IMG/VR virus record: IMGVR_UViG_3300035703_000016
Location: 94,435 to 158,434 of that record
Direction: 5' to 3' (one strand)
Length of the DNA stretch: 64,000 bases
Source of the DNA: a virus
Notes under the pieces: generated by a model
What the model was told of the DNA's origin: nothing
Databases searched by the model: none
Seen by the model: the letters and a program-made list of their open reading frames with translations, nothing else
Shown: piece after piece, positions 1 through 64,000 of the stretch
How the letters are laid out: every line of letters begins with the position of its first letter
Position numbering within the stretch: the stretch's first letter is position 1
Made by a program: the position numbers and the translations under genes

Positions 1-13
1 TAATTTTATCATT

Positions 14-973
14 TTAGATCATTTTTGCATAATTAAATAACTGTGTAGGATAAATTCCAAATCTTGCATCTTTTACTCCTTGTTGATTTACAGATTTCCT
101 ATATGATACTCCTAAAATTGGTTTGTATTTATCTGGAGGAACTTCTGGATATGTCCAAACTATTTGCTTATTTGATTGAGCTTTTATCTCATATAAAGTA
201 TTGCTTACTTTTACAAGAGTCATTGCTCCAACCACAACTAATTGAACTTTATTTAATCCAAAATTCTCATCTTTACCGTAAACAGCTTTTACCATTAATT
301 CTTCATCAGATATTTCAGATTTATAAGCAGTCTTTGGTTGCATTTGTCCTTGAGTAAGTTTATTTACTTTTTTTATAAATTTACTTACATCCGCATAATC
401 CAATAAAGATGCAACTCCACTATATTGCTGATACTTATCATAATCTTTGTGAGATATAAAAATTACGTCTTCTCCTTTATCATTTTTAAGAATAAAGTCA
501 GCCTTTGGATTAGCTGTTGGTTTCCCTCCAGAAACTATGTTTTTATAAATTTTTCCAGCTATTCTAATATTTACACTTCCTCCAGCTTCTTTGATTTGAT
601 TTAAAAATTCTGATAATGTTCTATCTTCTATCCCCATCCCCCTAGCAATCTCTTGACCGCCAAAATCAGAAGTTTTCTCTAATTTTCCAAGTAAATAAGA
701 TTCTCCATTTTTATCAAAAAACGGAATTTTTAATAAACTTTTATAGTCTTTATCCGTTAATTTTTGAATAAAATCTTTACTTTTTATTTTATCGACTACT
801 ATGTCATCTCCGCTAGTCAGTCTTAATGACTTATTTGAATTTATTAAACTTAGTAGAACTTCTCCTCTATCAGATAAATTTTTTACTTTTGTATCTTTTG
901 CTAATGTCCTTGGAGTTAAATTTCCCTTTTCATTAAGCTGAATACTATTATATATTTCAATTAGCTTTATCAT
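14..973 (-). CDS. Putative PD-(D/E)xK-fold nuclease, possibly virion-packaged
   Basis: C-terminal PKADF...FISHKD...QQYSG motif; N-terminal IKLIEI..LNE leader; preceded by TATTTATA motif. Confidence 0.45.
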   Translation of the reverse strand: MIKLIEIYNSIQLNEKGNLTPRTLAKDTKVKNLSDRGEVLLSLINSNKSLRLTSGDDIVVDKIKSKDFIQKLTDKDYKSLLKIPFFDKNGESYLLGKLEKTSDFGGQEIARGMGIEDRTLSEFLNQIKEAGGSVNIRIAGKIYKNIVSGGKPTANPKADFILKNDKGEDVIFISHKDYDKYQQYSGVASLLDYADVSKFIKKVNKLTQGQMQPKTAYKSEISDEELMVKAVYGKDENFGLNKVQLVVVGAMTLVKVSNTLYEIKAQSNKQIVWTYPEVPPDKYKPILGVSYRKSVNQQGVKDARFGIYPTQLFNYAKMI

Positions 974-994
974 TTTTATTTTTATATAAATATT

Positions 995-1594
995 TTATTT
1001 TAAAATAGAGTAATACTGATTAAAATGTTTTATTCTATCATTAATTCCAATTATTCCACCATTAACTCTTTTAGTAATTTTTGTTATAGTATCTGTAGTA
1101 GATCCTTCATCAGCAATCTTATGAAGTCCATTTATTGTAAAAAACCACGCAGCGGATGCAAGAGGGTACTTAGTAGAAACCAGATCTGGATTGGACACAC
1201 AGTCTTCATTGATGGATTCAGAAAATGCTCTATAATTGTTTTTACCTGTTAATTGGATAAAGCCCCTTCCTCTATATTTATATCCGTCTCCAGAATTTTC
1301 AGGACCATTTCCCATTCTACCTCCATAAACCAAATTTGCTATTTTTTCTGGTTTTCTTTCATACTGAATTGCCTTTTCTACTGTAGGAAAATATTTTTTA
1401 AAAGTCGTAAGTAGTCCTTTTGTATTATAGTTCAGATTTTCATTTAAAGATTTAAATCCTCCAGATTCATGACCAGCTTGGGCTAAAAAATGAGAGAGTC
1501 TTAAAGGAGTATTTATCTCGAATTTTTCAATCACGTTTGGAAGCATTTTAATTACAGAGTCTGGAATATGACCTTTTAATTTCTCTAAGTTCAT
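995..1594 (-). CDS. Glycoside hydrolase family 19 endolysin
   Basis: HFLAQAGHESGGF, ENLNY, YRGRGFIQLTGKNNY and ITKRVNGG motifs. Confidence 0.92.
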   Translation of the reverse strand: MNLEKLKGHIPDSVIKMLPNVIEKFEINTPLRLSHFLAQAGHESGGFKSLNENLNYNTKGLLTTFKKYFPTVEKAIQYERKPEKIANLVYGGRMGNGPENSGDGYKYRGRGFIQLTGKNNYRAFSESINEDCVSNPDLVSTKYPLASAAWFFTINGLHKIADEGSTTDTITKITKRVNGGIIGINDRIKHFNQYYSILK

Positions 1595-2058
1595 GATTTT
1601 ACTAATTTTGTTTTATCAGAAAAAATAACTTTTCTTACAGCAGTTACTTTCTTAACTTTTTCTTTTATAGATTGAATAACACCATCGTTAAAAGTTTCAA
1701 ATGGAGCTGGATCTATTTTTATACTAATGTCAACAACATACTTTTTTAATTTTTCAGCAGAAGGTTGTCTATTGTTTGTTACTCTAACTACAGTAATTCC
1801 AGCTATTGCTCTAATATCAGAAAGAATATCAGCTAAAGATCTCCTTGTAGTATCTGCTATAAGTTGCCCTTCAATTTGATATATTTTTGGATTGTTAGTC
1901 TCTTTTATTGAATTTATTTCTTTAGCAGATTTTACAGCTTTTTTATAGGCATCACTTCCTTTTCTTGCAGGTTTTTCTCCTCTTTCTCTTTTAGCTTGGA
2001 TATTTGCCCAAAGACCTTTTCTTTTTATTTCTTGAAGTATGCTAATTAGCGATATCAT
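1591..2058 (-). CDS. Hypothetical phage protein (basic GLWANIQAKR motif, C-terminal ferredoxin-like segment)
   Basis: ORF track; overlaps neighbours in ATGA fashion. Confidence 0.6.
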   Translation of the reverse strand: MISLISILQEIKRKGLWANIQAKRERGEKPARKGSDAYKKAVKSAKEINSIKETNNPKIYQIEGQLIADTTRRSLADILSDIRAIAGITVVRVTNNRQPSAEKLKKYVVDISIKIDPAPFETFNDGVIQSIKEKVKKVTAVRKVIFSDKTKLVKS

Positions 2059-2312
2059 TTTTTTATTATTTTTACTTTTATAGAATCAGATCCTTTTATA
2101 AGTCTATGCCATACTCCTTTAGGAATAAATATAGCTTTATTCATGTCTTCTGGAAGTTTATTCTCTATTTGAAATTTCCAATCTGTAGAATGCATAGACT
2201 CTATTAATCTATCTTCTCTATCTCTATGCCATTTTAATTCTTCTGGATCTACATTTTGATCAAATTCTCTTATAATATAATTAGAGTAGTTAATTTCTTT
2301 ATATGGAATCAT
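2055..2312 (-). CDS. Small cupin-like protein
   Basis: WHRDREDR and IFIPKGVWHRLIKG cupin motifs. Confidence 0.7.
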   Translation of the reverse strand: MIPYKEINYSNYIIREFDQNVDPEELKWHRDREDRLIESMHSTDWKFQIENKLPEDMNKAIFIPKGVWHRLIKGSDSIKVKIIKK

Positions 2313-2321
2313 TTTTTATTT

Positions 2322-2909
2322 TTACCAATATCCTGAAAAATTTGATTTTAATCCAAGTAAACTCGCAAATCTAGGTAATCGGCACGCCCAATACCCAGCT
2401 TTAGTTTTATCTTTTTTCTGAGAACATTTATGTCTTGCAGCAAAACTTTTTCTTGCTTTTGGATCATTTATTTTTGCTTTTAGACCAGTAGTATCTCCAA
2501 AACTTACTTTTTTGATTCCTCCAGTTTTTGGATTTCTAACGAATACATAAAATTTCTTAGAACCTCCTCTTTTAGGCTTATTTAATTCAGGAGTTTTTTT
2601 CTTTTTGACTTCTAATAAAAACTCTGTTGTCATTGGATAGTCAAGAGGAACTGTTATGCCCTTGTATACTCCAGTTAGTCCTAAATCAGTTTCTTTTAAA
2701 TACCAAATATCTTTATCGCTAAGAGTTAAAAGCTCCCTATTTAGCAACTGACGCGCTTCTATGAAAAGAGCTATAAAATTTATAGATTGAGGTCTATATA
2801 TATTTTCATTCAAGTCTATGCAGTTCTCCAAATGATAAGAAAGCCCCTCTGAGATGAGGAGCTTATTAACAGACTCATGTAGTGATATTTTAGATCTTGT
2901 ACAACACAT
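2322..2909 (-). CDS. Conserved large-phage protein with basic C-terminal domain
   Basis: LNKPKRGGSKKFYV...KKVSFGD...SFAARHKC...AGYWAC motif. Confidence 0.65.
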   Translation of the reverse strand: MCCTRSKISLHESVNKLLISEGLSYHLENCIDLNENIYRPQSINFIALFIEARQLLNRELLTLSDKDIWYLKETDLGLTGVYKGITVPLDYPMTTEFLLEVKKKKTPELNKPKRGGSKKFYVFVRNPKTGGIKKVSFGDTTGLKAKINDPKARKSFAARHKCSQKKDKTKAGYWACRLPRFASLLGLKSNFSGYW

Positions 2910-2910
2910 T

Positions 2911-3285
2911 CTATTTTAAATATTCTAATTTATACAATGTAGTTTGAATCAATGTTACTATTTCATCTATTTGATTTTGTAAATAAGACTCTTGAGATAT
3001 CTTTGCTCTTATTAACTCAACATATCGATTTAGGGCTTTGAAATATATTATAGCGTTACTGTCTTCTCTAAATTGAGAATGAAAGCTATATCCTGTAATT
3101 ATTCCAAATTTTCCTTGATATGATTCTACAAATGCGTCAACTAGAGGTATAATTTCCTCATAATAAGCGCCTAATGCTAAATGTTTTGCATTTGAATCTT
3201 CTCCTATAGATTGCCAATGGTATATTTGAGCTTGATTTCTAGAAGACAGCAGAATTGATATAAATTTTGCTATTAATTGATTCAT
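2911..3285 (-). CDS. Ferritin/Dps-like four-helix protein
   Basis: YHWQ...KHLALGAYYE...DAFVESYQG...NQIDEI pattern. Confidence 0.7.
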   Translation of the reverse strand: MNQLIAKFISILLSSRNQAQIYHWQSIGEDSNAKHLALGAYYEEIIPLVDAFVESYQGKFGIITGYSFHSQFREDSNAIIYFKALNRYVELIRAKISQESYLQNQIDEIVTLIQTTLYKLEYLK

Positions 3286-3286
3286 T

Positions 3287-3712
3287 CTATTTATTTTTTG
3301 ATAATAGACATTTAATTATATTTTCAGATAAAATATCTTCACTATCTTTTTTTATTTTTGAATAGTCGTCAACTCCAGTTACAACTTTTCTAAATAAAGG
3401 CTTTTTATTTACAGCGTCTAAAACAATTATTTCACATCCATCTTTAACTTTCATCCATAATTTACCTTTATAAGAAGTATCAACGTCTTTTACAATGATC
3501 ATATTTGTTTTGATCCCACCTTTTGCTTTAATAGCTTCAATCATCGTGGCATCAAAGTTTTTAGATAATTGAAATTCGTCTGATCTATTTTGTCTAATAG
3601 CGTAGTGAATTGTGCCTTTCGGATCTTTTGCATTTTTAAATTCCAAAAATTTAATTTTGCCTTCTTTTGTGTCTACCCAAGACATTGGTATTTTAGTAGC
3701 ATATACATTCAT
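3287..3712 (-). CDS. Hypothetical protein
   Basis: ORF track, tightly packed in operon. Confidence 0.6.
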   Translation of the reverse strand: MNVYATKIPMSWVDTKEGKIKFLEFKNAKDPKGTIHYAIRQNRSDEFQLSKNFDATMIEAIKAKGGIKTNMIIVKDVDTSYKGKLWMKVKDGCEIIVLDAVNKKPLFRKVVTGVDDYSKIKKDSEDILSENIIKCLLSKNK

Positions 3713-3713
3713 A

Positions 3714-4718
3714 CTATTTCATTTTATCTAAAATAGATTTTATACTATATAGTGCGTCGCTTATCTCATATCCATACATCTTTGCTACACTACTAACAAA
3801 AGATTTTACTTTTTTTACCAATTCTGGATTTATTCCTGATATTGTCTGATTAACGTCTTCACTTACTTTTTGTTTTATTGTATAGTAGTAATATAGCCCT
3901 CTATCGTCTGATTCATCCTCATGCTCATATACTTCATATTTAGTTTCTAATTTTTCTATCTGTTTAGAACTCAATGGCTCGCCTCTTCCATATGTTAAAA
4001 CTGAACTGTTTTTTCCTTGTCTGATATTAATATCTAATCCAGGTAAAGTTGATTTAATATCAGATTCTATATTTTCTTTAAGAGTCTCTTTATCTTCTTT
4101 TGATTCAATCTCTTTTTTACTATTCTCTACTCTTGAAAGTTTATCCATTAAATCTTCTATTTTTGAAGATATCTCAGAAACGTGTTTTTTATGTTCAGCC
4201 GCAGTTTTAGGATCTGATTTTGCCATATCCATATGCTCTTTTCTTTTCTTTTCAAGCTTTGATATAGCTGTTGTTAGTTTACTCGCCACTGTACCTTTTT
4301 TCTCTTCTAGTTTTTTCATAGAACCAATATGCTCATTATATAGTTTTTCAGCTATTTTTTGAGCTTCTTCTGGAGTAGGGTAAACTCCATGAATATTTTT
4401 ACTATCAATGTTATGTTGTTGAATTCCAGTAATTGGATCTAATTCATATACCATACTAGACACATCACATCCTTCATATGGTTTTTGGACCATGTGAAAC
4501 GATCCTACTTTATTTTCATAATCCATATCTTCTTTTATAGATTTTTTTACTTTTTTTGGAAGTGTCTTTTTCTTTGTTGAAGCAAAGTCAGTAACAGATT
4601 TTTTTGACATATTTTTAGCTAGTTTTTTTATTTTTTCAGAAGGGGCTTTAGTTTTTCCAGATTGTACGGCATGAACTATTCCCATTAGTGCTTGTTGAGA
4701 TTTTGATTGAGACGGCAT
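3714..4718 (-). CDS. Modular hypothetical protein with DUF3008-like N-terminus and coiled coil
   Basis: MPSQSKSQQALMG...DFASTK; preceded by TATTTATA motif. Confidence 0.6.
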   Translation of the reverse strand: MPSQSKSQQALMGIVHAVQSGKTKAPSEKIKKLAKNMSKKSVTDFASTKKKTLPKKVKKSIKEDMDYENKVGSFHMVQKPYEGCDVSSMVYELDPITGIQQHNIDSKNIHGVYPTPEEAQKIAEKLYNEHIGSMKKLEEKKGTVASKLTTAISKLEKKRKEHMDMAKSDPKTAAEHKKHVSEISSKIEDLMDKLSRVENSKKEIESKEDKETLKENIESDIKSTLPGLDINIRQGKNSSVLTYGRGEPLSSKQIEKLETKYEVYEHEDESDDRGLYYYYTIKQKVSEDVNQTISGINPELVKKVKSFVSSVAKMYGYEISDALYSIKSILDKMK

Positions 4719-4731
4719 TTGCTATAAATAT

Positions 4732-5307
4732 CTAAATTTCTAATGCTTTTATTTTTTCTAAATTTTGTTTTATTTGATTATATACTTGAGATTTATTTCC
4801 ACCTTTCCAACTTTCGACTTCTCCATTTTCAGAAACAAATGATTCATCTTCCATATTAAACCAATAATCAATTGCTTTTTCTACATCTTCAAGAGAGGCG
4901 TTCTTATTTTGATTTAATAAACCTTTCTCATATGCCTCCCACTTGCCTAATTGCTTTATTCTAGATTCCATTTCTATTACACAATCAAGACACATCTTAT
5001 GAATAGAGTACATTTTTTTATTTACTTCATGGGGTTTCATCGGATTTTTACAGTTTGGACAACATAAAGGAAAGCTAATTATTTTTTTTATTTCGTCTAA
5101 TTTTGTAATTGTCTGTTTTATTCCATTTTTTATTGTCCATGTTTTTCCTCTTTCTTCCCAAATGTCACCTTCTTTATAATACTGTTGCTCTTTATCATAA
5201 CCAGACTGGATCTGTGTTCTTTCTCCAGAATTTCCAGATATAATATTTCTTAATCTAGACACATCTCTTTTTGAGAATTCTTTCTTTAAATTTGTCTCTT
5301 TTGACAT
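4732..5307 (-). CDS. Hypothetical Zn-binding protein
   Basis: CPNC...CLDC; GDIWEERGKTWTIKNG motif. Confidence 0.6.
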   Translation of the reverse strand: MSKETNLKKEFSKRDVSRLRNIISGNSGERTQIQSGYDKEQQYYKEGDIWEERGKTWTIKNGIKQTITKLDEIKKIISFPLCCPNCKNPMKPHEVNKKMYSIHKMCLDCVIEMESRIKQLGKWEAYEKGLLNQNKNASLEDVEKAIDYWFNMEDESFVSENGEVESWKGGNKSQVYNQIKQNLEKIKALEI

Positions 5308-5320
5308 TTATCGTAACTTT

Positions 5321-5683
5321 TTATTCGTATATATTTTGATGTAATTCTCCAAATTTTCTCATTATTATTCCAGCAATTTCATTTGCTTGATTTTCTATTT
5401 CTGAACCAGTTTGACCTGAATCTGGTTTTAATAAACCTAATTCATTTTGTTTATGATGAGTCATTTCATGAGCTAGAGTTCTCATACAATCTACTATATG
5501 TCTATCTCCAATATAAATCACTATAGAACATAATTCACTATTATATTGACCAAAAGATTTATTTTGTTGAGACCATTTATTGTCTTTTATAAATTGTATT
5601 TTTGGTAATTTTTGTATTCCAATTACAGATTTACAAAATTTTATAAATTCAAGAAGTGTTTTCGCTTTATTTTGTATGTCCAT
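5321..5683 (-). CDS. Zincin-like metallopeptidase
   Basis: RTLAHEMTHHKQ (HExxH) plus downstream EIENQAN. Confidence 0.7.
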   Translation of the reverse strand: MDIQNKAKTLLEFIKFCKSVIGIQKLPKIQFIKDNKWSQQNKSFGQYNSELCSIVIYIGDRHIVDCMRTLAHEMTHHKQNELGLLKPDSGQTGSEIENQANEIAGIIMRKFGELHQNIYE

Positions 5684-5685
5684 TT

Positions 5686-8133
5686 CTATCTTTTTATAGC
5701 TCTATTTGCAGCAGTAAATCCTGCTCTATTTACTAATTTAATAGTACCTTTTGAATTAGAAATTACATAACCTTCTCCTCCTTTTATATCTCCAATATTA
5801 GCTTTTATGTCTGATTGTTGTGAATCTAATTGTTCTACTATTTGATTTTTTACATCCATTATTTTAGAGACTATATCAAATATTTTTAAAATTGATTCTC
5901 TATTCTGTTCTATATATTTCTCTAAATTTATTTTTTTAGATGAAGATATTGATTCTTTTTTTACATAGTCTAAAAAATCTTTACCTAAATTTTTACTGTC
6001 TCCAGCTTTTGAATTATTGTATTTATACATTAAGTCTGGGAGATCCGATATTTTTTTAGATGATAAAATTGATTTATTTAGTGTTGAATCTATGTTGGAT
6101 GCTTTTGATTTGATGTCTGACATTGCTGATTTAATAGCTCCTGTATTTATTTTTGGAGGAGTAGTAACAGAAATAGGAGGTACTACTAATAAACCAAATT
6201 TGTCTGAAAATTCGTATTGATCTATATCTTTTATAGAAGATTCATTTCCTGAAAAATCCATAAATCTATGAATAACAACTCCAGTTTTACTTTTTTCAAT
6301 TTGTTTACCAAGTTCGCTATTTTTAGAAATTGAGTAAGTTGTTATATTTGGCTTAAATACAAAATTTCCATCTACTACTTCAGGAGTCGTTTGATATAAT
6401 AAATCCCCCTTAAAATATCCCTTTACAGATTTAGGAACTGATTTTTCAAAAATACTAAAAATAGATCCCATACTTTTTGCAAATTTAGCATATGAACCAT
6501 TCTTATCTTCTTTTCCTTTTAATCTACCTAAAAACATTTTTTCTAAATCTTCTCCTGATTTAGCTTTTCCATCGTATCCTTTTGCAGAAAATCCACCTTT
6601 ATCAGTTAATATAAATTCACCATTTTCATTTCTTCCAAATATTATAGCTGGAGATCCATCCCACTTTATTGTTAAGTCTTTTGTATCTTTTCCTAATCCA
6701 GCTAAAATAGATAAAGCGTTTAATGCTCCTTTTGATCCTTCCCAAAATATTAAATCTTCTGGATGCTGAATTCTAGATTCTGCTGCTTCAGTCAAAATAT
6801 TTTCATTTATCGTTTTAGGTAGATCTAAATTCTCTTTTGAAAAATCCTCTCTAGCTTGAGTAACTAATTTTTCATAATCTGATCTGTTTTTTATTGCATT
6901 TATAACTGTTTCAACTGTAGCTATGTCATCTCTGGTTTTTCCTTTTCCTAGAAGTAATTCAGCTATTTTATTTGGTTCTTTAGATATAACTTCTCCGCTT
7001 TCTCTATTTATTAATCCATTTTTATAAGACCATTTCATTCCCTGAGCTTTAGCTATACTAGCTAATAAAAGATGCCTATGCACGCCTTTAAACTTAGAAA
7101 ATTCTGATCCTCCAGCCATAGAAAATTTCATCCATTCTGGATCTCCAAACATAAAGTCTGTTTGAACAAATCCATTTGATTCATCTCCTTTTATTGGAGT
7201 TTTAAAATGAACACTATCTCCAGACTTTGATATATAAGACTTGTCATATCCAGATTTTTCTAAAATTTTTATTAAAGATTCTTTACTATATTTTTTTACA
7301 TCTACAGCGAGATCTAAATCACCGCTTGTATCTTTTTTTCCAGTAGTACCAAGCATATTATCTTCTAAAGAAAGACCTGTGATTTTTTCCAACCATTTTA
7401 CTGTAGGAATCACGTCTGCTCTATTTATTCTTTGAGTACCAGAATCTCCGTTACTTGATTTAAATACGTTTCCTCCTTCAAAAATTAAAGTTTTTAATAA
7501 TGTTTCAAAAAATAATCTATTTTCTTTTAAAACTTTTGGAGGATTTGTAAATTTACTCTTCAGCATTTTTGCTATTTTTGGATCATACCAACCAAAGATA
7601 GACATAAAAAGTTTTTTATATTCTTCTTCTGATACATCAGCAGTAAGAGCTTTTCTTACATTAGTTCCACTCATTTCTCCTATGCCTGGAATATCTAAAC
7701 TTATATGAGGTGCTACAATAAGATACCCATGTCTATCAAATCCTTCTAGATTTTTCTCATTACCTTTATAAGGTTTGAAATAAGGATCTGATCCGTCTTT
7801 TTTCTGTTTTAATGAGAATCTTGGATTTTCAGTCATGTCCTTTTCTCCAACCATAAAAACTAATGCAGTATCTTCAGGATTATATTTCTGAGTAATTTCA
7901 ACTGCTTTATATGTATCTTTTACTTGAACTAGATTAGGACCATATCCAAATTTATCTATTATCATCCTCTTCTCTTCAAAATTAAGAGGACTTTTTTCAC
8001 CATCTACTTTGTTAGTAGTAGCTATAAATGTATTATTTCCAAATTTAGATTTCAACCATTCAAATGATAAAATATGATGACGAGACGGTGGTTGGAAACG
8101 TCCTGGATATATTGCGATGATATTTTTTGTCAT
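5686..8133 (-). CDS. Three-domain protein: HIGH-type nucleotidyltransferase + Pol-beta-like nucleotidyltransferase + ligase-like (KxDG) domain
   Basis: IAIYPGRFQP...FMVGEKD...MSGTNVR; LGTTGKKDTSGDLDLAVD...VQTDFM; TIKWDGSPA...KGDLLY...GEGYV...KLVNR. Confidence 0.7.
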   Translation of the reverse strand: MTKNIIAIYPGRFQPPSRHHILSFEWLKSKFGNNTFIATTNKVDGEKSPLNFEEKRMIIDKFGYGPNLVQVKDTYKAVEITQKYNPEDTALVFMVGEKDMTENPRFSLKQKKDGSDPYFKPYKGNEKNLEGFDRHGYLIVAPHISLDIPGIGEMSGTNVRKALTADVSEEEYKKLFMSIFGWYDPKIAKMLKSKFTNPPKVLKENRLFFETLLKTLIFEGGNVFKSSNGDSGTQRINRADVIPTVKWLEKITGLSLEDNMLGTTGKKDTSGDLDLAVDVKKYSKESLIKILEKSGYDKSYISKSGDSVHFKTPIKGDESNGFVQTDFMFGDPEWMKFSMAGGSEFSKFKGVHRHLLLASIAKAQGMKWSYKNGLINRESGEVISKEPNKIAELLLGKGKTRDDIATVETVINAIKNRSDYEKLVTQAREDFSKENLDLPKTINENILTEAAESRIQHPEDLIFWEGSKGALNALSILAGLGKDTKDLTIKWDGSPAIIFGRNENGEFILTDKGGFSAKGYDGKAKSGEDLEKMFLGRLKGKEDKNGSYAKFAKSMGSIFSIFEKSVPKSVKGYFKGDLLYQTTPEVVDGNFVFKPNITTYSISKNSELGKQIEKSKTGVVIHRFMDFSGNESSIKDIDQYEFSDKFGLLVVPPISVTTPPKINTGAIKSAMSDIKSKASNIDSTLNKSILSSKKISDLPDLMYKYNNSKAGDSKNLGKDFLDYVKKESISSSKKINLEKYIEQNRESILKIFDIVSKIMDVKNQIVEQLDSQQSDIKANIGDIKGGEGYVISNSKGTIKLVNRAGFTAANRAIKR

Positions 8134-8425
8134 TACTCTTTTGTTATAAATATTTATTATTTTTTATTAAGTATTTTAACTATTTTTTCTTATTTTAGTC
8201 ATCTTAAAATAATCTTATAGCTAACTTTATGCTTAATTGAGCCTTCTTTTATTGACTCGAGTATTTCTACTGTTTCTATTATTTGTATAGATTTTTTGAT
8301 AATTCATAAAATTAAAAAAAGTATCAAAGAAGTAAACAATGTCACTACCATTGAATACTCAATGAGTCAATAATTTCATATTACAGTCAGTTAGTAGTGA
8401 TAATTTCTTGTCTGTAATAAATATC

Positions 8426-11400
8426 TTAAGTATGATATACTTTAGAAAAACCAGAACTTTCTTTTGTAATTTCTATATGATTGTCAACTACATCTCTTAT
8501 AGTATCAATATGAGAAATCATTATAATAAACTTAAATTGAGTTTTTAAATATTCTAATAATACAGAAATATTACTCATGTTACTTTGATCAAGAGCTCCA
8601 AATCCTTCATCTATTGCTAAAAAATTAGGTCTTGGTAGAGAAGTTATATTTATTAAAGAAGTTCTAATTGCAAGAGTCAATATAAATTTTTCCATTCCAG
8701 AACTAAGTTCTATTGGCCATTTTCTAGATTCGTCATACTCAATATATGCATTTATATTTTTACCATCTGATTCAATTGCTATTTTAAAATCAACTATTTG
8801 AGACAACACATTATTTACATCTTCTTGTATTCTTGGAATAATAGATGTAATTATATCATATGGTAAACCATCTCTTCCAGTTGCTAAAAGATAATATTCA
8901 TAATACTTATATTTTTCTTCTATTGATTTTAAATTACTAATACTCTTTTTTGAATTTTCAATTTCAATTTCTAATAATTTAATATCTGTATTATATCTTA
9001 TTATAGAATTTGACACGATAGATAATTTATTTTTCGATTCCTCTATCTCTTTTTGACATTCTAAAACTTTATTTAAAATTTCTTGATTTGATTTTATTGC
9101 TGTTTCTTTCTTTTTATATTGATTTACTATATCTTCTATTGATTTTATAGATTCGGATGCCTGGTGTAGCTCCAGGGTTAGCCTATTGACGTTTGATTCT
9201 ATTTTAAGAATGTCATTCTTTTTTCTAGACAAATTATTTTGTAAAATATCATAATTGTCAACGGTTTTTTTATATATTTCAATATTTTCTCTTATAAGTT
9301 TTAAATTGTCAACTACTGTTTTTGCTTCAATTTTATCATTTTCTATAGAGTCTCTTGTTTGTATTGCGTCTTTAACAAAAATATTATCCATGCAAAATTC
9401 ACAATTTTCATCATACTTGAGATTTTCTAATTTTTTCATTTTCTCAAGTTTATTTTTTAAGTCTGCTTTTAGTTTTTCAACATATAAAGTCATTCTTTTT
9501 TCCTCTGCTTGTGTTTCTTGAAGTTGTTTTTTTAAATCTTCTATTTCTAAAAAATCATGTTTTAAAATCTCAGATTGAATAGTTTCAGAATCTTTTTTAA
9601 GCTCTATTATTATATTTTTATCATTATTCAGATCTATATTTATTTTTTCTATTTTAGAAATGTATAGTTCTTTTTTTTCTTGTAATCCAGATATGTCTAA
9701 TATTTTAGAATCTATTTGGAGTATTTTAGAATTTAATTTTATTAATTTATCATTCTGTTTTTCTATTTTTGTCTCAATTTCCTTTTTTTCTTTTTCTAAT
9801 TTTTTGTATTGAGAATGATAGACTTTTATTTTTTCTTCATTCTCTTGCAATTTAGTAAAATGATCAACTTTTTTATACTCTTTTATTAATACAGAATATT
9901 CTTTTATTTCTTCGCTGGCGGTTAAATATAAATCTTCATATACTTTTATATCTAGAAATTGAGCAAGTAAATCTTTTCTATCAGATTGACCCATATCAAT
10001 AAATCCAGTATTATTATTCTGCATCGACATACAAGTTAATATAAAATCCTCATAAGATCCTATTATTTCTCTTATTTTTGCATTTGTACTAAATCTATCT
10101 TCTCCGTTTAAAGAAACTTTTACATCGTCTTCTCCTATATAGTAAAATTCTACATCTTGTTTTACATTTTCTGATTTTGGTCTATAAGAAGCTTTTCTTT
10201 CAATTGTATAAGTTTTTCTATCTAATTCAAAATCTAATTTACAACTAAACTCTCTGGACTTATTATTCATTACAAGTCCAGCTTTTGAAGTTTTTGAGCA
10301 TTTATCAAAAAGACAATATACTAGAGCCTCTATACTAGAACTTTTTCCAGACGCATTTTGAGCAAAAATTCCATATATTCCTCCCATATTTGTAAAATCA
10401 ATTACGTTTCCCTCTCCATAACTAAACATATTAGAAAATTCAAGTCTTTTTGGACTCCATTGAATATTTCTAGTAACTTCTATTTTTGGAAGTTTATTGT
10501 TTATTGAAACATTTAATTCGCAAATTTTAGAAATGTCCTCTTTTTGTAAATTGTATTTACTTTTTAAATATTTTGCAAGTATATCATTCTGATAAGAAAT
10601 ATCTCTAACGTTTATAGCATTTGAATTAGAATGTGAAGTTATTCCAGAAACATCATTCATTATTTGATGAGTAATTTCTATTATATTTCTTGTTTTTCTA
10701 ATCTCAGACGCTATTTCTTTTATTTGAGAAGGAGGAGTATTTTTTGATCTTAATCTTAGATATAAATTTTTTGGAAGATTGTCTGGAAGATCTAAATAAA
10801 TTCCATTTTCTATATAGAGCGTGTAAAATGCTGTATCATTTTTAATTTGAATGTATTCTGCACTTCTTTTTTCTACATCCCACACAAATATTCCATGATC
10901 TAGACCCTCTGAATGACTTTGTTGAATCAATGAACCTGGATACCCAATTGTCTTTTTTTCATTTAAAAATTGAGTTTTATGAATATCTCCAAGAAGAGTC
11001 AAATCAAATCCATCAAAGTCATCTACACTTAAATTATAGCCAGATAAGAAAAACTCCCCCTCTGTAGATGAATTATTAACAGGACCATGAAAAAAACAAA
11101 TTTTGTATCCTGATTCTACTTGATTTGCTTTTGTATAAGTTTTTACGTCATCAAATACAGACCAATGAACAAAATTAATGTCTCCTATTTTGTAAACTCC
11201 ACTATCTTTTAAATAAATAATGTTAGTATCCCCCATTGCATTTATAATAGGAGTTAAACTATCCATTCTATGATTATTATTTAAATTTGCATCATGATTT
11301 CCTGGGATAATTATTGTAGGTAGTATAGATGACATCAACTTAAAAAAATGTTGAGTTTCTTCTACCAATTCTGGAGTAATATCTGTTTTAGAGTGCACAA

Positions 11401-11554
11401 TATCTCCTGTGATACAAATTATGCTATCATCTGTTTTAGTCGACTTTATATAATTTGCTACTCTATCAAAAACTCTTCTGTATTCTCCATGTCTTTTAAA
11501 GTTTCTAATATGAATATCAGATAAATGATATATTTTTTTAATAGCGCTTATCAT
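8426..11554 (-). CDS. Fused Mre11/SbcD nuclease - Rad50/SbcC ATPase (gp47-gp46-like)
   Basis: DIH, GDIVH, GNHD, LGDIH, YPGS phosphoesterase motifs; Walker A NASGKSS; coiled coil with CEFC zinc hook; LSSGMEK signature; IDEGFG; ISH. Confidence 0.92.
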   Translation of the reverse strand: MISAIKKIYHLSDIHIRNFKRHGEYRRVFDRVANYIKSTKTDDSIICITGDIVHSKTDITPELVEETQHFFKLMSSILPTIIIPGNHDANLNNNHRMDSLTPIINAMGDTNIIYLKDSGVYKIGDINFVHWSVFDDVKTYTKANQVESGYKICFFHGPVNNSSTEGEFFLSGYNLSVDDFDGFDLTLLGDIHKTQFLNEKKTIGYPGSLIQQSHSEGLDHGIFVWDVEKRSAEYIQIKNDTAFYTLYIENGIYLDLPDNLPKNLYLRLRSKNTPPSQIKEIASEIRKTRNIIEITHQIMNDVSGITSHSNSNAINVRDISYQNDILAKYLKSKYNLQKEDISKICELNVSINNKLPKIEVTRNIQWSPKRLEFSNMFSYGEGNVIDFTNMGGIYGIFAQNASGKSSSIEALVYCLFDKCSKTSKAGLVMNNKSREFSCKLDFELDRKTYTIERKASYRPKSENVKQDVEFYYIGEDDVKVSLNGEDRFSTNAKIREIIGSYEDFILTCMSMQNNNTGFIDMGQSDRKDLLAQFLDIKVYEDLYLTASEEIKEYSVLIKEYKKVDHFTKLQENEEKIKVYHSQYKKLEKEKKEIETKIEKQNDKLIKLNSKILQIDSKILDISGLQEKKELYISKIEKINIDLNNDKNIIIELKKDSETIQSEILKHDFLEIEDLKKQLQETQAEEKRMTLYVEKLKADLKNKLEKMKKLENLKYDENCEFCMDNIFVKDAIQTRDSIENDKIEAKTVVDNLKLIRENIEIYKKTVDNYDILQNNLSRKKNDILKIESNVNRLTLELHQASESIKSIEDIVNQYKKKETAIKSNQEILNKVLECQKEIEESKNKLSIVSNSIIRYNTDIKLLEIEIENSKKSISNLKSIEEKYKYYEYYLLATGRDGLPYDIITSIIPRIQEDVNNVLSQIVDFKIAIESDGKNINAYIEYDESRKWPIELSSGMEKFILTLAIRTSLINITSLPRPNFLAIDEGFGALDQSNMSNISVLLEYLKTQFKFIIMISHIDTIRDVVDNHIEITKESSGFSKVYHT

Positions 11555-12513
11555 AATGATTTTTCAATTTTTAATTTTAATAATTTAGATACTGTAATTG
11601 GCTGTGAAAATTGCAATTTTTCAATCATTTTTTCAAATCCAATTTTTGAAGGATCTTTATCCTCTAGCTCAATTAAATAAACTTCTTTTCCGTAATCTAA
11701 TAATTGTTGAGCATGATCAATTGATTCTTTTATTGCGTCTTCATCTAAAGCTAGATATATTGTTTTAACTTCTGGCTGTAGTAATTTTATCATTAGAGCT
11801 TTAGAAATAGTTTTTCCAAAAAGAGGAATAGCATTTCTTTTTATAGCCATTGCATCAAATATTCCTTCACATAATATTACTGGAACACTCCAATTTATAA
11901 AGTATTCAAATCCAATAATTTCTGATTTAGTACAAGAAGGAGCATCTATTTTTTGAATAGGATTTTTTTCAAAGGATCTAGCTATAAAATAATTTAATCT
12001 ACCTCTACTATCATAAGAAGGAATAATTACTTTATTTTTATATCTTCCAGTTGAACAATATCCAATATTATATTTTTGAATATCTGACAATGTAATTTGT
12101 CTAGACTTTAAATAAGAAATAGCATGTCTTTTTTCTAAAGAATTGTCATTGTCTTTTGATAAACTTATAAACTCCTTTGGAATAATTATAGAGATAATCT
12201 CTTTTTCCTCTTCTATTTTTGAAAAATTACTTGGAAAATAATTTCTCATTTCTATAATAGCTTCATTTGGTACTTTAATTTTTTTAAATAAAGATACTGG
12301 AGATTTTCCACTTGTTTTTGGATGACAAGTAAAGCAATTATAGACTCCAGAAATAACATTTACCATTAGTTTTTCATTCTTATGCTGGCATATAGGACAG
12401 AAATAAGCATAATCCCCCTTAGCTAATTTTTTACCTTTTCCTAAGTAAACTTCTAATAAACTTTGAACAAATTCTGAATTATCCATATAATTGAATATAT
12501 TAAAAATCCTCAA
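11551..12513 (-). CDS. DNA primase (Zn finger + TOPRIM)
   Basis: CPIC..H..CFTC; YFIARS; ILCEGIFDA; LALDEDA; KDPS. Confidence 0.85.
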   Translation of the reverse strand: MRIFNIFNYMDNSEFVQSLLEVYLGKGKKLAKGDYAYFCPICQHKNEKLMVNVISGVYNCFTCHPKTSGKSPVSLFKKIKVPNEAIIEMRNYFPSNFSKIEEEKEIISIIIPKEFISLSKDNDNSLEKRHAISYLKSRQITLSDIQKYNIGYCSTGRYKNKVIIPSYDSRGRLNYFIARSFEKNPIQKIDAPSCTKSEIIGFEYFINWSVPVILCEGIFDAMAIKRNAIPLFGKTISKALMIKLLQPEVKTIYLALDEDAIKESIDHAQQLLDYGKEVYLIELEDKDPSKIGFEKMIEKLQFSQPITVSKLLKLKIEKSL

Positions 12514-12603
12514 AGAAAAAAATTTTAAAAAAAAAGTGTAAAAATATTTTTTTTATTCGGAAATTTGTTTATATTAGTTCTAGGGGGAGGGGGGAATAGA
12601 GAT

Positions 12604-12697
12604 AGAATATTATAATATATAAATAAAATAAAGAAAAAATAAGAATATACTTAGAATATAAGAATATTATAGTATTATGTTTAATATAGAAGAATAT
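12604..12697 (+). repeat. Five copies of AGAATAT in an AT-rich strand-switch region, next to a G-tract
   Basis: AGAATAT at 12604, 12642, 12653, 12661, 12691; GGGGGAGGGGGG at ~12583-12594. Confidence 0.5.
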
Positions 12698-12835
12698 AAA
12701 AGAAGATATTTATCTAATATAGAGCTGGATTTATTATATTCATATTTAGATATTGAATTAGAAAATATGAATGATGAAGAAAAACAGATTTGGTTAAATA
12801 TTTTAAATAAAATTGATCCAGATAATGAAATATAA
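12677..12835 (+). CDS. Small hypothetical protein (52 aa, not in ORF track)
   Basis: Hand translation MFNIEEYKRRYLSNIELDLLYSYLDIELENMNDEEKQIWLNILNKIDPDNEI; overlaps next start. Confidence 0.55.
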   Translation: MFNIEEYKRRYLSNIELDLLYSYLDIELENMNDEEKQIWLNILNKIDPDNEI

Positions 12836-13151
12836 AATAGTTTTAGCTACTCTAAAAGGTTGTAAATCTTGTGAATCTTTAAAAAATATTCTATTCCAGA
12901 ATAATATTAAATTTATTGATGTTCCATGTGAAAATGATCCTGGAATGTGTGATGAACTTGAAAAATTAACTAAAAGTTCAAAATATCCAATAGCAATAAT
13001 AAAAGATTTAACTAAGAACTTAGATTATGTATATTTCACTGGGATTAATTATAATGAATTAGGGAAAGAAGTAATAATAGATGAAAAATTAAGACTTGTT
13101 TCATATTTAACTCCAGATCAATTAGTTTATAAAATAAATTCAATAAAATGA
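12825..13151 (+). CDS. Glutaredoxin/thioredoxin-like protein
   Basis: TLKGCKSC (CxxC) near N-terminus, KYP cis-Pro motif; ATG at 12825 preferred over TTG at 12813. Confidence 0.7.
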   Translation: MKYKIVLATLKGCKSCESLKNILFQNNIKFIDVPCENDPGMCDELEKLTKSSKYPIAIIKDLTKNLDYVYFTGINYNELGKEVIIDEKLRLVSYLTPDQLVYKINSIK

Positions 13152-13792
13152 AACAATTAACAGAACAAGAATTAATTAGCAATGTAGAAAAATTCTATGA
13201 TCTAATTAAAAAATATCTTCCAGATAATGAAAGAACAAAAAAATTAATAAAATTCTTTAAAGGAATAGAAGTAACGCTGTTAACATCTCCAGCTTCCACT
13301 AAAATAGATCATCATAATTGTTTTGTAGGTGGTTATGTTGAACATGTCAATAGAGTAGTCGAAGCTGCTTTAGTTTTAGATAAAGTATGGGATAGATTTG
13401 GTCAAGTAAAGACGCATACTACAGAAGAATTAGTATTTTCTGCTATAGTTCATGATTTAGGAAAATTAGGAACAAATGATCAACCGTTTTATATTCCACA
13501 AACTTCAGAATGGCATCAAAAAAATCAAGGCAAGTATTTTACTTATAATCCAGAAATTCAACATATGAGAATTGCAGATAGAAGTTTATTTTATTTGCAA
13601 AGAGCTGGGATAGAAGTTAGTGAAAATGAGTATATTGCTATAAAAACCCATGATGGATTATTCGAATCTGGGAATGAAGCATACTTAATAACTCATACTC
13701 CAGAATCAAAAATAAAAGGTAATTTACCACATATTTTACATCAAGCAGATTTTATGGCTTCTAATATAGAAAATCAAATAAATAGATCATGA
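13148..13792 (+). CDS. HD-domain phosphohydrolase (YhaM-like HD)
   Basis: PAS..HH...GGYVEH, VHDLGK, THDG, LHQAD. Confidence 0.85.
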   Translation: MKQLTEQELISNVEKFYDLIKKYLPDNERTKKLIKFFKGIEVTLLTSPASTKIDHHNCFVGGYVEHVNRVVEAALVLDKVWDRFGQVKTHTTEELVFSAIVHDLGKLGTNDQPFYIPQTSEWHQKNQGKYFTYNPEIQHMRIADRSLFYLQRAGIEVSENEYIAIKTHDGLFESGNEAYLITHTPESKIKGNLPHILHQADFMASNIENQINRS

Positions 13793-13980
13793 TAGCTAAC
13801 TGTCAGTGTTGCGGAAAATCATCAGATACACGCCTTGGATTTTGTTTTGATTGTGTAGAATGTGAGTCTGTTTTAGTTGAGGGACTTGATATGAATGACA
13901 ATGAAATTGAAAAATATCCTGGCTTGACAAACTCAATGAATAAACTTAAGTATATTTTGAAAAAATTTAAAGTTATATAA
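13789..13980 (+). CDS. Small Zn-finger protein
   Basis: CQCC...GFCFDC. Confidence 0.55.
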   Translation: MIANCQCCGKSSDTRLGFCFDCVECESVLVEGLDMNDNEIEKYPGLTNSMNKLKYILKKFKVI

Positions 13981-13981
13981 A

Positions 13982-14254
13982 ATGTTGACAACATTATCTA
14001 TAATAATTTGGCCAATAGGTATAATATTCTATATCATTTGGAATTTATTTAGTAAAAATGTGAGACTAGAAGAAATGCTAAATAAACAAGAGACTTTTGT
14101 AAGATCTATTTTAAATTTAGCAGATAATATAGATAAAACAGCTATGAAAATAGATTCCACATTATGGGTATCTTCTGATCCAGAATTAAAAATGATGTTT
14201 GATGATATAAAAGCAATGCAAGAGCATATAAAATCATTTACTAATAAAATATAA
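13982..14254 (+). CDS. Hypothetical membrane-anchored coiled-coil protein
   Basis: Hydrophobic N-terminal helix. Confidence 0.55.
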   Translation: MLTTLSIIIWPIGIIFYIIWNLFSKNVRLEEMLNKQETFVRSILNLADNIDKTAMKIDSTLWVSSDPELKMMFDDIKAMQEHIKSFTNKI

Positions 14255-14257
14255 ATA

Positions 14258-14992
14258 ATGACAGAAGAATCACTATATACCAAAAAAGGGACATTAAGAA
14301 AAAGAAAACCAAAAGTCAAAGTAGAATATTTTACTTTAGAAAATCAAAATGCTATTTTAAAATATCGAACTTTAAAAAATACTTTAGAAAAAGATAAATT
14401 ATATAATGAAAAAATACACGATGCTTTATATAAGTTAGTCGAAAATATTATACACTCTTTTGGATTTTACTATACAGAAGTTGATAACTTAGAAGACTTA
14501 AAATATGAAGTTATATCATTTCTTCTTCAAAAAATACATCTTTACGACGAATCTAAAGGAAAAGCATTTTCTTATTTTGGAACAATAACAAAAAGATATT
14601 TAATTTCTTATTGTCAAAAGAACTACAAAAAGATAATAGAAAAACAAGCTCTTCATAGAGTAGATAACAATATAAATACTGTAGATAGTCTCATATTAGA
14701 AATACCTTCACCAGAATTAGATAGAGCTTCTATAATAGATGAATTAATTGAAAATATAGAAAAAGACTTTGTAAGTATTTTTGATAAAGAAGATGAATTA
14801 AAAGCAGCAGATGCTATATTAGAAATACTAAAAAGACACGAAAATATAGATATATCCAATAAAAAAGCTCTATTTGTTTACGTAAAAGAAATAGCGGATG
14901 TTAAATCAACCTCCATTTCATCAGCAATAAGTAAATTAAAAGTAATTTATAAGAATATTCTAAATAGAAGAATTGAAAAAGATGATTTTTAA
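14258..14992 (+). CDS. Phage late sigma factor (T4 gp55-like)
   Basis: KLVENII...DLKYEVISFLLQKIHLYD..KGKAFSYFGTITKRYLI resembles sigma region 2 (gp55 AFAYFTQI); precedes structural operon. Confidence 0.65.
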   Translation: MTEESLYTKKGTLRKRKPKVKVEYFTLENQNAILKYRTLKNTLEKDKLYNEKIHDALYKLVENIIHSFGFYYTEVDNLEDLKYEVISFLLQKIHLYDESKGKAFSYFGTITKRYLISYCQKNYKKIIEKQALHRVDNNINTVDSLILEIPSPELDRASIIDELIENIEKDFVSIFDKEDELKAADAILEILKRHENIDISNKKALFVYVKEIADVKSTSISSAISKLKVIYKNILNRRIEKDDF

Positions 14993-15000
14993 TATTTATA
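14993..15000 (+). promoter_or_regulatory. Putative late promoter TATTTATA (one of at least 12 copies)
   Basis: Sense-strand TATTTATA 5-25 nt before starts: + strand 14993, 18544, 27968; - strand 985, 4723, 8145, 32871, 41365, 44774, 45298, 54001, 54693. Confidence 0.7.
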
Positions 15001-15015
15001 AATAAATCGTATAAA

Positions 15016-15381
15016 ATGGCTATAGACTTAACTCAAGCTGTATTTGAGGGAAAAAATTTAGAAAGTTTAGTTAAAGAAGTTTATGATAATCATAAAGATC
15101 AAGACCAACTTCTAAAAACAGAAATAAAAAGACTTGCATCTATGATAACAAATCCAGGTGATGCGGTTGTTATAATTCCTATGCTAAAAGGCTTAATGGA
15201 CAGCAGTTTAAAGAATGATGAAACTATACTAAAGCTAGTAAATATATTCCAGAAAGCAGCCGAAAACGTCAAGAAAGATGATTCTGATGATCTGGGTATA
15301 TTAACGGAAAAAGATGTAGAACAATTATTTGAAGAAATAAATGTGATAAAGACAAGTAAACAACTAGTAGATGTCAAATAG
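15016..15381 (+). CDS. Hypothetical protein (late operon)
   Basis: ORF track, TATTTATA upstream. Confidence 0.6.
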   Translation: MAIDLTQAVFEGKNLESLVKEVYDNHKDQDQLLKTEIKRLASMITNPGDAVVIIPMLKGLMDSSLKNDETILKLVNIFQKAAENVKKDDSDDLGILTEKDVEQLFEEINVIKTSKQLVDVK

Positions 15382-16285
15382 TCTAGGTCAATCAATAGGA
15401 TCTTCAAAATATAAAAGCAATAACTCTCCTTTTTATATAGGGAGAGTAACTTCTATTGTATTAAATCCATATTTAGATAATAGTAAAACACCAAATCCAG
15501 ATTATAAATCAGCAGCAGATATAGGTAAAATAAGATTTGACAGAATTTATTCTAGTGTTACTAGCACTAAAAATTCAAATGAAAATAATTTTGCTTATCC
15601 TATATATAGCTTTGTTAAACAATTTCCTTTAATAGGAGAAATAGTCCCTATTTTTTATGGTCCGTCGGATGGTCTAAATGACAATAAAGATAGTCAGAAA
15701 TTATATTACATGCCCGCTTTTGCTTTATGGAATGCAATAAACCATAATGCAATGCCGAATATATTAGAATATAGTCAATTTTTATCAAATTATGCTAAAC
15801 AACCTAATTACGGAGGTTCATCTGGTATTACTCCAGAGTTACCTAAAGGTTACACATTTTCTGAGAATGAAAATGTTAAAAATCTTACCAATTTTGAGGG
15901 TGATTCTATATTAGAAGGAAGATTTGGACAATCTATAAGATTTGGTTCTACAGTAACTAAATTTAAAGGATTTAATCCATGGTCAGATATTGGAGAAAAT
16001 GGATCTCCTATAGTTATAATAAGAAATGGACAGGGCAGAGTAACTAATCCAATAGATAAATTTTCAACTACAGTAGAAGATATAAATTCAGATAATTCTT
16101 CAATATATATGACTTCTGGACAAAGAATAGTTATTGACGATTTAAGTAATTTTCCACTAAATTCTTATAAAAAAGCAGTAGCTTCTACAGAAATATCTTC
16201 TTTGCCTATAGTATTTCAAAAACCATCATCTCAAGATTATTCTTCAGCAAATGATCAAGATAAATATTCATTTAATCAAACATGA
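15371..16285 (+). CDS. Baseplate hub/gp5-like protein, N-terminal part
   Basis: AYP..KQFPLIGEIV OB-fold pattern; FEGDSILEGRFGQSIRFGS; structural context. Confidence 0.6.
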   Translation: MSNSLGQSIGSSKYKSNNSPFYIGRVTSIVLNPYLDNSKTPNPDYKSAADIGKIRFDRIYSSVTSTKNSNENNFAYPIYSFVKQFPLIGEIVPIFYGPSDGLNDNKDSQKLYYMPAFALWNAINHNAMPNILEYSQFLSNYAKQPNYGGSSGITPELPKGYTFSENENVKNLTNFEGDSILEGRFGQSIRFGSTVTKFKGFNPWSDIGENGSPIVIIRNGQGRVTNPIDKFSTTVEDINSDNSSIYMTSGQRIVIDDLSNFPLNSYKKAVASTEISSLPIVFQKPSSQDYSSANDQDKYSFNQT

Positions 16286-16716
16286 TAACTCCAGAATTTC
16301 CATATAAAGGCAATCAGATAATATTATCATCAGATAGAGTTACTCTCCATTCAAAAAAGGATGGAGTTTTTATATTTGGAAAAGCTACCATAGGACTATC
16401 ATCTGTAGGAACTGTAAATATAGATTCAAAAGAGAAAGTGTTAATAGATTCTCCAAAAATAGAATTAGGAAGTAGAGCAGAGCAATTTGGTGAACCAGTT
16501 CCTTTGGGAAATTCTTTACAGTCAATTCTAATTGAAATGAATCAAGCCTTAAGTTTAATTGCTAATTCTATGTCAAAAGCAAATGGAACAAATGATATTA
16601 GTACTGCCAGTTCTCTTTCGACTATACAAGTTGCTGGAAGCACTAGTTTAATATCCTTAAAAGATATTGAACGTAGACTTCAAAATATTCTATCACAAAC
16701 TACATTTACTACATAA
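16282..16716 (+). CDS. Baseplate spike-associated protein (gp5 C-terminal-like)
   Basis: QIILSSDRV, beta-repeats, KIELG...EPVPLGN. Confidence 0.55.
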   Translation: MITPEFPYKGNQIILSSDRVTLHSKKDGVFIFGKATIGLSSVGTVNIDSKEKVLIDSPKIELGSRAEQFGEPVPLGNSLQSILIEMNQALSLIANSMSKANGTNDISTASSLSTIQVAGSTSLISLKDIERRLQNILSQTTFTT

Positions 16717-18539
16717 TGGCTCAAGAAAAACCTATAGCAAATCTATCAGAGCAATTAAATAAAATTAGAGAATCTTTTAGACAATTAAAAAATGTTTCAA
16801 GTTCTCTAGATGAAACTGTAGGAAATAGTAATGCAACTGGGATGGCTGCAGTGTCTAATAATATATGGAAATCTATATTATCTTATTTTAGAAAATTTCC
16901 TGAAATTTTTTTTGGTAAAAGTTCTTCTAAAAATGGTCAAAAATCTTCAAACTGGGCTGATTATGGAATTGCGTATTTAACTGCATTATTGGCGTCATTA
17001 GACTTATGCTCTATAATAAATACAATAGGAAATTTAACTGAGAATTTAAATGGAGCAAAATTTAATCCAAATGAAAATCCGCCTCCAAATGATTTTAAAT
17101 GGAAGGTTCAAAAAACAGCTTATGAAATTCAAGTATCAATAGATTTATTTAATAGAGCGTATTCTCTATCAGCTAATCCAGGATTTACGATATCTACATT
17201 TATATCTTCAGTTTCTCCAAATATTCAAAGATTAACAAGTCAAGAGTATCTTGGATCTGAAGATATGAGAAAAGCTTTCCCTCAAGTAGATCAAATGAAT
17301 AATTGGATTATTGATACTTTGTCTGATTGGCAAAATAATAATACAATATCTAATACAGATAATAAAAAAATAAGTAAGAGATTAAAAGCTATATCTTTAT
17401 TAAGAAGTACATGCATTCTTATTCAAGGATTATCAACCCCAGCAAATTTTTCAAGATATGCTTTATCAGCAGTTGACTCATCTACGTATGATACTATTGA
17501 TAAAATAGGAAAAGATAATTTAGATCCAAAAAAATTAGGAGATACAATAGGAAGCATACAAAGTCTACTAATTCCTATAAATAAGAGTGCGTCTTTTATA
17601 TTAAAATATATACAATATCTACAATTTATAGTTAAAGTTACACTCACTTTAGTAAAAATATTTAGAATATTAATAAACTTTTTTATATTATTACCAATAC
17701 CAAATATGGTTACGACCACTGGAGTAACTACTGGATTATCTAAGAGTGAAAGAAAACTAGATGAATACTTAAAAAACATGATTAAAATACTATCTGAGAT
17801 AAATTTATTTATTTCAATGATAGTTAGTTTGTTGAGAGGATTAACAGCTGTTATAGATCAGATACTTTCAGATTTAGAAATTATATTACAAAAATTTAAA
17901 AATTGTACCAGAGTAAGCGATAATACAAATACAGCTGAAGCTGACACTATAAGAGGACTTGAAGTTATTACTACAGATCTTAAGAATACGAATCAATCTT
18001 TAAAGAATTTTATTTCTAATTATGATTCAAAAAAAGACAATAATAATAAGACATACGAAGGATACACGATAGAAATTAGAATAGAAGATGTATCAGATCA
18101 AAATGTTCTAAAAACAGCTCTTCCTAGAAGATATGGAATAGCTATAGATGGTTCTGGTATACAAGCTGTAAGGTCTGATTATACATTTGCATCAGACGAT
18201 AGTGTAATAATAAATCAAGTAAAATTGCTGCTTACATCTAAAGGACTTATAAAACCTCAAGAGCAATTATTTACAAATGAACAATTAAAAGTTTTAAATG
18301 AAGCTATGGCAGCTATAGAAGATAATTCTATTTCTATGGAAGATATACCTCAACCAGATTCTTTAAATGAATATATAGATATGCCAGATAATGAAAACGA
18401 AAATGATGGATTAGGATTAAATGCTTTTGTAAATAAATTAAGTGGTGGAAAAAGATTGAGAAAAAGAATAAAAGAAAATTTAGCTAAAAGCAGAGAAAAA
18501 TTAAATTCTGATTTAAATTCAGTAAAAAATAATAGATAA
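16716..18539 (+). CDS. Hypothetical virion-associated protein
   Basis: Long helical ORF in baseplate operon. Confidence 0.55.
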   Translation: MAQEKPIANLSEQLNKIRESFRQLKNVSSSLDETVGNSNATGMAAVSNNIWKSILSYFRKFPEIFFGKSSSKNGQKSSNWADYGIAYLTALLASLDLCSIINTIGNLTENLNGAKFNPNENPPPNDFKWKVQKTAYEIQVSIDLFNRAYSLSANPGFTISTFISSVSPNIQRLTSQEYLGSEDMRKAFPQVDQMNNWIIDTLSDWQNNNTISNTDNKKISKRLKAISLLRSTCILIQGLSTPANFSRYALSAVDSSTYDTIDKIGKDNLDPKKLGDTIGSIQSLLIPINKSASFILKYIQYLQFIVKVTLTLVKIFRILINFFILLPIPNMVTTTGVTTGLSKSERKLDEYLKNMIKILSEINLFISMIVSLLRGLTAVIDQILSDLEIILQKFKNCTRVSDNTNTAEADTIRGLEVITTDLKNTNQSLKNFISNYDSKKDNNNKTYEGYTIEIRIEDVSDQNVLKTALPRRYGIAIDGSGIQAVRSDYTFASDDSVIINQVKLLLTSKGLIKPQEQLFTNEQLKVLNEAMAAIEDNSISMEDIPQPDSLNEYIDMPDNENENDGLGLNAFVNKLSGGKRLRKRIKENLAKSREKLNSDLNSVKNNR

Positions 18540-18555
18540 AAGATATTTATAGAAT

Positions 18556-19029
18556 ATGACAAAAACAGATCTTTTTAGAAAAATTATTAGAGAAGAGGTT
18601 CAAAAAGCTCTAAGAGATGAGATGCCTAAAATACTAAAAGAAATAAAAATAAGTTCTAATAATAAAGAAAATTTAAAAGAAAGTACAAAAGACATATATG
18701 GAGTTCCATTAACTCTAAATGAACCAAGAAAACCTCAACCTATCAATAAAAAAGAACTTCCATCTTTTGCAAAAAATCAATCAATAAATAGTTTATTACA
18801 AGAGACTATGTTAAGCATGACAAGCGATGACGCAATGGGATTTGGAGTAAATACTGAAGAAGTGCATCCAATGCAAGTTTTTCAACCTGTAGAAGATAAA
18901 GTAGGAGGAGTGGAAGATATGTTAAGATCAGCAAGACCTTCTGGTAATTTAGAAGCTGTTCAGGTAAATGTAGTTCCAGATTTTAGTGCATTAATGGATA
19001 GACTTATTCAATCAGGTGATATGAAATAA
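18556..19029 (+). CDS. Hypothetical late protein
   Basis: FRKIIREEV N-terminus; TATTTATA upstream. Confidence 0.6.
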   Translation: MTKTDLFRKIIREEVQKALRDEMPKILKEIKISSNNKENLKESTKDIYGVPLTLNEPRKPQPINKKELPSFAKNQSINSLLQETMLSMTSDDAMGFGVNTEEVHPMQVFQPVEDKVGGVEDMLRSARPSGNLEAVQVNVVPDFSALMDRLIQSGDMK

Positions 19030-19030
19030 T

Positions 19031-19441
19031 ATGGCATACGGACTTAAACAAATACCCATAGTTGATTTAAAACCATCTACTGCACTAGGAGTTGCGCTTC
19101 CTTTTCAAGCAAAAAATGTTTTTACTTCTGTATATTCAACAGCAGAACAAACAAAATATAACATGATAAATTTTATGTTAACTGATAGAAGAGAAAGACC
19201 ATTTAATCCAAACTTTGGAGCAGGACTCAGATCTAGATTATTTGAACAAATTACTCAAGATGATTTAGATAATCTAAAACAAACTATAACAAATCAAATA
19301 GAGTCGTATTTTCCAAATGTTCAAGTAAATAAACTAGATGTAATTGGTAATCCTGACGATAATTCTATATCAGTAACAATGTCTTATTCTTTAAAAAATA
19401 TTAAAGTTTCAGACAACCTAGTCATAAAGATACAAAATTAA
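19031..19441 (+). CDS. Baseplate wedge protein, gp25/GPW family
   Basis: LTDRRERPFNPNFGAGL...LFE motif. Confidence 0.85.
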   Translation: MAYGLKQIPIVDLKPSTALGVALPFQAKNVFTSVYSTAEQTKYNMINFMLTDRRERPFNPNFGAGLRSRLFEQITQDDLDNLKQTITNQIESYFPNVQVNKLDVIGNPDDNSISVTMSYSLKNIKVSDNLVIKIQN

Positions 19442-19446
19442 ATGAA

Positions 19447-21285
19447 ATGTCGAATCAAATAAAAGATATAAAGTACATAAATAAAAACTTTGATTCATTC
19501 AAAGGAGAACTTATAGAATATGCAAAAGCATATTTTCCTCAAAGTTATACAGACTTTAGTCAACCAGGTCCAGGTTCAATGTTTATTGAAATGGCATCTT
19601 ATGTAGGAGACGTTTTATCTTTTTATCTTGATAATCAGATACAAGAGACTTTTATTCAATACGCAAAACAAGGAAATAATCTATATCCTCTAGCTTATAT
19701 GTTAGGGTATAGACCAAAAGTCGTATCAACCGCTTTAGTTAATTTAGATGTATATCAACAAATACCATCAAAACAAGTAGGACCTGATTATGTTCCAGAC
19801 TGGGATTACGCATTGAATATAGAACAGGGAATGCAAGTAAAATCTAATGTAAATTCTAATGTTTATTTTTATGTACCTCAAAGAATAAATTTTACATTGT
19901 CTTCTTCATTAGATCCAACTGAAATCTCAGTATATTCATTATCTGGAGCCAATCCAGCATCTTATTTATTGAAAAAAACAACACCTGCTATATCTGGTCA
20001 AATAAAAACTATTTCATTTACTTTTGGAGCAGCTGAAAGATTTAACACTGTAACTATTAATGACTCTAATATAGTATCTATTGTCTCTGCTGTTGATAGT
20101 TCAGGAAATAATTGGTATGAAGTTCCATATCTTGCTCAAGATTTTATACTTAGCGGTTCGGTAAATAATGGATCTGATAAAAGCATGGTACCTTATATTA
20201 TGCAAAAGGTAACGACTCCTAGAAGATTTACATCTAGATTTCAATCAAATGAAAGTCTAATGATAGAATTTGGAGCTGGGATAAATTCGAATAATGACAC
20301 TTCTTATATACCTAATCCAAATTCTGTAAGCGTTGGATTAACTGGAGGAGGACTAAGTCAAATTAATACTGCTTATGATCCTACAAACTTTGTAACTACT
20401 CAGACATATGGCCTTAGTCCTAAAAATACGACTATAACGATATCATATCTAGTTGCTGGAGGTTCTCAAGACAATGCATTAGCTAATCAATTAACTATTC
20501 CAGTGTCATTTGTTGCCACTGGCACTAATACTGCATATCAAAACACAATTGTTACTAATAACCCCAATGCTGCTTCTGGAGGAGGAGACGGCGACACCGC
20601 TTTAGAATTAAGAATGAATTCAATGGCAGAGTTTCCTACTCAATATAGAGCCGTAACTGAACAAGATTATCTTGCAAGAACTCTTAGTATGCCAGGACAA
20701 TGGGGAAAAGTATCTAAAGCCTATGTTACGAAAGACGATATAACTTTTTCAAATTATAATTCAAGTGATCCTGCTGATAGAGATCCAATCTTAATGAGCT
20801 TATATGTACTTGGTCTAGACTTTAACGGAAAATTAGCCGTTCCATCAATAAATCTAGTTGAAAACATAAAAACTTATCTTCAGAATTATAGAATGATGAC
20901 AGATTCTATAAAAATAAAACCCGCATATATTATAAACATAGGCGTAAATTATGATATTGTATTAAGACCTAATTATAATGGACAAGACGTATTAACAAGG
21001 ACTCTAATTGCAGTACAGGGATTTTTTAATATAGATAATTGGCAAATAAATCAACCAATTGTTTTATCAAATCTGTATACTATTATAGATTCTGTAGAGG
21101 GTGTTCAAACAGTAAAAAATATAGAAATAGTAAATCTATCAGGAGAAATTAATGGATATTCTAAGTATAGTTATGACATAAAAGGGGCTACAAATAATAA
21201 TGTAGTATATCCGTCTCTAGATCCATCAATATTTGAAGTAAAATATCCAAATATAGACATAAAAGGTAGAATTGTTCAATTATAA
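19447..21285 (+). CDS. Baseplate wedge protein, gp6/baseplate-J-like
   Basis: FDSFK..LIEYAKAYFP..YTDF..GSMFIEMASYVGDVLSFYLD; IEFGAG; RAVTEQDY. Confidence 0.85.
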   Translation: MSNQIKDIKYINKNFDSFKGELIEYAKAYFPQSYTDFSQPGPGSMFIEMASYVGDVLSFYLDNQIQETFIQYAKQGNNLYPLAYMLGYRPKVVSTALVNLDVYQQIPSKQVGPDYVPDWDYALNIEQGMQVKSNVNSNVYFYVPQRINFTLSSSLDPTEISVYSLSGANPASYLLKKTTPAISGQIKTISFTFGAAERFNTVTINDSNIVSIVSAVDSSGNNWYEVPYLAQDFILSGSVNNGSDKSMVPYIMQKVTTPRRFTSRFQSNESLMIEFGAGINSNNDTSYIPNPNSVSVGLTGGGLSQINTAYDPTNFVTTQTYGLSPKNTTITISYLVAGGSQDNALANQLTIPVSFVATGTNTAYQNTIVTNNPNAASGGGDGDTALELRMNSMAEFPTQYRAVTEQDYLARTLSMPGQWGKVSKAYVTKDDITFSNYNSSDPADRDPILMSLYVLGLDFNGKLAVPSINLVENIKTYLQNYRMMTDSIKIKPAYIINIGVNYDIVLRPNYNGQDVLTRTLIAVQGFFNIDNWQINQPIVLSNLYTIIDSVEGVQTVKNIEIVNLSGEINGYSKYSYDIKGATNNNVVYPSLDPSIFEVKYPNIDIKGRIVQL

Positions 21286-21295
21286 TTATTAAAAA

Positions 21296-22387
21296 ATGGC
21301 AGTATACAAAATATTCGCGTCTGCAGATTCTACTCTATACTCTGCATATCCTACCCAAAATAGCGGATTAGACGAAATTTTAGAAGTTGGATGCAAAAAC
21401 GGCCAACTTCCAGAAGTAGTATTACAATCTAATTCAGCAGATGATATTAGAAGATCTGTAGTTACTTTTTCTAATGAAGATATAGTAAAAGCTATAAATT
21501 TAGTTGAATCGACTGGATCCTATGAAGTAAATTTAAGACTTTATTTTGCTAATGCAGAAAATTTGAACACAACATACACTCTGTATGTGCATCCACTATC
21601 TCAAAGTTGGGATATGGGGACTGGAAAGTTTTTAGACACTCCTGAAATAAAAAATGGAGTATCTTGGAAAAATAAAACTCAGACTTTACCTTGGATAGAT
21701 CCTACAAGTTACTTTAATACTGTTGGAGGAGGTACATGGAATAATTCTATTTCTTTATCTCAATCATTTAATTATAAAGATTCAAAAGATTTAAACATAG
21801 GAAATTTATCTTCAATTGTTAATAGTTGGCATGACGACTTAAGTACTAACTATGGACTTATAGTAAAAATGTCATCTTCTATTGAACAAAATACTGGAAG
21901 TTATATAAATTTAAATTTTTTTAGTGTAGATACTCATACTATATATCCTCCAACATTAGAATTTAAATGGGACGATAGTTCTTATTCTACTGGAAGTTTA
22001 TCAATTGTTTCTAATAATAATGCAATAATTACATTAGGAAATAATCCAAATGTATTTAAGGATGACACTTCTAAATATATTTTTACTGTAAACGCAAGAG
22101 ATAAATACCCTGCTAGAGCTTTTACAACATCTTCAATCTATACAGTAAATAAAGCTCTCCCAAGTTCATCATATTGGGCACTTCAAGATGTAAAAACAGA
22201 AGAATTAGTCATAGATTTTGATACTAATTACACTAAAATAAGTTGTAATGAAAATGGATCATATTTTCCTATTTATATAAATGGATTAGAGCCAGAAAGG
22301 TATTATAAAGTACTAATAAGAGTAGATTTACCAACTGGAGAAAGCATAGACATCGATGGAAATAATACTTTTAAAATTATAAGATAA
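21296..22387 (+). CDS. Virion structural protein (DNRLRE-like beta domain)
   Basis: DSTLYS..P..NSGLDEILE; SWDMGTG; FFSVDTHTIYPPTLE. Confidence 0.6.
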   Translation: MAVYKIFASADSTLYSAYPTQNSGLDEILEVGCKNGQLPEVVLQSNSADDIRRSVVTFSNEDIVKAINLVESTGSYEVNLRLYFANAENLNTTYTLYVHPLSQSWDMGTGKFLDTPEIKNGVSWKNKTQTLPWIDPTSYFNTVGGGTWNNSISLSQSFNYKDSKDLNIGNLSSIVNSWHDDLSTNYGLIVKMSSSIEQNTGSYINLNFFSVDTHTIYPPTLEFKWDDSSYSTGSLSIVSNNNAIITLGNNPNVFKDDTSKYIFTVNARDKYPARAFTTSSIYTVNKALPSSSYWALQDVKTEELVIDFDTNYTKISCNENGSYFPIYINGLEPERYYKVLIRVDLPTGESIDIDGNNTFKIIR

Positions 22388-22388
22388 A

Positions 22389-22730
22389 ATGTCTGAAAAT
22401 ATAACGCTAATAAAAGAAGTTAGAGGACTTAATACTTATAAAAAAGTAGTAGATACTAGCTTTACTGAACTAGTTACACCAGTTCAAGAAATTTCAGCCC
22501 CTATAGTTACTGTTAGCGATTTTTTTAACTACTATGATCAACTATTTTTTGATATTCCTGCTACTGGAGTAACAAATTCTCATACGTACTTAATAGAAAA
22601 AAGTCAACAGTACGTAGGAGATGGCATAATTGATCAAGAAAAACAGGCTCTAATAGAAGAAATAAATTCATTAAGAGAGCAATTAAATGATTTAAGCTCA
22701 ACTTATCTTAACATCTCACAATTAACATAA
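22389..22730 (+). CDS. Hypothetical structural protein
   Basis: ORF in operon. Confidence 0.55.
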   Translation: MSENITLIKEVRGLNTYKKVVDTSFTELVTPVQEISAPIVTVSDFFNYYDQLFFDIPATGVTNSHTYLIEKSQQYVGDGIIDQEKQALIEEINSLREQLNDLSSTYLNISQLT

Positions 22731-25700
22731 TGACAGAGATAGTAAATATATCATATGTAGGGTCTGGAATAGAAACTCAGACTTATACAGAAAAAGACAA
22801 TTCTCTCATAACAAATAGTTTTATCTATACGCAATTTGGAGATCCAAAGGATAGCATAGAGTATTTTATTTATGACGGAACGGGAAATTTAATAGATAAA
22901 GTTTATAATTCAACGAGTTATAAACCAAATTCTTCTGTAAATTCATCTACAGATCTGTATGGGTCTATCATTTTAGACCCTAAATCGGATTTACTATCTA
23001 GAGGATTTAATAGAGGAACTTTAGACATTCAATATAATTTTCTTAGAAATCTTTTTAATTCTTCTTACGGGAAGTTTTATTGGATTAAAGAAATATCTCC
23101 CAGTAGAACAGAAATTAGATTAGCTTCTCAGAATATAAGCAATATCGATATTTTATCTGGATTTAATCAATATCAATCATATATAGCTAGTTTAAATTAC
23201 TATAATGATTTTTATCTTAATTTTGGAGATAATAAACATATAATAGCTGTCAACGTAGCGTATACAGAAGACGAATCTGGCGCTTATTTATTAATTAAGC
23301 TATATGAACCATTACCAAGTGATTTCGATGTCAAGGATCAGCTCTGGATATCAGAAAAGATAGCTGAATCTAGTAGATATACAGTAGATATTCAAATAGA
23401 AGCCTCTAATATAGTAGAACAAAATGTATTAAGAGGACCAAATTATAATATTAATTTAAATCAACAAATATCTCAAACAACTCCTTATTACTCTTATTCT
23501 GGATTAACCTCTACTTCTGTATCAAGCTCATTTCAAAAAATGATGAGTTATTATCAAGACAGAGCAATGGAAATAAATGTTGATTATTCTGACTTTTCAA
23601 ATTTTATACATTTTTCTAGCGTAAATTCTAGAATACAAAACTTTTATTCTAAAGTTTCTAATATAGAAAATTATAATAATATAATTATAAGTCAAAGTAG
23701 TATATTAGATACATCTGGAGTAGTTAGTAGTTCTATAGTTGGGTTAAGAAATGATATTAATTCAATTATAACTAATTTTGATCCGTATGAGTATTATTTA
23801 TACTTTGGTTCAGGTTCATATACTTGGCCAAAAAGTAACGCTGTTCAGCCATATTCTCTATACTCTGTTACATCTTCTGTTGCGATAAATTGGATGAATT
23901 CATCTCTCCAATCAGCATCTCTATTTGATAATACAAATAAAGATTTATTAACTAATATTATACCTCAATATATTTTAGATGATGAATCTAATGCTCCATA
24001 CGTTAGTTTTGTAAACATGATAGGGCAGCATTTTGATAATATTTGGATATATTATAAAGATGTTACTAATAGATTTCAAGCTACTAATAATCCATCTACT
24101 GGAATTTCATTAGACTTAGTAGCTGACGCTCTTATAGGACTTGGAAGTACGTTATACACTAATTCTAATTTATCAGATAATCTATATTATAGTCTTTTTG
24201 GAATAAATGAAGACGGATCTTTATTACCTCCTACTGGGTCGGAAAAAAATATAACATATATAACTTCAAGTTTAGAAACTCTAAGTCCAAAAACTATTCA
24301 AAGTGAGATATATAAAAGAATTTATCATAATATTCCCTATTTATATAAAACAAAGGGGACTAGAAATTGTATAGATGCCATAGTTAATATTTTTGGGATT
24401 CCTAAATCTATACTGACCATTGACGAATTTGGGGGATATGAAAGAGATTTATATACTGGTCTAGATTCTGCATATAATACTAAAATAACAGGATCTACGG
24501 CTGTAGACGAAGTTAGTGGATCTACTCTAAATCCTAATGTGACTATTCAATATTACAATAATACAGATAGAATTAATTCTAATAATTTAGAATTTGGATT
24601 TTCTCCTGCTAACTCTATAAATAATTTTATATCTTCATCTAGAGGATTTATAAATATTGATCAGTTAATAGGAGATCCATCATACCAATACTCATCTTCT
24701 TATTTAGGATTACAAGAGTACCAGAATTCGTTTTTTACTGGGTCTCAGGTTCATGACATATATGAATACATTAGACTTTTAAAATACTTTGATAATTCTT
24801 TATTTAAAATGATAAAGGATTACGTTCCAGCAAGATCGAATTTATCAAATGGATTAATAGTAAAATCTCACGTTTTAGAGAGAAATAGATATGAAAGACA
24901 TGAGCCAATTGTAGAAAATGACTTTAATTATTCTCAATCTCTAGAGACTTCTGTAATTTCTGCTACTGATGCTCCAGTCTTATTATTTCCTACATCTTAT
25001 ACGACTGAAACTCAATATACAGTAGTTAGTCCATACATAGCAACAGGATCAAATAATACATATGGACCGGTTAGAATTAATAATAATTATTCTTGGGAAA
25101 AATACACCGGTGAATTTGGAGGATCTAAAATAGATGCGGCATACGGTGAATTTAGTCAATTAGAAAGATCGTCTATTACAAGTCCATGGACATCTTCTGT
25201 AGCGTCTACACAATCAATATTCACATTTTATAATAATGGAGCCTTTATTAATAATGTTATTAACTCTCAAGAATCATCTAAATTTATAAATGCGGAATAT
25301 AGTTATGGAATTGATTCTCCAATAAACTTTGCTAGTATAGTTTCTCAATCATCTTGTGAAAATTGTCACAGAATAGATTGTTTAACATATCAATTATATA
25401 ATGGAGATACTTCACCTTCTCTATATAGCTATATTGACTGTAACAACTTATATTATGATAGTTCTTCTATAAATCCAACTTCAAGTGTTTATATATGCGT
25501 TAAACCTGGAACTTTATTAACTTCATCATTTATTACGTCTAGTATTTTAGGAAATTGTGGAGCTCTAAGAGTAGATACTCCATATGGTTCTTGCTATAAA
25601 ACAACGATAACTAATTTTAATACATCAGATAGTTTAGATATAAATTGGACTAATTGTAATGGATCTACTGGATCAGCAACAATCCCAGCTGGAGCCGGAG

Positions 25701-27961
25701 TAGAGTCAGCTCAACAGTGCGTTAGAAGAGGGTCTATGCAAATATCAAGACTTGCAATATCTCCAACATATAGCGTATCTGAGTATAATGAATGCGGAGT
25801 ATTTTCAAACAGCCCTTCATGTTATTCTTTTACTGGTTCTTGGAGTGCAACTGGAGGTGGGGAAACTGGGTCATATAAAGACTGTTATACGGGAGAGACT
25901 ATATTTCAAATATTTCCTGACGGAGGTCCAACAACTGTTAGAGTATCATGTGCACAGACTGGGAGTTTTAGAGTATTTACAAATAACGGATCAACTATAG
26001 TGTCATCTCTATCAAATGTGATTTTATGTGCGAATCCTGGAGAAATTATCCCAGATCCTGAAAATTCAAGATGTATAAAACTAGATGCAGTTTCTGTTGG
26101 AGTTGGGTATTATACATTAGGATATGATAAATGTAATGGAGAATCGGTATTACTTTCTGGAAGTTCTATTGGAGAATCATTAGTATTAAATGATTGCGTA
26201 AGACTAAATTCTATAGTATCTTCTAATGTAGTTGCAATAATAACAGGGTCATATTGCGGATACTATTCTAAAGAAAAAGAGTATACTGGGTCTTTAGACT
26301 ATGCTGAAATTCAAGATTATAACTATAATAGAACAAGTGCTGTACATTCTAAATATGCTGGAGCAAAGTACTCAAATCAAGACACTAGTCAAGATTGGAA
26401 ATTTGGAGCTTCTTACAATCCAAGAGATTACTACGTAGATTATACAGGACTATTCACTGAAATTCAATCTAGTTCATACGATCCTTCTCAAATGATAGTT
26501 AAATTGCCATATCTTGCAAATATATCAGGAGGAATTCAAGAATTAAATTTACAAAATGAAAATTTAGTATACTTTCAGAGCATTTATAAGCCTGGAACAA
26601 ACGTTACGTTAAAACAATTTAATTCGACTCAATACTCTAATCAAAAATATTTAGATAAATCATTTAAGATAGTAGAAAGCGGATTTTCTTATAGACCATA
26701 TTTTTATAGAAAAATGGGACAACAGTATGAATGTTATGATTTATCTATAGGAGGAGATTCATTCTTGAGTGGATCAAAAGCTCTAAGAGAGACAAGTATA
26801 AAAAGCGGCGTTGAGAATGATATCGTCAATTCAATTTTTTATCCGGATCCTTTTGGTCTTGCACGATCATTCTCAACTATTCCTTCAGGATCTTCATTAT
26901 CTGGAAGTTGGAATTGGTATAATACTAGTTTAGATATTGGAGCTTCGACATCTAGTAGTTTAGCTACAAATATAATAAGTGATCCTAATAATCTACTTAC
27001 CGCATATTCTAGTGGAAGTGGAGATTTATCGGGATCATTTTATACTGTTCCATTTGACGGAGTTTATAGTATTACTGCTGGGTTTCCATGGAATATGAGA
27101 ATAGTGGAAGTCCCAACACTAACTGCAAATTTTAGAGTAAAAGTAGAAATATTAAGAAATGCTACTACTTCTTCCGGATTTTTAGAAGGAGAAATATTGG
27201 CAACTAAGACAGATACTGTCTCAAGCGGAGATGCTGGGGTTGTATATGGCGGATTTACTACGGCCCAAATACTAAACACCCCATTACAATTTGGACAAAC
27301 GATCTGGACTAAAGTATCTATACAGGCTGGGTTTAATGATGTTCAAGTTTTTGGAATGGGAGCTTATTTTGAAGCAGAGAGTTCTAAGTTTAATGGCTCA
27401 TATTGTATTAATCCAAGTTCTGCTATTAATAAATTATTTGATACTTCTAGTTTTTTACCTGGAAATAATGTACTTACTATTAGTGAAAATATGAATCCAT
27501 TTTTTTTAGAAAATGTAACATTCATTCCATCATATACATCCGGATCTATTACTGAGTCTCCGTTATATGAAACTTTTGGCGAAGTAGACTATGGAACTAA
27601 AATAGAAGAAGGAGACTATTTATATCTATATTACAGCGGAATTAGCGTAGGATATTCAGTAGGTGGAATGTCAACTCCTATATTAAGTAGAATAACTTCT
27701 ATTACTACTGGAAGCGTAACTAGTAGTTTTACAGTATATCCAAATTTACCTAGTTATATAACTAATGGAAATTTAAACTCGTATGATAAATTAGTATTTA
27801 CAAAAAGAATTCCAGACGAAACTACAATTACTCTTAGAGGAAAAAAGAATGCTGGAAAAACATCTTATGGATTTGCAATACCTCAAGATATAAATCCAGA
27901 GATTCTAAAAAATGCAAATACTCTTCAATCAACTATACAATCTCAAATATTAAACTATTAA
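22730..27961 (+). CDS. Large baseplate/tail protein (1743 aa) with four inserted 4-Cys modules
   Basis: YLYKTKGT...IFGIP (tail-P2-I/gp7-like motif); EISPSRTEIRL; Cys-module array at 25379-26257. Confidence 0.65.
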   Translation: MTEIVNISYVGSGIETQTYTEKDNSLITNSFIYTQFGDPKDSIEYFIYDGTGNLIDKVYNSTSYKPNSSVNSSTDLYGSIILDPKSDLLSRGFNRGTLDIQYNFLRNLFNSSYGKFYWIKEISPSRTEIRLASQNISNIDILSGFNQYQSYIASLNYYNDFYLNFGDNKHIIAVNVAYTEDESGAYLLIKLYEPLPSDFDVKDQLWISEKIAESSRYTVDIQIEASNIVEQNVLRGPNYNINLNQQISQTTPYYSYSGLTSTSVSSSFQKMMSYYQDRAMEINVDYSDFSNFIHFSSVNSRIQNFYSKVSNIENYNNIIISQSSILDTSGVVSSSIVGLRNDINSIITNFDPYEYYLYFGSGSYTWPKSNAVQPYSLYSVTSSVAINWMNSSLQSASLFDNTNKDLLTNIIPQYILDDESNAPYVSFVNMIGQHFDNIWIYYKDVTNRFQATNNPSTGISLDLVADALIGLGSTLYTNSNLSDNLYYSLFGINEDGSLLPPTGSEKNITYITSSLETLSPKTIQSEIYKRIYHNIPYLYKTKGTRNCIDAIVNIFGIPKSILTIDEFGGYERDLYTGLDSAYNTKITGSTAVDEVSGSTLNPNVTIQYYNNTDRINSNNLEFGFSPANSINNFISSSRGFINIDQLIGDPSYQYSSSYLGLQEYQNSFFTGSQVHDIYEYIRLLKYFDNSLFKMIKDYVPARSNLSNGLIVKSHVLERNRYERHEPIVENDFNYSQSLETSVISATDAPVLLFPTSYTTETQYTVVSPYIATGSNNTYGPVRINNNYSWEKYTGEFGGSKIDAAYGEFSQLERSSITSPWTSSVASTQSIFTFYNNGAFINNVINSQESSKFINAEYSYGIDSPINFASIVSQSSCENCHRIDCLTYQLYNGDTSPSLYSYIDCNNLYYDSSSINPTSSVYICVKPGTLLTSSFITSSILGNCGALRVDTPYGSCYKTTITNFNTSDSLDINWTNCNGSTGSATIPAGAGVESAQQCVRRGSMQISRLAISPTYSVSEYNECGVFSNSPSCYSFTGSWSATGGGETGSYKDCYTGETIFQIFPDGGPTTVRVSCAQTGSFRVFTNNGSTIVSSLSNVILCANPGEIIPDPENSRCIKLDAVSVGVGYYTLGYDKCNGESVLLSGSSIGESLVLNDCVRLNSIVSSNVVAIITGSYCGYYSKEKEYTGSLDYAEIQDYNYNRTSAVHSKYAGAKYSNQDTSQDWKFGASYNPRDYYVDYTGLFTEIQSSSYDPSQMIVKLPYLANISGGIQELNLQNENLVYFQSIYKPGTNVTLKQFNSTQYSNQKYLDKSFKIVESGFSYRPYFYRKMGQQYECYDLSIGGDSFLSGSKALRETSIKSGVENDIVNSIFYPDPFGLARSFSTIPSGSSLSGSWNWYNTSLDIGASTSSSLATNIISDPNNLLTAYSSGSGDLSGSFYTVPFDGVYSITAGFPWNMRIVEVPTLTANFRVKVEILRNATTSSGFLEGEILATKTDTVSSGDAGVVYGGFTTAQILNTPLQFGQTIWTKVSIQAGFNDVQVFGMGAYFEAESSKFNGSYCINPSSAINKLFDTSSFLPGNNVLTISENMNPFFLENVTFIPSYTSGSITESPLYETFGEVDYGTKIEEGDYLYLYYSGISVGYSVGGMSTPILSRITSITTGSVTSSFTVYPNLPSYITNGNLNSYDKLVFTKRIPDETTITLRGKKNAGKTSYGFAIPQDINPEILKNANTLQSTIQSQILNY

Positions 27962-27998
27962 TTTAGATATTTATAAACATAAACAAGATAATTAAAAA

Positions 27999-28658
27999 AT
28001 GGCTTATTTAAATGGCACATCGGTGGTAATTGACGCCATCTTAACAAAAAAAGGAAGAGAATTACTCGCTAGAAATGATGGTTCTTTTAGAATAACGCAG
28101 TTTAGTTTAGCTGATGATGAGATAGACTATAGTCTTTATAATCCCTATCATCCATCAGGAAGTGCATTTTATGGAGAAGCAATTCAGTCAATGCCAATTA
28201 TACAAGCATATCCTGAAGATCAAGAAATAATGAAATATAAATTGATTACTTTACCGAGAGGAACCGGAGCAATTCCAGTAATAAGTTCAATTCCAACAAG
28301 TATTTCTCTTGTAATAGGCTCTCCATTATCAATTTCTCCTTCTACAGCAAATTACAATGGATCTAGTACATTTTTTGAAACTTCCGGATATCAATTTACT
28401 ATAGGGGACGTAAGAACAATGTCAAATTTTACAGCAATAGGTATAAATACTCAAGACGCAGTTGCTCTAAATACAAGTACTACAATAGGTACAAATGTAT
28501 CTAAAACTGTAATAGGAACTACTCTTAATTTATCCGCAACAACTATTAGATCTCTATTTGGATCTAGTACATCTTCTACTCTATCCACAGTCTTAACTAT
28601 TGTAGGAAGAGACTCAGGAGCAAGAATTACAATACCAGTTACAATTACTCAAAGCTAA
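27999..28658 (+). CDS. Virion structural protein
   Basis: VIDAILTKKGRELLA...ITQFSLADDEIDY; TATTTATA upstream. Confidence 0.65.
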   Translation: MAYLNGTSVVIDAILTKKGRELLARNDGSFRITQFSLADDEIDYSLYNPYHPSGSAFYGEAIQSMPIIQAYPEDQEIMKYKLITLPRGTGAIPVISSIPTSISLVIGSPLSISPSTANYNGSSTFFETSGYQFTIGDVRTMSNFTAIGINTQDAVALNTSTTIGTNVSKTVIGTTLNLSATTIRSLFGSSTSSTLSTVLTIVGRDSGARITIPVTITQS

Positions 28659-28672
28659 TAAAAAATATATAA

Positions 28673-29731
28673 ATGTCATTTACAACACTAGACGCTTCAG
28701 ATTTCGTAATAAGTTCAGATTCAGTCGTAGCTCCAGCTTGGAGTACTGGAAATCCTACTTTAACAGGAGCTAACATGATAACAGCCTCTACTATATCCCC
28801 GGCGCCTGAATTTTATATAAATGTTTATGATACAGCTCTAACTGGATCAACAGCCGAAATACAATTTTCTATCGCATATGGTAATGCTTTAGGATCTGGT
28901 TCATCTTTATATAATGATTTAGTTCCAGGACTTAGTCCTTCAAGAACTACATACGGACAGTATAGAAATCTTGTATACGCAGATGAAACAAAGCTATTTA
29001 ATTTTGGAACAGGAAATACTTCTTCTCCAGATATTATAGCTATTAATATAGATAGAAATAGATACAAAGAGAGCTTATTTCCGGGGACATTAAAATTAGT
29101 TTTATCTTCTGGAAGTAATGCAATAACTATTACAGATGACAGTGTCTACACAACTAATAATAATCTTACTGTTAATTTTGGAGATTGCGGAAGAATATTT
29201 AATTTAATATCTGGATCTTACGGATTACCAACATCTACAACAATAGGATCTTCAGCCGCTGGATATACTCCATCAGGATCTTATGGATTTTTCTTACCTG
29301 ATATAGGCACTATAATATTAAATCCAAGAGCGTTAGCTCTACCTGCTGCTTCAGGAGGAATAGGGATGGTAATAGATACATCTTCATACGCTCAAGGCAC
29401 TTTAGCTTCATCAACAAATAATAATGAAATATTTAAAGTTGTAAAAAATGGACAATGCTTTCAATTAAATTCTCAAGAGACTGTATCTGCTAATTATGTA
29501 TTTGTAAGAGTAAAAAATGGAGACTATAATTACAGTAATAACCCTTCATTTTTATCTGGATCTAGCGGACAATTAATATATCCTAGTCTTGTAAATAATC
29601 CACAAACATTTCCAACAACAGTGGGACTTTATAATAATAATGGCGATTTACTAGCTGTTGCTAAGATGAGTAGACCTATGTTAAAAGACTTCACTAGAGA
29701 ATCTTTGCTAAGAATAAAAATTGATTGGTAA
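28673..29731 (+). CDS. Virion structural (baseplate/tail) protein
   Basis: C-terminal NYSNNPS...TTVGLYN...LLAVAK.SRP motif. Confidence 0.65.
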   Translation: MSFTTLDASDFVISSDSVVAPAWSTGNPTLTGANMITASTISPAPEFYINVYDTALTGSTAEIQFSIAYGNALGSGSSLYNDLVPGLSPSRTTYGQYRNLVYADETKLFNFGTGNTSSPDIIAINIDRNRYKESLFPGTLKLVLSSGSNAITITDDSVYTTNNNLTVNFGDCGRIFNLISGSYGLPTSTTIGSSAAGYTPSGSYGFFLPDIGTIILNPRALALPAASGGIGMVIDTSSYAQGTLASSTNNNEIFKVVKNGQCFQLNSQETVSANYVFVRVKNGDYNYSNNPSFLSGSSGQLIYPSLVNNPQTFPTTVGLYNNNGDLLAVAKMSRPMLKDFTRESLLRIKIDW

Positions 29732-29746
29732 AAATAAAATATTTAC

Positions 29747-31342
29747 ATGGGTCGTTGCCTAAATACTCTTAAAGGATCAGACGTTACTATTACACCTATA
29801 AAACTGAAGTATTCTAATCAAATAGAAAGTTCGTCTTTAAGTTCAAATAATATAACATTAACAGTGGCAAGTAATCAAAATTTTGATTACAATAATCCAA
29901 GTTATGACGATAATTTTCTTTTATATAGATCTATTCAAGGACTATATTATATGAATTTTATTTCAGGATCTTTAATAGGCTCTGCAAGTGCGTATCAGTG
30001 GAATCCTCAATCAACAGCGGCAAGTGGTACATTTGACGACGATTATAGATATTTTCCTACAGAATCAGGTTCAAAAATTTTAGTTATTTCTATTCCAAGA
30101 GCTAAATATGGAGAAAATATCGCAAGATCATCATTTAGTATATCTTCTTCTGGGTATAACATAGTCGATGACGGAAATGGAAACTTAGTTGATTTAAATT
30201 CTGGAAGTATTCATGTAGGAAATTTACTTTATAATCAAGGAATAGGAATAATAACAAATTCAGAGTACATCTACTCTTTAGTTCCTATTCCAGTATGCGA
30301 TGTTCCTATTATCATTGATCCAATACCCGTAGGATCAAATATTGCTACTCCTAGATGGGAAGTACCAAATCCGCCAACTATTTATCAATATGCATTATAT
30401 ACTTCTAGTATTAGTCCAATAGGATCAGGAACGGAAATTACTTCTATTTTAAACACTGGGTCTATAAATTTTACTGGACTATCTTCTAGTACAGAATACT
30501 ATTTTTATCTAAGAACTAAATGTAGTTCTACTAGTTTTAGTAATTGGGTATCAAAGTCATTTACTACTAGAGTTGGACTAGTTCCTCTTAGAGATGGACT
30601 GATCATGGAATTAGAATCATTTACTGGATCTATTTCATCAAGTGGATATATTACTCAATGGGACGATATGTCTGGATTTGGAAATAATGTATATAGAGAT
30701 TCATCTCAATACCAGCCGGTATATGTATCTTCTTATTTTAACAATCAACCTGGAATATTTTTTAGTGCATCTGGAGCGCCAAATCTGACAGGGTCTGTTC
30801 TTAGGACTAGTGGAAATCTTATAGGATTAAGCGGAAGTACAGGAGTAACAGCTTTTATAGTTTCTAGACCGTCTAGTAGTCTCACAAGCGGACCAGTAAT
30901 TGAATACGCTAAATTAGGAACATCAACAGATTCTTATTTAAATAGCACAGGTAGTTTTCAATATTATCAAGTATTTACTGGAGGAGGTATTGTAACAGCT
31001 GGAGCAGAAACACGAGGGAACGTTGGTATATCTGGAGTTGAAGATTCTACAGTTAGAACTCAATCTCAATTTTATATAGAATCAGTTATCATAGACTACA
31101 CACTATCTAGTAAAGAGGTAACAGTTTATACAAATAATTCTACTGGAAGTTTAACTTGGTCTGAAGCAAATAATTCTGGATCATTTGAATCTTATCCTCT
31201 TGCTATAAGTTCTGGAGTTAATAATGGAAGATGGCAAGGTTGGCAAGGTTATATAGGAGCTGTTTTATTGTATAATAGAGCATTAAATGAATCAGAAAGA
31301 ACACAAGTTTATAACTATTTATCATCATCATATTTACAATAA
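29747..31342 (+). CDS. Structural protein with FN3-like and LamG/ConA-like domains (putative receptor-binding)
   Basis: N-terminus paralogous to 28673-29731; FTGLSSSTEYYFYLRTKC (FN3); WDDMSGFGN...GYIGAVLLYNRAL...VYNYL (LamG-like). Confidence 0.65.
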   Translation: MGRCLNTLKGSDVTITPIKLKYSNQIESSSLSSNNITLTVASNQNFDYNNPSYDDNFLLYRSIQGLYYMNFISGSLIGSASAYQWNPQSTAASGTFDDDYRYFPTESGSKILVISIPRAKYGENIARSSFSISSSGYNIVDDGNGNLVDLNSGSIHVGNLLYNQGIGIITNSEYIYSLVPIPVCDVPIIIDPIPVGSNIATPRWEVPNPPTIYQYALYTSSISPIGSGTEITSILNTGSINFTGLSSSTEYYFYLRTKCSSTSFSNWVSKSFTTRVGLVPLRDGLIMELESFTGSISSSGYITQWDDMSGFGNNVYRDSSQYQPVYVSSYFNNQPGIFFSASGAPNLTGSVLRTSGNLIGLSGSTGVTAFIVSRPSSSLTSGPVIEYAKLGTSTDSYLNSTGSFQYYQVFTGGGIVTAGAETRGNVGISGVEDSTVRTQSQFYIESVIIDYTLSSKEVTVYTNNSTGSLTWSEANNSGSFESYPLAISSGVNNGRWQGWQGYIGAVLLYNRALNESERTQVYNYLSSSYLQ

Positions 31343-31345
31343 ACT

Positions 31346-31654
31346 ATGCCTTCATATTCGCCATTTTCAATGTCATTCCAATCTGAAACAACGATTTATC
31401 AGAACGAGATAAGATGTCATGTAAATGAAAATGATTTTAATTATACAATAAACCCGTCAGCTATAAAATCAGGTTCTGGAATATTACCTGGAACTTTAAA
31501 TGATAATGTATCAGGATCAGATTTTACTCCTTTTGCTACTTCAATAGGATTATATAATTCTCAAGGGGATCTTTTAGTAGTAGGAAAATTTGGAACTCCA
31601 TATCCTATACCATCACACATAGACATAACCTTTGTTGTAAAATACGACACATAA
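31346..31654 (+). CDS. Detached C-terminal domain of the preceding structural protein
   Basis: FNYTINPS...TSIGLYN..GDLLVVGK..P matches the C-terminus of 28673-29731. Confidence 0.6.
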   Translation: MPSYSPFSMSFQSETTIYQNEIRCHVNENDFNYTINPSAIKSGSGILPGTLNDNVSGSDFTPFATSIGLYNSQGDLLVVGKFGTPYPIPSHIDITFVVKYDT

Positions 31655-31660
31655 TATAAA

Positions 31661-32107
31661 ATGAATTGGACTTTAAATGGACAAGAAATAACAGAAATAT
31701 CTCAATTTGGAGATAAAGCTGTAGGATTTATATATAAAATAACGAATACTAAAACTGGTAAATTTTATATAGGGAAAAAAATACTAGAAAGTAGAACTAA
31801 AAAAACTCTTACAAAAAAAGAACAATCAGAATGGAGTAAACCTGGAAGAATTCCTAAGAAAAAAGTCATAATAAAAGAAAGTACTTGGTCTACATATTGG
31901 GGAAGTTGTAAACCTCTTTTAGAAGAATTAAAAATTAATAAATCTGACTTTAAAAGAGAAATTATAAAAATATGTTTTACAAAACGAGAACTTTCATATT
32001 ATGAAGTTTATTATCAATTTGAATATAAAGTACTTCATGTAGATAGCTTCAATGAAAATGTTTTGGGCAAATTTTATAGAAGAGACGCTCAAGGCGCGAA
32101 TTCTTAG
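31661..32107 (+). CDS. GIY-YIG endonuclease
   Basis: GFIYKITNTKTGKFYIGKK; YWGS; FKREII; N at C-terminus. Confidence 0.8.
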   Translation: MNWTLNGQEITEISQFGDKAVGFIYKITNTKTGKFYIGKKILESRTKKTLTKKEQSEWSKPGRIPKKKVIIKESTWSTYWGSCKPLLEELKINKSDFKREIIKICFTKRELSYYEVYYQFEYKVLHVDSFNENVLGKFYRRDAQGANS

Positions 32108-32165
32108 CTATTAGATCGCTCAGAATCGTTTAATATATAAATATCGATAAGAAATGTAGAAACAT

Positions 32166-32189
32166 AAAAAAGAGCCCAAAAAGAGCTCT
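32166..32189 (-). terminator. Probable intrinsic terminator at convergent junction
   Basis: Minus strand AGAGCTC-loop-GGGCTCTTTTTT. Confidence 0.5.
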
Positions 32190-32217
32190 AATTTAATATT
32201 ATGAAATTATTTATTTA

Positions 32218-32853
32218 TTAAAAATCTTCATCATCATCAGTTCCGTAAAGAAGATCGCGAATATCTTTTTCAGGATTTAGACCTTTTACAGCTTTTGCTC
32301 CCTTTTTAGCCTGTTTCATAGCCATTGCTGCTATTTTTTCATCTTCATCTGGTTCTGGTTCATCAACTGGAGTACTCATTACAACTCCTGAAATTTTTGT
32401 TTTTATTTCGTCTGGTACCATTGCCCAGCCCATATAAGCGTAATCAGCTAATCCCTCTTCTGTATCATCTACTGAGTCTAGTATAGATTCTTTGTCTTCT
32501 ATTGGAATAAGATCCCATTTTTGATGAATAGGCATTGAAGGTACTTTAGCCGATGGTCTTGCTTCACCTAATTCATTTTCTTCTGGATATGAATTATAAT
32601 AGTTATCCAAATCCTCTTTATCATTCATACCAGCTGCAAAATCATCATCTGTAAATTCATCATCTGTAAATTCTTCGCTTAAATGTCCCACTGGCTGAAG
32701 ATCTATCAAACCCATAAGACCTTCATTCAAACCAGTCTTTGACTTAGGTTTTGAAGACTTTAATATTGTTTTTTCTACGCCATTCGGACCTGCGTAAGGA
32801 CCTTGTTTTTGCTCACGCATCCATCCTTGTAAATCAAAATTATCTGCTGCCAT
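32218..32853 (-). CDS. Acidic hypothetical late protein
   Basis: ATG at 32853 follows TATTTATA (32871-32878). Confidence 0.6.
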   Translation of the reverse strand: MAADNFDLQGWMREQKQGPYAGPNGVEKTILKSSKPKSKTGLNEGLMGLIDLQPVGHLSEEFTDDEFTDDDFAAGMNDKEDLDNYYNSYPEENELGEARPSAKVPSMPIHQKWDLIPIEDKESILDSVDDTEEGLADYAYMGWAMVPDEIKTKISGVVMSTPVDEPEPDEDEKIAAMAMKQAKKGAKAVKGLNPEKDIRDLLYGTDDDEDF

Positions 32854-32888
32854 TTTTGCTATCGTTTTGTTATAAATATACAAAATAA

Positions 32889-33134
32889 TTATTGAATTTG
32901 TAAAAGTTGTTCGTGATTTACCATTTCAAATTCAATTTCTTCTATTTTTTTACAAAAGAAAATTCTAGAATCATTTTTTAGAATAATATCATGATCTATT
33001 GATTCTCTATGTGAAGTGAATAAAGACTCATCATGATTATCAGATTCATCTAGAAAATAAGTAGAAGGAAAGCTATCTACTACTTCGTATAAATCTTCAT
33101 TTTGACGTAACAATTGTTTGTGATAAGAAAGCAT
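32889..33134 (-). CDS. Hypothetical protein
   Basis: ORF track. Confidence 0.55.
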   Translation of the reverse strand: MLSYHKQLLRQNEDLYEVVDSFPSTYFLDESDNHDESLFTSHRESIDHDIILKNDSRIFFCKKIEEIEFEMVNHEQLLQIQ

Positions 33135-33146
33135 AAACTATATTAT

Positions 33147-33671
33147 TTAAGAAAAATTTGGATTATTAATTATAACATCATAATTTAAAAAACCATTAAA
33201 ATCCAGTTCGTCAGCTAAAATCCGTCTTTCCACTGAATCAGCATCTGATCTAAGAGACAATCTATTTCTTCTTATATCTTCTGGAATATCAAAATATACA
33301 ACGAAAGAATCTCTTCTATCAGCATATTTCATTTTAGATAATCCAGAAGGAGTCATAATAAAGACAACATTCTCTCTTTCCATTTGATATTTAGAAGTTC
33401 CATAATACCAAGAATTAAAAACAGTCCATTCGTAAAAGAAATCTTGAGAAATTAAATTTTCAAAATCAGATTGAGATAGAAAATTATAATCCATACCATC
33501 AATTTCTCCAATTCTAATCGGTCTAGTCGTATAAGCTACTTGATATGGATATTCAAATTTCTCTAAAAGCTTTCTTGCATGATCTTTTCCAGAAGCTGCT
33601 TTTCCAACTAAAACTATTCTTTTTTTTCTGCTAGACATCTTAATAATGTCAGAAATAGAATGTATAATCAT
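33147..33671 (-). CDS. gmk: Guanylate kinase
   Basis: GKAASGKD P-loop; YTTRPIR.GEIDG.DYNF; WYYGT. Confidence 0.88.
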   Translation of the reverse strand: MIIHSISDIIKMSSRKKRIVLVGKAASGKDHARKLLEKFEYPYQVAYTTRPIRIGEIDGMDYNFLSQSDFENLISQDFFYEWTVFNSWYYGTSKYQMERENVVFIMTPSGLSKMKYADRRDSFVVYFDIPEDIRRNRLSLRSDADSVERRILADELDFNGFLNYDVIINNPNFS

Positions 33672-33672
33672 A

Positions 33673-33837
33673 TTATTCTGATGATAATGAAGTTATAAAT
33701 TTTGTTTTATCTAACTCTTTATCAATAAGAGCTATGCATGCATTTCTGACATCATCAGAAGAAAATGAAAATTTTTCAAAACATAGAACGTTAAATGTCC
33801 TGTCTACTAAAATAGCTGCTGCTTGTTCTTGTGTCAT
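33673..33837 (-). CDS. Small hypothetical protein (54 aa, not in ORF track)
   Basis: Hand translation MTQEQAAAILVDRTFNVLC...ITSLSSE. Confidence 0.4.
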   Translation of the reverse strand: MTQEQAAAILVDRTFNVLCFEKFSFSSDDVRNACIALIDKELDKTKFITSLSSE

Positions 33838-33888
33838 ATAAATTATTTATGTAAAAATACAGAAAAAATAAAGAAATAGGAAATAAAT

Positions 33889-34386
33889 CTACAAAGTTGA
33901 ACAATAATATAAACTGTCTTGAACTCGAATAAAATCTTTATTGCTTTTTATAATACCTAATAGTCTTTTTTTATAAGAATTACATTCAGAGTATTGTTTT
34001 CCTAAAAAAGATAGATATTGTTGTCTACTCATATTTTTATTTCTTAAAATATAATTTTGATATAGTAAATAATCATTTATGCAATCTTTCCATTGAAAAT
34101 ATTTAGCATAACCTTTTACGTTTGCAATAGCGGTTGTCGCTCTTTTTTTAGGAAACTTCATTCCTAAAAAATTATTATTAGTTTTTGTTAATTTGCTTTT
34201 TAGATTAGAAGATTCTAATAATACTTGAGCAAAAACCACATCAGGATGTAATATTCCACTTTTTTTAATTTCAAAATAGACGTTTTCTTTTGTGCATTGT
34301 TTATTTTTTAAAGATTCTATATCTGTATAACATAGAAAACTACTACTAATTGACAAAAATATAAATAAAATAAGAAATTTCTTCAT
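33889..34386 (-). CDS. Signal-peptide-bearing glucosaminidase (GH73-like)
   Basis: AQVLLESS...NNFLGMK...YAKY; N-terminal signal peptide. Confidence 0.75.
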   Translation of the reverse strand: MKKFLILFIFLSISSSFLCYTDIESLKNKQCTKENVYFEIKKSGILHPDVVFAQVLLESSNLKSKLTKTNNNFLGMKFPKKRATTAIANVKGYAKYFQWKDCINDYLLYQNYILRNKNMSRQQYLSFLGKQYSECNSYKKRLLGIIKSNKDFIRVQDSLYYCSTL

Positions 34387-34407
34387 TTTTTATTTTTTAA
34401 AGTTAAT

Positions 34408-35325
34408 TTATTCTATTGAAAAGTCTTTAATATACTTAAAAACAGCTAAATCTTTAGCCTTTGCTTCTATTTCTATATCAAATTTTAGTCCAAAAGTCTG
34501 TATTTTTTCATAAATATAATCTGCATGAGCAGTTGGGACTGATTTATTATCCTCTAAACGTCTAGAAGAAGACATATGAGTAATAGGAACTGTATACCAC
34601 GTAGAGCATGCAAGTTTTAATGCGTCTTCCATACTTTGATCTTGAGGACCATAATTAAAATGATGTTGATCGAATACAATAGGGATGCCTATGTTACAAT
34701 AAATCAAATCATATAACATTTTAACAGAATATTGATTTGGGCTGTCATCATTTTCTATAGTAAGACGAGATTTGCAACTATCTGACAGTCTAGAAAAGTT
34801 AGTTACAAAGCGCTGGGACGCTGTTTCTCGGCATGATTTTGTTGTATTGATATGAATATTAATAGGGTAATAAGGAGATGCTGGAAGATCCATCATATCT
34901 AAAATCTCTGCATGTCTATTTAAGTCAATAATTGATTTTTCTACTACTTGAGGATTTTCACTAGCAAGTACATCAAATGGACCTGGATGGAAAGAAACTC
35001 TAATATCATTATCCTTAATATAATTGCCTAAGTCAGATAGTAAAAATTTAATAATAGAAAATCTGGGTAAATCTTTAAATTCATATAATCCCATAAAAGC
35101 AAACATATCACTAGACATTCTATAAAGTTTTATGCCTTTAGAAAGATTATACTTAAGAATTTTCTTACAATCATCTATATTTTGTATAGCAAGTTCAGAA
35201 ACATAATCAAGACCTTTAGAGTCAAATGTACGCTTTACCATAGTTCTATTTACAGATATATGATCGCGTTTATGTTTTCCTTGATTTATACCAAGAGAAA
35301 TACAACAATATCCCAGTCTTCTCAT
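34408..35325 (-). CDS. uvsE: UV damage endonuclease
   Basis: LGYCCI, YRMSSD, SFHPG, IENDD, FDQHH, AHADY, IEAKAKDLA. Confidence 0.92.
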   Translation of the reverse strand: MRRLGYCCISLGINQGKHKRDHISVNRTMVKRTFDSKGLDYVSELAIQNIDDCKKILKYNLSKGIKLYRMSSDMFAFMGLYEFKDLPRFSIIKFLLSDLGNYIKDNDIRVSFHPGPFDVLASENPQVVEKSIIDLNRHAEILDMMDLPASPYYPINIHINTTKSCRETASQRFVTNFSRLSDSCKSRLTIENDDSPNQYSVKMLYDLIYCNIGIPIVFDQHHFNYGPQDQSMEDALKLACSTWYTVPITHMSSSRRLEDNKSVPTAHADYIYEKIQTFGLKFDIEIEAKAKDLAVFKYIKDFSIE

Positions 35326-35343
35326 AAACTTTATTTATTTTTT

Positions 35344-35514
35344 TTAATATACAAAAAATGATTGTAAGATAATACCAAGTCTTTGTACTTTGAATTTAAA
35401 AGATTGATAATTATCTACTATATCCGTCATAGGGATATTAATAAGACTAGCAAGACTAAAATGATTTACGCTGTCTGGACATATCCCTATGACGTGCATG
35501 ATTTCGTGAAACAT
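35344..35514 (-). CDS. Small protein (56 aa, not in ORF track) with HExxH/GxCxD motif
   Basis: Hand translation MFHEIMHVIGICPDSVNH... Confidence 0.45.
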   Translation of the reverse strand: MFHEIMHVIGICPDSVNHFSLASLINIPMTDIVDNYQSFKFKVQRLGIILQSFFVY

Positions 35515-35562
35515 AAGTAAATTTAAGAAAATAAAGCTAAATATGGTAATTTAAGTTTTAAG

Positions 35563-36735
35563 TTAATTAGAAAGAGGCATTTTTATAGTTGAATGATATC
35601 GATAATTTTCTAGAATAAAATCATTAATGTTGTATCTTGAAATATCCTTAACTACACGATCAGATATCTTTACTATTGGTAATTCAAATGGTTCTCTTGT
35701 TAATTGTTCTTTAATTCCTTCAATTTGATTTGAATAGATATGCGTATCTCCTAAATTTCCTATTAATTCGTCTGGAATCATATTAACAGTTTTTGCTAGT
35801 ATTTCAAGCAATAGAGCATATGAAGCGATATTAAAGGGAAGCCCAAGCCCTGTATCTACGCTCCTCTGATTCCACATTAATGAGATTGCTCGTTTTGGAA
35901 AATCAATAATATCGCCATTTAACAAGGTGAACGGTTTATCTAAATTAACAATATTAAAATACTTTCTAACGGAGTCAATATCTTCATTGTATTTCTTTGC
36001 ATACCACCTATATTTTTCCTTCTCACTCAATTCCCTAGTATAAACTTGAAACCCATAATGACATGGAGGCAAAACAGCTGAATCTATATCAGCTACATTC
36101 CACGCATTAACCATTAATCTACGTGAGTCTGGATTTGTTTTGAGGTCTTGGATAAGGTTTGCGATTTGGTCAATATCTCCGTCTTTCCATATTTCCTCTG
36201 TTTCTGGGAAACCCTTGAACTTAGTTATTGTTTTATATTTAGTCCAATTTCGCCACTGTTTACCATATATTGGCCCAAGGTCACCCCACTTTTCAGCAAA
36301 CTCAGAGTTGGTTTTGATACGCTCTATGAACTCATCTTGCGAATAAGGTCTAAAAATAGCATTACTTATAGTACCACTAATAGTGCCCCACAAATGAATT
36401 TTTTGATAAGGAACTCGTAAATTTTCTAATGTTAACTCTTTTGTTTTTAAAAAATAAGCTCTGTAACAATCTCCGTCCCAAATATGACAATCATTTTTTA
36501 AAAGATATTCTATTGAAGTGTCTCCACGTAAGAACCACAACAATTCTGTAACAATTCCTTTAAAATACATTTTCTTTGTCGTAAGTAATGGGAACTTTCC
36601 ATCTTTAAATTTATATCTAATTTGTCTACCAAAGACAGATAAGGTCTTTCCACTCCTTGTTTCTTTTTCTACTCCATTCTCTAGAATATCTTTGAGTAGT
36701 TCTTGGTATTGAGTATCTATTGTATTAGTTATCAT
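35563..36735 (-). CDS. thyA: Thymidylate synthase
   Basis: FPLLTTKK, ELLWFLRG, LGPIYGKQWR, SRR, LPPCH, QRSVD.GLGLPFN, GDTHIY. Confidence 0.97.
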   Translation of the reverse strand: MITNTIDTQYQELLKDILENGVEKETRSGKTLSVFGRQIRYKFKDGKFPLLTTKKMYFKGIVTELLWFLRGDTSIEYLLKNDCHIWDGDCYRAYFLKTKELTLENLRVPYQKIHLWGTISGTISNAIFRPYSQDEFIERIKTNSEFAEKWGDLGPIYGKQWRNWTKYKTITKFKGFPETEEIWKDGDIDQIANLIQDLKTNPDSRRLMVNAWNVADIDSAVLPPCHYGFQVYTRELSEKEKYRWYAKKYNEDIDSVRKYFNIVNLDKPFTLLNGDIIDFPKRAISLMWNQRSVDTGLGLPFNIASYALLLEILAKTVNMIPDELIGNLGDTHIYSNQIEGIKEQLTREPFELPIVKISDRVVKDISRYNINDFILENYRYHSTIKMPLSN

Positions 36736-36956
36736 GATTTTCTTATTGATGTTGTCGTATCTTGAAATTCAAAACTATTAGATTGTAGATCTAATTGAGA
36801 TTCATTAAAGATATGTAGCATTCCGTACTCATCCATTTCAGCCACAACTCTGATCTCTCCAGCAACAGTCGTGAATACTGAAACTATCGTACATGGGAAT
36901 TTATATCCTTTAGGCTTCCATGCTTTATCACCTACTTTAAATTTAGTATTATTCAT
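36732..36956 (-). CDS. Small SH3/KOW-like protein
   Basis: FKVGDKA...LHIFNESQL. Confidence 0.55.
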   Translation of the reverse strand: MNNTKFKVGDKAWKPKGYKFPCTIVSVFTTVAGEIRVVAEMDEYGMLHIFNESQLDLQSNSFEFQDTTTSIRKS

Positions 36957-36960
36957 TTTA

Positions 36961-37749
36961 TTATTTTATAGTTTTAATCATTTCTTTTAAATCAGATTGA
37001 TGCTTTTTTTGTCCGTTTAGAGCATATTTCATTTTGGCGTTCATTACATCTAAAATAGGACAAACTTTATACATAAAACCTTCAAACTCGATGAATTCAT
37101 ATTTGCATTTAGGATCTATTTTATAATCAACTATTGCAAAATTAGATTGATGCTCAATAGTAAAACACTCATCAAAGTCATTTCCAGATGGTTTAATGTT
37201 TGATTCAAGTATTTTAAATTTACCTGTCTTAGTCTCTGGTAGAATATAATAAGGAGAAATTAAGTCAATATCAGATTGATCGTCGTGCCATCTTCCTAAT
37301 CTAACTCCATGTAAAAATAATGCTACTGATCCTGCTATAATAAATTGAGGGTAACATACTTGAAGTTTTTTTATGAGATCAAGATTTAAATTTGATTTAA
37401 TTAATTTTAAAGATTTATTTTGTTTTTCTTGTTCTATTATATCTTTCATAGATTGAGAATCTAGTTCTTCTAAAATTCTAAAACTGGTAGTATTACTCTT
37501 ATTATGACCATCTTTAAAATCACCAAGCACTTCTATTTTAAAAAATCTGTTAGATCCATTATTACTATAAAATTGAAAAACATCAGTTAATTCATTACAA
37601 TAATGATATCCGTCTGAACTACATAACACCGGTGGTCTATCTAGAGATTGTTTCTCGTATATTACTCCAAGTTGATATATAGTTTTTTTATTTACTGGAC
37701 ATGCAGTTGTTTCCATATCTTTAGTCAAACCTTTATAACCTATTTTCAT
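36961..37749 (-). CDS. Two-domain protein with C-terminal nucleotidyltransferase-like fold
   Basis: GYKG...LCSSDGYHYC N-domain; IAGSVALFLHG...SDIDL...K...KHQSDL. Confidence 0.55.
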   Translation of the reverse strand: MKIGYKGLTKDMETTACPVNKKTIYQLGVIYEKQSLDRPPVLCSSDGYHYCNELTDVFQFYSNNGSNRFFKIEVLGDFKDGHNKSNTTSFRILEELDSQSMKDIIEQEKQNKSLKLIKSNLNLDLIKKLQVCYPQFIIAGSVALFLHGVRLGRWHDDQSDIDLISPYYILPETKTGKFKILESNIKPSGNDFDECFTIEHQSNFAIVDYKIDPKCKYEFIEFEGFMYKVCPILDVMNAKMKYALNGQKKHQSDLKEMIKTIK

Positions 37750-37942
37750 TTTCTTGATTTTTAATTATTTGTTTTAAATTTAACCAATCTTTTTGTATTT
37801 TATTTACTTCATGTGACATTTTAATAACTCTATGATTATCTGCTCCTAAAGTTTGAGCTAGTTCTTTATGAAATTTAAAATTTTCATAATAATTACCGGC
37901 TAGAATTTCTTCACTTAGTAGCAAACTATAATCATTTTTCAT
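37733..37942 (-). CDS. Hypothetical protein
   Basis: ORF track. Confidence 0.5.
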   Translation of the reverse strand: MKNDYSLLLSEEILAGNYYENFKFHKELAQTLGADNHRVIKMSHEVNKIQKDWLNLKQIIKNQENENRL

Positions 37943-38154
37943 ATAATTCTACTTGTGTATAATTAATACCTGAATGTAATGTGTGTGATATAGACCCAGA
38001 TACTTTAATTCTATAATGAACTATGTTATGACTTTCAAGATTTTCTAAAGATGTTACTTCAGCATATTCATCTAAAATATCTCCATAGCACTCAAAATGA
38101 TAATCGTAATCTTCTTGAGGAAGTTGAATTTTCTGACCAATATAAAAGTCTTCT

Positions 38155-38703
38155 TTATTTATTATTTGATAATTTTGCTAGTTCCTTTTCCAAAGTTGAT
38201 ATTGAATATCCAGAATTAAATTTAGAATCAGGACATAATTCTTTTATTTGAGCGGCTAAATCTTCTCTATATCCGTCTGAGTAAAATCTATGTTCTATTG
38301 CTCTTGCTAAGTCTTGACATTGTCCATCGCCAGATATTGAAATTCTAAGATCATAATCAGTCCATTTGGTTTTAAAATCAGATATCATATAACATTTAGA
38401 TAATTTTGCATATAGTCTATGTAAATACCAATTTCTGACTCTGACTATAGAATTATCATTACCAAATAAATGAAGAAATCTTAAAACAAATCTAGGACAA
38501 TATTTTGGTTTTGCTTTATAGTCCATGAATATTACAAGAGGCTCCATAGCTTTAAATAATTGTCCTTTTTCTTGATAAGGCACACTACCTAAATATAGAT
38601 ACTTTTCATAAAAGTTTTTAGGAAAAAATACAGCTCTGATATCATCAATAGAAATATTTCTAGTATGAATTATTCCCTTTTTCTTACCTCTAAATAGTAT
38701 CAT
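38155..38703 (-). CDS. Hypothetical protein
   Basis: ORF track. Confidence 0.55.
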   Translation of the reverse strand: MILFRGKKKGIIHTRNISIDDIRAVFFPKNFYEKYLYLGSVPYQEKGQLFKAMEPLVIFMDYKAKPKYCPRFVLRFLHLFGNDNSIVRVRNWYLHRLYAKLSKCYMISDFKTKWTDYDLRISISGDGQCQDLARAIEHRFYSDGYREDLAAQIKELCPDSKFNSGYSISTLEKELAKLSNNK

Positions 38704-38838
38704 ATATTTATATGTTTTAATATTTCTAATTTAGATTTTGTTTCTTCTAATTTATCTAAATAATTTAATTTGATTATTCTTAAAGAAGATTCTAGTCCTG
38801 AGATATAACCTCTACTAAAAGTATCTATGGGAGGTATA

Positions 38839-39036
38839 CTATCTTTTAAAACTTTCTCCAGACTTTATATCTTTTAATAAATCTTCAAGTAAACTAATAG
38901 AAGAATATAATTTAGCTTCTATTACTAATTTTGCTAATTCTTCTGCCGTTTCTTTATTTGCAAATTTTGATATACAAAAAAACTGCTCTTCTAAACTAGT
39001 TCTTAAATCTGGGATTAATGTACTTAAACTAGGCAT
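38839..39036 (-). CDS. Hypothetical protein
   Basis: ORF track. Confidence 0.45.
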   Translation of the reverse strand: MPSLSTLIPDLRTSLEEQFFCISKFANKETAEELAKLVIEAKLYSSISLLEDLLKDIKSGESFKR

Positions 39037-39464
39037 AAACTTAATTCTTTTTGAGTTTGGATTTTAATATCTCTTTCTTTAATAGTCTGTCTTTTGTCGT
39101 ATAATTTTTTTCCTTTAGCCACTGCAATAGAAAGCTTAATCTTACCATTTTTCATAAAAACAGTCAATGGTATAATAGTATTACCTATTTCTAGGCTACT
39201 TTTTGATATGCTCTTGATCTCTTTTTTATTTAGCAATAGTTTTTTATCTCTTAGTTCATCATGCACCCCAAAACAGCAATTAAGTCGACTAATTCTCATT
39301 CCTTTTATAAAAACCTCTCCATTGTGAATATAAATAAAACTCTCTGAAATACTAGCATCATAATTTTTAGTTGATCTAACTTCAGAACCGAAAAGTTGAA
39401 TTCCGGCCGTATATTCTTTTATAATATCGTATTCAAATCTAGCTTTTCGGTTCTGAATTAGCAT
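39024..39464 (-). CDS. smpB: SsrA-binding protein SmpB
   Basis: NRKARFEY...AGIQLFGSEVRS...KLLLNKKEI...AKGKKLYDKRQTIKERD. Confidence 0.95.
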   Translation of the reverse strand: MLIQNRKARFEYDIIKEYTAGIQLFGSEVRSTKNYDASISESFIYIHNGEVFIKGMRISRLNCCFGVHDELRDKKLLLNKKEIKSISKSSLEIGNTIIPLTVFMKNGKIKLSIAVAKGKKLYDKRQTIKERDIKIQTQKELSLCLV

Positions 39465-39484
39465 ATAACTTTATTTTTTAAATT

Positions 39485-40612
39485 TTAGTGACTATCACCA
39501 ACATCATTTTTTTCTCCAAAGATAAGATAATCTGGATTTATAACTTTTGCTACTCTTTTACGATCTCCAGAAGTGTGCTTAATAACTACTCCTTCATGAG
39601 GAGTCTTTGTGCCTTTGATATAATTATTGAAAACAAACTTATCTTGTATTTCTTGAGACCAAAACCCAGTATATAGAACTTCTACATGAGGCAAATCTAG
39701 AATATCTTCTACAACTGCTTTTGTAGTATATGTTCCAAAATATTGACCATTTTCTTGACAATCAAATACGCAAAATTCAATATTTTTTAGACAATAATCA
39801 TAATTTTTTTGAATGCCTGCTCCATAAATTTCACCGTATATAATAAAACCGCTTCCAATTTCATTTGGAGTCCATATTTTTACATAATTCCACAATTTTC
39901 GTTTGATATCATATTTATTGGCTATTTCATACCAAACATTAGTATTATAAAAACCTTGAGAATCTGAGCCTTTTTCTACATTATGAGAACCAACAACAAA
40001 TTCGAAATCTGCCCATTTATTTCCAAATAATTTTTTAATTCTGTCTAAAATAGATATCTTAGATTTTTTTACAATACCGAATCTAGCGTTTGTACCATGT
40101 ATTTTACGAGTTATTTGAACGTCATCATTTTCTGTAAAAAGACCCTTTACATTTTTTATATTTGGAAACTTATGATAGATATTAAAATTAGGATTTTCAA
40201 AATATCTTACTTTTCTCCCTGAAGATAATTGTATTTGTTTTGCTTCAGGTTCAAACTTAAAAATACCTAATAGAGACATTACATCATCTCCTTCTTTTAA
40301 ATTATTCTTACTTGTCAAATTAGCAAACTTAAGAGGAATAATAAGACATTCTGAATAAACCCCCCTTAATTTAATTGTTCTCACTCTATTTCCAGAACGA
40401 AGATAATTTGTAATACTGAGAGATTCAGCTAAATTTTGAGGAATAACTGCATCTGTCGTAGCGCATATAATTAATTCTCCTACAAAATGAGAATCTTTTT
40501 TTACTATGCATGACCATCCATTAATAGTCGCTGATTGAATATTATCAGCTCCTGGGATATTGTTAATAGAATCTATTTTTGCTACAAAAGCAACTGAATT
40601 TTGATTTTCCAT
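39485..40612 (-). CDS. RNA ligase (Rnl2/DRB0094 family)
   Basis: N-terminal OB (IPGADNI, KLRGVYS); motif I TRKIHGTN; YGEIYG; VFD; EGVVIK; KVIN. Confidence 0.88.
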   Translation of the reverse strand: MENQNSVAFVAKIDSINNIPGADNIQSATINGWSCIVKKDSHFVGELIICATTDAVIPQNLAESLSITNYLRSGNRVRTIKLRGVYSECLIIPLKFANLTSKNNLKEGDDVMSLLGIFKFEPEAKQIQLSSGRKVRYFENPNFNIYHKFPNIKNVKGLFTENDDVQITRKIHGTNARFGIVKKSKISILDRIKKLFGNKWADFEFVVGSHNVEKGSDSQGFYNTNVWYEIANKYDIKRKLWNYVKIWTPNEIGSGFIIYGEIYGAGIQKNYDYCLKNIEFCVFDCQENGQYFGTYTTKAVVEDILDLPHVEVLYTGFWSQEIQDKFVFNNYIKGTKTPHEGVVIKHTSGDRKRVAKVINPDYLIFGEKNDVGDSH

Positions 40613-40675
40613 AATCTTTATTTGTTTTAGTAAATTTAATGAAAATAATGATAAAAATAGAGGTTTTCTTTTGAG

Positions 40676-40882
40676 TTAAGATATATTTTCTATAACAAAA
40701 GCAATTATTCTACTTTCTAAATCAACATCTGTAATGTATTCTCCGTCATCGTCATAAATCTCCCAAGATGTATAACCGCTTTGAGGATTTTTGTCTTCTG
40801 TAAAAATTACTGAATATGATTCTCCTTCAAATTCAGCATTTATCATCAACTCTGTCTGTATAATTTCTATTTTGTTTTCCAT
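40676..40882 (-). CDS. Small acidic hypothetical protein
   Basis: ORF track. Confidence 0.5.
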   Translation of the reverse strand: MENKIEIIQTELMINAEFEGESYSVIFTEDKNPQSGYTSWEIYDDDGEYITDVDLESRIIAFVIENIS

Positions 40883-40913
40883 GTCTTAAAATTAAATGAA
40901 TTTGACTAAAATA

Positions 40914-40958
40914 AAAATAAGAAGTACAAAGTCCAAAAGGAAAATATACTTCTTATTT
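40914..40958 (-). terminator. Probable terminator hairpin
   Basis: AAATAAGAAGTA ... TACTTCTTATTT inverted repeat followed by T-run on minus strand. Confidence 0.45.
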
Positions 40959-40974
40959 AATTAAATTCTAATTA

Positions 40975-41094
40975 TTATTTTTTATAACATCTATATGATT
41001 TCATGTTTTTAGTATTTGGCTTATTATAAACCCCATATCTAGAACAAGATGAAAATAGAAATAAAAATATCACAAAAACTATTATTTTTTTCAT
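40975..41094 (-). CDS. Small lipoprotein (39 aa, not in ORF track)
   Basis: MKKIIVFVIFLFLFSSC lipobox. Confidence 0.5.
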   Translation of the reverse strand: MKKIIVFVIFLFLFSSCSRYGVYNKPNTKNMKSYRCYKK

Positions 41095-41348
41095 TCGTCT
41101 TTTTTAGTTTTAAAGGAAAATTTATCAGCCGTGTCTGCTCCCATTCCTATTATTGTAATTATCATAACAGCATTTATTAAGTCTGGAGAAGGTTTATATT
41201 CATTATGAGTAAAAGAGCTCAGTACTAAAGTGCCGCATAGAAATAAAGAACCAATAAAAGCGATAACAGGTTTTATAGAAGTAGATCCTCTTTCATCTTC
41301 AAATAAATCTTTAACCCATTCAATAAATTTTGTTTTTTGAGTTTTCAT
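41091..41348 (-). CDS. Two-TM membrane protein, holin-like
   Basis: Two hydrophobic helices, basic C-tail, TATTTATA upstream. Confidence 0.5.
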   Translation of the reverse strand: MKTQKTKFIEWVKDLFEDERGSTSIKPVIAFIGSLFLCGTLVLSSFTHNEYKPSPDLINAVMIITIIGMGADTADKFSFKTKKDE

Positions 41349-41387
41349 AGAGAGTTGTTTTTTTTATAAATATACAACTCAATATAA

Positions 41388-41930
41388 TTAATCGTGATCG
41401 TACTCGACAACTTCTATTCTACCGTCTGAAAATAGAGTTATTTCAGCATGATCTCCAAATAAGTCTTTAAAAAAGTCTCTTGGTATATCATTTAAAATAT
41501 CAGAAATCATTCTACTAGATTTAGCTAAAGATTCATTATAGTCTGGATTAAATTTAAGACCTCTTTGCCCTATTTTATTGGTTTCATACCAAGAATATCC
41601 AGCTAATTTACTAACTTGTTTATTAATTTCTACATCTTCTTCAGATTCCAATTTATCTACATAACAATGAATGCTAAGACATTCATTTTCAGAATCTCCG
41701 TTTACGATTAAATCATCGCAATGAACACTGAAAACACATTCATCACCATCATTGAAGTATGGAGTATATTGAGTCCACCCTACTGATTTTAATTCTGGAG
41801 TTTGAGCAAATATCTCAGAAAATAAAGAAGGAAATTGAGTTCTAAGATTTTCTATAAGTGTCTTCTTTTTTTCTTCAAATGCAGCAAATTCTGCTTTAAT
41901 TTTTGAAACTATTTCATTTTCGTTTTTCAT
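41388..41930 (-). CDS. Conserved phage hypothetical protein
   Basis: WTQYTPYFNDGDEC...FGDHAEIT...EYDHD. Confidence 0.6.
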   Translation of the reverse strand: MKNENEIVSKIKAEFAAFEEKKKTLIENLRTQFPSLFSEIFAQTPELKSVGWTQYTPYFNDGDECVFSVHCDDLIVNGDSENECLSIHCYVDKLESEEDVEINKQVSKLAGYSWYETNKIGQRGLKFNPDYNESLAKSSRMISDILNDIPRDFFKDLFGDHAEITLFSDGRIEVVEYDHD

Positions 41931-41931
41931 A

Positions 41932-42168
41932 TTATTCTTCTATTTTTATAATTTTAAATGGCATAAGCGGCTCATCATTCCAATCTCTAAACCACTCGTC
42001 TTCTGATTTTTCTTTATTAAGTCTGTCAACTTCCTCCTGAGCTTGACCAAGTTGATCTTCTGAATATAATTTAGATTTAATATTATATCCATCTGTCTTA
42101 TTATAGTATTCATCATTATACTCATAACAAGTTTCTACAATTAGATATTTTGCCATAATTTTAATCAA
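41932..42168 (-). CDS. Hypothetical protein
   Basis: ORF track. Confidence 0.5.
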   Translation of the reverse strand: MIKIMAKYLIVETCYEYNDEYYNKTDGYNIKSKLYSEDQLGQAQEEVDRLNKEKSEDEWFRDWNDEPLMPFKIIKIEE

Positions 42169-42577
42169 TTATTGAGACCTCGCCTCGATTTATAAATGAA
42201 TCAATTTCTTCTTTATTTTTAAATATTAGTTGACAACGATTTGGAGATCCCATCCCATTATTCATCCAAGGTTGAACTACTAAATTTTCTAAATAGTCTT
42301 GAACAGAAGGAATAAATTTCATTCTAAAATCCTCTAGAATATGATATTCACCAACGTCCTTAACATTGTATTTTTTCCCGTCTGAATTGATTCTTTGATG
42401 ACCGAATACTTTTGGAAGGATAGTTACAACAAACCACGAATTATGAGTTAAAACCCTATGTGCATTATTAGGGAAAGCTGCTTTACTTGAATCCATTAAT
42501 TCATGAATATCTAAGTAATCTTCTGGAACACCTCCAAATCTTTTTGCAGATAATTCTGCGTGAATAAAAGGAATCAT
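42161..42577 (-). CDS. His-rich DUF6915-like protein
   Basis: HAELSAKRFGG..EDY..IH..MDSSK...HR..TH...HILED. Confidence 0.6.
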   Translation of the reverse strand: MIPFIHAELSAKRFGGVPEDYLDIHELMDSSKAAFPNNAHRVLTHNSWFVVTILPKVFGHQRINSDGKKYNVKDVGEYHILEDFRMKFIPSVQDYLENLVVQPWMNNGMGSPNRCQLIFKNKEEIDSFINRGEVSIID

Positions 42578-42591
42578 AACTGTTTATTTTT

Positions 42592-43296
42592 TTAAATAAA
42601 TTCTATATTATTAGTTTCATTGTCCCAAATTACAGAAACTGGTTTATTTCTATAAGTGTAATTTTCCCCCAAAACAGCCGCATTAATGAAATGAGTATTA
42701 TTGTGAAATCTATATCCGTATCCTGAATGAATATGACCAAAGACGTGAATTTTTGGTTTTAGATAATTTACTCGTTCCATTAACATTTCACAGCCCAATT
42801 TATCCCATCTACCATCAACTTGATCTAAAATACCTGAAGGAGGACCATGAGTAATTAGGATATCTGTATTTTCTGGAATTAATAACCATTTAGACCACAT
42901 TTCTGGAGAATTTCTAGGAAGGTTAAACGCCCAATTATAGAATTCAGGTTGCCAAGGAGATCCCCATATTTTTACTCTATCTTCGTAATTATCATCATCT
43001 TCTCCTAATAAATGTAAATCATCCTGGAGATATATTACGTTAGGGTATTCAGACAATATTTTCTTTACTTTTTCAACATTATCTTGGAATCCCCAATCAT
43101 GATTACCTGCTATAAATATTTTATTAGTGTAAGAAGACAATCTACTAAACCAAGATAAAAACTCTCTTATTTCATGTTCGTGTCCCATAGATGAAATATC
43201 TCCAGAACATATAATCACGTCTCCACCAGTAAGATCAGAAGTTATTTGCTTGTGTTTACCGTGAGTATCTGATATAAATGTGATATTATATTTCAT
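42592..43296 (-). CDS. Calcineurin-like metallophosphoesterase
   Basis: SDTH, GD, AGNHD, ITHGPP, FGHIH. Confidence 0.9.
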   Translation of the reverse strand: MKYNITFISDTHGKHKQITSDLTGGDVIICSGDISSMGHEHEIREFLSWFSRLSSYTNKIFIAGNHDWGFQDNVEKVKKILSEYPNVIYLQDDLHLLGEDDDNYEDRVKIWGSPWQPEFYNWAFNLPRNSPEMWSKWLLIPENTDILITHGPPSGILDQVDGRWDKLGCEMLMERVNYLKPKIHVFGHIHSGYGYRFHNNTHFINAAVLGENYTYRNKPVSVIWDNETNNIEFI

Positions 43297-43298
43297 AA

Positions 43299-43706
43299 TT
43301 AAAGTGATTGAGAAATAATAGTTCCAACTGATATAGCTAATAAAACAAATCCAATTCTTGTTATAATTTTATGTTTTATTTTTTGTTTTTTTAAATCATT
43401 TTGTAAAGTAGTTACTGAAGACTTGTACTGAATTTCTTTTTCTTGAAAAATAGAAATTTGTTGTTTATATAATACAGTCTTACTTTCCATACTTTTTATT
43501 ATAGAGTCTTTACTATTACATTTATCTTGAGTTAATTCGAGTATTTTTGATTTAATATCAAAAGATTGTCGTAAACTATCACATGATATTAAATCTAGTG
43601 CAACTCTATTTGCTATTGGATATTGAAGAGTCACTGTACCTTGCTGAGAAAAAACTGTCGAGCTGAGAAGGAGTATAGTGAGAAACGCGAGTACGAATTT
43701 CATCAA
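43299..43706 (-). CDS. Secreted/membrane coiled-coil protein (spanin-like pair, second member)
   Basis: Signal peptide, coiled coil, C-terminal TM; overlaps upstream ORF by ~100 nt. Confidence 0.45.
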   Translation of the reverse strand: MMKFVLAFLTILLLSSTVFSQQGTVTLQYPIANRVALDLISCDSLRQSFDIKSKILELTQDKCNSKDSIIKSMESKTVLYKQQISIFQEKEIQYKSSVTTLQNDLKKQKIKHKIITRIGFVLLAISVGTIISQSL

Positions 43707-43986
43707 ATTTTATTTTAAGAGTAACGTATTTTGTCTTTTCAACTTCAATTAATTTATCGACAATATCAACTTTATTTTTGTAGGATAAAATTAAACTATC
43801 TTGTTTAAAATGAAAAGAATCTAATTGGACAATTTTATTAGAAAGACTATCTATTTTATGTTGATTAGAAAGTAAATGGGCTTTATTAGAATTGAATAAA
43901 TAAAATCCAAAAAGTAATAAAGCCCATACAAACCAGATAATTATCCCAGTTTTCCAATTTGTCATACTAGTGTTTTGAAGTATCAA
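43606..43986 (-). CDS. N-terminally anchored coiled-coil protein (i-spanin-like)
   Basis: Single N-terminal TM followed by coiled coil. Confidence 0.45.
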   Translation of the reverse strand: MILQNTSMTNWKTGIIIWFVWALLLFGFYLFNSNKAHLLSNQHKIDSLSNKIVQLDSFHFKQDSLILSYKNKVDIVDKLIEVEKTKYVTLKIKFDEIRTRVSHYTPSQLDSFFSARYSDSSISNSK

Positions 43987-44134
43987 TCACGCAAGAATCA
44001 AATTTAATAAAATTAGAATCAACAATTGTTGTTGTAGAATCATTTGAAAAATCAGATGTAGTATCTACATTATTTTGACAAGAAGCAAATAGAGTAATTA
44101 CAAAAACAAGAGCAACCGCTTTTAAGTATTTCAT
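43967..44134 (-). CDS. Small lipoprotein
   Basis: MKYLKAVALVFVITLFASC lipobox; the longer track ORF runs into tRNA-Glu. Confidence 0.55.
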   Translation of the reverse strand: MKYLKAVALVFVITLFASCQNNVDTTSDFSNDSTTTIVDSNFIKFDSCVIDTSKH

Positions 44135-44155
44135 TTTTATATTTTTTAATGTTAG

Positions 44156-44227
44156 TAATCCTATCGAGAATCGAACTCGAGACTTTTCATGGAAAGTGAA
44201 ACGTGATAACCTCTTCACCATAGGATC
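44156..44227 (-). tRNA. trnE: tRNA-Glu(TTC)
   Basis: Cloverleaf; anticodon arm TTTCA-CTTTCCA-TGAAA; GTTCGA T-loop. Confidence 0.88.
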
Positions 44228-44237
44228 AATTAAATTT

Positions 44238-44429
44238 CTATGCTAAATAGTAGCCAGAATTTCCAGGTTCTAGAGCAGACGCTAGTTTAACTGCTTCACC
44301 ATGAATTACAGTTCCATTTTTAGAAAATCCTACCCATTGTTCAGATGGAGCAATAGATCTTAGAGTATTGCGTTGCATTTTTCCGTTTACTTCTACATTT
44401 TTGTAGATTACAATTTTTTTCATAAACAT
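44238..44429 (-). CDS. Hypothetical protein
   Basis: ORF track. Confidence 0.5.
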   Translation of the reverse strand: MFMKKIVIYKNVEVNGKMQRNTLRSIAPSEQWVGFSKNGTVIHGEAVKLASALEPGNSGYYLA

Positions 44430-44460
44430 ATTGTTTTTAAAAGATAAAAAAATAATTTAG

Positions 44461-44533
44461 AGGCGAGTGCAGGATTCGAACCTGCGACCACTAGGGTTAT
44501 GAGCCCTGTAAGCTACCACTGCTCTAACTCGCT
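44461..44533 (-). tRNA. trnfM: tRNA-Met(CAT), initiator type
   Basis: GGG-CTCATAA-CCC three G-C pairs; 1:72 mismatch. Confidence 0.88.
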
Positions 44534-44651
44534 ATTTAATATTTTAAGCATCTCCGCCCATTTTTTAAAAATATTTGATTGCTATATTATAAAAGTAATA
44601 AAATTTTTCTAACTTTTACAATTTTTCTATTAAGTAATAAATTAGAAGATA

Positions 44652-44680
44652 AGAGTTACTCTCCATTGAGCTAAACACCC
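44652..44680 (-). pseudogene. Orphan tRNA 5' half
   Basis: GGGTGTT TA GCTC AATGGA GAGT with no T-arm or acceptor partner downstream. Confidence 0.45.
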
Positions 44681-44806
44681 TGAAAAGATCGTATCTGAAT
44701 TTAACCAGTAACATTCTCTTACCTTCATTTAAAGTGATACTTTTTTTCTAATCTTGACATATTTATTTTTTATTATAAATATACTCAAGGTACAAAAAAA
44801 TGTCCG

Positions 44807-45280
44807 AGGAGTCATAGGGAATCGAACCCTAATCCAAACAATAATAATCAATAGACTCATTCACAAGCTTAGTTAATTTTTCTAAACTAACAAAATAATC
44901 TTTTCCTATTTTAACATCGTTAAAGATAACTGTGTCGAATTCACTTTTAATATGGTAGAAATTCTGAACTAGACCATTATACAATTCAGTCTGTATATAA
45001 CTAGTGAGTTTCTGTTCCTAGGTACCTTACTCAACAACCCGATGAACTAAGCCGCTACAGCGTACTCTCCGTCTACAAATGCTAGAGCATCTTCAACAGT
45101 CCAAGTAGAAAGTTCTACTTTTGCATTTATTTGTGAATACATTTGTTAGGTAAGCTATCGGAATCTCTAACACAGTGTAGTGCCATATTTCCATGTCAAG
45201 TCTTACTTTAAGCACTATATCCTCGTGCTTGCTTGCATCATCTCAAAGAACTTTATCGCTGTCAAAACCTGTGTGACCCC
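44807..45280 (-). ncRNA. ssrA: tmRNA; tag (A)AKVELSTWTVEDALAFVDGEYAVAA* at 45124-45047
   Basis: 5' GGGGTCAC..GGTTTTGAC; 3' TAGGGTTCGATTCCCTA-TGACTCC with G3.U; ATAAAT-GCA resume context; tag ends YAVAA; smpB nearby. Confidence 0.92.
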
Positions 45281-45355
45281 TTATTGTTTTTATATACTAT
45301 AAATATACGTCAATTTATTTGATTTAAAAAGTAATTCTTTAGAGTAACTATTTAA

Positions 45356-45817
45356 TTAAGACTTTACTAAATGATCGGCACAATACGTCATCATTGGACT
45401 GTCACCCTTATGTCTTACAGAATATCCAAGACCTTCTGCCCAACCAACTGCTGCACGTAAAACTTCATTTGATTTAAATCTAGGATCGGGGTTTAGATCA
45501 ATATCTATGTATTTTGTCTTTGGTAGACCTGCGTCTTTTATTTCATTTGCTAAATTAATGGATTCCCAAACTTCATTCATAAGTCTTGAAGAAATATCTC
45601 TATCTCTAATAGTCTTAAATTTATGAAAAAGAACATGAGCCCCCTTTCCTGGAGTATATAAAGCTAAAACTAGAGCATATAGAGTTTCTCTTCCTTTTAC
45701 TTGAGAATCACATCCGATAAGAATATCTACATCTTTATGACTCTCTAAATAAGTTTTAATATAATCTATTAATTGTACTTCTTTTTTTCCTATAAGAGTC
45801 TTAAATGTTTTCATCAA
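45356..45817 (-). CDS. RNase H-like YkuK (DUF458) family protein
   Basis: ILIGCDSQ...RLMNEVWES...IDIDLN...YCADH. Confidence 0.8.
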   Translation of the reverse strand: MMKTFKTLIGKKEVQLIDYIKTYLESHKDVDILIGCDSQVKGRETLYALVLALYTPGKGAHVLFHKFKTIRDRDISSRLMNEVWESINLANEIKDAGLPKTKYIDIDLNPDPRFKSNEVLRAAVGWAEGLGYSVRHKGDSPMMTYCADHLVKS

Positions 45818-46239
45818 ATAGTGTGTTTAATTTGAACTCGAATACAATCTTGAGGTAATTTATTTTTCATCAAGAAGTTATTAATATAACCCATTATGTT
45901 TGCACTTCCAATAGGATTTGCGCTGTGAGTATAAATTCTTGGAAGTTTTATTCCAGTTTCTATACTATGATTAACAATCCACTTTGCGCAATCCATTCCA
46001 GTTTTTTCAGTGATATTAGAATAGTCTAAATGATAATTTGGAGAAACATTCCTAAAAAATTCTGCCATCGCTGAATCTCCTAAATCATGATCTAGTGAAA
46101 TAAGTTCTATATTATCTAAACCAATTTCAGTTATTTTAGAAACAAATTCATCATAATTTCTAACAACTATCCAATTAATATCTAAAATATCCTGTATTGG
46201 AGTTCTTACATCATCTAAATAAATCCAAACTTTTTTCAT
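45814..46239 (-). CDS. Cyclic-phosphate-processing receiver-like domain protein
   Basis: IYLDDVRTP, ISLDHDLG, TGMDCAKW, HSANPIG. Confidence 0.8.
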   Translation of the reverse strand: MKKVWIYLDDVRTPIQDILDINWIVVRNYDEFVSKITEIGLDNIELISLDHDLGDSAMAEFFRNVSPNYHLDYSNITEKTGMDCAKWIVNHSIETGIKLPRIYTHSANPIGSANIMGYINNFLMKNKLPQDCIRVQIKHTI

Positions 46240-46254
46240 ATTATTTTTTTTAAG

Positions 46255-46340
46255 TGCTCCCGATGGGAATCGAACCCATACGAACTTTACAGTTCATTGG
46301 TTTTTAAGACCAACCTGGTTACCAGTTACAGCACGAGAGC
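46255..46340 (-). tRNA. trnL: tRNA-Leu(TAA)
   Basis: TTGGT-CTTAAAA-ACCAA; long variable arm. Confidence 0.9.
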
Positions 46341-46355
46341 ATCATTATTTTCTAG

Positions 46356-46419
46356 ATTGTAAATATACAAAATCTTTTTGACAATTTAAAGACTTTTCTC
46401 GTATATTTGTTTTTATTAT
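46356..46419. promoter_or_regulatory. ~63 bp promoter-like element, near-identical copy at 54444-54506
   Basis: ATTGTAAAT.TACAAAATC.TTTTGACA...TTTTCTCGTATATTTGTTTTTATTAT in both places, each just upstream of a tRNA. Confidence 0.6.
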
Positions 46420-46420
46420 T

Positions 46421-48148
46421 TTAATCCTCTCTTAGAACTATTCTTTCTAAAAATTCATTAGGAAAATTATCTGAAGATCTTGTAATTAAATCCGATAAGC
46501 AGCCATCTAAAAAATAAGTTACGGCCCAGTCATCTTCTGATCTAACTGATCTACCTACTCCTTGAAGAATAGACGTACAAGTTTTCCAATTATACCAGCC
46601 TTTAGAATATTTCATTTTTTCAGAAACATATTTATCTCCTAAATTTGGATATGGCACTTTTAAAAAAATCTGAAGTCTGCTTTTATCATCCTTTAAATCA
46701 AGACCTTCTAATAAAGATGGACCTATTAAAATGTTTCCTGGAGTATCAATGAATTTTTTTAAACTATCCATTTTTTCTTCAGTTCCTTTATAAATATGGA
46801 TTCTTTTTTGTTTTTGTTTAGATAACTTATAAAGTAATTTATTTCCTAATTCATAAGAGCCAGAATGAATAACTCCAGATTCAGTTGGGTGAGCATCCAT
46901 AATATCAGACACAGTTTTAATTAACCAAGTCATATTTTTGTCAATATCCTTTTTACTCATTCTACGAGAAGGATAAAAATAAATAGGAGACTTTTTATAA
47001 TTAAAAGTTGATTCCATTTTTCTATAAAAAGATTTTTTAGCGCCAATACTAGATTCAAATTCAGACTTAGCGCCCATAGTAGCAGTCATAAGAAGCTTAA
47101 ATCCAAATCTATCTAAAAAATGTTTCTTCATTAGATATTTTTCATCAAGACAATTAAATGTTACTTCAGTATCATTAAGAGCTTTTATCATAAAATGAAG
47201 ACCTGATTTTTCAACTATTTCTATATAATCTTCAACTTTGCAAAGAACATCTTTTACATAGTCAAAGTTCTTAAATACCGATTTCCATTCTCCTGGAACA
47301 TTATCTCCTCCAAATTTGTCTTTTGCTGTTTTTTGAACTTCATCTCTATATGATTGAGCTCTACCTAAAATCATCATTGTGCGCTTTAGGTGCTTCAAGA
47401 GGACGCTCTTTTCTTCTTCACGAACAATATCATTAACTACGTCTCTTAACTGATCTACTGGTATTAGAGCGTTAGGAAATCCTATGTCTGCTAAGCCTAA
47501 AGAGAGTTTAAGAACATTATCCACAGTTTTAGGACTAATCTTTGGACTAAAATGACTTTGAACTATGTCTACTACTTTATGAGCTTCATCACAAATTACA
47601 AAATCTCTTTGTTCAAACGCAGATCCATTTTGGGACTTATCTTCTACATAATTTCTTTGAATAAGGGCATAAGAATAAGTTAATAATGCGACGTCTGAAT
47701 CTATAGCCCTTCTTCTAGACTGAAAATATCCACAGTTTCCATAGCAATTTAGTTTTTCAGACTCTTGATAATTAAGTCCTTTATTTTTACATTCTCCTAT
47801 TGAAAATTTTTCATTATTTAAAGAGCAAGTGTAGTTATCAACTCCTTTAATTTGACCCCAAGAAATAAGCCCGTGTTTAGAAAAATCTCTTGAGTATTGA
47901 TCATGAAGACTGATATCTGAAGTTAAAATGTATCCTTTTTTTCCACGACTTGCCATAAAAGCAGAAAATAGAATTGCAATTAGAGATTTACCTGTTCCAG
48001 TTGGAGCATCTAATAAGTACACTCCATTTTTATCTAAATTATAACTCTTTATAATGTCCTCTACTGTCTCTCTTTGTCCTTTTCTATATTTAAAATCCGG
48101 AAATCTTGATTTTACAAATCCGTCGAATTCTCTATATGATAATGTCAT
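46421..48148 (-). CDS. DinG/XPD-family SF2 helicase
   Basis: APTGTGKS, Cys cluster, DEAH, MTAT, EGLDL, KVPYP, QGVGRSVRSEDD. Confidence 0.9.
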   Translation of the reverse strand: MTLSYREFDGFVKSRFPDFKYRKGQRETVEDIIKSYNLDKNGVYLLDAPTGTGKSLIAILFSAFMASRGKKGYILTSDISLHDQYSRDFSKHGLISWGQIKGVDNYTCSLNNEKFSIGECKNKGLNYQESEKLNCYGNCGYFQSRRRAIDSDVALLTYSYALIQRNYVEDKSQNGSAFEQRDFVICDEAHKVVDIVQSHFSPKISPKTVDNVLKLSLGLADIGFPNALIPVDQLRDVVNDIVREEEKSVLLKHLKRTMMILGRAQSYRDEVQKTAKDKFGGDNVPGEWKSVFKNFDYVKDVLCKVEDYIEIVEKSGLHFMIKALNDTEVTFNCLDEKYLMKKHFLDRFGFKLLMTATMGAKSEFESSIGAKKSFYRKMESTFNYKKSPIYFYPSRRMSKKDIDKNMTWLIKTVSDIMDAHPTESGVIHSGSYELGNKLLYKLSKQKQKRIHIYKGTEEKMDSLKKFIDTPGNILIGPSLLEGLDLKDDKSRLQIFLKVPYPNLGDKYVSEKMKYSKGWYNWKTCTSILQGVGRSVRSEDDWAVTYFLDGCLSDLITRSSDNFPNEFLERIVLRED

Positions 48149-48150
48149 TT

Positions 48151-48270
48151 TTAATTTTTATGTCCGCATGATTCGCAATAATCACCTCTTCTAGCATCAT
48201 ACTCTAATCCGCAATTTTTACACCTCATCCAGATTTCGTGGTTAAATATTTTTATTAATCTCTTTATCAT
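48151..48270 (-). CDS. Small Zn-ribbon protein (39 aa, not in ORF track)
   Basis: CKNCG...CESCG by hand translation. Confidence 0.5.
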   Translation of the reverse strand: MIKRLIKIFNHEIWMRCKNCGLEYDARRGDYCESCGHKN

Positions 48271-48662
48271 ATGAGTTTTATTTCAAATCGATCTTTCATT
48301 TTTTGGATTGTCTCATTTGGAACTCCATGTATACTTTCGTTGCCATGTCTATTTTCAACTATAAGAGAAACTACACGATATCCGAATTCTTCTGCCATTT
48401 GTAAATATGGTTGCATTTCTTTCTCAGTTGTAGAAGTGTTTGATATAACTACTTGAGGTTTTCCATTTCCTAATAAATGTCTTACTATTCTTTTACACCA
48501 ATCGTGTGCATCTTTTAATCTAGCAGGATTAAACCTATATTCATCATTAAGATAAAAAAATTGATCAGCTTCACATATAACAGCTTCAGGCCACATCAAA
48601 CTTGCAAATGTACTTTTACCTGAGCCAGGTAACCCTCTTAGTAAAATTAAAACTTTTTCCAT
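48267..48662 (-). CDS. P-loop kinase (AAA_33, polynucleotide-kinase-like)
   Basis: LRGLPGSGKST, EADQFF, AHDWC, SNT, HGVP. Confidence 0.85.
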   Translation of the reverse strand: MEKVLILLRGLPGSGKSTFASLMWPEAVICEADQFFYLNDEYRFNPARLKDAHDWCKRIVRHLLGNGKPQVVISNTSTTEKEMQPYLQMAEEFGYRVVSLIVENRHGNESIHGVPNETIQKMKDRFEIKLI

Positions 48663-48698
48663 AACATAAATTTAAATAATATATTTCAAATATCAAAG

Positions 48699-49361
48699 CT
48701 AATCTGCGTGGTGATCATGCTCCATTAAAGATTTATTTGGTCTGTCTTTTAGTAGTGTTACTACCTCACTCAGAGAATATGGAATTAAGTTATTTCCATC
48801 CACACCCACATCAAGCATTTTACCTGGACCAAGTTTTCTCATTTTATCTAAATGAACATGTCCATGAAGATGCATCCACCCCTTTCTTATGTTGTTGTGA
48901 GACGCTATAGGAAAGTGACATAAAACAAAGTTATGCTTAGTTAATCCACCCAATATCTGATGAGTTGCGTTTTTTGTTATTTCTAACTCCAAGTAATGAT
49001 GTACAGACGAAAATAACGATTGATAGTTGTCTGTGTTCTTCTGGATATGCTCATCATGATTTCCATATACAAATATAATATTCTTGCAAACAATGCGATT
49101 GCGGAACTCTGGGATATGCTGATGACCTCCAAAAGAGAAGTCTCCAAGGTGAACTAAAATATCCTTTTGTCCAACTCTTCTGTTTATATTATTAATTAAT
49201 GCGGAATTCATTTCTTCGAGATTTTTAAAATCCCTAGTTCTTAAATGACCTTTTGAAGGATCGTCTAGCCATTCGCTAACACCTCTGCAGATGTTCTTGT
49301 GGTTTATGTGCGTATCTGAAGTAAAGAATATATCTTGACCTTGATTTAATGTAATCTTCAT
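48699..49361 (-). CDS. Calcineurin-like metallophosphoesterase
   Basis: TSDTH..H, HLGD, GNHD, LCHFP, HLHGHVH, DVGVD. Confidence 0.9.
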   Translation of the reverse strand: MKITLNQGQDIFFTSDTHINHKNICRGVSEWLDDPSKGHLRTRDFKNLEEMNSALINNINRRVGQKDILVHLGDFSFGGHQHIPEFRNRIVCKNIIFVYGNHDEHIQKNTDNYQSLFSSVHHYLELEITKNATHQILGGLTKHNFVLCHFPIASHNNIRKGWMHLHGHVHLDKMRKLGPGKMLDVGVDGNNLIPYSLSEVVTLLKDRPNKSLMEHDHHAD

Positions 49362-49391
49362 TTTTTAAATTTAGTATTTTTTAAAAATCTT

Positions 49392-49622
49392 CTAATTAGT
49401 CCACTGAATTACTTCATAATCATATTTAGTCAATGCTATTAGAGGAGCACTAGTCAACCAAGGAGACTCACTTTTAGATCCTTTTTGGTATTTTGGATTA
49501 GTAATGTATACTACTTGAGTTTCTGGATCATAGTCTACATTGGATACTTCAATAGGAATATTTGGTAGATCAAATCCGCGTTTCTCATTTCCGTCTTTTA
49601 CGATTATCAATTTTGGCTTCAT
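49392..49622 (-). CDS. Hypothetical protein
   Basis: ORF track. Confidence 0.5.
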   Translation of the reverse strand: MKPKLIIVKDGNEKRGFDLPNIPIEVSNVDYDPETQVVYITNPKYQKGSKSESPWLTSAPLIALTKYDYEVIQWTN

Positions 49623-49642
49623 AACTTTTATTTTTATAGATG

Positions 49643-49713
49643 TAGTCCCAAAGGGATTCGAACCCCTACGTTCTCCTTAGAAGAGAGACAGTCTTCCATT
49701 AACTTATAGGACT
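49643..49713 (-). tRNA. trnR: tRNA-Arg(TCT)
   Basis: TCTCT-CTTCTAA-GGAGA in register with D-arm. Confidence 0.85.
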
Positions 49714-49790
49714 ATGGTCCGGGTCTATCCCCGACTGTCATATCAACTGTTCTATGCATATTTAGGTCGTTATATATCTACACCTTATCG

Positions 49791-49862
49791 TGCACCTTAA
49801 GGGGATTGAACCCATGACCTCCACATTATGAGTGTGTTGCTCTACCGCTGAGCTAAAGGTGC
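49791..49862 (-). tRNA. tRNA with CAT anticodon (elongator Met or Ile2)
   Basis: ACACA-CTCATAA-TGTGG; paired 1:72. Confidence 0.85.
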
Positions 49863-49871
49863 AAAAAAATA

Positions 49872-50165
49872 CTAATTATTAACTTTATTTTTATATGTAT
49901 ATGTTGCGTCAAATGTTAACCATGACATATCTTTAACAATAAATCTTCTAATATAATAAAAAGGATTAAACCATTTAGTTATGTTATTAAATTTGTTTAT
50001 TGTACTAACAATCTTAACGCATTTAATATAATCTTCAAGTGTCAATAAATTACTATTACATTTTGGGCATTTTGAATCTATATATTTTTCATAATCTTCC
50101 CAAGCAACTGAATCATCTCTGTATGAGCAATGATCACATTTTAATCCACTAAAATTAACTTCCAT
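49872..50165 (-). CDS. Zn-ribbon hypothetical protein
   Basis: KCDHC...KCPKC; ATG at 50165 avoids tRNA overlap. Confidence 0.6.
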   Translation of the reverse strand: MEVNFSGLKCDHCSYRDDSVAWEDYEKYIDSKCPKCNSNLLTLEDYIKCVKIVSTINKFNNITKWFNPFYYIRRFIVKDMSWLTFDATYTYKNKVNN

Positions 50166-50187
50166 AACTTTTTTATTTTTTAAAAAG

Positions 50188-50262
50188 CGGTCTATCACGG
50201 ATTCGAACCGAGGATCTCCTCATAGACAGTGAGGAGGGACGTCCAGACTCCCCTAATAGACC
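50188..50262 (-). tRNA. trnD: tRNA-Asp(GTC)
   Basis: CCTCA-CTGTCTA-TGAGG. Confidence 0.88.
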
Positions 50263-50281
50263 AATTATATTTTTTTTAAAG

Positions 50282-50363
50282 TGCTCCAGGAGGGACTCGA
50301 ACCCTCAATCCTTACGGAGTCTGTTTCTAAGACAGAAGTGTATACCAGTTCCACCACCGGAGC
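50282..50363 (-). tRNA. trnL: tRNA-Leu(TAG)
   Basis: TCTGT-CTTAGAA-ACAGA; long variable arm. Confidence 0.9.
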
Positions 50364-50371
50364 ATATATCA

Positions 50372-50578
50372 CTAATAATCACCTAAATCAACATGAATAG
50401 CCTTTGACTCAAGAGAAGTTAATAGAGATATATTTAATTCTTCATCGTATAGACCACCAGTATCTAAAATCTCTCTTATCATAATTTCAGCATCATTTAT
50501 ATTTCCTGCGCTAACTATTATCGTGCTGCCAACATAGTGACCTGGACCTCGATGAAGGTAAAAGTTTAAGTTTTTCAT
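50372..50578 (-). CDS. Hypothetical protein
   Basis: ORF track, between tRNAs. Confidence 0.5.
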   Translation of the reverse strand: MKNLNFYLHRGPGHYVGSTIIVSAGNINDAEIMIREILDTGGLYDEELNISLLTSLESKAIHVDLGDY

Positions 50579-50581
50579 AAG

Positions 50582-50665
50582 TGCCGCACATAGGATTCGA
50601 ACCTATTCAGTCATAAGACAACGATTTTACAGACCGTCCTAGCTCTCCAACTCTAGCGGTGTGGC
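50582..50665 (-). tRNA. trnY: tRNA-Tyr(GTA)
   Basis: ACGGT-CTGTAAA-ATCGT; long variable arm. Confidence 0.85.
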
Positions 50666-50716
50666 ATTGTAAATATACTAAAAGATCTTGACAACATTCA
50701 GTCTATCTTTTAAGTG

Positions 50717-50789
50717 CGGGTATGGAAGGATTCGAACCTACGACCTGAGAGTTAACAGCTCCCTGCTCTACCACTGGAGCTACATACCC
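50717..50789 (-). tRNA. trnN: tRNA-Asn(GTT)
   Basis: GGGAG-CTGTTAA-CTCTC. Confidence 0.9.
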
Positions 50790-50796
50790 ATAATTT

Positions 50797-50871
50797 TGGT
50801 AGGACCACCAGGACTCGAACCTGAATTAATTGAGTATCAGTCAACTGTGCTAACCATTCTACTATAGTCCT
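50797..50871 (-). tRNA. trnI: tRNA-Ile(GAT), CCA encoded
   Basis: GTTGA-CTGATAC-TCAAT. Confidence 0.88.
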
Positions 50872-50878
50872 AAAAGCG

Positions 50879-50963
50879 CGGAAGATGGAGGTAACGATCC
50901 CCCTTGGGTTTTATCCCAGCCATAGCTTAGCAAGCCAGCCGATTACCTTTCTCGCAATCTTCC
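50879..50963 (-). tRNA. trnS: tRNA-Ser(GCT)
   Basis: TGGC-TTGCTAA-GCTA; long variable arm; atypical T-loop ATCGTTA. Confidence 0.8.
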
Positions 50964-51018
50964 AAAATGTAGGGGTTCTCTAACCGGACTTCTCTGCTGG
51001 TACCCTACTCCGGATTTG

Positions 51019-51089
51019 TGTGACAGTGGGTTTCGATCCCTTTCTAAGATATTCACAACATCTCGTGCTTCCATTACACTACAGTCACC
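51019..51089 (-). tRNA. trnH: tRNA-His(GTG)
   Basis: AGATG-TTGTGAA-TATCT; G-1 present; T-loop ATCGAAA. Confidence 0.8.
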
Positions 51090-51182
51090 ATGTTAAAAAG
51101 TAACTCACTGGAAACGTTATTACTGAAGTTATCAGCCTATGCGTTAAGCACTCCTATTATGTTACTTTCTCGTACTCCAAGT

Positions 51183-51273
51183 TGGCGGTAGAGGTAGGAT
51201 TCGAACCCACAACCCGAGTAAACGAGACCGGTTTTCAAGACCGGAGCGGTCAGCCATTACGCTTTACTCTACC
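51183..51273 (-). tRNA. trnS: tRNA-Ser(TGA), CCA encoded
   Basis: CCGGT-CTTGAAA-ACCGG; long variable arm. Confidence 0.9.
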
Positions 51274-51470
51274 AAAATATCTTTACTGTCTTCTTTACAG
51301 AGAAAAATGCATTTGTTGCCATGTGTAATCTTGGGTGAGCCTATTCAGCATACATCTCTTTCATTGAATAACGCTACTGTAATAGCTATGATTGCTTTCT
51401 TCCTACGACTTTACGGGTGATTCACCAAGGAGTTTCATTATCACTATTCAACTAATCAAGCAATAAATTG

Positions 51471-51542
51471 TAGTCGTTAATGGAATCGAACCACTATCTT
51501 TGGGATCAAAACCCAACGTGTTAGCCTTTATACTAAACGACT
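51471..51542 (-). tRNA. trnQ: tRNA-Gln(TTG)
   Basis: TTGGG-TTTTGAT-CCCAA. Confidence 0.88.
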
Positions 51543-51549
51543 ATATTAG

Positions 51550-51622
51550 AGCGAGTGATGGGATTCAAACCCACAACCCCCGACTTGGAAGGACGGTGCG
51601 CTATCAGTTGCGCTACACTCGC
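51550..51622 (-). tRNA. trnG: tRNA-Gly(TCC)
   Basis: CCGTC-CTTCCAA-GTCGG; GCG acceptor, U73. Confidence 0.88.
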
Positions 51623-51823
51623 ATAGTTAATAATTAATTTTATCGAATTCGTTGGACACATTTGCTAAATTATTATTACCCTCATATGCTCTTGTCGGCA
51701 CACCTAGAATTTGCATCTGGAATCTGGGCTTGTCATGCCTCAGCGGGTTAATCTTATCTAATAATTCTTATTCGCACACAAAATATCGTTTCTGTTGACG
51801 TTTCGTTAGTTAATTTTTTTGTG

Positions 51824-51898
51824 TAGTCACTGTCAGATTCGAACTGACGACCTATTGCTTGTAAGGCAATTGCTCTGAACCAACTGAGCTAAGCGACT
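51824..51898 (-). tRNA. trnV: tRNA-Val(TAC)
   Basis: ATTGC-CTTACAA-GCAAT. Confidence 0.9.
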
Positions 51899-51958
51899 GA
51901 TTTGCGTTTACCTTTGCAAAGGTTATAGAGGCACGCATACGCCTTTATCTATATTATG

Positions 51959-52032
51959 TGGAATCGATGAGATTCGAACTCATCACATAGATCTTGCAAA
52001 GATCCATCGCCAGCCTAGGAACATGCGACCCC
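51959..52032 (-). tRNA. trnA: tRNA-Ala(TGC)
   Basis: GGATC-TTTGCAA-GATCT; G3.U70; divergent D-arm. Confidence 0.82.
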
Positions 52033-52126
52033 TTGCGCCCATCTTTTCACTGCTATGGCGGAGACTAGTTTTTCAACTACTGATGGACCCCGCTGACCTT
52101 TATATAGAAAATGCCAGTAAAACTTG

Positions 52127-52201
52127 TATAAGTGGAGAGATTCGAACTCTCGATAACTTGGTCCCAAACCAAGAGGGTATAGCCTTCTGCCCGACACCTA
52201 T
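52127..52201 (-). tRNA. trnP: tRNA-Pro(TGG)
   Basis: CTTGG-TTTGGGA-CCAAG. Confidence 0.82.
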
Positions 52202-52279
52202 ATAATTCGTTTGTTTATTAAAAGTAATACTATTTTTTGATCTTTTTCAATTGATCTTAAAAGTGTTACCTTTTTTTTG

Positions 52280-52350
52280 AAGGCGATACAAGATTTGAAC
52301 TTGTGTAGTGGGATTTGCAATCCCAAGCCTCGCCTCTCGGCCAATCGCCC
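52280..52350 (-). tRNA. trnC: tRNA-Cys(GCA)
   Basis: TGGGA-TTGCAAA-TCCCA; U73. Confidence 0.88.
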
Positions 52351-52442
52351 AGTGTGGTAGATATTGAATCACACGATTATTGGTTATTCTCTAATCTTCA
52401 ATATACGCTATCTACCAAAACCTATGCGTATAAAGAACCTCG

Positions 52443-52515
52443 TAGCTCCAAAGGGATTCGAACCCCTATCTGATGATTCGTAGTCACCCGTTCTTATCCA
52501 TTGAACTATGGAACT
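52443..52515 (-). tRNA. trnR: tRNA-Arg(ACG)
   Basis: GGTGA-CTACGAA-TCATC. Confidence 0.9.
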
Positions 52516-52525
52516 ATATTTTTTG

Positions 52526-52599
52526 CACCGAGAACCGGAGTCGAACCGATAATTGCCTGCTTACAAGGCAGGTGCTGTAACCAATTGAGCCATCCCGGT
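52526..52599 (-). tRNA. trnT: tRNA-Thr(TGT)
   Basis: CCTGC-CTTGTAA-GCAGG. Confidence 0.88.
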
Positions 52600-52744
52600 A
52601 AATTACAACTTTTAAATTATCCCCATAGTTGTCAACTGTGCTGGCATACGATCCAGAGGTTCAGTGGCGGGTGGTGTAGCTATACACCTTAACCAGACTT
52701 TCCTATCTTCGATTCATAGTGAACGTTCACCAGAGGACTTTTTG

Positions 52745-52815
52745 CACAATCAGCAGGATTCGAACCTACATCAACGGTTTTGGAGACCGCTATTCTACCA
52801 TTGAACTATGAATGT
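52745..52815 (-). tRNA. trnW: tRNA-Trp(CCA)
   Basis: GCGGT-CTCCAAA-ACCGT; G73. Confidence 0.88.
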
Positions 52816-52824
52816 GTGTTTGCT

Positions 52825-53295
52825 CTATTGAAGAGCTTTTATGATTTTATCTTTTATTCCAGTCTGTTTAATTCCTTCTGATGAAAGAGGAGTTCGAATA
52901 AAATTTTCAAGTTCGGAAAGATCTAAATCATCTACTGCAACCCATTTTATTATTTCTGGATGAAGAGATAAAAAATCATTAATTTCTTCTACTCTTGCTT
53001 TTTCGAGTTGAGATCCAGAACAACTAATGTATGAAGTAATATCAATTGGTAATTTCCTAATTCCTCTTATTTTGTACAACTCTTGAAGTTCTTCTAAAGT
53101 AGCATAATGTCTCCAATCTGATGAAATTACTATTTCACAATTTGTTATTTCAATAATTTCATTTAAAATTTCAAGAGCTTTACTATTAAAATTATCGAAT
53201 CTTTTATCTATCCCGTCACCTTTTTTAAGAGCTCTACTGCCCCATTCACTAGATAAACAAATTACACCATCGTGATCTAAAAATAAAACTTTCAT
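52825..53295 (-). CDS. HAD-superfamily phosphatase ('Swiss army knife' RNA-repair-like HAD)
   Basis: VLFLDHDGVI, VISSDWR, R..EI..FL, WVAVDD; ATG at 53295. Confidence 0.82.
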   Translation of the reverse strand: MKVLFLDHDGVICLSSEWGSRALKKGDGIDKRFDNFNSKALEILNEIIEITNCEIVISSDWRHYATLEELQELYKIRGIRKLPIDITSYISCSGSQLEKARVEEINDFLSLHPEIIKWVAVDDLDLSELENFIRTPLSSEGIKQTGIKDKIIKALQ

Positions 53296-53309
53296 GATTT
53301 TAGTTATTG

Positions 53310-54119
53310 TGCGCCCGGATGGATTCAAACCAACATCGAAATAGCGAAATTAAAGATAATATTCTCTTTTAATTTTATGACATCTAGGATAATTAGCCCC
53401 CTTAGCAGCTAAATTGACTTCTATAAGAGCTTGTCTCATATTCCAATTATTATTTAATAAAGCTTCTAATAGTCTTTCATCAGTTACTTTACATCCTTTA
53501 CGTCTTTGTATTTTTTTATTACGACCTCTCCAAGTATCTGTTAATGCATGACAATTTGGACATAGTAACTCGAGGTTATTTCTATCATTATTAAAATGGT
53601 CACCATCTTTATGTTCTAATTCTAATGGAATATCTCTGCCTTGCCATTTATCATTTCCGCAATTGTTACACTTTCGTCCTTGTTCATAATAAATCTTAAG
53701 TCTCTGATTAGGCCATGTTAGCTCTTCAAATTTAGTTTCAATAATCTTAATGATTTTCTTTTGTCTATTCTCTTCAACCCTCTGTTTATATTTTATAATT
53801 CGTTCAGAATTATCTGCATTTTTTCTATTAGCTTGTTTTACTTTATCAGATTTTTTTGCAGATTCTGATTTTTTCTTCTTATCTTCCTCTGACCATGATT
53901 TGCCTTGTCGACATTTCATGGAACAATAATTAATCAATCCTTTACTCGGTTGAAATTCTACACCGCATTTATTACAATTCTTCATGAGATATTTTTTTAT
54001 TATAAATATCCCAATTGAACCTTTAATATAGTAAATTTTAAAATAATTATTAAAATAATTCCTAAACAGATAAAAGATAAAAATTAGTGCAATGCTCTAA
54101 TCAACTGAGCTACGAGCGC
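53310..54119 (-). pseudogene. tRNA gene split into 5' half (54086-54119) and 3' half (53310-53337) by an HNH gene
   Basis: 5' GCGCTCG-TA-GCTCAGTTGATTAGAGC-A-TTGCA-CT; 3' GTTGG-TTTGAAT-CCATC-CGGGCGC-A; acceptor strands complementary. Confidence 0.75.
53350..53985 (-). CDS. HNH homing endonuclease
   Basis: N-terminal CxxC...YCSMKC; CNNCG...LELEHKDGD..NN..NNLELLCPNCHALT. Confidence 0.9.
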   Translation of the reverse strand: MKNCNKCGVEFQPSKGLINYCSMKCRQGKSWSEEDKKKKSESAKKSDKVKQANRKNADNSERIIKYKQRVEENRQKKIIKIIETKFEELTWPNQRLKIYYEQGRKCNNCGNDKWQGRDIPLELEHKDGDHFNNDRNNLELLCPNCHALTDTWRGRNKKIQRRKGCKVTDERLLEALLNNNWNMRQALIEVNLAAKGANYPRCHKIKREYYL

Positions 54120-54291
54120 ATTTTTTAAATTTTGTTTTACGGAATTTCTTCCAATTTCTTTGTCTTCCTTTTCCTCTACTATTACAACCGCGATTTGGTC
54201 CACATATTGGACATCCAAGTACTACACTTCTAAGTGCAAGTTTGTAAGTTCGAGAATCTAGTGTCTCTGATACAATTTTATTTACTTTCAT
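54097..54291 (-). CDS. Small basic Cys-containing protein
   Basis: CPICGPNRGCN...RNWKKFRKTKFK; 3' end runs into the tRNA 5' half. Confidence 0.5.
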   Translation of the reverse strand: MKVNKIVSETLDSRTYKLALRSVVLGCPICGPNRGCNSRGKGRQRNWKKFRKTKFKKCARSSVD

Positions 54292-54355
54292 TTTATTAGG
54301 TTTTTAAAACCTAATACATGTCAAATTTCTTTTTCATTTTATTTATATTTTTCCG

Positions 54356-54428
54356 CGGTAATGATCAGTATCGACCTGATTCCTCCAGATTTTCAGTCTG
54401 GCGCTTCTATCTAGTTAGCTTCATTACC
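54356..54428 (-). tRNA. trnF: tRNA-Phe(GAA), first tRNA of the array
   Basis: CCAGA-CTGAAAA-TCTGG; atypical A8 and T-loop GTCGATA. Confidence 0.82.
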
Positions 54429-54510
54429 TTGTTTGTTTGCTATATTGTAAATGTACAAAATCCTTTTGACATTTTAAAGTTTTTCTCGTATATTTGTTTT
54501 TATTATCATT

Positions 54511-54549
54511 AAAAAAGCCCTGAAATTTTTTTAATTATCCAGGGCTTTT
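54511..54549 (-). terminator. Intrinsic terminator of putative attenuator
   Basis: AAAAGCCCTGGA-loop-TTCAGGGCTTTTTT on minus strand. Confidence 0.8.
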
Positions 54550-54571
54550 AAAATTAGATTATAAAGTTTAT

Positions 54572-54688
54572 TTATCCTTTATCGTCTGTATCCCTGAAAG
54601 GTTTATATTTTCCCCAAAAGCTAATACTTATTGGAGTAAGAGCTCCAGTATTGATGTCTAGTTTTAAATGTCTTGGATGTTGTATCAT
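54572..54688 (-). CDS. Putative 38-aa attenuator leader peptide (not in ORF track)
   Basis: MIQHPRHLKLDINTGALTPISISFWGKYKPFRDTDDKG*; 5 nt after TATTTATA; contains TTTCAGGG identical to the terminator 3' arm. Confidence 0.65.
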   Translation of the reverse strand: MIQHPRHLKLDINTGALTPISISFWGKYKPFRDTDDKG

Positions 54689-54741
54689 ATTTTATAAATA
54701 TCTGAATATAAATATAAATCAAGAAATTGAGAAAAATTATT

Positions 54742-54957
54742 TTATTTTTTAAGTGGATAAATAACTTCTACAATTTTACTATTACCACTTGATTTCACTT
54801 CAAAATCCCTAATGTGAAGAGCTTCAAAATGTTCATACACTCTAGCTTCACTCTCTGTAACTGAATCAGCTTCTACTAAATACTTTACAATTTCTTTTTT
54901 TGGCTTGTCCTTGTTAGGATCTACTGTTCTAAATTCTACTTTAACTTCAAAAAACAT
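54742..54957 (-). CDS. DUF4494-like protein (Bacteroidota-associated family)
   Basis: FEVKV...KK...YLVEA.SVTESEARV...FEVKS...KIVEV. Confidence 0.65.
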   Translation of the reverse strand: MFFEVKVEFRTVDPNKDKPKKEIVKYLVEADSVTESEARVYEHFEALHIRDFEVKSSGNSKIVEVIYPLKK

Positions 54958-54995
54958 AGTTATTTTATTAATAAGTATACAAAAAATTACGAAAA

Positions 54996-55586
54996 TTAAG
55001 GAATATATAATAATGTTGGATTATTTTTATGAACATCTACTTCTGAAAATGTATGAGAAAATGAATCTAGTCTAAAAGGTCGAGTAATTAAATGAATTCC
55101 ATTTTTAGTAGGAATTTTAGCAATAATTTTTTCACCTTCTGGCATCTCCGACTCTATATATTTAGTCATAGAATCAATGTATACTGAATCTATAGTTTCA
55201 CTAAAGTCAATATCAATTATCCAACTTTTATTCTCTCCTGTACCAAATTGACCAGAAACACTTTCATACGCTTTTCTAACTGATTTAAAATCTTTATTAA
55301 GAATCTGATCAGTTACTTTTTTTAGCATTTGGAATGCTAATGTTTCAAAAGATCTAGGATTTAAATTAATATAAGCTCTTGCATTATGAAATTTACATAA
55401 TTCAACAATCTCAGGATATTTTTTATTTAAATAGTCTAAACTTGATATATAATAAGTTTTAACAACATATGAATTTCTTCCAATTTCAGGATGTTCTTTT
55501 TTTCTTTTTAGAATCTGCAAATGATAGAATGTATCATTAGAGCTAAAATGAAGCAGCTTTTCTATTATCGCTATGTTATCTATCAT
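54996..55586 (-). CDS. Hypothetical protein, possible AEP-like fold
   Basis: RAYINLN.R, WIIDID, IPTKNGIHLITRPF. Confidence 0.55.
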   Translation of the reverse strand: MIDNIAIIEKLLHFSSNDTFYHLQILKRKKEHPEIGRNSYVVKTYYISSLDYLNKKYPEIVELCKFHNARAYINLNPRSFETLAFQMLKKVTDQILNKDFKSVRKAYESVSGQFGTGENKSWIIDIDFSETIDSVYIDSMTKYIESEMPEGEKIIAKIPTKNGIHLITRPFRLDSFSHTFSEVDVHKNNPTLLYIP

Positions 55587-55591
55587 AATTA

Positions 55592-55828
55592 TTAATTTTG
55601 CGTCTCTAATGAGACCTGGGATAGCTTAATATTAATACATGGCATTCTATCTATTGTAATCTGAAGACCAAAATCAGGAAATCTAGAATTATATCCTATA
55701 TAGTCACATTTTCCAACTATATCACTAATAGGAAACGGAGGTAGACTTTTATACCCTTTTAAGCGAACCCTTTTTCCTTCAAGTTGAGATTTTATAGTAG
55801 TCAATATAGTCTCTGATAATCTATCCAC
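55592..55828 (-). CDS. Hypothetical protein
   Basis: ORF track. Confidence 0.5.
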   Translation of the reverse strand: MDRLSETILTTIKSQLEGKRVRLKGYKSLPPFPISDIVGKCDYIGYNSRFPDFGLQITIDRMPCINIKLSQVSLETQN

Positions 55829-56045
55829 GTCTAAGAAATAAAAATATAAAAAATATTATAAAAGTAATACCTATTACAAAATTATCAGAATTGTTTGCGA
55901 TATACGTCTCTTTCCTATTTCTATAATATAATTTTTTACATTCTTTATATGTAGTATCAAGAGGAGTATAATTATGATATGTCAACATGTCATGTTTTCT
56001 TAAACTACATATAAAATCTATTTCTTCTTTAGCTTGTTTTGTCAT
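55821..56045 (-). CDS. Hypothetical protein with C-terminal TM
   Basis: ORF track. Confidence 0.45.
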   Translation of the reverse strand: MTKQAKEEIDFICSLRKHDMLTYHNYTPLDTTYKECKKLYYRNRKETYIANNSDNFVIGITFIIFFIFLFLRRG

Positions 56046-56111
56046 AACCTATTTTAATTATCGTAAATATACCAATAAACAATTAAACTAAGTAAAATAT
56101 CTTCTAAGTAT

Positions 56112-56618
56112 TTATTTTTTATCAAAGATCACAACAACCACATCGCAATCTCTTAACTCATTGATTATCATAGTCTTAACTCTACTCCAATCTCCACCAG
56201 CTAATCCGCATCCTATTTGAGGTAGTCCAATTGTTTTGCCTTTAAATTGTATATTCATTTTTCTTAAACATAAAGCTAAAGCTTCATAATCAAGAGGAGG
56301 ACCATCTCTAAACCCATAATGATTTTGAGTATAGGCATTTACAACTATAACCTCTGGATCGTTAGCGTTATTTTTAAAATCTAAAGTAGACCAAGTTGAA
56401 TTTTTTCCTAAAACTATAGTTTCATAGTCTATATTTCCTAGTTTATGAGCTGTAGGACCCCAAGTTTCCATCTCAAATTTATCACAACCAAACGCCTTAG
56501 CCATAAGAGGCGCTATACCGGCTCCCATATTAGATTGACAATTGCAACCATGAGCAATTACATTAAATTCTCCTTTTTTTGCTAGATTAATAAGATCCCC
56601 TTTAATTTCTTTATACAT
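56112..56618 (-). CDS. Macrodomain ADP-ribose hydrolase (T4 Tk.4-like)
   Basis: KGDL, IAHGCNC..NMGAGIA, VNAYTQ, LPQIGCGLAGGDW. Confidence 0.88.
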   Translation of the reverse strand: MYKEIKGDLINLAKKGEFNVIAHGCNCQSNMGAGIAPLMAKAFGCDKFEMETWGPTAHKLGNIDYETIVLGKNSTWSTLDFKNNANDPEVIVVNAYTQNHYGFRDGPPLDYEALALCLRKMNIQFKGKTIGLPQIGCGLAGGDWSRVKTMIINELRDCDVVVVIFDKK

Positions 56619-57019
56619 TACGCTCTATATTATATAATTGATTACATCCAGTTTGTAAATTTATAAATTAGAATTTATAAATTTTTACGATAAAAATCAT
56701 CACAACTGAAAAATGTCAAATATTGATGATATATACAATTTATAGTTGCTTTATTCAAATCTAATCAATTTAGCAAAACTAAAATGAGCTTGACTATGAA
56801 TTATAGGAAATATATTTTTCATGAAGTTGTAAGTTAATTGGTATTTTGATATTTGTTGCAATGATATCTTTTAGTTCGCATAAAATATTAGTTCGGGCAT
56901 AATATAATTCAGAAGTAAAACCAACGTTCTTAAAAATATTAGGAGCAAAACTTATTTTTTTCATGATCTACATTTTAATAAATCTACTTTTAATGTATTT
57001 TATTTTTCTTTTTGGAAAT

Positions 57020-57301
57020 TTAAATTTTACTTAGATTTTGTATTTTTTCTTCATAGTCTGCTCTGTTAGGTCGGCTATAGTTGCCGTCACCTCTGCATAT
57101 ACCGTTCCTAAAACCATCTCGCCAACCGCTAGTGTATGCCTCTTTCATCAACTCATACACCACACCAGCCATTACCATTTGTTGCCGAATTTGGTTCTGT
57201 AAGGCACTAGGTGGGAGTAACTCCTCGTACGGTTGATTGTGGGCTTGTTTTAGCTTATTTACAAGCAATTCAGCTAGTTTTGTTTGTTGGAGGTGTGTCA
57301 T
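57020..57301 (-). CDS. Hypothetical protein (GC-richer island)
   Basis: ORF track. Confidence 0.5.
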   Translation of the reverse strand: MTHLQQTKLAELLVNKLKQAHNQPYEELLPPSALQNQIRQQMVMAGVVYELMKEAYTSGWRDGFRNGICRGDGNYSRPNRADYEEKIQNLSKI

Positions 57302-57450
57302 AATTTACATAGTATGGCGTACCTGCCAGTAAGGTTGTGATGTTCTAAAACATTGTTGGGTTAGGTGACTTAAAACGATTCCAAGCATGTCAAATTTATA
57401 ATCGGATATTAAATACCTATGTTTTTTTGCTATTTTCAAAAATCTTTGTT

Positions 57451-58053
57451 TCATATATTTTCAATTTTATAGTACCAAATAAAGTGATTGTTATCCCATG
57501 CGGATTGACCTAATTTTGCAACTATGTGCTGTCTGAAATATCCTGTTAGGTTTGTTGTGTTCTTGTAATTTTCATCATATCCTAAAATAGAACGTATATT
57601 GTCAAATGATACATCATACACCCTCACCGCCTCACAACTTACAATCTTAAATCGTGTACGTGCTGCTGATTTTGGCATGGTAACGGGTGATTGCCAACCA
57701 ACATTTAACCATTCTTCATAAGTCCACTCTGTACCAACATTATCGTCTGCCTTATAGTCGTATTGTATCTCGTCAACCTTTGCCCACGTTTCCCTAACAT
57801 ACACCTCCTGACCGAGTGCGTAGGATACAATATCCATAAGCGTTAAATACTCTCCATTAGTATCGTATGCGTTATTCTCATTTGTATCAACTAAAGAATA
57901 ACATGTTGGGTCTTTTTGCCGTCCCCCTTGCAATTCGATACGCTTACACCACTTAGGTAACTTCATAGCTACCACTATAGCACTTTGCGTACCGTTGTGC
58001 AGGTTTAAAGCCTCGCTGCTATTGGCTATGTATGAGTTACGCATGTGTATCAA
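57451..58053 (-). CDS. ASCH-like phage protein
   Basis: GQEVYVRETW...YKAD...WQSPVTMPKSAAR...W..N..IW. Confidence 0.6.
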   Translation of the reverse strand: MIHMRNSYIANSSEALNLHNGTQSAIVVAMKLPKWCKRIELQGGRQKDPTCYSLVDTNENNAYDTNGEYLTLMDIVSYALGQEVYVRETWAKVDEIQYDYKADDNVGTEWTYEEWLNVGWQSPVTMPKSAARTRFKIVSCEAVRVYDVSFDNIRSILGYDENYKNTTNLTGYFRQHIVAKLGQSAWDNNHFIWYYKIENI

Positions 58054-58419
58054 GTTTTTTTAAGTATAAGATCAACTCCTGCCGATAATGCAAGGTCGTG
58101 TGTGTTCCATTATTTTCTTAAATTTAATCATTTTTTGAGAATTTAGATTCCCTATTCCTTAAGTAGTAGAATAAATATTTTTTTCATGTGAATCTAATTT
58201 TCTCCCCGGGTCGATAATCACATTTTTTATAATATAAGAGAAAAACTGGATATGGAAAATCATAGCATATATTTTTTGGAGAGAGTGGAGAAATTCCCCG
58301 GTGTGTGAAAAACCTTTAGCGACCAGGCCCCCTGCCACCAAGCTCCCAGCACCATAAAACCAGACTCCTAGTAATTTGCCAGCATTATGCTTGTGACTCG
58401 CTAATAAAATTTTAAAAAT

Positions 58420-58446
58420 AAAAAAGAGGAGTTGTTAGCTCCTCTC
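58420..58446 (-). terminator. Intrinsic terminator; related copy at 60597-60625
   Basis: AGAGGAG-loop-CTCCTCTTTTTT on minus strand. Confidence 0.7.
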
Positions 58447-58468
58447 TTCTAAACCAAACAAACGTCTT

Positions 58469-59890
58469 CTACTTACTGTGTTTTTTCAACAAGTCATTCA
58501 ATTCTTGTATAAATAATTCTCTGTTCTTTAGATTGCTCTCATTGATTATTGGCATTAGTGAATGACTATTATTCTTACATTTAACACTCTCTATTGCAAT
58601 CCATAAGTCAGATGTATCACTTATTAATCCAGCAAGTCTTCCGTTTATCTCCTTAATCTTTTCTATGTGTCTGTCGCCAATAAAAAAGTTTTCTTTTCTA
58701 TAAGTCCAACCATTGTCAATTGAGTATCCATAAAACCACTTGTGCTCATTATTATTTAAGAAGTCGGCTAATAGCTTATGTCCTACTTTGATTGGAGATT
58801 CTACTAATTCAAAGCAATCTCTTGGGTGACAGTAAATTTTTCCTTTTAAGTCTAGGAATGAATTTGGTCCAAATTTATCAAGCTGACCGTTATGTCCTAT
58901 ACTAGTTATTTCATATTCTTCACCTACAGTTAGTCCGTCCAGTTTAAAGAAACAGTCTCTATCATAGATATTACTCTTAAACGTTACTAGTTTAACCTTG
59001 TCACCTACTTTGAATGATGGATTGTTTACTACCATAGTCTCTTCTTTCTTATATTCTTTTACTACTTCAAATCTATGGGCATATGTTCCTGAGTCTGAAA
59101 CGATTCCATTATCGAATGTTTCAAGTCTAAAAAACTTTGTATTATTACCTCTTACCTCATAGTCCATTGCTCTATACAGTTTTCCTACTGTAAGTCTGTC
59201 TGTATATCCTTCTGTATGATTATTTTTACATTTAACAACGTATGGCCACTCAGCAGTTGGTTCTAGCTCCGTTTCTTTTTGAACTAGTTTAAAACAATCA
59301 GCCGCTAAATTAAATTTACACTTACCCTCTTTTATTTGTACCCATTGTATTTTAAGTCTAGAAGAGAGAGAATCGCTTATAACATCTAGAAATGACTTTG
59401 ATATTGTGTAGATATTGCCAGGAATTAATCCGTCTTTTTCTGCAGCATAGTCTGATTCTTTGTAATCACTATTTGAATTTGGAACATATATCACTCTATC
59501 TCCAACTTTAAATGGCGGTTCTGTCTCTTTTTCTACTAATTTCCCTGCTCTATTACCTGTTATAATACTACACTCGGTCTGGTATTTTACAATTTTCTCT
59601 TTCATCTTTGTCTTGTCATGGTTAGTACCTTTATATCCTCTTGCTATTTCTAGCGCATTTAGGGTACACCAAGTTGGTATATGATAGATTACTCGCCAAA
59701 TTCCTCTTGACGTATTGGATACAAATCCAGCGCTTCTGAGATATGTTCTATAGCTGTTTATCCTATAGTTAGGTTGATATTGGTCTTTATATCCCTCTGC
59801 TTTCATATAAGAATGAAACTGAGTAGTAGTAAATGTAGTGCCTACTGGGTGACTATTAATAAATTCTACGACTGTTTGATAAATATTCAT
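58469..59890 (-). CDS. Modular early protein with repeated FKVGD(R/K)V SH3-like domains
   Basis: PFKVGDRV...DGL.PG..Y.I...DCFKLV and SFKVGDKV...DGLTVG.EY.I...DCFELV. Confidence 0.6.
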   Translation of the reverse strand: MNIYQTVVEFINSHPVGTTFTTTQFHSYMKAEGYKDQYQPNYRINSYRTYLRSAGFVSNTSRGIWRVIYHIPTWCTLNALEIARGYKGTNHDKTKMKEKIVKYQTECSIITGNRAGKLVEKETEPPFKVGDRVIYVPNSNSDYKESDYAAEKDGLIPGNIYTISKSFLDVISDSLSSRLKIQWVQIKEGKCKFNLAADCFKLVQKETELEPTAEWPYVVKCKNNHTEGYTDRLTVGKLYRAMDYEVRGNNTKFFRLETFDNGIVSDSGTYAHRFEVVKEYKKEETMVVNNPSFKVGDKVKLVTFKSNIYDRDCFFKLDGLTVGEEYEITSIGHNGQLDKFGPNSFLDLKGKIYCHPRDCFELVESPIKVGHKLLADFLNNNEHKWFYGYSIDNGWTYRKENFFIGDRHIEKIKEINGRLAGLISDTSDLWIAIESVKCKNNSHSLMPIINESNLKNRELFIQELNDLLKKHSK

Positions 59891-59931
59891 GTTGTTTGTT
59901 GTTTAGTGAATCAATATTCTATTGCTTCTTT

Positions 59932-59981
59932 GTAAATCTAATGAAAATTATTGACAATAAAAAGTTTTTTTCAGATATTCT
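59932..59981 (-). promoter_or_regulatory. Repeated early-promoter cassette (copies near 60455, 61395, 61731, 62303)
   Basis: Minus strand ATATCTGAAAAAA.TTTTTATTGTCAATAATTTT...TAGATTTAC before successive genes. Confidence 0.65.
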
Positions 59982-60004
59982 ATTTTCAACGATATCATAT
60001 ATGT

Positions 60005-60427
60005 TTAATTGATGTTACTACAATCACTACAATCATTGCAATAACTGCAATAATTACAAGAACTGCAAGAAATGCAATTATGACAATAACTGCAATAATT
60101 ACAAGAACTACAATCACTACAATAACTACAATCACTACAAGAACTACAAGAACTACAATCACTACAATCACTACAATCATTGCAATAACGACAAGAACTA
60201 CAATAACGACAAGAACTACAATAACTGCAATCATTGCAATCATTGCAATAACGGCAATTATGGCAATTATGGCAATAACTGCAGTTACTGCAATTCCAAC
60301 ATCCTTTATTAGTAGAATTGTCATCTACATAATTAGGATTATTTTTTGCAAAATTAGGCGATACGCCGTTTACTAATTTGTTTGTTCTGTTTATAAACTC
60401 TGAATAGGAATCAAAAATCTGTGTCAT
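60005..60427 (-). CDS. Cys-triplet (CxxCxxC...) tandem-repeat protein
   Basis: ~32 consecutive Cxx units encoded by a degenerate 9-nt repeat; has its own promoter cassette. Confidence 0.7.
   Translation of the reverse strand: MTQIFDSYSEFINRTNKLVNGVSPNFAKNNPNYVDDNSTNKGCWNCSNCSYCHNCHNCRYCNDCNDCSYCSSCRYCSSCRYCNDCSDCSDCSSCSSCSDCSYCSDCSSCNYCSYCHNCISCSSCNYCSYCNDCSDCSNIN
60017..60140. repeat. 124-bp exact repeat shared with 63874-63997
   Basis: Compared base by base by eye. Confidence 0.8.
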
Positions 60428-60651
60428 ATTGCTTTGTTTGTTGTTTGGTATACTGTAAATCTACTAAAAATTATTGACAATAAAAATTTTTTTCAGATAT
60501 TCTTTTTCTTCATTTATAGAACTAGTTATTTCTGGTTTAATCAACAAATATATCAAATTAACTACTAATAAAGAATAATTAGTTTCGAGTAAAAATAAAA
60601 AAAGAGGAGCACTTAACTCCTCTTTGTCTATTATATTAATTAAATTATGTT

Positions 60652-61365
60652 CTATTTAGATTCTATTGCAATTACCCAATGTTCTCCCTCTTTTACTACG
60701 CTTACATCCTTTACATCTTTCCCAGATACTACTATGCACCTGTCACGTTTTGCTTCATCTGACACCATGCCGCGTCCAATCGTCAATGTTACATCTTTAC
60801 CAGGTTCTGGAGTTACTCCATAAGTTCCAAGATTTAAAGTGTTCTTTCTAACATCTCCAGATGAATTAATTAACTGTATGTATCTTGGACCAAACAATTC
60901 TGGATATTGAGTAGAGATTTTGTTTTTCCACTCTGTGTCTGCTGCCGAATGAGCTTTTCTAATAAACTCTTCTGATACTTCCACTATACTAGGTAGAATT
61001 GTCTTTAAAAATTTATTACTGATAGGAGTACCGTCTAAATTAGTTACATTGTCATTTACCCAGTCAGAAGAGCGATCTAAAGCATCGCAAAATTCTCCAT
61101 AAGTAACATTATAAACGTCTTTTACTATATGTGGTTTTGTCCAGCAATTTCCACTTTCTATAGACACTAACATAATTGAATTAATAGCTGATCGAGCAAT
61201 GATATACTCACCCATATCACTGATTTTTAATCTGTCTCCCACTTTTAAAGTGGTCTCTTTTGGGAATAATTCTGGAAATTCTCTTTCAATCTTCCGTTTC
61301 CAATCTTTACAAGCGATTGCATGTCTGTCTAATACAAATTGCGATGGTGTTTTGAATGATTTCAT
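60652..61365 (-). CDS. Hypothetical early protein with internal duplication
   Basis: FVLDRHAIACKDWKRKIEREFPELF / FIRKAHSAADTEWKNKISTQYPELF. Confidence 0.6.
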   Translation of the reverse strand: MKSFKTPSQFVLDRHAIACKDWKRKIEREFPELFPKETTLKVGDRLKISDMGEYIIARSAINSIMLVSIESGNCWTKPHIVKDVYNVTYGEFCDALDRSSDWVNDNVTNLDGTPISNKFLKTILPSIVEVSEEFIRKAHSAADTEWKNKISTQYPELFGPRYIQLINSSGDVRKNTLNLGTYGVTPEPGKDVTLTIGRGMVSDEAKRDRCIVVSGKDVKDVSVVKEGEHWVIAIESK

Positions 61366-61441
61366 AGTCTTTATTGATTTTTGTTTGTCAATTAAAAGTA
61401 CTAAAAATTATTGAAAGTAAAAAATTTATTTTGAGATATTT

Positions 61442-61681
61442 TTATTTTAACTGTGATTGTAAGTGTTCTATAAGTTGTTTTATCTCTGTCTGGTCCAAAT
61501 ATATTATAAGACTATCTCTTGTAAATCTATCCATTAAAGATAATTCAAGACTATCGATTGAGGGCGCATTAGAATTACCGGCTACACGCGGTAATACATA
61601 TCCTACTTCTAATATACTATGGTTATGCTCTATACTTAAAGTTTGATATTCTGTGTCTACTCCTAATAAGCTTGTTGACAT
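61442..61681 (-). CDS. Hypothetical protein
   Basis: ORF track. Confidence 0.5.
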   Translation of the reverse strand: MSTSLLGVDTEYQTLSIEHNHSILEVGYVLPRVAGNSNAPSIDSLELSLMDRFTRDSLIIYLDQTEIKQLIEHLQSQLK

Positions 61682-61768
61682 AACTAATTATTTGTTGTTT
61701 GAAGAGACATTCATTATTGATTGTCTCATTGTAAATCTACACAAAATAATCGACACTAAAAAGTTTTT

Positions 61769-62299
61769 CTATAGATTTATTTTTTCTTCATATAGTCTAC
61801 CGTCTTCATAAAACAAGATACCTTGTTTAAATATGGAAATTTTAGCATACTCATCTGTTTCAATCTCCTTTGCAAATCCCTCTATTAAAAGCATATATGC
61901 TGCTTTTAAATTATCTAAGTACTCAGATTTTAACTCATCTACAGTTTGTCCATATTCTAGCATGTCTGAAACACTCGGTCCTACACTACCATTTTCCAGT
62001 TCATCCAGATCGTCTAAAAATTCTCTTGCGATAGAATATATGGTTGAATCAATTTCTGTAGCAGAAACGATGCCCAGGGCGCTCTCTTTTGCGTTTATAC
62101 AGAATTTAGCAACTATGTTTGACGGATTAAGCTGATATTCTGATATATCAATACCTAACATATCACGTCCATCTATTATAACTTGCTCTCTCCAGCTAGT
62201 GGAATTAGATATTAATTTTTTTATACTGTAGATTGCTTTGGATTGAGCATCATTGTTTAGCTCATCAAATGTGTATATGTTCTGTGTGATTTTGTACAT
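61769..62299 (-). CDS. Acidic hypothetical early protein
   Basis: YTFDEL..DAQSKAI...FYEDG pattern. Confidence 0.55.
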   Translation of the reverse strand: MYKITQNIYTFDELNNDAQSKAIYSIKKLISNSTSWREQVIIDGRDMLGIDISEYQLNPSNIVAKFCINAKESALGIVSATEIDSTIYSIAREFLDDLDELENGSVGPSVSDMLEYGQTVDELKSEYLDNLKAAYMLLIEGFAKEIETDEYAKISIFKQGILFYEDGRLYEEKINL

Positions 62300-62361
62300 G
62301 TTGTAAATTTAATTAAAAAAATTGACACTAGAAAGAAAAATCTCAGGTATTTGTTTTCTTA

Positions 62362-63456
62362 CTATGATATCTCCGCTGCTTGGACTATTGATTCTAGTTG
62401 AGCAAGAGTAACTCCTACAGTACAACCTATATTGATAGTTGGAATATCTATAGGCCATCCGTATTTTGTTCCCATTTTTTGGATAGATTTTAGTTTAGCT
62501 ATCAGAGACTCGATATCTTTTAGCTGTATAATATTATTATCTACTTTGATAATTTTATTGCATATTTTTACGGTTTTAGATAAGTCTGATCCTATATTAA
62601 TGATTTGTTTTCTAGTATTTCTATGAAAATAGTCCTTTTCTGATTTTGAAGCATATCTAAAGTGAAAGTACGAATTTTGCCAACCCATATCATCAGTTAC
62701 ACTCGACATTATATCTTGACTTATAGAATCTATATTTCTTATATGATATATAATGTTAGGCCTTACTCTGACCGGCTGTCCTTTTAAATGTCTTGGAACT
62801 GTATCATAAAATTTATCAGAGCTCTCTATAACTACTATGTCGTCTTTCTGGAATCCAGAGAATAGACTTATTCCCTTTTGAGATATCAATAGCTCAGAGC
62901 CATCATAAAATCTAATTCCATATAGGATAGTATTTGAAAATGCAGGATGTCGACCAATATCAAATATAGTAGCGATTTTAAGATTCATCATTGAAAATGA
63001 GTCATTAAATTTAGTATTTTTAAAACCCATTTCTTTAAATACAGATGAATAAGTAGAGTAACATTCCAAAGCGTCAGTTATTATAACTCTATCGCCAACT
63101 TTATAAGACGAGCCTGGAATAGTATAACCTGATACTTGTCTTACTTCTATTGGGTCTGAAAACATAGAAGACTTTTTATAGTACAGTATCTCTGTTATTG
63201 TAGACATGTCTTTTGTTAAACAGTATACAGGAATTTTCTCTTTACCATAAAGATCGGTATTGTTTGCACAAATATACGTCTTAGAATCAGTATTAATTAA
63301 AATATAATTATACTCCATGTTATATGCTCCATCTTTGCTGTCTAAATCAATTGGAGCATGTCCATTCTCTTTTAGCATTGATACAAGAGCAGAAGCAAGT
63401 AATTTTACTTGAGTATTTATTAATGAAACGTAGAATAGTGTTGGTTGATTTGTCAT
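62362..63456 (-). CDS. Modular early protein with YKVGDRV domain
   Basis: ORF track. Confidence 0.55.
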   Translation of the reverse strand: MTNQPTLFYVSLINTQVKLLASALVSMLKENGHAPIDLDSKDGAYNMEYNYILINTDSKTYICANNTDLYGKEKIPVYCLTKDMSTITEILYYKKSSMFSDPIEVRQVSGYTIPGSSYKVGDRVIITDALECYSTYSSVFKEMGFKNTKFNDSFSMMNLKIATIFDIGRHPAFSNTILYGIRFYDGSELLISQKGISLFSGFQKDDIVVIESSDKFYDTVPRHLKGQPVRVRPNIIYHIRNIDSISQDIMSSVTDDMGWQNSYFHFRYASKSEKDYFHRNTRKQIINIGSDLSKTVKICNKIIKVDNNIIQLKDIESLIAKLKSIQKMGTKYGWPIDIPTINIGCTVGVTLAQLESIVQAAEIS

Positions 63457-63498
63457 AACTTTGATTGATTATGCGTTTTGTTTAATAATTAGCAAATG

Positions 63499-63999
63499 TT
63501 AAATTGTTTGTTTTTCAAGTTCGGCACATCTTACAATATCCTTCATGCTTTCTTCGTTGTTTACATAAAACATTGTAGGGGATACTTTAATGTGACTACT
63601 TGCATTATATATAGTCATTGCAGCAAAACAAGTATCTGTTTTACTTTCCAATTCCTTACCAGCTTCCCCAGCCAATACGACTACCCAACCAGCACGGCAA
63701 TGTGTAGTATCGCAAGTATGCCATGTAGACATATCTAGAGCACAATCAACCGATGTTACTTGTAATATTGATTGATGTATATTACTAATAGTTGGGGGTA
63801 CAAAGTTCTCATTGTTATTTATTGTTAAATTTAAAGAACTGCAAGAACTACAAGAACTACAAGAACTACAAGAACTACAATCACTACAATCATTGCAATA
63901 ACTGCAATAATTACAAGAACTGCAAGAAATGCAATTATGACAATAACTGCAATAATTACAAGAACTACAATCACTACAATAACTACAATCACTACAATC
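63499..63999 (-). CDS. Second Cys-triplet repeat protein with C-terminal LDMSTWHTCDTTHCRAGW domain (5' end outside window)
   Basis: Frame open from 63999 through the Cxx repeats into track ORF 63499-63732. Confidence 0.7.
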   Translation of the reverse strand, partial: DCSDCSYCSDCSSCNYCSYCHNCISCSSCNYCSYCNDCSDCSSCSSCSSCSSCSSLNLTINNNENFVPPTISNIHQSILQVTSVDCALDMSTWHTCDTTHCRAGWVVVLAGEAGKELESKTDTCFAAMTIYNASSHIKVSPTMFYVNNEESMKDIVRCAELEKQTI

Positions 64000-64000
64000 A

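What the first reader, a model, noticed from the sequence alone, without database searches (positions are those of the whole stretch)
54511..54700. Putative pan-amino-acid ribosome-stalling attenuator gating the phage tRNA array
Seen, in order on the minus strand: late promoter TATTTATA (54693-54700); a 38-codon ORF MIQHPRHLKLDINTGALTPISISFWGKYKPFRDTDDKG using 17 amino acids (all but C, E, V), all first appearing before codon 29; a terminator AAAAGCCCTGGA/TTCAGGGCTTTTTT (54549-54511); then the first tRNA. The 8-mer TTTCAGGG occurs both in the terminator 3' arm (54518-54525) and in leader codons 30-33 (54592-54599), so both compete for CCCTGGA (54538-54544). Known: in trp/his attenuators, stalling upstream frees the anti-terminator, while full translation masks it and allows termination. 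Inference: instead of a run of one codon, this leader samples almost every tRNA, so depletion or cleavage of nearly any host tRNA would cause read-through into the tRNA/RNA-repair island. That would be a phage sensor of tRNA-targeting immunity. I know of no description of such a system. Caveat: a downstream promoter-like element (54444-54506) may give attenuator-independent expression.
Basis: partly seen in the sequence, partly recalled or inferred. Interest (0 to 1): 0.9.

Follow-up and report, generated by a model that had tools for sequence, protein, structure and literature searches.

The report
Codon-sampling switch before phage tRNAs
A phage places a tiny translated test gene, wired to a switchable transcription stop, in front of its tRNA genes; in dozens of relatives this test gene keeps all or nearly all 20 amino acids, so it probably turns on extra tRNA production when decoding slows, although this phage's own copy is partly worn down and bypassed.

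Summary
The sequence features are all there. On its own the window proves little: 17 amino acids in 38 codons is ordinary (30-36% of protein stretches), and its anti-terminator is the weakest in the family (p=0.08). Relatives decide the case. About 30 related phage loci keep the layout: promoter box, 33-51-codon leader, anti-terminator with the stop codon inside it, terminator, tRNA-Phe. Changes in the terminator 5' arm are mirrored in both partners. Of 40 homologous leaders, 26 contain all 20 amino acids and 11 lack only Glu (about 1% expected; column-shuffle p<1e-3). Glu is in the leader exactly when tRNA-Glu is inside the array (8/8 vs 0/10). In most relatives the first tRNA starts 1-12 nt after the U-tract with no promoter between. 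Best reading: a trp-type ribosome-dependent attenuator that gauges tRNA supply. The window copy is eroded (no Cys, Val or CGN codon) and has an early-type promoter inserted downstream. Immunity as the trigger is untested. I found no paper on it. The scan noted this kind of element before on other DNA (e1-5391745, e1-5403646, e1-5354188).

The parts
54742..54957 (-). Upstream DUF4494 gene (71 aa), synteny anchor; no terminator-like hairpin between it and the leader
   Evidence: Pfam PF14902; cluster of 18 at 90% or more; terminator scan
54693..54715 (-). Two ATATTTATA boxes, a probable phage (late-type) promoter; the 3' box lies 4 nt before the leader ATG
   Evidence: 18/43 copies within 30 nt upstream of a same-strand ORF against 1/43 reversed; conserved before leaders in relatives; sigma70-region-2-like gene at window 14258-14992 (below cut-off)
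54572..54688 (-). 38-codon leader ORF; modelled sensing zone is codons 1-27 (16 amino acids; no C, E, V; Y28 borderline)
   Evidence: start and tail (last 6 codons) match relatives L016 and L292 in frame, body rewritten
54592..54598 (-). Anti-terminator 5' strand (UUCAGGG), leader codons 31-33; pairs with 54538-54544
   Evidence: the equivalent strand covaries with the terminator arms in relatives
54556..54587 (-). Inner helix of the anti-terminator, with the leader stop codon (54572-54574) in its loop
   Evidence: an inner helix of different sequence is predicted in the other family members
54511..54549 (-). Intrinsic terminator (12-bp stem, 13-nt loop, U6); its 5' arm is shared with the anti-terminator
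   Evidence: -15.8 to -16.2 kcal/mol
54432..54506 (-). Repeated early-type promoter module between terminator and tRNA-Phe, giving an attenuator-independent input
   Evidence: 89% identical to 46345-46419, about 8 co-oriented copies genome-wide; absent at this position in most relatives
54356..54428 (-). tRNA-Phe(GAA), first gene of the array
   Evidence: Rfam RF00005, 51.7 bits
49642..54428 (-). tRNA array: 20 apparently intact tRNAs for 18 amino acids (Lys broken; Glu lies outside, at 44155-44227 beyond tmRNA), with HNH and HAD RNA-repair genes interspersed

Best explanation
This is a diverged member of a phage family of ribosome-dependent transcription attenuators that gate tRNA arrays. Transcription from the ATATTTATA box, or read-through from upstream, makes a short leader that a ribosome translates at once. 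If the ribosome keeps pace and passes about codon 28, it covers the anti-terminator strand or melts its stop-containing hairpin; the terminator forms and transcription stops. If it is delayed at any codon of the sensing zone, or never loads, the anti-terminator takes the terminator's 5' arm and polymerase reads into the tRNA genes. The family leader holds at least one codon for each amino acid whose tRNA lies in the array, so the switch acts as a feedback gauge of tRNA supply. In this phage the gauge is partly eroded (16-17 amino acids, weak anti-terminator) and controls only one of the array's inputs, because an early-type promoter sits downstream of the terminator. Shown here: anatomy, conservation, covariation, composition statistics, leader-array matching. 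Inferred: translation of the leader, switching in vivo, timing and the physiological trigger.
For: (1) The layout is conserved in 15/15 syntenic relatives with DUF4494 at 90% or more. It also appears in 11 of 12 new loci fetched only on 'U-tract + tRNA-Phe'; the twelfth has a Phe-rich variant. (2) Three-strand covariation: where the terminator 5' arm changes (L284, L285, L291, L292), the anti-terminator strand and 3' arm change to match. The anti-terminator gain is -9 to -18 kcal/mol, p<=0.02, in all 15 tested relatives of this family. (3) The stop codon lies 19-30 nt before the terminator arm, inside the anti-terminator. In the folding model the arm is 60-100% paired with a ribosome upstream and 0-30% paired with a ribosome at the stop. 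(4) 26/40 homologues have 20/20 amino acids and 11 lack only Glu. The proteome null is about 1%. Column shuffles give about 6 against 17-18 observed of about 25 representatives, and no shuffle of 3000 reached the observed count. One leader has all 20 in 26 codons (L285). In most members the full set appears before the modelled switch point. (5) W and Y sit at different positions in different members, and C-termini differ by frameshift among near-identical phages, so composition rather than peptide structure is kept. (6) Glu is in the sensing zone exactly when tRNA-Glu is in the array, 8/8 against 0/10. The leader lacking Ala and Phe heads an array lacking both. In G005 two leaders split the amino acids between two tRNA blocks. 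(7) The rare CGN Arg codons occur in 13/15 leaders against 2.6 expected. (8) Relatives with only three tRNAs have no leader or terminator. (9) In most relatives tRNA-Phe starts 1-12 nt after the U-tract with no promoter module between. (10) Leader-peptide attenuation is reported in Flavobacterium (PMC9723704), and Bacteroidota are not listed among runaway-transcription phyla (PMC13323073).
Against: The window copy is ordinary in diversity (P=0.30). It lacks Cys, Val, CGN and TCN codons although the array has the matching tRNAs, it has the weakest anti-terminator (p=0.077), and its peptide does not score against the family profile. A promoter module bypasses it. The Glu match may reflect only one or two evolutionary events. 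Reduced arrays (L012, L016) keep 19-amino-acid leaders. I identified no conserved pause or 1:2 hairpin, and modelling says sensitivity needs synchronisation and several regulatory codons (PMC1183508). There are no expression data.
Confidence: 0.75

Rival explanations
1. The family is a working attenuator, but this copy is a dead or dying relic: an ordinary terminator insulating the array from upstream transcription, with the tRNAs made from the inserted early-type promoters.
For: It has the lowest completeness and weakest anti-terminator of the family. The body of the peptide has been rewritten by indels. A promoter module lies at 54432-54506, with further copies inside the array. The other 17-amino-acid leader (L024) also has the module directly behind its terminator.
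Against: The frame is still open from the conserved start to the conserved stop position. The anti-terminator strand matches this copy's own variant of the arm (7 bp) and the inner helix has new pairs. W and Y reappear at new positions. L016, L018 and L019 carry the same module and keep 19 amino acids.
Confidence: 0.3
2. The switch evolved specifically as a sensor of host tRNA-cleaving defences (PrrC, PARIS, retron PtuAB, Schlafen types).
For: It controls tRNAs rather than biosynthetic genes, and more tRNA would not cure amino-acid starvation (inference). Phage tRNA expression level determines escape from retron-Eco7 and PrrC (PMC11555353). RNA-repair genes (HAD_SAK_2, metallophosphoesterase, AAA_33 kinase) lie in or beside the array.
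Against: Nothing in the sequence separates nuclease cleavage from general tRNA decay during infection, nutrient limitation or ribosome shortage. The host and its defences are unknown.
Confidence: 0.3
3. It is a general translation-speed or coupling sensor (like toiL or antibiotic-responsive leaders); amino-acid variety is incidental.
For: In the folding model any upstream stall, or absence of a ribosome, gives read-through. Most amino acids are represented by only one or two codons.
Against: Completeness far exceeds column-shuffle and uniform nulls and tracks the content of the array. A generic speed sensor would not need this.
Confidence: 0.1
4. The ORF encodes a functional small protein followed by an ordinary terminator.
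For: Relatives keep H, W, C and F at similar positions, and close pairs show some excess of third-position changes.
Against: Three-strand RNA covariation, frameshifted tails, moving W and Y, lengths from 33 to 51, and the promoterless tRNA-Phe directly after the terminator are not explained. No family or structure hit was found.
Confidence: 0.04

Closest known systems
Ribosome-mediated transcription attenuators of amino-acid operons (trpL, hisL, pheL, thrL; multivalent ilvGMEDA leader; pheST)
   Same: Short leader ORF overlapping mutually exclusive anti-terminator and terminator hairpins; ribosome position decides (PMC1183508). The same DNA pattern also retrieved Phe-rich and Ile-rich leaders in bacterial contigs.
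   Different: No run of one codon: one or a few codons for up to 20 amino acids. It controls tRNA genes in a phage, not biosynthetic or synthetase genes. No conserved 1:2 pause hairpin was found, so the default without a ribosome looks like read-through.
Translation-stress uORFs (toiL of E. coli topAI, bioRxiv 10.1101/682021; vmlR and msrD leaders)
   Same: Stalling at many positions of a short ORF relieves repression.
   Different: toiL acts through RBS occlusion and Rho and senses antibiotics. Here the output is an intrinsic terminator, the targets are non-coding, and composition is matched to the tRNA set.
Stress-induced long tRNA arrays (L-arrays; cyanobacterial trn operon, PMC8421152)
   Same: A near-complete tRNA set, linked to homing endonucleases, with a role under translational stress.
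   Different: That paper mentions no leader or attenuator (0 hits for either word); from my own knowledge the operon is controlled by a repressor.
Phage tRNA regions that counter anticodon nucleases (T5/SP15 tRNA-Tyr, tRNA-Lys; PMC11555353, PMC11464382)
   Same: Phage tRNA output can rescue infection from tRNA-cleaving defences.
   Different: Those rely on a strong promoter; no conditional sensor is described.
T-box riboswitches
   Same: tRNA-status-dependent antitermination (own knowledge).
   Different: They bind one uncharged tRNA directly and need no translation; there is no Rfam match here.

Membership tests
Leader-peptide transcription attenuator (trp/his type) | Short leader ORF upstream of the regulated genes, frame kept across relatives | tested here: met
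   33-51 codons, open in all family members examined
Leader-peptide transcription attenuator (trp/his type) | Intrinsic terminator between leader and regulated genes | tested here: met
   -14 to -20 kcal/mol hairpin plus U5-7 in all members
Leader-peptide transcription attenuator (trp/his type) | Mutually exclusive anti-terminator sharing the terminator 5' arm, supported by covariation | tested here: met
   Three-strand covariation; p<=0.02 in 15 relatives, p=0.077 in the window
Leader-peptide transcription attenuator (trp/his type) | Geometry: a ribosome at the regulatory codons leaves the anti-terminator free, a ribosome at the stop blocks it | tested here: met
   Folding model with a 13-nt 3' footprint; the window switches at codon 28-29. 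Model only.
Leader-peptide transcription attenuator (trp/his type) | Regulatory codons correspond to the products of the regulated genes | tested here: inconclusive
   Met for the family (Glu 8/8 vs 0/10; G005 partition). Only partly met in the window (Cys and Val codons missing, tRNAs present).
Leader-peptide transcription attenuator (trp/his type) | Run or cluster of one to three kinds of regulatory codon | tested here: not met
   7-14 amino acids occur once in the zone, none more than 6 times; this is the point of difference
Leader-peptide transcription attenuator (trp/his type) | RNA polymerase pause / 1:2 hairpin that synchronises ribosome and polymerase | tested here: inconclusive
   Upstream hairpins are predicted but none conserved that sequesters the anti-terminator strand
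Leader-peptide transcription attenuator (trp/his type) | Leader is translated and read-through depends on stalling in vivo | not testable with these tools
   No RNA data for this phage
T-box riboswitch or other Rfam cis-regulatory family | Match to the covariance model | tested here: not met
   No hit over the leader in the window (gathering threshold) or in L010 and L016 (E<=5)
T4-type late promoter | TATAAATA on the coding strand upstream of genes | tested here: not met
   The gene-oriented box is the reverse complement (18/43 vs 1/43); a different phage promoter class

The most novel reading that the evidence does not exclude
These phages carry a purpose-built, amino-acid-complete leader attenuator that reports the loss of any single tRNA, including loss by host anticodon nucleases, and switches on a replacement tRNA set with RNA-repair genes. 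The window's copy is still active as the conditional late input.
Probability: 0.4. Interest if true: 0.92.

Novelty: new variant of a known kind. Interest (0 to 1): 0.78.

Why it matters
Why phages carry tRNA arrays has been open for decades (PMC10264068). A feedback switch whose test codons match the array implies the tRNAs are an on-demand replacement for a failing host pool rather than constant codon compensation. It makes that directly testable: a 200-base cassette in a reporter shows which stress the phage responds to. It also extends attenuation from sensing one to three amino acids to sensing the whole code, and to non-coding RNA genes. It could serve as a general biosensor of tRNA damage. 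The window's eroded, promoter-bypassed copy shows how such control can be relaxed.

Tried and rejected
The 1.8-billion-protein search found only itself and a repetitive 262-aa protein that I judge a chance match. Atlas hits were 0.90 or below and unnamed. No cultured phage matches the region or a family leader. A family profile searched against 301 genomes of the family of Leptobacterium (Flavobacteriaceae) gave two weak hits with internal stops and no tRNAs nearby: not found in those searched. Sequencing runs: no RNA holder listed; a contig of the probable source run agrees with the window letter for letter. My first shuffle test of anti-terminator pairing did not discriminate because any GG pairs with CCC, so I replaced it with an energy-gain test. 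A MAFFT alignment of the switch region misaligned the covarying members, so covariation was read from per-sequence folds and no covariance model was built. I first objected that a ribosome at the stop would not cover the anti-terminator strand. I dropped this because the stop lies inside the anti-terminator hairpin and the ribosome must pass over the strand. Eight literature searches found no leader-peptide attenuator of tRNA genes; subscription papers are not covered. One paper on coupling across phyla was not held. I did not show that the ATATTTATA box directly precedes the capsid or sheath genes.

Full report
Setting. The window is the last 64 kb of a complete 158,434-bp phage genome with direct terminal repeats, a Gp23-type capsid gene and a tail-sheath gene. 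The best-matching sequencing run is a subsurface metagenome and may be the source. A Bacteroidota host is inferred, not shown: the basis is DUF4494, A-rich translation starts without Shine-Dalgarno sequences, and a repeated promoter module resembling the TAnnTTTG consensus.

Observation. Taken alone, the window is weak evidence. Seventeen amino acids in 38 codons is matched by 30-36% of stretches of this phage's proteins, and 17 within 28 codons by 5-7%. The duplicated 8-mer arises in about 1% of shuffles, and the anti-terminator is only marginally better than shuffled sequence (-6.5 against -3.3 kcal/mol, p=0.077). The 75-base element behind the terminator is a repeated promoter module found about 8 times in the genome, co-oriented and often 26-42 nt before a gene start. 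The ATATTTATA box points towards gene starts (18 of 43 copies, against 1 of 43 for the reverse) and the genome encodes a weak sigma-factor-like protein. A phage promoter is therefore likely; 'late' is an inference.

Relatives. The upstream DUF4494 gene has close homologues. All 15 syntenic loci fetched through it keep the same order: box, 42-51-codon leader, terminator, tRNA array. A second search selected only on a U-tract followed by tRNA-Phe, so it was blind to the leader. Of its 12 new loci, 11 have a leader of 33-48 codons with 18-20 amino acids ending 50-56 nt before the U-tract, and the twelfth has a Phe-rich leader before two tRNA-Phe genes. A more distant DUF4494 relative (L303) has a 20/20 leader in front of 22 tRNAs, whereas relatives with only three tRNAs have no leader or terminator. 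In most members tRNA-Phe begins 1-12 nt after the U-tract with no promoter module between, so those tRNAs depend on read-through. In the window and in L016, L018, L019, L021 and L024 the module sits directly behind the terminator.

RNA switch. In every family member the end of the leader pairs with the terminator 5' arm, enclosing the stop codon. The energy gain is -9 to -18 kcal/mol with p of 0.02 or less in 15 relatives. Where the arm sequence departs from the consensus (L284, L285, L291, L292), both the leader strand and the terminator 3' arm change to match. A folding model with a ribosome covering 13 nt downstream of the A-site keeps the arm paired until two or three codons before the anti-terminator strand and frees it afterwards; in the window the switch falls at codon 28-29. 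I found no conserved hairpin that hides the anti-terminator strand, so an untranslated leader is predicted to read through.

Composition. Of 40 homologous peptides from the protein database, 26 contain all 20 amino acids and 11 lack only Glu. The expectation from phage proteins is about 1% per sequence. Shuffling residues within alignment columns keeps positional conservation yet gives about 6 complete sequences among about 25 representatives below 70% identity, against 17-18 observed; none of 3000 shuffles reached that in any replicate. This null ignores shared ancestry, so the p-values overstate independence. W and Y occupy different positions in L285, L288 and the window, and near-identical phages differ by frameshifts in the tail; both argue against a structured peptide. 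The rare CGN arginine codons (11% of Arg codons in this genome) occur in 13 of 15 leaders against 2.6 expected.

Match to the array. Leaders with Glu in the sensing zone head arrays containing tRNA-Glu (8 of 8). Leaders without it head arrays lacking it (10 of 10), and in three of these, including the window, tRNA-Glu has moved behind tmRNA. The leader lacking Ala and Phe heads an array lacking both. In genome G005 the first leader, read from its second Met, spells the 15 amino acids of the first tRNA block. A second leader there, rich in Ser, Leu, Thr, Arg and Cys, precedes the block with those tRNAs. Limits: the Glu pattern follows clades and may be one or two events, and reduced arrays (L012, L016) keep 19-amino-acid leaders.

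The window copy. It is the outlier. Its start and last six codons match relatives in frame, but the body has been rewritten by indels and no longer scores against the family profile. It lacks Cys, Val, CGN and TCN codons although the array has those tRNAs, it has the weakest anti-terminator, and it is followed by a promoter. The frame, the stop position and a self-consistent anti-terminator are retained, so I put the chance that it still switches at about 60%.

Mechanism and rivals. The most likely mechanism is a ribosome-dependent attenuator acting as a feedback gauge of tRNA supply (0.75). Shown: anatomy, conservation, covariation, composition and matching. Inferred: translation, switching, timing and trigger. 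The immunity reading is plausible, because more tRNA would not relieve amino-acid starvation and because tRNA expression level decides escape from PrrC and retron-Eco7 (PMC11555353), but nothing here separates it from general tRNA loss during infection. Single regulatory codons should make the switch graded rather than sharp (PMC1183508). Attenuation is credible in the inferred host group (PMC9723704; PMC13323073).

Novelty. It works like trp/his attenuators and meets their structural tests, but fails the codon-run feature and controls tRNA genes in a phage. There is no Rfam match and I found no paper describing it. Earlier notes of this scan report the same kind of element on other genomes. 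I had the comparative evidence before reading them and do not count them as support. Verdict: a new variant of a known kind, real at family level and eroded in this window; interest 0.78.

Noticed in passing
window 53310-54119 (-): The tRNA at the position of tRNA-Lys in relatives is split: 5' half at 54083-54119, 3' half at 53310-53355, with an HNH gene (53350-53985) between. The anticodon stems no longer pair and Rfam finds no intron, so it looks like a tRNA destroyed by a homing endonuclease.
   Followed up: partly
window 54294-54337 (-); L008, L015, L283, L294, L303 and others, between tRNA-Phe and tRNA-Lys: A conserved Lys/Arg-rich micro-ORF of 4-11 codons (MKRK...) followed at once by a 7-8-bp hairpin of varying sequence and no U-tract, just before tRNA-Lys. 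The window has an 8-codon variant also seen in L287. It may be a second, Lys/Arg-sensitive control or a processing signal.
   Followed up: partly
window about 51957-52032 (-): An atypical tRNA-Ala(TGC) missed by ARAGORN and Rfam; several tRNA-Phe variants in relatives are missed too.
   Followed up: partly
L311:9323-9478 and L291:12148-12340 (genome G005): Two leader attenuators in one phage divide the amino acids 15 + 5 between two tRNA blocks.
   Followed up: yes
L289:8636-8780: A 29-codon leader rich in Phe, Ala and Asp with a terminator, before tRNAs for Phe, Phe, Glu, Glu, Asp and Ala: a block-specific version in a different phage.
   Followed up: partly
L083:274-496 (-); L104:5888-6045 (-): L083 has an unrelated-looking 53-codon, 20/20 leader with the same switch layout, followed by promoter-like DNA; its downstream genes are not held. 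L104 has a cut-off leader and terminator directly before an 8-tRNA cluster.
   Followed up: partly
L066, L119, L259, L076, L257, L260: The same DNA pattern retrieved classical-looking Phe-rich and Ile-rich leaders in bacterial contigs, before genes I recognise from sequence as DAHP synthase and threonine dehydratase (gene names not checked by a tool).
   Followed up: no
window 14258-14992 (+): A 244-aa protein with a weak sigma70 region-2 match (E 2.5e-4); candidate sigma factor for the ATATTTATA promoters.
   Followed up: partly
window 44806-45280 (-): tmRNA with a 25-residue tag; similar long tags occur in relatives.
   Followed up: no
window 54097-54291 (-): A 64-aa basic ORF with a CPxC motif overlapping the 5' half of the broken tRNA; a singleton in the protein collection.
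   Followed up: no
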